Source of the DNA: an uncultured virus (IMG/VR IMGVR_UViG_3300030329_003290)
Lineage: Duplodnaviria; Heunggongvirae; Uroviricota; Caudoviricetes
Strand: one strand, 5' to 3'
DNA length: 20,000 bases
Virus record (IMG/VR): IMGVR_UViG_3300030329_003290
The position numbers and the translations under genes were made by a program. Positions 1-20,000 of this stretch are shown here, in pieces. The notes under the pieces are model-generated. The model saw only the letters and a program-made list of their open reading frames with translations, did no database searches and was not told the origin of the DNA. Positions within the stretch are counted from its first letter, which is position 1. Every line of letters begins with the position of its first letter.

Positions 1-36
1 TCATTTAGTAAATAGCCTTGCTGGCCAAAAATTTTG

Positions 37-108
37 AGCGGTGGGTTGGAGTCGAACCAACACCTTTTTGATGGAATCAAAACGACTTTCCTATAAGTCT
101 TCCACCGC
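37..108 (-). tRNA. tRNA-Gly(UCC), atypical core
   Basis: Cloverleaf: GCGGTGG/CCACCGC acceptor, D arm GACT-TATAGGAA-AGTC, anticodon arm TTTTG-ATTCCAT-CAAAA, T arm GTTGG-TTCGACT-CCAAC. U73 discriminator and GCG start fit Gly. Followed by CAA, so CCA is not encoded. Confidence 0.9.
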
Positions 109-159
109 ATAAATAAATATATATTCAATTCTCCAAATACAAAAAAAACTCTTGAGTCA

Positions 160-753
160 TCAAGAGTTTTCTTCGAACCAATTTTCATCTTTGAAAACGA
201 TTTCATAAGTAGAAGCATCTTCCAAATCCACAACAACACTATTTAGATTAGTAGTAGCGCCTTCCTTACGATTGTTATTGTTTTCAGTAAGTGTATCAAT
301 AACATAATCAGTATGTGGTTTGATAATCAAAACACACTTCTCTTTCCAAAACACACCAAAATAGTGGTTGTGATTTGAATAAGCATCAATCGCATCTTGT
401 GTATATGCCCCATTGTAAACACCAGGAACTTTGAGAGCAGAAAATCTCAAACCTGTATTATGGTTTCTAATTTGACGAGTAAGATTACGAACCTCTTTGT
501 CGTTTATTGCCTTACTTTTATACTCAGCAGTTTGTCCATCAGCCTCATAAGCATCAGCACCATATTTATCACTACCTTTACCAGCAGAGATTTTATCAAA
601 TGCCTTATGGCCTAATTTTTCAGCTATAACAAATTCTCTCCATTGAGTCTTATCTGTAATTTTTTGAGCACCATCTCTTTCACCCATAAGATACATAGCA
701 TGAGCCAAATCCTCATAAGAGTAATTTTCAATCAAAGTGTCTATTGTTTTCAT
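160..753 (-). CDS. Hypothetical protein, possible PD-(D/E)xK nuclease fold
   Basis: Start moved to ATG 753 (SD GAGGA) because the track start overlaps the promoter. GADA...AEYKS resembles a D...ExK restriction-endonuclease-like active site. Confidence 0.6.
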   Translation of the reverse strand: MKTIDTLIENYSYEDLAHAMYLMGERDGAQKITDKTQWREFVIAEKLGHKAFDKISAGKGSDKYGADAYEADGQTAEYKSKAINDKEVRNLTRQIRNHNTGLRFSALKVPGVYNGAYTQDAIDAYSNHNHYFGVFWKEKCVLIIKPHTDYVIDTLTENNNNRKEGATTNLNSVVVDLEDASTYEIVFKDENWFEENS

Positions 754-779
754 ATTATTTTCCTCTTTCATAACACCTA

Positions 780-809
780 AAGCTAACATTAAAAACAGGT
801 AAAAGTCAA
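780..809 (-). promoter_or_regulatory. Sigma70-type phage early promoter, copy 1
   Basis: TTGACT-N18-TAGCTT; the same motif occurs 7 times directly upstream of genes. Confidence 0.8.
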
Positions 810-832
810 GGTTTTTTTATAACTTTTTCTTG

Positions 833-905
833 TGGAGCTGACAGGAATCGAACCTGCGACCTCCGCAGTGCAAGTGCGGCGCTCTCCCAACTGAGCTACA
901 GCCCC
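833..905 (-). tRNA. tRNA-Ala(UGC)
   Basis: GGGGCTG/CAGCTCC acceptor with G3:U70, anticodon loop CTTGCAC, T loop TTCGATT, A73. Followed by CAA, no encoded CCA. Confidence 0.97.
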
Positions 906-910
906 ATATA

Positions 911-1420
911 TTAAAAGTCTCCTGGTGCTACTTGAAATGTATTCAAACCTAAATCTCTCCACATCTTCACAACCTTATCTCTGTCATCAACAACTAAAAA
1001 AACATCATCGATATCTACGAAAGTATCTAACATAGATTTCTTTAGTATTTCATCTGGCATAAATCTCATTTCAAATGTGGCAGGATTACCATCAGCAATC
1101 GGCCACGAGTCTGCTTTAAATTTATCTGGTCTCATAACTAAAAGGTCAAATGGTACATTATGTATCTTCAACCAATCTCTAGTAGCAAAAAACCCCCTAT
1201 CGTTCCTACCTGAAAAGATTACAATTTTGAATCCATCAGCTTTAAACAATTGAGCCATCTTTATAACTGGTACATTAGGTTCATCCCAATCCATAATAGA
1301 AGTAGGTGAAGCAAATATATCCCAATCCAACTTACCATTAGGTTTTAGCGATTTGTCTCTCCTAACATCAATGTTAGCAAGAGTTCCATCTAAATCAAAT
1401 ATAACTGTTTTCTTATTCAT
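911..1420 (-). CDS. HAD-family phosphatase (polynucleotide 3'-phosphatase, T4 PseT C-terminal-like)
   Basis: Motifs FDLDGTLA, FSGR, LVMRP, VVDDRDKVV and the C-terminal FQVAPGDF are typical of phage PNK phosphatase domains. Confidence 0.9.
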   Translation of the reverse strand: MNKKTVIFDLDGTLANIDVRRDKSLKPNGKLDWDIFASPTSIMDWDEPNVPVIKMAQLFKADGFKIVIFSGRNDRGFFATRDWLKIHNVPFDLLVMRPDKFKADSWPIADGNPATFEMRFMPDEILKKSMLDTFVDIDDVFLVVDDRDKVVKMWRDLGLNTFQVAPGDF

Positions 1421-1425
1421 ACACG

Positions 1426-1454
1426 AAGCTACAAAGAATTTTGCTAAAAGTCAA
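1426..1454 (-). promoter_or_regulatory. Sigma70-type phage early promoter, copy 2 (leaderless transcript likely)
   Basis: TTGACT-N17-TAGCTT; the ATG at 1420 follows the -10 box after only 5 nt, with no SD. Confidence 0.8.
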
Positions 1455-1462
1455 GGACTTTT

Positions 1463-1870
1463 TTACGCTAATTGTGGTGTTACTAATAATTTGTCTATTT
1501 GAGTCTCTAACGCTGAACATAATTGTTCAACAACAATAGCATTACCAGCATATGATGGAGATGGTGCTCCAGAAACAGCAACAGATTGTGCTGTAGTTGA
1601 TGCTATATTGGCAATTATCGAAGCTACAGTAACTAAACAACTTTGACAACTACTGATAGAAATATTATTTGGTGGTGTAGTTAGTGCTGTTGGCGGTAAC
1701 AGAGCTTGAATTATATTTACTTGAGTACTTATTGTACCCATAGCAGCAGATGCTGCTGCTATAGCAGCTCCATATCCACTACCTGCTGGTTTAGCAGCAG
1801 TTGCTGTTTTCAAAGCTGTACTAGCAGCAATTAATGCTGTTTGTGCATTTGGTAACATTTTACCTGGCAT
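1463..1870 (-). CDS. Ala/Ser/Thr-rich hypothetical protein
   Basis: 135-aa ORF with SD AAGGAG immediately after the tmRNA; rich in small residues, with a CxxC. Confidence 0.75.
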   Translation of the reverse strand: MPGKMLPNAQTALIAASTALKTATAAKPAGSGYGAAIAAASAAMGTISTQVNIIQALLPPTALTTPPNNISISSCQSCLVTVASIIANIASTTAQSVAVSGAPSPSYAGNAIVVEQLCSALETQIDKLLVTPQLA

Positions 1871-1884
1871 TTGATTCTCCTTAG

Positions 1885-2308
1885 TGGAGCTGGGGGGATT
1901 CGAACCCCCGTCCAGTCTACTTTTTCCAATGAGTCATTCACAACTTAGTCAGGTTCCTACTAATACTATACGAAGTCACCTGCAACCCAATAACAACTTT
2001 GTTCAGAGTTGCCAACTGGCAGTTTCTTTAATCACTAACTTCCCTCTAGCTAAAGTGAGTTTGTCTAACTTATTTTATGACCGAGTGTTAGACAACTCAG
2101 TAACTTATGCAGCGTATGCGTAAGTTGGTTGGTAATCACCGATTGGTAAATCAACTGAGTAATCATACTCAGCTAAATGCCAATCTATCACCAACCCTTC
2201 GAGCGAATTATCGCCATTTGAGATTGTGAGTCTTTTATGTCAAGTAGTACTCAAACTCAGTTGCACTCAATTGTCAAATAGCACCTGTCGATTTCCATAG
2301 ACAGCCCC
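1885..2308 (-). ncRNA. ssrA: tmRNA (transfer-messenger RNA)
   Basis: 5' GGGGCTG..GGAAATCGAC and 3' GGACGGGGGTTCGAATCCCCCCAGCTCCA form an Ala-type tRNA-like domain with G3:U70; the internal frame ends YAYAA-TAA. 424 nt. Confidence 0.95.
2105..2215 (-). other. tmRNA tag reading frame GDNSLEGLVIDWHLAEYDYSVDLPIGDYQPTYAYAA*
   Basis: Open frame from CAAAT-GGC-GAT-AAT (typical resume context after PK1) to TAA; C-terminal AA degron. The resume codon is inferred. Confidence 0.75.
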
Positions 2309-2312
2309 ATAT

Positions 2313-2438
2313 TTAAATATCATCATCTGAAAATTCTTCGTATTCTTCAATGTAAGAAATTATTTCTCTTACTAAGTCCCAATCTTCTTCATCCCTAGCT
2401 TCTTTCAAAGCATTCAATACCCAATCTAAGTCTAGCAT
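2313..2438 (-). CDS. Small acidic protein (41 aa), not in ORF track
   Basis: SD GGAGA, ATG; MLDLDWVLNALKEARDEEDWDLVREIISYIEEYEEFSDDDI*. Confidence 0.8.
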   Translation of the reverse strand: MLDLDWVLNALKEARDEEDWDLVREIISYIEEYEEFSDDDI

Positions 2439-2467
2439 AAATGTCTCCGATTATTCGGAAATAAATA

Positions 2468-2788
2468 TTAGTCTTTCAAAGAATTCTCTAGCTCTTCTCT
2501 CATTTTATAATATTCATCTAATTCTGGTTGAGCAACTATTTCTGCAGTTTCTGTGGTAGTTGGTGGTCTGGACATAAACATATTTGCTAAAATAGAAAGT
2601 CCAAATGTTTCAAGTATATTCAATTTTGGTAAACCGAATATTATTGGCATCAACCAATTCCACATCAAACACATAGGTATACTAAGTAATAGTCCAATAC
2701 CAAAAAATGTAATAAGTGATTTAAAATAGCTCTTAGCTAAAATTAGATGATCTGTAAATCCGAATTTAGATAAATAATTCGTCTTCAT
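2468..2788 (-). CDS. Small membrane protein
   Basis: Hydrophobic segments and a LMWNWLMPIIFGLPKL motif seen in small phage membrane proteins; SD GAGG. Confidence 0.75.
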   Translation of the reverse strand: MKTNYLSKFGFTDHLILAKSYFKSLITFFGIGLLLSIPMCLMWNWLMPIIFGLPKLNILETFGLSILANMFMSRPPTTTETAEIVAQPELDEYYKMREELENSLKD

Positions 2789-2945
2789 CTATAACCTCTT
2801 TCTTTTGTTCTTTATAAAAAAATGTAGAATATATGCTTTTAGCACTAAAAGAAAAAATTTCTAATATAAAAAGTTGAACTCTCAGAAACTTAGTTCTCAA
2901 ATCCAAAGTTTTTATCATATCCTCTACTAATTCTAAATATTTCAT
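2766..2945 (-). CDS. Hypothetical protein
   Basis: Likely start MKYLE at 2945, ATGA-coupled to the upstream small ORF. Confidence 0.55.
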   Translation of the reverse strand: MKYLELVEDMIKTLDLRTKFLRVQLFILEIFSFSAKSIYSTFFYKEQKKEVIDEDELFI

Positions 2946-3097
2946 AAATGCCATCCCATTACTACAAAGTGTAAATATAAGTATCCAGCGGCAAAAATTA
3001 AAAACATTTTAAAATAGTCCCATAGTTCATCACTACGAGTGTAACTTATAGGTCGTCTCTTTTTTTCGACCTTATCCCAATCTCCTAATCTGCCCAT
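2942..3097 (-). CDS. Small membrane protein (51 aa), not in ORF track
   Basis: MGRLGDWDKVEKKRRPISYTRSDELWDYFKMFLIFAAGYLYLHFVVMGWHL*; fills the gap with overlapping start/stop codons; one C-terminal TM helix. Confidence 0.7.
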   Translation of the reverse strand: MGRLGDWDKVEKKRRPISYTRSDELWDYFKMFLIFAAGYLYLHFVVMGWHL

Positions 3098-3432
3098 TGT
3101 TGTCCATCCGTAAAAGGTAATCTAACTAAATAATATGGTTTGTTGTCTACATAAAACATTTCTCTACTAGCCCATTGACTTGTTTCTTCAAATACTATTC
3201 TATCCATAATAATCTCCATAGTTTCCTCTCTCTGTGGTTCATGCATATCATCCCAACCAAAACCCTCTACTATCTCTATCTTTATTTGACAATGTACATC
3301 CCACGATGGAACTAATCTGTATGGGATTATCTCAGGCTTTTCAGTTAGTAATATCTGTCCTCTTAGTGTACTGAACATAAATGCTATTACAGCGATTGCC
3401 AAATGTAATAATGAAAGATTCATTCTTTTCAT
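3085..3432 (-). CDS. Hypothetical secreted protein
   Basis: Signal-peptide-like N-terminus; SD GGAG; ATGA overlap. Confidence 0.7.
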   Translation of the reverse strand: MKRMNLSLLHLAIAVIAFMFSTLRGQILLTEKPEIIPYRLVPSWDVHCQIKIEIVEGFGWDDMHEPQREETMEIIMDRIVFEETSQWASREMFYVDNKPYYLVRLPFTDGQQWAD

Positions 3433-3632
3433 TTTTTCTCCTTTGTATTATTAAATAATTCTAATTGATTTCGATTCTTATCAAATGGTCTAAACCAATT
3501 ACCATACTCATCAATCCATGCTTCCCAACCATCCCATTCCATATTAAGTGAAATAGCTTTCAACATATTTATATCTAAAGTATCTGATGATTCCAATGTT
3601 ATTGGCAATTTACTATGTCTAATTTTCTTCAC
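3429..3632 (-). CDS. Hypothetical protein
   Basis: 67-aa ORF packed between its neighbours. Confidence 0.65.
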   Translation of the reverse strand: MKKIRHSKLPITLESSDTLDINMLKAISLNMEWDGWEAWIDEYGNWFRPFDKNRNQLELFNNTKEKK

Positions 3633-4254
3633 GCATTTCCCATCCTTGATTCAAAAAAGGCATTGCCTTTTTGTATTTCAAAACTTTTACTGCATCACCT
3701 TTTTTGATTGTGACTAACTGATTACGACCTATTTTCTTTTCAGCCCTAACAGTAGTATTTACTTGTCTGTCGTGAATTGTCTTACCCATCAAATGGTCTA
3801 TTTCGTGTTGAACACATACTGACTCTAAAGTTCTCATTTCTTGATCATTCTTTTTATCATCAGTTTCCCAACTACCTTTACCATCAGATGGTTCTGGCGC
3901 CCCACTAAAGTACCAACCACTTTCTGATTGAGCAGTTTCAATCATTATATCTCTGTATCTTTTGGTGTGTATTCCTTTGCCTGGATAAGAGAGACAACCC
4001 TCATAATAAGGTATCTCATTTTCCTTTGATATAATCTTCGGATTGATGAGTACCAAAGGTTCACGAACATTGACAACGGCCACTTGTGCATCAATTCCCA
4101 CTTGATTAGCTGCCAACCCAATACCGTCTTTTCTTTCGTTAAGTATCTGAAATAATTCCGTTGCAATAGCCATTCCCTCTTCAACTGAAACCTCCTTGAG
4201 TTTTTTGTTTATAACTGGATTATTATTTTGATAACAATCTATAACCCTATTCAC
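3619..4254 (-). CDS. def: Peptide deformylase with C-terminal extension
   Basis: All three PDF motifs are present: GIGLAANQVG, EGCLS, QHEIDHL. Confidence 0.96.
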   Translation of the reverse strand: MNRVIDCYQNNNPVINKKLKEVSVEEGMAIATELFQILNERKDGIGLAANQVGIDAQVAVVNVREPLVLINPKIISKENEIPYYEGCLSYPGKGIHTKRYRDIMIETAQSESGWYFSGAPEPSDGKGSWETDDKKNDQEMRTLESVCVQHEIDHLMGKTIHDRQVNTTVRAEKKIGRNQLVTIKKGDAVKVLKYKKAMPFLNQGWEMREEN

Positions 4255-4692
4255 TTATCCCCCAAACTTATGATTCAGAAAATCTTTTTGTTTTTGTATT
4301 GCTTTTTTCAAAGCTGCTTTTTTCTCTTTGTTTCTAGCAATAAGTATCTGATCTTTTGTTCTTCTTTTAGTTTTTTTCTTGGCTGCTACTTTAGTAGGTG
4401 GTAATGTACCTTTCAACTTAGGTTGTTCTTTACCTTTGTGAAATACATTACCATCCTTATCTACAAACTCAGCCATCCAATGCCAACCAGCAGGACGACC
4501 TGTAGGTTTGTATGTTGGTTTAGTAACATCAGGAAATTGTTTGAACATTCTACCCATCAATGCCCTACTACTAATTACAGATACCGCTTCTGTACTTACA
4601 TTAGATACAGGTTCACCTGTAATTTTACAATCCATATATGCCACTCCATTGATGAAGTAACCACCATTTTTTTCAAATGTACTTTTAGCCAT
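4255..4692 (-). CDS. Basic hypothetical phage protein
   Basis: 145 aa with GRPAGWHWMAEFVDKDGNVFHKG core and Lys-rich tail; SD GGAG. Confidence 0.8.
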   Translation of the reverse strand: MAKSTFEKNGGYFINGVAYMDCKITGEPVSNVSTEAVSVISSRALMGRMFKQFPDVTKPTYKPTGRPAGWHWMAEFVDKDGNVFHKGKEQPKLKGTLPPTKVAAKKKTKRRTKDQILIARNKEKKAALKKAIQKQKDFLNHKFGG

Positions 4693-5215
4693 TTGCTAAC
4701 TCCTTTTCTTTTTGTAACCAGTTTAGTTTATAAATTTGAGCATCTGTATATTTGTATGGTTGAACATTTTCAGATTCTAAAATGTCCACTACATTTACCC
4801 ACTTAGGATTCATAGTATCCCTTACTTGATAAACACCATCTTTTTTGCCAGTACCTTTGAGTAGAATAAAATCCCCATAATCAAAAGGCCCACCCCATCG
4901 TTTTAGTAAGTTACGAGACAAAGCAACAAACTTATAATCTGATGCTTTACTAATACGAATCTTAGTGCCATCAGCAGTAATGTTTGGTGTTCTATCTGTT
5001 TGTGGATATACAGGTTGATACATCGTAACATCTACAACAATCCCATATTCGTTGTAATGTTCCAATTCTGTTCTTAGTTCATGATTCTCTGTTTCTAATC
5101 GTTCAATCTTACCAGAATACATATTCTTATAAGACTCAAACATATTAGTTGAGAAGAATCCATTTATAAAAGTAACTGCTAAGACTGCAGCTACAGCTTT
5201 ATTGGTGTCTATCAT
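4685..5215 (-). CDS. 3D (Asp-Asp-Asp) domain protein, membrane-anchored, lytic transglycosylase-like
   Basis: N-terminal TM and coil, then VTMY..QTD..P.ITADG, VALSRNLL, VRDTMN, VDIL. Confidence 0.85.
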   Translation of the reverse strand: MIDTNKAVAAVLAVTFINGFFSTNMFESYKNMYSGKIERLETENHELRTELEHYNEYGIVVDVTMYQPVYPQTDRTPNITADGTKIRISKASDYKFVALSRNLLKRWGGPFDYGDFILLKGTGKKDGVYQVRDTMNPKWVNVVDILESENVQPYKYTDAQIYKLNWLQKEKELANG

Positions 5216-5242
5216 ATATTATCTTTCCTATTATATATTGCA

Positions 5243-5272
5243 AAGCTAATAAAGAAATGCCATACAAGTCAA
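5243..5272 (-). promoter_or_regulatory. Sigma70-type phage early promoter, copy 3
   Basis: TTGACT-N18-TAGCTT. Confidence 0.8.
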
Positions 5273-5281
5273 GTACTTTTT

Positions 5282-6199
5282 TTACTTTTCTGTTTTTATT
5301 CCACCTTTTAGGGTTGGTCTGTTAATATCGACATCTTTATTTTCGTCTACAGTGATAGCTTCAGAGACTACATCCGTAACTTCTTTATCGGAAACAGGTT
5401 CTCTATTTATCATTTTTATCAATGTATCGGATATTTTTTTTGTATCTATTTTCTTTCTTTTTTTCTTTGCTTTGTTTATTGGTTTAGGTTCAGCCCCATC
5501 TTGCATTAAGATGTGATTGTAACTAATAACAAAGATAACTGCCATTGGATCGAAAACAAAAATTAGAATGAATATGAAAAATTTCACTACTGAATCAACA
5601 TCTGTGTCGAATACCCTTGCTAAATAAATAGCAGGTCCTACATCAACACCTGTTTCAACTAGTGCTATTTTCAAATCACCTATTTCCGATTTCAAAGAAA
5701 GCATTTGATTATTTATTTCATTGATTTTCGGCTGATAATCCTCTCTCAATTTTCTTTTAGCAGTACGATAGTTTTCTGGCAATTCCTCTACAGCAGCTTC
5801 TAATTCTTCCTTTAGGAATTTCTTATCTTCTGATAATTGGTCTAACCTATCTTCCTTATATAATAAAGCAGTAGATTCTTTTTCAAATGTTACTGTGGCA
5901 CCTTGATAAGCATTGGATAAGAATCCAAATATACCAGCAGATGTTATTAGAACAAGAATAATTGTTGCTATTGTCATATAAGTTCTGTGCAATAGGTTTA
6001 TATTAGTCCAGTATCTATATAAGAACGAAGCAGCAACCAACTTACCAAACTCTAACGAACCAGCCATTATTATTACAGCAAGTTGAGCACCAGCAAATAA
6101 TTTTGATAACCCAAAAACCGAAAAGAAAGCAGCGCTACCAGCAATTGATAATGCTGAAAATCCTACTAACTTATGAAATGATTTCGATGATTCAAACAT
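5282..6199 (-). CDS. Multi-pass membrane protein with coiled coil
   Basis: Three N-terminal TM helices, a long heptad coiled coil, then a further TM (IFVFDPMAV); architecture common in large phages. Confidence 0.85.
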   Translation of the reverse strand: MFESSKSFHKLVGFSALSIAGSAAFFSVFGLSKLFAGAQLAVIIMAGSLEFGKLVAASFLYRYWTNINLLHRTYMTIATIILVLITSAGIFGFLSNAYQGATVTFEKESTALLYKEDRLDQLSEDKKFLKEELEAAVEELPENYRTAKRKLREDYQPKINEINNQMLSLKSEIGDLKIALVETGVDVGPAIYLARVFDTDVDSVVKFFIFILIFVFDPMAVIFVISYNHILMQDGAEPKPINKAKKKRKKIDTKKISDTLIKMINREPVSDKEVTDVVSEAITVDENKDVDINRPTLKGGIKTEK

Positions 6200-6242
6200 C
6201 GGGTATCTCCTTATTATTTATTATAAATAAATATATGAAAAC

Positions 6243-6440
6243 CTATTTTCTATCATCAAAATCAGCTTCTTGACACTTCATACACACATAAAATTGATCA
6301 TTGTTCCTCAGAACAGTGTCAGCTAATCTCCACATATTTTTGAGATCTTCTGTACTATAACCAGAGTCAACCGATACTGTTCCAAGAACAATGTATAGAT
6401 CATTGTCTAATTTAATAAGGCGATTATTTAATTTTGACAA
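6243..6440 (-). CDS. Hypothetical protein (~65 aa)
   Basis: Likely TTG start at 6440 overlapping the hsp20 end; the longer track ORF overlaps hsp20 more extensively. Confidence 0.6.
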   Translation of the reverse strand: MSKLNNRLIKLDNDLYIVLGTVSVDSGYSTEDLKNMWRLADTVLRNNDQFYVCMKCQEADFDDRK

Positions 6441-6900
6441 TGTTCTTTTTTGGGAGTTCGGGCTCTGTCTTTGGTATTTCGACAGAGAGTATACCATCTT
6501 TGAATGTGGCATTTATATTATCCCCATCCAACATATCACCCAAAGTGAAAGAACGCTTGAATGAAGAATGCTTCAATTCTCTTCTGAGAACTTTAGCTTT
6601 AGCCTCATCAAACATTCCATGATGTTTCTCACCAGAAATGGTAAGTGTCCCATCCTCTACTTCGACATTCAAGTCTTTTTTATCAAGACCTGGAATCTCA
6701 GCAATTACACCAACTTTGTCATCGTATTCATATACATTGACCTTTGGGTATGCTGTTCCTGAAAATGGATTGACACCAACTTGTTGGTTGATTTGAGGAA
6801 ATGTAGATGAAACAATATCATCAAACATTTTATCAAAGGGTGTTAGAAAGGAATCTCTATCGATTACGGGTAGTCCGCGATGTAAAGTAACTTTAGTCAT
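6424..6900 (-). CDS. Small heat-shock protein, Hsp20/alpha-crystallin family
   Basis: YPKVNVYE, AEIPGL.K.DL.V.VEDGTLTISGEK, SFKRSFTL, ATFKDGILSVEIPK; start at 6900 after SD AGGAG. Confidence 0.96.
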   Translation of the reverse strand: MTKVTLHRGLPVIDRDSFLTPFDKMFDDIVSSTFPQINQQVGVNPFSGTAYPKVNVYEYDDKVGVIAEIPGLDKKDLNVEVEDGTLTISGEKHHGMFDEAKAKVLRRELKHSSFKRSFTLGDMLDGDNINATFKDGILSVEIPKTEPELPKKNIVKIK

Positions 6901-6936
6901 TTTATTTCTCCTATGTTGTTTACTTTTAGTCAAACG

Positions 6937-6961
6937 ATGTATCCTCATTTGAGCGATACAC
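6937..6961 (-). promoter_or_regulatory. 5'-UTR hairpin of hsp20 (PhotoRC-II-like)
   Basis: GTGTATC-G-CTC-AAAT-GAG-GATACAT bulged stem-loop upstream of an A-rich tract and the SD; family identity is recalled, not searched. Confidence 0.5.
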
Positions 6962-6972
6962 ACTTTATATTA

Positions 6973-7055
6973 TACAATTTCTATACCATTTACATGCGTA
7001 TGTCATATTGTCATTATATAAATATAATAAAATTTTTTTTCTGTCATAATGTCAT
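6973..7055 (-). promoter_or_regulatory. Sigma54-like promoter with upstream TGACA-N3-TGACA repeats
   Basis: TGGTATAGAAATTGTA (GG-N10-GT) at 6973-6988; ATGACA-NT-ATGACA at 7001-7014 and 7042-7055. Confidence 0.55.
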
Positions 7056-7207
7056 ACTAACCAAAAGTAGAGCAGGTGTCCATCATTTACTGAAACTTTT
7101 TAGGCCTTTTAGTTCCCTCTCTTCTAATTATGCTCCCCATTCTTTTGGTGAATATGAAACTATATTATAAATATCGTGAAAAGCCAAAAAAGTGTTAAAT
7201 ATTTTTA

Positions 7208-7684
7208 CTAAACTTCAAGAGCTCTACGAAACCAACCAAAATAAAATTTTTCTAAGTCTGGTTTGCGTGTTACCAAGTCTGCATAATACTTAACTCGGTA
7301 TGCTCTCACCCTATCTAATTCAACACCATCCATAGCAGCGATAGTCTTGGGTCCCATGCCACCATCAACTTTTAGATTTGCTCCTTTAGCGTTAGCTGCT
7401 CTTTGCATAATCCTCACCGCTCTACTTCTACCTTGGTTAACACACATATCAAAATAAATATGTCTTAGATTTTCTGGCAAATCTTCAACTTTATTTCTGT
7501 CCCAATAATGTTCTTTATAGATTTCTTTAGCACCCTCTTCTGTAAGGTTTTTTATATCTACATCAGGATGACTTCTTTTAGCTATACCAAAATTAGTCTC
7601 TCCACCTGGATCTTTCGGATCATTTACATATCCACCCTCGTGATGTAATACTACTTCTATAATATCATCAAATTTAATTAGCAT
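7208..7684 (-). CDS. Glycoside hydrolase family 108 lysozyme with peptidoglycan-binding region
   Basis: HEGGYVNDPKDPGGETNFGI, FDMCVNQG, VDGGMGPKT, GWFRR; start at 7684 after SD GGAG. Confidence 0.95.
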   Translation of the reverse strand: MLIKFDDIIEVVLHHEGGYVNDPKDPGGETNFGIAKRSHPDVDIKNLTEEGAKEIYKEHYWDRNKVEDLPENLRHIYFDMCVNQGRSRAVRIMQRAANAKGANLKVDGGMGPKTIAAMDGVELDRVRAYRVKYYADLVTRKPDLEKFYFGWFRRALEV

Positions 7685-8318
7685 TATTTTCTCCATTTAT
7701 AGTAATTTTATGTACAAAGATATTTTTAGATGGGCAATAATTCCAACTATCTTGATGTTGGTGTTCTACGACAATATCATCTGTTTCTGAGTGCGCCCAT
7801 TCTATATCTTCATATCCTGATTTCCAAGCTTGCATATTATCCCATATACAAAATCTAGTTCCTCCTTGTTGCCACTTTACATAAACTCTTTTACCCTCAA
7901 CTACTGTTTGTACGGGCTTTGATAATTTAAGAACTACTTCTTTTTTGAAATATTCTATGTTCATATCATCAAAAGTATCAAATAATATTCCATCATATTT
8001 ACCAAAGTTATCAATATTTTTATACCAATCACCCTTTACTATTTTTACATTAGGTTTATCACTAGCCCACTCTTCTAATCTCTGAATAACTTCAGGATCT
8101 ATTTCACATATTGTATGGCTGGTAGGATTATATTGCTGTATAAAGTTTGATGCTATACCCATACCAAATCCAATTTCTAAAATGTCATTTCTCTCTGCCC
8201 ATCCACCAGAACATACAAATCTAGCCATTCTTTCCATAACTGGTGTTTCCCAATTATGCATAACTACTTTCTTACCTTTCAGTATAGAATTTTCTGTAAA
8301 TGTGTATGGTGTAGCCAT
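7674..8318 (-). CDS. SAM-dependent methyltransferase, GAMT/Rmt2-like
   Basis: VMHNWETPVM, ILEIGFGMGIAS, HTICE, GDW, YDGILFDTF. Confidence 0.85.
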   Translation of the reverse strand: MATPYTFTENSILKGKKVVMHNWETPVMERMARFVCSGGWAERNDILEIGFGMGIASNFIQQYNPTSHTICEIDPEVIQRLEEWASDKPNVKIVKGDWYKNIDNFGKYDGILFDTFDDMNIEYFKKEVVLKLSKPVQTVVEGKRVYVKWQQGGTRFCIWDNMQAWKSGYEDIEWAHSETDDIVVEHQHQDSWNYCPSKNIFVHKITINGENNAN

Positions 8319-8959
8319 TACTTACTACTATAACTTACTAATTGACTAGAAAGTAATCCTTGTATTGTATAATACAATGATGGGTTTCTTTTCAATAATT
8401 CTTTGAATTCAGGTTGTTTCCAAACCAAGCATTCAGTATTGTGTTTTACAACACAAGTTGCTGTTGCTGGTTTCTCTGTAAGGAATGACATCTCCCCTAC
8501 AAACTGACCATCTTTTAGTTCAGCTACCTTTTTACCATCTACTGCCACATCAACAGTTCCATTATATATCAATATTAAATCTAATACTGGTGTACCTTGT
8601 CGTATAATCTTTTCACCACTTTCATATTTTTCCCATCTGGCAACTTTACTAATTTTTAGATACTCAACAGGACTCAAATCTTTGAATAGAGTTTCATACA
8701 ACTCTTTGTCTTTTGGTGCCATTTTGATTGGTCGTTTTTCATATATGATAACTGCTATGTGATAGAGGTTGAGAGTAATAAATACAAAATTCCAATTGAT
8801 AGCCAACCACATTGGTTCAACTGGTATGGTGTAGTTATAAAATACTGAAAATAAACTAGCAAGTATGGATACTACTCGTAACCACAAAATGTCTTTTACT
8901 AAAAAAGAAAATGCTATTAAACCAAATGCTAAATGACCAGCTATAGTTGCGATATCCAT
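8318..8959 (-). CDS. Popeye-like membrane protein with cyclic-nucleotide-binding domain
   Basis: Three N-terminal TMs (DILWLR motif), then IIRQG, IYNGTVDV, GQFVGEMSFLT, ATATC. Confidence 0.9.
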   Translation of the reverse strand: MDIATIAGHLAFGLIAFSFLVKDILWLRVVSILASLFSVFYNYTIPVEPMWLAINWNFVFITLNLYHIAVIIYEKRPIKMAPKDKELYETLFKDLSPVEYLKISKVARWEKYESGEKIIRQGTPVLDLILIYNGTVDVAVDGKKVAELKDGQFVGEMSFLTEKPATATCVVKHNTECLVWKQPEFKELLKRNPSLYYTIQGLLSSQLVSYSSK

Positions 8960-8960
8960 T

Positions 8961-9320
8961 TTACCACTTCCACCCTAACATTGTTTTAGTTTTTTTGAAA
9001 TTTTCTGCTGCTTGTTTCATTCCATAAATTTTATTTATCTTTGGATTCCAAGTATCTTTGAAGAATTTCATTGGCATTCCTTTGAAACCATATTTACTTG
9101 AACCTGCAACCATTGTTTGCCAGTCTTCAACTACACCTCTCTTATTTACAATCCAAACATGCTTATATCTTTTACCACCTGAAATCCAATCGTTTTGTAC
9201 TGTACCAAATACTACTTTTGCCTTTTTATCTCGTTGGTTGGTCATATAATATTTCCAAGCCCACTGGACACATTCACCACAAGCAATTACTTCATTTAGT
9301 AAATGCTTTAGTCTAATCAT
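8961..9320 (-). CDS. Hypothetical protein, possible transglutaminase/papain-like fold
   Basis: GEC..WA ... KHVWI ... VED spacing suggests a Cys-His-Asp triad; N-terminal MIRLKHLLNE motif. Confidence 0.65.
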   Translation of the reverse strand: MIRLKHLLNEVIACGECVQWAWKYYMTNQRDKKAKVVFGTVQNDWISGGKRYKHVWIVNKRGVVEDWQTMVAGSSKYGFKGMPMKFFKDTWNPKINKIYGMKQAAENFKKTKTMLGWKW

Positions 9321-9627
9321 CTGCGTGTTCTAATAGTTTGTTATCATTTTCTTGGTTGTTGAACCAGAAGTCAATTACTTTGGCAAACGAACCAACAAAT
9401 CCACCCAACATCAATAGTAGGATTTCTTTCCATCCATCTGTAACATCTTTGCCTTGTCCCATAAAATAAATCATAAGCATTAGTATTACAGCAAACATAC
9501 CCACAACAGCAATACTTACATACCACTTACGGGATTGTCTATACTCAATTAGGTCTACTAATTTGACATTTATAAAATGTTTTTGATTTTGTCTTGCATC
9601 TTTTGTTGTTAAATCTTTAGCATCCAA
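9313..9627 (-). CDS. Two-TM membrane protein, holin-like
   Basis: Two TM helices ending in LGGFVGSFAKVIDFWF plus a charged tail; SD GGAG. Confidence 0.6.
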   Translation of the reverse strand: MDAKDLTTKDARQNQKHFINVKLVDLIEYRQSRKWYVSIAVVGMFAVILMLMIYFMGQGKDVTDGWKEILLLMLGGFVGSFAKVIDFWFNNQENDNKLLEHADD

Positions 9628-9663
9628 TTTACTTCTCCATTATTCAAGAATAAATATAATGGA

Positions 9664-10257
9664 TTATAAAGAATATTCAAAACCTATTTTAGCCTTATAA
9701 AATTCTTTACCTTGCAATTTAGAGATTTCACCTGTATTGTAGATTCTAAATTTTTTGGTTAGCTGATAAGATACTTTGAACTTATCTTCAAATTCAAAAG
9801 TGTCTCTCTCATTTTCTTGACTTGGTGGAAAGTAACCATCAAATGAAATATCGACTTCTACTTTATCATCGTAATACTTTTTCTTTTTACTCATACCAAA
9901 AGAAAAGAATGTCTCAAAGTTTTTACTGAATACATTGTCGTCACTGTTACGACTTGTGAAACCATACGACCAATCTTTCCATTTATTACGCCAGTCCATC
10001 TTTAGGTATTTTACACCTTGACTTTCTTTATTCATATATTCAGGTTTAAAATATACACCATCTTCTAACTTAGCCCAAAATAAATCGTCTATATAGAACT
10101 CACCAAGTTCCCTTTCCCATTGACGATTTACATAAATATTCTTATGACTAAAGCCAACACTTACTTCGTAATCATCAGGATTAGGCTGTACATTTGGCGT
10201 TCTTGCAGCAAAAGAACTGAATAACATTACACCAGCTAATAAGCTATCTAATCCCAT
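9664..10257 (-). CDS. Secreted protein, probable outer-membrane beta-barrel
   Basis: Signal peptide (..SSFA|A), alternating aromatic beta strands, C-terminal KIGFEYSL. Confidence 0.6.
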   Translation of the reverse strand: MGLDSLLAGVMLFSSFAARTPNVQPNPDDYEVSVGFSHKNIYVNRQWERELGEFYIDDLFWAKLEDGVYFKPEYMNKESQGVKYLKMDWRNKWKDWSYGFTSRNSDDNVFSKNFETFFSFGMSKKKKYYDDKVEVDISFDGYFPPSQENERDTFEFEDKFKVSYQLTKKFRIYNTGEISKLQGKEFYKAKIGFEYSL

Positions 10258-10595
10258 TACCCTTTATACCATCTCATCTTTTTTATTTTTGAAGTAATAT
10301 CAAATTCAATTACATGCATAGCATTACCATTGAATTCATCATCTAACATAATATTACATTCACAAATAGCAACACTGTGATCAGTGAAATAATATTCTTG
10401 TGGATTTACCCAAAGTTTTTTATTAGAAAAAATATCTACTAATGCTTTTTCTACTTTAGAATCTCCGTGATGGATAGCACCATCAGCATCTCTAAATTCA
10501 ACATTTCCTCTACACATACTTTTAATTCTAACAGCATCTTTATTGTTGAATGCCTCATAGAAAAAATTTACTCTATTTACTAATACTGAATCCAT
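10257..10595 (-). CDS. SnoaL/NTF2-like protein
   Basis: FYEAFNNKD, NVEFRD, HG, and C-terminal VIEFD..KIK.MRWY pattern. Confidence 0.8.
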   Translation of the reverse strand: MDSVLVNRVNFFYEAFNNKDAVRIKSMCRGNVEFRDADGAIHHGDSKVEKALVDIFSNKKLWVNPQEYYFTDHSVAICECNIMLDDEFNGNAMHVIEFDITSKIKKMRWYKG

Positions 10596-10726
10596 TATAG
10601 CCTCCTCTGAGTTTTTCTTTTACTGCGTTTTCTTTTACTTTTCTTGACTCGTCTGTCAACACCATCTCGTCTATCTCCTAAGATAAACATAGTGACAGCA
10701 TCAATTGCATTTTCAAATTTAGTCAT
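10595..10726 (-). CDS. Small basic protein (43 aa), not in ORF track
   Basis: MTKFENAIDAVTMFILGDRRDGVDRRVKKSKRKRSKRKTQRRL*; SD GGGAG; TAATG-coupled to the next gene. Confidence 0.7.
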   Translation of the reverse strand: MTKFENAIDAVTMFILGDRRDGVDRRVKKSKRKRSKRKTQRRL

Positions 10727-10922
10727 CTGATTTCTCCCTTGATAAAATTACTGGTGAATCAGTAAGTTGTTTTGGATTTACAAACCATATACGACCCATA
10801 CTATCCTTTACTCTCCAATCACCATCATCTTCTTTATTTTGATATGTAACTATCTCTTCTTTATATAAAGTACCATCTACAGTAGTTATTGTTTCAAGCA
10901 CTCTGTATTTCTTTTTTATCAT
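10719..10922 (-). CDS. Hypothetical protein (SH3-like beta fold possible)
   Basis: 67 aa, ATGA overlap; WRVKDSMGRIWFV. Confidence 0.7.
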   Translation of the reverse strand: MIKKKYRVLETITTVDGTLYKEEIVTYQNKEDDGDWRVKDSMGRIWFVNPKQLTDSPVILSREKSDD

Positions 10923-11056
10923 CCCTGACCTCTGTATTTTTTCTTAAATCTTTTTGAATTTATTCGTGTACTGTATTTAGTACCACGACCTAATCCTTGT
11001 CGTGTTTTTTTCTTCCTCTTCACAGGTCTATTTGTAATCAGTTTAGCCCTAGCCAT
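10919..11056 (-). CDS. Small basic phage protein ending KKYRGQG (45 aa), not in ORF track
   Basis: MARAKLITNRPVKRKKKTRQGLGRGTKYSTRINSKRFKKKYRGQG*; the KKTRQG...KKYRGQG pattern is typical of a family in marine phages. Confidence 0.85.
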   Translation of the reverse strand: MARAKLITNRPVKRKKKTRQGLGRGTKYSTRINSKRFKKKYRGQG

Positions 11057-11841
11057 TATTTATTCCATTCGAATGTTTTGTATGATTGCGTGGTTGTCTT
11101 TGTCTTATATGGTATAAGTATATTAGAAACTACTTTTTCACTATCATCATTTTGTTTCATTCCTATTGCTAAACTTGTATTACATTCATTTGGAAATTTT
11201 GTTTTCCAATTATTTGGCAATTCCCCACAAGGTTGTACATTTAGTTTTAGTCCCTCATCCAATCTCTGTGATACTGCTCTATAAGGTCCTTCCAATACAT
11301 TCAGAGAAGATTTCCAAAGTGGTTTATAATTTGGAAAGTAATCGTGAAATAATATGTATCCATTATCAGCTAATAAATCATAAGCTAAAGGTAATTCCTC
11401 ATATACTTTTTCATAACTATGATCTCCATCTAAAAATATAAAATCATATTTAGACTTTGGTAGATAATGTGATTCATTCTTTAAAAATTCTACAGAATCG
11501 CTGACAACAAAATCAACGAAAGACTCACAACCTATTTCGTGTATCAAATCTCTTGGACAAGGAGAGTCTGTATTTACATCAGCAATATCAACAGTAGTAA
11601 TTTTAGCACCATCTCTATCTTTCATAGCTAAAGCAATACTTACTAACGAGCCACCTATATGAGTTCCAATTTCTAAAACATTCCTAACATCTAAGTTTTT
11701 TATTAGATGATATATTGCCCTTTGGTCTCCTGGATTTACACCACCAGTATATTCAGGAATGCTAAGTGGTACTTTACTAACTTTGTCCCAGTTGGTATCT
11801 TTTTCCCAAATCTTTTTTAGGTCTAACATATATTTCCCCAT
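11056..11841 (-). CDS. Class I SAM-dependent methyltransferase (Methyltransf_24-like)
   Basis: VLEIGTHIGGS, ITTVDI, YDFIFLDGDHSYE, GYILFHDY; start may be 11829. Confidence 0.9.
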   Translation of the reverse strand: MGKYMLDLKKIWEKDTNWDKVSKVPLSIPEYTGGVNPGDQRAIYHLIKNLDVRNVLEIGTHIGGSLVSIALAMKDRDGAKITTVDIADVNTDSPCPRDLIHEIGCESFVDFVVSDSVEFLKNESHYLPKSKYDFIFLDGDHSYEKVYEELPLAYDLLADNGYILFHDYFPNYKPLWKSSLNVLEGPYRAVSQRLDEGLKLNVQPCGELPNNWKTKFPNECNTSLAIGMKQNDDSEKVVSNILIPYKTKTTTQSYKTFEWNK

Positions 11842-11953
11842 AACAATCTAAGCATAATTGTCCAGCACCATCTACATATCCAAAGCGAACAAGTATATGT
11901 TCATCTTTATCGTGGTGTGAATCTTTTCTACATACAACACACTTATCTTTCAC
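11777..11953 (-). CDS. Small zinc-finger protein (58 aa), not in ORF track
   Basis: GTG start; MKDKCVVC...HILVRFGYVDGAGQLCLDCY..., two CxxC pairs. Confidence 0.8.
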   Translation of the reverse strand: MKDKCVVCRKDSHHDKDEHILVRFGYVDGAGQLCLDCYGEIYVRPKKDLGKRYQLGQS

Positions 11954-12101
11954 TTACAACTTCTTTTATCTTACCAAGATGTCCACCTACTTTCTGAACA
12001 TATAGTTCAGCGTCTTGTTTATCTTTAGCTAGAAATGTGAACCCCTCATCAGTTGTCCACCTTTTGTAGTCAACCCATTGACCTACTTTTTTCTTTGGCA
12101 T
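11943..12101 (-). CDS. Hypothetical protein (52 aa), not in ORF track
   Basis: SD GAGG; MPKKKVGQWVDYKRWTTDEGFTFLAKDKQDAELYVQKVGGHLGKIKEVVSER*. Confidence 0.75.
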   Translation of the reverse strand: MPKKKVGQWVDYKRWTTDEGFTFLAKDKQDAELYVQKVGGHLGKIKEVVSER

Positions 12102-12111
12102 ATATAACCTC

Positions 12112-12345
12112 TTATGTTACCGATTCATAATATTCAATTAAATCTTCAATTTCATTTTCATTTGGGAATCTACCCAATTCTTTTTTACTAAACAGTAAGC
12201 TATTATTAAAAGATACTTCAAACACACCACCAGTACCTTGTATCAATTCAGCAGTTACACCGTATTGTTTTTCTATTGATTCTCTCAAACTGAGAGCTTT
12301 ATCTAAATAGCCTCACTGTGTGCAATATTCAATTTTGACTTCCAT
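12112..12345 (-). CDS. Rdx-family (SelW/SelT/SelH-like) selenoprotein, 77 aa, UGA=Sec at codon 11
   Basis: SD GAGGA; MEVKIEYCTQ(U)GYLDKA...GTGGVFEV...LFSKKELGRFP. In-frame TGA at 12313-12315 completes CxxU, and Rdx motifs continue after it. Confidence 0.93.
12282..12296 (-). promoter_or_regulatory. Bacterial SECIS-like hairpin
   Basis: CTCTCA-GTT-TGAGAG stem beginning 16 nt after the UGA, with G in the apical loop. Confidence 0.7.
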
Positions 12346-12470
12346 ATGTTTCCTCTAATACATTTCATAAATCTTTTCAAAACTTTATTATAGATATATG
12401 TTTTTCCGTGATTTCTAAATATCATTAGAAGAGCCTGACTCCGCAAAACAGATTCTTCTCGTTCACTCAT
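12303..12470 (-). CDS. Hypothetical protein (55 aa), not in ORF track
   Basis: SD AGGGG; MSEREESVLRSQALLMIFRNHG...AHSEAI*; overlaps the selenoprotein 5' end by 43 nt. Confidence 0.55.
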   Translation of the reverse strand: MSEREESVLRSQALLMIFRNHGKTYIYNKVLKRFMKCIRGNIWKSKLNIAHSEAI

Positions 12471-12613
12471 CGCTTTCCCCTAAAATTTATTTTGGGTGCC
12501 CCAACCCTTCGTTTCAATTCTAGTAGCGATTCCTTAATATCTTGTTCAGTTATTTCTATCTCTATATCAGGAACTAAACACCTTCTTTTTTTCTCCGTGG
12601 TATTCGTAGGCAT
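12467..12613 (-). CDS. Hypothetical protein (48 aa), not in ORF track
   Basis: MPTNTTEKKRRCLVPDIEIEITEQDIKESLLELKRRVGAPKINFRGKR*; ATGA-coupled to the next ORF. Confidence 0.5.
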   Translation of the reverse strand: MPTNTTEKKRRCLVPDIEIEITEQDIKESLLELKRRVGAPKINFRGKR

Positions 12614-12953
12614 GACCATTTTCCTTTAGTAACTCATTGACAGATTTCTCGTGCCCTTTTACAAATATCTCTCCAAGTACTCGACCATACTTTCCTCTTC
12701 CGTGAGATATTATTGAAAACTTTCCCTCATCAGTATTTTCTAAGAGGTCTTTTACATAAGCCTTAGCTTCTAAACCTTTGGCTTTTTCTTCTAAATCTCG
12801 TGTTCTACTTTCCCAAGTATCTACACCATAAAATCTAATTCGTGATTTTACCCATACATCAAATCCTAAATCTATCATAGCATCACAAGTGTCACCATCG
12901 ACAACCCTTACTAATTTACAACTATAACCATGCTTCTTTACTTGCTTCCCCAT
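12567..12953 (-). CDS. Thermonuclease (staphylococcal nuclease family)
   Basis: VRVVDGDT, IDLGF, RIRFYGVDTWE, GKYGRVLG, VNELLKENGHA. Confidence 0.93.
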   Translation of the reverse strand: MGKQVKKHGYSCKLVRVVDGDTCDAMIDLGFDVWVKSRIRFYGVDTWESRTRDLEEKAKGLEAKAYVKDLLENTDEGKFSIISHGRGKYGRVLGEIFVKGHEKSVNELLKENGHAYEYHGEKKKVFSS

Positions 12954-12966
12954 AACTAATCTCCTG

Positions 12967-13146
12967 TTATTGCCAGTTATACTTATGCCACTTCCATGGA
13001 GGATAAATATATTCTTTATTTACGAAAACCATAGTATCAGCTGGAAATGAACTCGCATCATATCCTCCTGCTTGATACCAAGTCTTGTATTCAGCCTCAT
13101 CCTCAAATATCAGTATAGTTTTACCGTCAACTGTTTCTGTTTTCAT
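12967..13146 (-). CDS. Hypothetical protein (59 aa), not in ORF track
   Basis: MKTETVDGKTILIFEDEAEYKTWYQAGG...PPWKWHKYNWQ*; ATGA overlap with the upstream gene. Confidence 0.7.
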   Translation of the reverse strand: MKTETVDGKTILIFEDEAEYKTWYQAGGYDASSFPADTMVFVNKEYIYPPWKWHKYNWQ

Positions 13147-13427
13147 AATCTAATTCCAAGTTGGTGAGCACAAGATTTCATAGCCTTATCAAATCTTCTT
13201 TGTTCGTGTGCCTTCAAAATTCTTTGAGCATCTCCAACTGTTATCTTCTTATTATAAATAGTTCCCTTATAAGAAAAAACATCAGAATTATTATTAGCAA
13301 TAGCCTTTACAAATTGTAAAGTTTCTTTATAATCCAAAAATGTAGTATAGTTTGGATCTATACCAGGTGTCTTATGTGCCATTACTAAGAAATCTTCATA
13401 GTCTGTATTTCTTCTATCCTCATTCAT
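13143..13427 (-). CDS. Hypothetical protein
   Basis: 94 aa; SD AGGAG. Confidence 0.75.
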   Translation of the reverse strand: MNEDRRNTDYEDFLVMAHKTPGIDPNYTTFLDYKETLQFVKAIANNNSDVFSYKGTIYNKKITVGDAQRILKAHEQRRFDKAMKSCAHQLGIRL

Positions 13428-13653
13428 TTTCTATCTCCTGAGCAATTTTTATATGCTCTTCTATTGGTCTATTTCTGTTATATTGGTCTACTAACCAATC
13501 TTCTTTATTATCAAAAAATTTATTATCAGATACTGTTCTAGTAAGTAAAGCATTTTCTATTTCAATAGCTAATTGTCTTCTAGCAGCAAAAGAACTTAGA
13601 TTCAATTGACTATCTTTATACTTGTATAAAATTTTTTCTATCACTTTTCTCAT
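13420..13653 (-). CDS. Hypothetical protein (77 aa)
   Basis: Start moved to ATG 13653 (SD GGAG); the track start lies inside a hairpin. Confidence 0.75.
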   Translation of the reverse strand: MRKVIEKILYKYKDSQLNLSSFAARRQLAIEIENALLTRTVSDNKFFDNKEDWLVDQYNRNRPIEEHIKIAQEIENE

Positions 13654-13684
13654 CGTCTTCTCCAATCCTTTTAGTTGTGTAAAT

Positions 13685-13749
13685 GGGGCTGTGAAAAAGG
13701 AAATAAACACAGCCCCGATGCGGTAACGGAATGAGTTATACCGTTACCG
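13685..13749 (-). other. Tandem GC-rich hairpins in the ATPase 3' UTR (candidate sRNA, processing site or terminator)
   Basis: CGGTAACGG-TATAACTCATT-CCGTTACCG and GGGGCTGTG-TTTATTTCCTTTTT-CACAGCCCC; both are perfect 9-bp stems. Confidence 0.8.
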
Positions 13750-13765
13750 ACAGAGAGAATAATAA

Positions 13766-14956
13766 TTATTCGTCAGCACCCATCTCTTCTTCATTGAACA
13801 AATCTTCAGAAGAACCATCAGAGACATACTTTTGAACAAGCTGTTTCACATAAGTTCTTTCAGATTCCATCCCACCATCATCCGAAAACTGAGGATAGAC
13901 AGTCACTTCAGCCGCCTCATCTAATCCGAAACCATCAAAGAGTAGTCCAGCTATCTCAACCGAAGTTCTGGTTGAAATTCCAGCAGACAACCGACCAGCT
14001 TCAGACTTTGACTCAGTTCTGGTTGAAGAAGCAATTTCAGCAACCGACTTTAGTAAGTCAGAATCAACATGCGGAAACATATAATCCAGTAATCCATGCT
14101 CTTCATCTGAGGTTAGAACATCCATCTCAACAATGATGAATCTATCCATCAGCGCCTTATCCATAACTCTGGTAGATGTATACTCATTACCAATGTTAGC
14201 GGTGGCAACGAAAGTAACACCCTCAGCCACATTGATAGTTTCTTGGCCTGAAGCCTCATCTAATCTGAGATATCTCTGACCATTGTCTAAGACAGTCATC
14301 AAAATATTCCAAGCATCAGGGTGAGCCCGACTCAACTCATCTAACAGAATAACAGCGTTAGGAGTTTGTATTGCCTTCACAAATAAAGACTCAGAAAAGT
14401 AAGTCCCAGCTTTTTTATCAAAGTGAACATTACCAATCAAAGTAGCCCTTGGATCCTGTGTAGCACCTAAGTTGAAATAAAAGTCAGGTCTGTCAAGTGA
14501 ATTTACCAATGACTTAGCAGCCATAGTTTTTCCACATCCAGCAGGACCTGTCATCAAAATATTCTTACCTCTAACAGCACTACGAACTAAGTACTTCCAC
14601 TTTAGTTCTTTCATAACCAAACCAGCAGGTTTGAGATTATAAGAAGAGTGAATGAAATTCAGCATCTCAGCATGATCAGTTGGTACATCAACTGAAGAAA
14701 CATCAATTACAGGAGCTGTGGTAGATTCAAATTCACTCATAGGAACTTTCCACCAGTAAATCCTACCAGCTTTACCAGTTCTTCGTTCCAATGCCATACC
14801 AGCATTATAAGCTTTTTTTCTGGTAGAAGTTCCAATGTGGGATGTGTATTTATTACCATCGGCATCCCATGCATTGAATCTGTTACCAGATTTTTCAATT
14901 TTTACAACTACTTTTTTATCCATAGTTTTTTTTCCTTTTGTTATTGTTTTACTCAT
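13766..14956 (-). CDS. MoxR/CbbQ/NirQ-type AAA+ ATPase
   Basis: Walker A GPAGCGKT, Walker B VILLDE, FVATAN, ALMDRF, ISTR; alternative SD-led start at 14923. Confidence 0.95.
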   Translation of the reverse strand: MSKTITKGKKTMDKKVVVKIEKSGNRFNAWDADGNKYTSHIGTSTRKKAYNAGMALERRTGKAGRIYWWKVPMSEFESTTAPVIDVSSVDVPTDHAEMLNFIHSSYNLKPAGLVMKELKWKYLVRSAVRGKNILMTGPAGCGKTMAAKSLVNSLDRPDFYFNLGATQDPRATLIGNVHFDKKAGTYFSESLFVKAIQTPNAVILLDELSRAHPDAWNILMTVLDNGQRYLRLDEASGQETINVAEGVTFVATANIGNEYTSTRVMDKALMDRFIIVEMDVLTSDEEHGLLDYMFPHVDSDLLKSVAEIASSTRTESKSEAGRLSAGISTRTSVEIAGLLFDGFGLDEAAEVTVYPQFSDDGGMESERTYVKQLVQKYVSDGSSEDLFNEEEMGADE

Positions 14957-14959
14957 TAT

Positions 14960-15003
14960 TTACAGGTAAAGCTACAAAGAATTTTGCTAAAATACAAGGA
15001 AAA
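14960..15003 (-). repeat. Early promoter copy 4; 44-nt direct repeat shared with 17287-17330
   Basis: TTGTAT-N17-TAGCTT; 42/44 nt identical to the copy upstream of the VWA gene. Confidence 0.85.
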
Positions 15004-15026
15004 AGTCCAGATTTTTTGATCTTTTT

Positions 15027-15206
15027 TTATGATCTCCAAAACTTTACCCTATAACTTTCTTTTGTAAATGCTTCCCAAGTACACTGTTCAAATTTACATT
15101 TCCAATAATTACTAAAATGTTGCCGAGTGGTTGAAATCATTCTCCAACCACACGGACACATTGGATTTTCTTTATACTTACGATTGTGTAACCATTTGAA
15201 TATCAT
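15027..15206 (-). CDS. Small zinc-ribbon protein (59 aa), not in ORF track
   Basis: MIFKWLHNRKYKENPMCPCGWRM...YWKCKFEQCTW...*; TAATG-coupled to the VWA gene. Confidence 0.75.
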   Translation of the reverse strand: MIFKWLHNRKYKENPMCPCGWRMISTTRQHFSNYWKCKFEQCTWEAFTKESYRVKFWRS

Positions 15207-17287
15207 TACTTTTGTAAGAACTTTTTGTTCATTGTCTTAGCGACAGGAAGAACTGAGGTTACATCGATGAACTCAGCATCCGAACCATACATTCTGGTAA
15301 AAGTATTTTTACTTCTATCTCTATCCCAAGTATCTCCGATGAAATAACTAAGAACTTTTACACCACGATTACGAATCTCATTTACCATTTTGTTAGTGTG
15401 ATTGATTGCCGTATCATAGTTGTAATCGATATCATTATTAGAGAACATTGGCATTCCATCTGAAAAGTTTAGAAAGTAAGAATCTTTATCATTAGATGAT
15501 GGTTCAATTTCTTTCATCACAGCCTCAAAACATAATCCTTCAGGAGTAGTTCCTGATGGTGTTAGTAGAGGAAAAAGATTTTTGACTTTTTGAATTTTGT
15601 CAACTCTGGAATCATAAGCAATCAACATTAGTGGATAAGCATTTGAACTACGGCTTCTATAACCACCATTGGTATCTTGAGTACTTCTATAAGAGATAAC
15701 TAAATCAACATTGTTTATCATTGAACAGGCCTTAGCAATTGCCGCCACAGCGGTTTGAGTATTACTCCACTTATCTCCACCCATCGAACCACTAGCGTCA
15801 ACAGAAATGTGAAGAAAAGCATCTGAGTATTGTTCTACAAAAGTAGTATTGAAAATTCTCTCATTACCAAAACCTAACTCAGCAACTAATCTTTTATCGA
15901 TACGGCCAGAATCTTTTCTAGTCCACTTAGTCTCACGAGACTCACCACGCACCTGAAGTTTTCTACCTAAGATAGTTCCCATCACTAAACCCTTATCGAT
16001 AGCTACTTTATTAGACTCAACATAACCATAAGGATAATCTGGTTTGTAAATCATACGAACAGTATCAGACTCAGCCAGAGCTTTGTTGAATTTTCTAACC
16101 ATCAAAACTTTAGTAGGAGTTTTCTTACCATAGTAATTATCTGTAATACCTTGAGCAACATCAACATAACTCATTCCAGCAGACTCAACAGCATCCATCG
16201 AAGCTTTATCTTTTTTAGAAAGTTTCTTTTTGGTAATGTTACCATCCATAAATTTCTTCTGCTTTTTTACAGCGTTACTAAGCATTCTTTTTTGTCTATC
16301 TGATAAATCAGATAAATCCATATTGGAAGACTCACCAGCTTCTCCACTCATTGAATCGCCATCACCATCAGAATCGCCGTCACCTTTAGAACCCATATCT
16401 TTCATATCTTCACTACCCTCACCATCTCCATCGGATTGCCCTTCACCACCATCAGTTTTAGGTTGAGCTTCTATGTTAGTGAGTATAATATTGAAAACAT
16501 TTAGAGCAACACTAAATGCTTCAGCAGTAGAATCCAATGTTTTGACATTGGAAAATATTTCGGTTTTTATTTCTCTTAGTCCTGGAAGAACATCTAAAAG
16601 AGAATTCTTATTTGTAAGATTGATAATTCTAAACATATATGAATCCCAATCTACAGATGTGTATTCCTTAGAAACCAAAGCCTTATCAATCACATTAGCA
16701 TGAAAGTATTTGTCATACATAGAGTGATAATAACCTTTATAGCCAGGTGAATTTGAAAACACAAAGTAATCAATTCTCCTATCTTCTACATAGTTCAGTA
16801 AATCTTTTAGTTTACCAATTACTTCGTATCTTTCAATTCCAAGTGCTTCAGCCCTATTGAAGTATTCTTGTGGAATAGAATTTTCTAAGTTTTTTAGAAA
16901 ATCAAAATCTGAAAGTTTGATATGAGAACCCTCATGCAATGCCAAACCAACAGTTGAATCAAAAAGTTTGTCATCTAACTTAGAAGAGATAGTAACCGAC
17001 TTACCATCAGTATAACTATCGCCAGATGTATTGAAAGTAACTTTGATATCAGACTCACCAGTCACAATGGAAACAAAGTTACTGATAGCTCTCCTATAAG
17101 AAGCCAATGCAACTAAATCAACACCTTTTTTCTTCTCATCTTCATCAAAGATAGAAGTGTTGTTATCCCAACCATTATCCAACCAAAAAGAAGAATAATT
17201 GTTGGTACGATTACTAATAGAGTATTTCTCTCTAAGAGCCATCGGATTGAAATTATGTTTTATCTTTTTCATATTTTCCTTTTTCAT
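15206..17287 (-). CDS. VWA-domain protein (CobT-like) with N-terminal HExxH domain; MoxR partner
   Basis: LALHEGSH and YVEDRRID, acidic G/D/S linker, SGRID, MIDAS VDASGSM, GTTPE, FSDGMP; alternative SD-led start at 17272. Confidence 0.93.
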   Translation of the reverse strand: MKKENMKKIKHNFNPMALREKYSISNRTNNYSSFWLDNGWDNNTSIFDEDEKKKGVDLVALASYRRAISNFVSIVTGESDIKVTFNTSGDSYTDGKSVTISSKLDDKLFDSTVGLALHEGSHIKLSDFDFLKNLENSIPQEYFNRAEALGIERYEVIGKLKDLLNYVEDRRIDYFVFSNSPGYKGYYHSMYDKYFHANVIDKALVSKEYTSVDWDSYMFRIINLTNKNSLLDVLPGLREIKTEIFSNVKTLDSTAEAFSVALNVFNIILTNIEAQPKTDGGEGQSDGDGEGSEDMKDMGSKGDGDSDGDGDSMSGEAGESSNMDLSDLSDRQKRMLSNAVKKQKKFMDGNITKKKLSKKDKASMDAVESAGMSYVDVAQGITDNYYGKKTPTKVLMVRKFNKALAESDTVRMIYKPDYPYGYVESNKVAIDKGLVMGTILGRKLQVRGESRETKWTRKDSGRIDKRLVAELGFGNERIFNTTFVEQYSDAFLHISVDASGSMGGDKWSNTQTAVAAIAKACSMINNVDLVISYRSTQDTNGGYRSRSSNAYPLMLIAYDSRVDKIQKVKNLFPLLTPSGTTPEGLCFEAVMKEIEPSSNDKDSYFLNFSDGMPMFSNNDIDYNYDTAINHTNKMVNEIRNRGVKVLSYFIGDTWDRDRSKNTFTRMYGSDAEFIDVTSVLPVAKTMNKKFLQK

Positions 17288-17330
17288 TACAGGTAAAGCT
17301 ACGAATAATTTTGCTAAAATACAAGGAAAA
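17287..17330 (-). repeat. Early promoter copy 5; 44-nt direct repeat
   Basis: TTGTAT-N17-TAGCTT; 2 mismatches versus 14960-15003. Confidence 0.85.
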
Positions 17331-17332
17331 GA

Positions 17333-17893
17333 TCAACTTATTTCCAGTTTTTTTTGCCATTTTCGTTGTTTGGTAGTCATCATTTGCCACTCTGTAAGTT
17401 CATTTACGATATTTGATTTGTTCATTAGTGTTATCTTATCATCACTATATAAAGACTGTGTATAGTTACAAGCAGCGTAATATCCACTTTTATCATACTC
17501 TTTCATAACTAAATCAAGAGCTTGTTTCATTGAGAGCAGGGTGGGATTCGAACCCACGGATAACGGATTTGCAATCCGCCCCATTTGACCACTCTGGCAC
17601 CTGCTCGGCCTCAACATAGTGCTTTGTGATTCTCTATACTTTTTCAACCATCTGTCCCAACTCTTATCTGCCATAATACCCTTAGCTTTTTTAGTTCCAC
17701 CAGTACCTCTTCTGTCTAATCTATTTAGATTTTCAGATTGTTCTTCTGTTACTGGTTGGATAAAACCACCTGTCTTATGTGGATAAATAGTATGTGATGA
17801 ATATTTTTTTACAGATGAACACTCAACACATTCAGAGTAGCCAAGGTGTACTCTGTGCTTGTCCATTTTTGATTTACATTTTTTACAATTCAT
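17333..17893 (-). CDS. Zinc-finger protein (CxxC-x15-CxxC, DksA/TraR C4-like) containing a nested tRNA
   Basis: MNCKKC...RVHLGYSECVECS...YPHKTGG; the frame stays open through the tRNA-Cys into a helical C-terminal region. Confidence 0.8.
   Translation of the reverse strand: MNCKKCKSKMDKHRVHLGYSECVECSSVKKYSSHTIYPHKTGGFIQPVTEEQSENLNRLDRRGTGGTKKAKGIMADKSWDRWLKKYRESQSTMLRPSRCQSGQMGRIANPLSVGSNPTLLSMKQALDLVMKEYDKSGYYAACNYTQSLYSDDKITLMNKSNIVNELTEWQMMTTKQRKWQKKLEIS
17533..17606 (-). tRNA. tRNA-Cys(GCA), nested in the same-strand CDS
   Basis: GAGCAGG/CCTGCTC acceptor, D arm CCA-GAGTGGTCAAA-TGG, anticodon arm GCGGA-TTGCAAA-TCCGT, T arm GTGGG-TTCGAAT-CCCAC, U73. Confidence 0.93.
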
Positions 17894-17898
17894 ACTTA

Positions 17899-17928
17899 AA
17901 GCTACAAAAGAAAATGCATATAAGTCAA
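17899..17928 (-). promoter_or_regulatory. Sigma70-type phage early promoter, copy 6 (leaderless transcript likely)
   Basis: TTGACT-N18-TAGCTT, with ATG 17893 following after 5 nt. Confidence 0.8.
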
Positions 17929-17938
17929 GGAAAAAATA

Positions 17939-18007
17939 AAAAAAGGGTTCTATAGTTTTTTAAGTTTGTAATATAGTGGAAACTAAAAATCGGTCGAACC
18001 CTTTTTT
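17939..18007 (-). terminator. Long terminator-like hairpin with a structured interior
   Basis: AAAAAAGGGTTC...GAACCCTTTTTT (12 bp), inner TAGTTT/AAACTA helix, followed by a U tract. Confidence 0.6.
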
Positions 18008-18026
18008 GTAACATTGAAAAATTTTA

Positions 18027-18424
18027 GTGGGATGTAGGATTTGCGATTACACTACAACTTTTAGTTCAGATTTATTATACCTCGTACCTAACACCTAAGA
18101 GTTACCTTAGTTCTTCTAAATGATGGTTAGTCATCGTTGAAGTGAGTACAACCTCTGTGTTATTGCTTTATCTCTCTGACATAGATTAATTCAGCCATAA
18201 AGTGGGATTTCAGTTTTACCCTTACCCACAACAAGGTCAAAGAATCGCGTTCTTTATTTTCTAAAAGTACATTCCAAGTCTGATGTCCAGAAATCGTTTT
18301 TTATGACCACCACATTCGGCGGTAGATTAGTCACCACAACATCTTGGTAGATTCCCTTATGAGCTTCGATGTCACTCATTGTTCAGGCAATCCCATACAG
18401 AGTTAATTACTCTCTGTACTTTCT
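18027..18424 (-). ncRNA. Large multi-helix ncRNA, ROOL/GOLLD-class candidate
   Basis: About 400 nt with no track ORF, GC-richer than its flanks, with many nested helices (see findings); the ROOL resemblance is from memory. Confidence 0.7.
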
Positions 18425-18515
18425 AAAATTTATCAAATTGTCAAATAACTTGTATATATATGTATATAACTAATTTCTCAAAACGCATTTTTTTTTTAAC
18501 TTTTTTTCATTTTTA

Positions 18516-18968
18516 TTAAATTGTAATGTCGTAAGTTAATTTTCCCATAGTGGATGTAGGTTTATACATACCACCAACTATTATTTTATAGTCACCTGGC
18601 TCAATGTATTGAGTTCGTTCTGATTTGTATAACTTCCAAGTCCAAGTAAAATCTCGTGGTGTTCCATCTGGTTTCGGATCTCTTTTTACAGATTGTTCGT
18701 GAACGACTGTAAAGTTGGAATCAATTACCCATATTTTTGTATTTGAATTTTTGACTCTGTATCTTATTTTTACAATGTCACCGATTTTACCATCCCAAGT
18801 TTCGTGAGTATCTTTCCACGCATATAATGGATACTCATCAAATTCTTCTTGCGACACAATAGGTTTCTGTACACTCTCAACTGCTTCGTCATCACCAAAA
18901 TATGTAATTCCTAATACAACCATTATGAGTCCAAATAAAACTATTTCTAATTTATGTTCTAAATCCAT
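18516..18968 (-). CDS. Membrane-anchored protein with possible FlgD-like Ig domain
   Basis: N-terminal TM; KIRYRV..TKIWVID..FTWTW..EPGDYKIIV beta-sandwich pattern. Confidence 0.7.
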   Translation of the reverse strand: MDLEHKLEIVLFGLIMVVLGITYFGDDEAVESVQKPIVSQEEFDEYPLYAWKDTHETWDGKIGDIVKIRYRVKNSNTKIWVIDSNFTVVHEQSVKRDPKPDGTPRDFTWTWKLYKSERTQYIEPGDYKIIVGGMYKPTSTMGKLTYDITI

Positions 18969-18996
18969 TCAATTATACCTTTCTTGATTTACCTGT

Positions 18997-19026
18997 AAGC
19001 TACTAAATAATATGCATACAAGTCAA
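18997..19026 (-). promoter_or_regulatory. Sigma70-type phage early promoter, copy 7
   Basis: TTGACT-N18-TAGCTT. Confidence 0.8.
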
Positions 19027-19673
19027 GTATTTTTTATCTTTATTTCCAATTGAGATAATAAAGTATTTATCTTTTCTAACTTAGGATGATTTGGGTCTTT
19101 CTCTATTAGTTTATCTTTTGTATTTCGTAACTTACCATATGCCTTCTGTAAATCCATTAGAGCAATTCCTTTCATACTTCTTCTATAATATAAAAGTTCT
19201 AAAGCTTCATCTTCTGCTTCAGCACCACGAACACCAGCAACTGCTGTTATCTGTTCTGTTTCATAAACTTCAGAATCAACGATATCTTCTATCTCATTCC
19301 ATACAGTATTTTCCCACATAGCATCTAAATCAAAATCTATAGATTCTATTTCTACCATGTCAATACTATCTTGAATTGCCTTTTCTATTTGTTTTTGTTT
19401 TGCTCTTTCAGCAAACTCTCTATCTAAATGTACAGAACGAATTGAGTCACATTCGGATAACCACCCACCATAACCTTTCCAAGCAGGTGAACCTTTATAA
19501 TCTCTGTATTCTGTATCATCACAATCTTGTCCATAAGCAACATCTCTTTTGAACTCTGATGTTCTTGTAATATCTTGGTCTATAAGAACTTGTTCATCTA
19601 CTTGACTATAACTGAACTGGAAGTTCAGACAAATAAAAATTGTCACGGTCATATATGAAATACCAAATTTCAT
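19023..19673 (-). CDS. Hypothetical secreted acidic protein
   Basis: SD AGGAG; signal-peptide-like N-terminus ending SYS|Q; TAVAGVRG motif. Confidence 0.75.
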   Translation of the reverse strand: MKFGISYMTVTIFICLNFQFSYSQVDEQVLIDQDITRTSEFKRDVAYGQDCDDTEYRDYKGSPAWKGYGGWLSECDSIRSVHLDREFAERAKQKQIEKAIQDSIDMVEIESIDFDLDAMWENTVWNEIEDIVDSEVYETEQITAVAGVRGAEAEDEALELLYYRRSMKGIALMDLQKAYGKLRNTKDKLIEKDPNHPKLEKINTLLSQLEIKIKNT

Positions 19674-20000
19674 TATTCATTCTCCTATGGTATAATTTAG
19701 TTCCATCAAATTGCCACTCGTTATCTTGATCAGGTATTCCCAGCTCATAAGTAACTATGACACTTCTAGTACGACCTAAAACAGAAAGTGGATGTTCAGG
19801 CCAACTTTCCGTTCCTGTTAATTCTTCTTGTTCTTCGGCATATAATTCTAATTCTTCCCAAATCTGATAAGTGAATTTCTTTTCAAATCTTAGTTCTTCT
19901 AACTCAATTCTTTTTTCAAATCTTGGTACAGCCAACATACTCATTATACCAATCAACAAGATTACTATAACCATTTCAATCATAGTAAATCCTTTGTTCA
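19606..20000 (-). CDS. Prepilin-type N-terminal cleavage/methylation protein (type IV pilin/pseudopilin-like), 5' end at window edge
   Basis: The frame extends upstream of the track start: (M)NKG|FTMIEMVIVILLIGIMSMLAVPRF, a class III signal with G-1, F+1, E+5. Confidence 0.9.
   Translation of the reverse strand, partial: NKGFTMIEMVIVILLIGIMSMLAVPRFEKRIELEELRFEKKFTYQIWEELELYAEEQEELTGTESWPEHPLSVLGRTRSVIVTYELGIPDQDNEWQFDGTKLYHRRMNNEIWYFIYDRDNFYLSELPVQL

Follow-up and report, generated by a model that had tools for sequence, protein, structure and literature searches.

Can a single stretch of phage DNA serve both as a tRNA gene and as coding sequence for the middle of a protein? The question is raised by a complete tRNA gene in the window (the whole 20,000-nucleotide stretch of DNA that was analysed), which lies in the sense orientation within an open reading frame and is followed, in that same frame, by a further protein domain. 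A preliminary description had placed a canonical tRNA-Cys(GCA) inside a same-strand ORF of 186 aa that runs without a stop codon up to the tRNA, and both points were upheld by the present analysis. The features concerned are these:

17333-17893, minus strand: a single 186-codon gene, stop included, for a conserved two-domain phage protein (ORF list, family alignment A1)
17636-17893, minus strand: N-terminal part, codons 1-86, with a CxxC-x15-CxxC zinc ribbon, a YPHKTGG beta hairpin, RLDRR and a helix ending in SWDRWLKKY (A1 and AF2)
17607-17635, minus strand: 29-nt spacer (RESQSTMLRP) leading from the N-terminal part to the tRNA, common to L013-type carriers and missing from type-2 carriers (junction sequences)
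17533-17606, minus strand: tRNA-Cys(GCA), 74 nt to the discriminator U73, read as codons 96-121, the interdomain linker
17570-17572, minus strand: anticodon GCA, tRNA positions 35-37 (ARAGORN and direct reading of the sequence)
17528-17530, minus strand: in-frame ATG two bases past the discriminator (T-C-A-ATG), a lineage-specific codon and not a conserved start
17336-17527, minus strand: C-terminal helical domain of four helices with conserved GY and I-x-L motifs (AF2 helices 122-185)

The tRNA was recognized by ARAGORN, which called tRNA-Cys(GCA) at 17532-17606 (-), and by Rfam model RF00005, which matched 17533-17606 (-) with 64.1 bits (gathering score, 29). Its acceptor stem, GAGCAGG/CCTGCTC, is followed by the discriminator T at 17533 and, with no CCA encoded, by the tail U73-C-A; the GCA anticodon and the U73 discriminator are identity elements for CysRS. 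When the tRNAs of relatives were aligned, the four helices of the cloverleaf were paired in 99.5% of cells, 15 of 20 pairs had changed on both sides, and none of 500 shuffles gave a covariation signal as high. Nested tRNAs, which measure 74, 73 or 71 nt depending on the version, score 52.3-64.1 bits, compared with 52-72 for free copies. A stop-free tRNA in this register would not in itself be unusual, and free tRNA-Cys genes of three relatives (L023, L027 and L045) have no stops in the window's register either. Chance does not account, however, for two flanks that are parts of a single conserved gene and that remain in frame from one relative to the next.

The frame of the host gene contains no stop either ahead of the tRNA or within it. 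The tRNA begins at the third base of codon 96, and codons 96-121 translate as PSRCQSGQMGRIANPLSVGSNPTLLS, as originally described, leaving 65 aa after the tRNA. AF2 predicts coil for the tRNA-coded stretch, with 10-residue block means of pLDDT of 49-61 over residues 91-120 and values below 50 at 95-105 and 113-115, while the block means of the C-domain are 90-95 over residues 121-180, dropping to 75 at 181-186. In alignment A1, H39, K40, T41, R58, D60, R61 and R62 are invariant and C3, C6 and C22 nearly so. The function of the protein was approached through several searches. Pfam gave no match for the window protein at E<=0.1, and the C4 zinc finger of DksA/TraR (PF01258) matched 0 of 21 family members at E<=1 despite the CxxC-x15-CxxC pattern; the nearest named cluster in the atlas, zf-dskA_traR with a score of 0.87, is a lead only. 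PHROGs returned only matches of E=0.02-0.04 to families without an assigned function, Foldseek found nothing in the PDB at E<=0.001, and a wide VIA-align search gave only generic helical matches for residues 115-186 (Z<=7.0).

A library search with the host protein yielded 167 matches at E<=1e-3. Alignment of homologues had been suggested as a check on whether the two domains belong to one protein chain whose linker varies, and they do so in every 3'-complete locus (153/153), each of which has the zinc-ribbon N-domain and the helical C-domain in a single open frame; to judge from this family, the frame is one real gene. Relatives that lack the tRNA have a Lys/Pro-rich linker (WDRWLK.YY-NPKPxKKKFVPKP..IYIP-IKEAM), and in carriers these anchors enclose the tRNA instead, in some cases together with a spacer. 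The linker slot holds a tRNA in 14 locus entries including the window, representing 12 contigs and 11 distinct proteins of uncultured marine phages, and the occupant is either tRNA-Cys, in two versions, or tRNA-Gly(UCC) (L047 and L059). One library record, P0012, has the C-domain behind another N-terminus whose initial 45 residues have matches of 80-89% in contigs that bear a giant-virus MAG label; it is probably chimeric or miscalled, and it was dropped as evidence for a split gene, a matter on which it tells nothing.

In all 14 carrier entries the tRNA is in the sense orientation, in frame and free of stops, and its covarying pairs are retained. Two more ordinary explanations had been raised at the outset: that relatives would have a stop before the tRNA and thus two genes flanking it, and that an assembly error had removed such a stop. 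None of the tRNA-bearing relatives has a stop there, and an assembly artefact is ruled out because the nested arrangement recurs in independently assembled contigs (L077, L078, L013, L079-L081, L014, L084 and L085). Spacer, tRNA and the following 2 nt together take four lengths (114, 87, 108 and 93 nt), each a multiple of 3. The type-2 tRNA-Cys is 1 nt shorter and has a stop in its own frame 1; it is entered in another frame, and the upstream length compensates.

The reading that we favour, with a probability of about 0.6, is that a functional tRNA gene has replaced the linker, and that read-through protein and excised tRNA are alternative fates of one transcript. The tRNA would have taken the place of a Lys/Pro-rich, probably disordered linker in a two-domain protein, and would be the phage's only tRNA-Cys in the visible DNA. 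The gene would be transcribed within a long minus-strand message. Ribosomes starting at 17893 would translate through the tRNA, adding a 26-residue linker to give the full-length protein, and in most carriers such read-through would be the only route to the C-domain. Where the tRNA part is free of ribosomes, it would fold, host RNase P and 3' nucleases would release the tRNA, CCA would be added later, and the release would cut and inactivate that copy of the mRNA. A given transcript could thus be translated, be processed to tRNA, or be translated first and processed later. The simplest reading of its origin is that the tRNA was inserted where the linker tolerated it, and that only in-frame versions have persisted because both products are needed.

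The surroundings of the gene include two further RNA features:

18029-18230, minus strand: manA RNA motif, a riboswitch candidate, directly upstream of the gene (Rfam RF01745, 61.3 bits vs. a gathering score of 55.2)
1882-2308, minus strand: phage-type tmRNA

The manA RNA motif may form part of the gene's 5' leader; it is also found upstream of the homologue in L001. Elsewhere in the window, a PNKP-phosphatase-like gene occupies 911-1420. A scan for promoters and terminators gave weak consensus matches only, and no terminator-like site was found between the tRNA and the C-domain. Parts of the stretch occur in 21 marine RNA-library runs, with word shares of 0.15-0.24. RNA contigs from four runs (X1, X2, X3 and X8) cover the manA region (~17992-18300) and, once, 17279-17460, with none over the tRNA or the N-domain; being contigs, they are silent on ends, processing and absence. 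Both tRNA processing and read-through are accordingly inferred, as is the competition of the two uses on the transcript.

Selection on the protein bears on the first alternative, in which the tRNA is only a tRNA and the protein gene of carriers is dead or dispensable, its open frame being due to chance and recent origin. This is unlikely. The C-domain downstream of the tRNA is under purifying selection between carriers, with dN 0.05 and dS 0.43 for L014 vs. L085, and dN 0.34 and dS 1.05 for the window vs. L013, the protein's need in tRNA carriers being argued here from dN/dS. The 11 distinct carrier proteins keep the frame through spacer indels and with C-domain identity as low as 37% (L047 vs. 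L059), and the lack of stops in all carrier entries speaks against a dead gene as well. On the other side of the argument, tRNA-Cys is intrinsically free of stops in this register, and only three or four in-frame configurations are independent, which by chance would arise with a probability of ~(1/3)^3 to (1/3)^4, stops being left out of account; L078, L085 and other recombinants are not further independent cases, having inherited their frame through homologous flanks. Broken alleles also exist or may exist in the family: the C-domain of L283 is frameshifted, and the library protein P0021, which starts like L059, exits the family frame within the tRNA-coded stretch and lacks the C-domain; P0021 may be a broken allele. 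Its DNA was not found among the viral contigs, where the best locus was the L059 contig at 90% identity.

The preliminary description had gone further and proposed a regulated punctuation switch, in which excision would divide the transcript into three: an N-terminal mRNA that lacks a stop and becomes a substrate of the phage's own tmRNA, the mature tRNA-Cys, and a near-leaderless message for the C-domain. It also took the Cys codons as a hint of feedback from the supply of Cys-tRNA, considered here in the form of ribosomes that stall within the zinc ribbon and so feed back on tRNA-Cys production. The geometry of the window does fit, with its U73-C-A-ATG junction, a tmRNA in the same stretch and Cys at codons 3, 6, 22 and 25 upstream, and the same non-stop/leaderless model was proposed for selB-selC (Mukai, 2021; PMC8124441). 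The comparison with relatives nevertheless makes such a switch improbable. The ATG, although present in the window, is found after the tRNA only in WIN/L076, L077 and L078, so that a near-leaderless C-terminal mRNA is not a conserved product; other carriers have ATT, ATA, ATC or ACT at this codon, and tRNA-less relatives encode I, V or Y there. In L013-type carriers and L059, the frame offers no ATG, GTG or TTG from the end of the tRNA to the GY motif. No Shine-Dalgarno-like sequence precedes the window's ATG, the upstream bases being the 3' end of the tRNA itself. The tmRNA of the description is indeed there, but the link is not specific, for G004 and G005, relatives without the nested tRNA, carry a tmRNA too. 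Feedback from the supply of Cys-tRNA is itself unlikely, given that L047 and L059 have tRNA-Gly(UCC) in this slot. The four ribbon cysteines, moreover, are conserved in all relatives, whether tRNA-bearing or tRNA-less. Nothing in the sequences points to a tuned regulatory switch.

A third possibility is that the nested element is an exapted relic, a former tRNA that is no longer processed or charged and now merely encodes a linker. The type-2 version, which has the lowest score (52.3 bits) and an A-C mismatch at the last anticodon-stem pair (A2 columns 32 and 40), could be read in this way, as could the lack of an encoded CCA; however, the free tRNAs of these phages likewise lack CCA and share the U73-CAA tail. 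More telling is that the tRNA is conserved above the coding sequence of the folded domains around it, even though it encodes low-confidence coil. Identity between the window and L013 is 89% for the tRNA, 66% for the N-domain and 67% for the C-domain; the corresponding figures are 100%, 71% and 90% for L014 vs. L085, and 97%, 72% and 51% for L047 vs. L059. Compensatory changes are also seen between the window and L013, both nested and with the same spacer, where A2 columns 5/69 have gone from A-U to C-G and columns 12/24 from A-U to G-C. Such stem changes between nested copies force radical substitutions on the linker (Q to R, M to T and L to R). Furthermore, decayed T-loop remnants were found in 0 of 142 tRNA-less ORFs, and no second tRNA-Cys was found in the three sources of nested tRNA-Cys (window, 20 kb; G001, 96 kb; G006, 30 kb), a sole-copy argument that concerns genome fragments with a CheckV completeness of 17-52%. 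In G004, a relative without the nested tRNA, a free tRNA-Cys belongs to a tmRNA-Ala-Cys-Gly cluster, and the window's cluster lacks tRNA-Cys; in the fragments of three other tRNA-less relatives (G005, G007 and G009) no tRNA-Cys was seen. Together these observations render a relic very unlikely.

Lastly, an intron-like insert, excised as a tRNA by RNase P and a 3' endonuclease with religation of the mRNA halves, is scarcely credible: the 3'-OH and 5'-phosphate termini that RNase P and RNase Z produce could be joined by an RNA ligase, and the PNKP-phosphatase-like gene could be cited in its favour, but taking out exactly 74, 73 or 71 nt shifts the reading frame whichever version is considered and would bring the window's joined message to a stop within a few codons, in contrast to the read-through lengths, so that self-removing inserts of the intron or intein kind were rejected by frame arithmetic.

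The dual use of the sequence thus accords best with the comparisons. Because the lengths are in frame, the tRNA is conserved and covarying, and the C-domain is selected while lacking a start of its own in two lineages, both the tRNA and the reading frame look selected.

How does this arrangement relate to known systems? In mitochondria, tRNAs lie between genes, and their excision from a polycistronic transcript defines or cuts the mRNAs, as is proposed for the present locus too; here, in contrast, both flanks belong to one gene, as the 3'-complete relatives attest, and there are no separate genes to punctuate. A mitochondrial tRNA gene that, like the present one, is fully integrated in a coding region has been described within cox1 of Armadillidium vulgare and, as reported by the citing paper, was ascribed to genome compaction (Doublet et al., 2015, as cited in PMC8124441). 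Phage T4 offers an overlap of segB with tRNA-Arg, in which tRNA maturation cuts the mRNA and leaves a message without a stop, and lower protein output has been suggested (PMC2330249). As would be the case in the locus described here, a phage ORF in a tRNA region has its mRNA cut by tRNA maturation; segB, however, is cut between its last sense codon and its stop, an overlap at the end of the ORF, and the tRNA there encodes no protein sequence and is followed by no downstream domain.

The closest precedent is the selC gene (tRNA-Sec), predicted to be nested in the selB ORF of Alphaproteobacteria (Mukai, 2021; PMC8124441). In both cases an entire sense tRNA lies in an ORF and would be translated, the frame is kept across relatives, and an encoded CCA is often lacking. 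The proposed outcome, a non-stop upstream mRNA with protein and tRNA as alternatives, is also shared, and both cases are bioinformatic only. The differences are that selC forms a C-terminal extension, followed only by a stop that overlaps the start of the next ORF, whereas the present tRNA takes up codons 96-121 of 186 and is followed by the conserved C-domain; that SelB binds its nested tRNA, whereas here a Cys or a Gly tRNA fills the slot, with no known link to the protein; and that the setting is bacterial there and a phage group here (PMC8124441). Closer to home are the ordinary tRNA clusters of these phages, with free tRNA-Cys beside the same gene in relatives, which share the tRNA type, the U73-CAA tail and the minus-strand polycistronic context, and in which processing must cut a long mRNA too; the free copies lie between ORFs, unlike that of the window. 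No report of a phage tRNA nested in mid-gene was found in the full-text literature searched, subscription journals lying outside its coverage. When positions 17000-18300 were compared with 50,697 phage records by blastn, only the tRNA matched (16 records, from unrelated phages), and tblastn of the N-domain against phage records gave nothing at E<=0.01.

A bolder extension of the dual-use reading, which we regard as unlikely, is that the linker slot acts as a coupling device in which ribosome traffic over the nested tRNA sets the output of protein vs. tRNA. If upstream codons were translated slowly, as might happen at the four zinc-ribbon Cys codons during a shortage of Cys-tRNA, the tRNA would be exposed to RNase P and its supply would rise, and phages could re-arm the slot with Cys or Gly tRNAs by exchange of linker cassettes. 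If true, this would amount to a form of feedback resembling attenuation, with an ORF-nested tRNA as its working part.

Until now, the only complete tRNA predicted to lie within a bacterial-type ORF was selC, in the part of selB that encodes the C-terminal tail (PMC8124441). New here are the position of the tRNA in mid-gene, where it stands in place of a linker and precedes a conserved domain that would be made only by translating the tRNA, and the occurrence of two different tRNAs and several length versions in the slot. The locus would be a natural test bed for competition among translation, RNA folding, access of RNase P and non-stop rescue within one molecule. For annotation, the usual rule that bars a tRNA from overlapping an ORF on its own strand would lead to this gene being split or removed in error, and tRNA-coded peptides are already present in protein databases as 'protein' (P0001 and P0003). 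For protein evolution, the locus indicates that a disordered linker may be encodable by a sequence dictated by RNA structure, and, for the phages themselves, it suggests that tRNA genes move as small cassettes that survive where in-frame insertion is tolerated.

The loci compared here indicate that a tRNA gene also encodes the stretch joining the two domains of a conserved phage protein, an arrangement that recurs with two tRNA identities. In the window, ARAGORN places a tRNA-Cys(GCA), one of three tRNAs, at 17532-17606 on the minus strand, and the Rfam tRNA model matches 17533-17606 (minus strand) with 64.1 bits, above its gathering score of 29. The ORF list places this tRNA within a 186-aa frame (17333-17893, minus strand), confirming the preliminary description of a tRNA-Cys inside an open reading frame. 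The first nucleotide of the tRNA is base 3 of codon 96, and the peptide read from codons 96-121 is PSRCQSGQMGRIANPLSVGSNPTLLS; 3' of the acceptor stem, the discriminator T (17533) is followed by C, A and an ATG at 17528-17530. An intron-like tRNA is excluded, because removal of 74, 73 or 71 nt (the lengths of the nested tRNAs) shifts the frame.

Homologues were used to determine whether the two domains form one polypeptide, as the preliminary description had asked. A search with the first 95 aa gave 12 IMG/VR loci, and in every one the zinc ribbon and the part past the tRNA position are encoded in one open frame of ~165-185 aa; a library-wide phmmer search (E<=1e-3) gave 167 relatives, many of them full-length at 170-180 aa. 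An alignment of 21 members was then the query for further loci; it brought in 63 viral loci and, from at least 597 matching metagenome loci, the 80 best. Altogether 156 entries were examined (L001-L155 and the window; some contigs were fetched twice), representing 127 distinct protein cores. Because 125-150 residues follow the PHKTG motif in every 3'-complete entry (153 of 156), both domains share one frame, and the polypeptide is single in 153/153. AlphaFold2 modeling on the 21-member alignment predicted an N-terminal zinc-ribbon/beta-hairpin plus a helix at 78-91, a coil at ~92-121 (10-residue block mean pLDDT 49-61 over 91-120; <50 at 95-105 and 113-115) and a confident four-helix C-domain with helices within 122-185 (block means 90-95 over 121-180). 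In this model, codons 96-121, supplied by the tRNA, belong to the low-pLDDT coil that joins the two folded domains.

In relatives lacking the nested tRNA, the linker is Lys/Pro-rich, as in L082 (WDRWLKNYY-NPKPVKKKFVPKPKPMPVYIP-IKEAM). Carriers of a nested tRNA amount to 14 entries including the window, from 12 contigs and with 11 distinct proteins: L013, L014 (= L005), L047 and L059 among the viral loci, and L076 (identical to the window), L077, L078, L079-L081, L084 and L085 among the 80 metagenome loci. Ranking of the metagenome loci by similarity to the window inflates their carrier share, and 4/63 viral loci is the less biased frequency. The nested tRNAs are of three kinds.

Nested tRNA types
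Type-1 tRNA-Cys: 74 nt, preceded by a 29-nt spacer; window, L077 and L013 group
Type-2 tRNA-Cys: 73 nt, immediately 3' of ...KKYN; L014 group, L078 and L085
tRNA-Gly(UCC): 71 nt, two spacer lengths; L047 and L059

Insert length, counted from just past WDRWL to the first codon 3' of the tRNA, is 114, 87, 108 or 93 nt, each a multiple of 3. Type 2 has a D loop one base shorter than type 1 and contains a stop in the frame of type 1; it is read in another frame, and the two readings merge in the 3' half (RIANP..VGS.PTLLS). Free tRNA-Cys copies, located outside the gene, are likewise open in the register of the nested copy, so the stop-free tRNA is an intrinsic property. In several tRNA-less relatives such copies adjoin the gene (L060, 55 nt upstream; L023, L027, L045 and L046, ~700 nt downstream), making a local source for the nested copy plausible. 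None of the tRNAs examined, free or nested, has an encoded CCA, and U73-CAA follows in all. This tail of discriminator T plus CAA (e.g., window 17531-17533; L023 2852-2856) was seen in every tRNA-Cys and tRNA-Gly examined, except for CTA in L078, and may be a 3'-processing signal common to them.

With linker columns excluded, a tree of 123 rows requires at least 4 changes of tRNA state, and the window and L077 fall within tRNA-less sequences. Two mosaics, L085 (L013 N-domain, 99%; type-2 tRNA; L005-type C-domain, 89%) and L078 (type-2 tRNA inside window-like flanks), imply recombination breakpoints at or adjoining the tRNA. Recombinants were not counted as independent, because homologous flanks pass on the frame, and independent in-frame configurations are few.

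Both readings of the DNA bear signs of selection. Nested copies score 52.3-64.1 Rfam bits and free copies 52-72. Ten aligned tRNA-Cys (3 nested, 7 free) show 99.5% pairing of the cloverleaf, with both-sided changes in 15/20 pairs, a level reached by 0/500 shuffles. The window and L013, which presumably descend from one nested ancestor because the spacer is common to both, differ by two compensatory double changes (tRNA alignment columns 5/69 and 12/24), and these cause radical amino-acid replacements in the protein reading.

Identity between carriers
Window and L013: tRNA 89%, N-domain 66%, C-domain 67%
L014 and L085: tRNA 100%, N-domain 71%, C-domain 90%
L047 and L059: tRNA 97%, N-domain 72%, C-domain 51%

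By these comparisons, the tRNA is more conserved than the domain-coding flanks, the reverse of what would be expected of a segment merely coding for coil. On the protein side, no stops or frameshifts were found in the 14 carrier entries, and the C-domain 3' of the tRNA shows dN 0.05 and dS 0.43 between L014 and L085, a signature of purifying selection between carriers. L013 and L059 contain no in-frame ATG, GTG or TTG from the tRNA to the conserved GY motif, so their C-domain would be obtainable only via ribosomes reading through the tRNA. At the sequence level, these results show two constraints acting on a single DNA stretch, one to keep a cloverleaf and one to keep an in-frame linker free of stops.

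One protein counts against this dual use: P0021, a library relative of L059, departs from the frame inside the segment coded by the tRNA and has no C-domain; a search for the DNA encoding it was unsuccessful. Broken copies do occur in these data, as the tRNA-less relative L283 (1034-1537) changes frame within the C-domain, past GYD, and would be either a frameshifted allele or a sequencing error. Another library protein, P0012 (98 aa), joins a window-like C-domain to an unrelated 45-aa N-terminus that recurs at 70-89% in hundreds of contigs, many labelled giant-virus MAGs (loci L191-L270); a chimera produced in assembly or gene calling is the probable explanation.

Within the visible sequence, the nested copy looks like the working tRNA of the phage.

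tRNA content of the window and related contigs (all fragments, completeness 17-72%)
G001 (96 kb, L014), nested Cys: tRNA-Gly and tmRNA; tRNA-Cys as nested copy only
G006 (30 kb, L013), nested Cys: nested tRNA-Cys only
Window (20 kb), nested Cys: cluster of tmRNA, Ala, ORF and Gly; no Cys in cluster
G002 and G003, nested Gly: sole tRNA-Gly is the nested copy
G004, tRNA-less gene: cluster tmRNA-Ala-Cys-Gly
G008, tRNA-less gene: one free tRNA-Cys
G005, G007 and G009, tRNA-less gene: no tRNA-Cys in the fragments

The window is phage-like, with all long ORFs on the minus strand.

Other features of the window
911-1420, minus strand: HAD protein, 169 aa, PNKP phosphatase domain PF25109 (E=1.3e-25)
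1882-2308, minus strand: tmRNA (Rfam)
13766-14956, minus strand: AAA/MoxR-CbbQ-like ATPase, PHROG 'porphyrin biosynthesis'
15206-17287, minus strand: 693-aa acidic-linker protein, relative of PHROG 'cobalamin biosynthesis protein'
18029-18230, minus strand: manA RNA motif (riboswitch candidate; RF01745, 61.3 bits), with the nested-tRNA gene immediately downstream

The tmRNA, also found at G001:14429-14840, G004:71000-71414 and G005:89665-90074, is a trait of the whole phage group and adjoins a small tRNA cluster of variable content (Ala-Cys-Gly in G004, Ala-ORF-Gly in the window, Gly alone in G001). In the window, the HAD protein, by its domain a putative RNA-end-healing type enzyme amid tRNA and tmRNA genes, ends 5 nt short of tRNA-Ala (832-905), and the 209-aa ORF between tRNA-Ala and tRNA-Gly (160-789, minus strand) had zero Pfam matches; the corresponding interval of G004 reads tRNA-Ala, a 7-nt gap, free tRNA-Cys, ~290 nt and tRNA-Gly. 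The ATPase and the 693-aa protein form a pair immediately downstream of the nested-tRNA gene, which we take to resemble CobS/CobT. A manA motif also lies upstream of the L001 homologue (2659-2863), whereas a scan of 18 further related loci revealed none. Over the motif in the window, contigs assembled from four marine RNA libraries accumulate to a summed depth of up to ~1350, among them an exact 272-nt piece spanning 18029-18300; none of these assembled marine contigs covers the nested tRNA.

tRNAs mature through 5' cleavage by RNase P, 3' processing by endo- and exonucleases, and CCA addition. Release of the nested tRNA would require cutting the mRNA both at 17606/17607 and at a site close to 17533, so that one transcript copy could not serve both uses simultaneously, and the upstream cleavage product would be a non-stop mRNA. 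Passing ribosomes would hold the tRNA unfolded, while a copy without ribosomes would fold; the minimum-energy fold of a 154-nt context retains the acceptor, anticodon and T helices. The preliminary interpretation of a tRNA-punctuation switch holds in part: the tRNA is nested in one in-frame gene, but three proposed corollaries fail. The ATG after the tRNA, suggested as the start of a C-terminal mRNA, is found in the window lineage only; tRNA-Gly occupies the same slot, which argues against Cys-specific feedback; and tmRNA is not tied to the nested tRNA, being present in G004 and G005, which lack it, as well as in G001.

The closest known case is a predicted tRNA-Sec gene within the selB ORF, which its author presented as the first instance of a tRNA nested inside a bacterial ORF (PMC8124441). 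A non-stop/leaderless outcome was proposed there too, whereas that tRNA forms a C-terminal tail rather than a mid-gene interdomain linker (PMC8124441). For segB of phage T4, tRNA-Arg maturation was suggested to cut the message just past its last codon, ahead of the stop (PMC2330249), and mitochondrial examples are cited in the selB paper (PMC8124441). No report of a phage tRNA nested mid-gene was found in the full-text papers searched, subscription journals being outside their scope. The arrangement is regarded here as a dual use, first tolerated and then maintained, and not as a demonstrated switch. A linker-nested tRNA is surprising, well replicated at the sequence level and directly testable.
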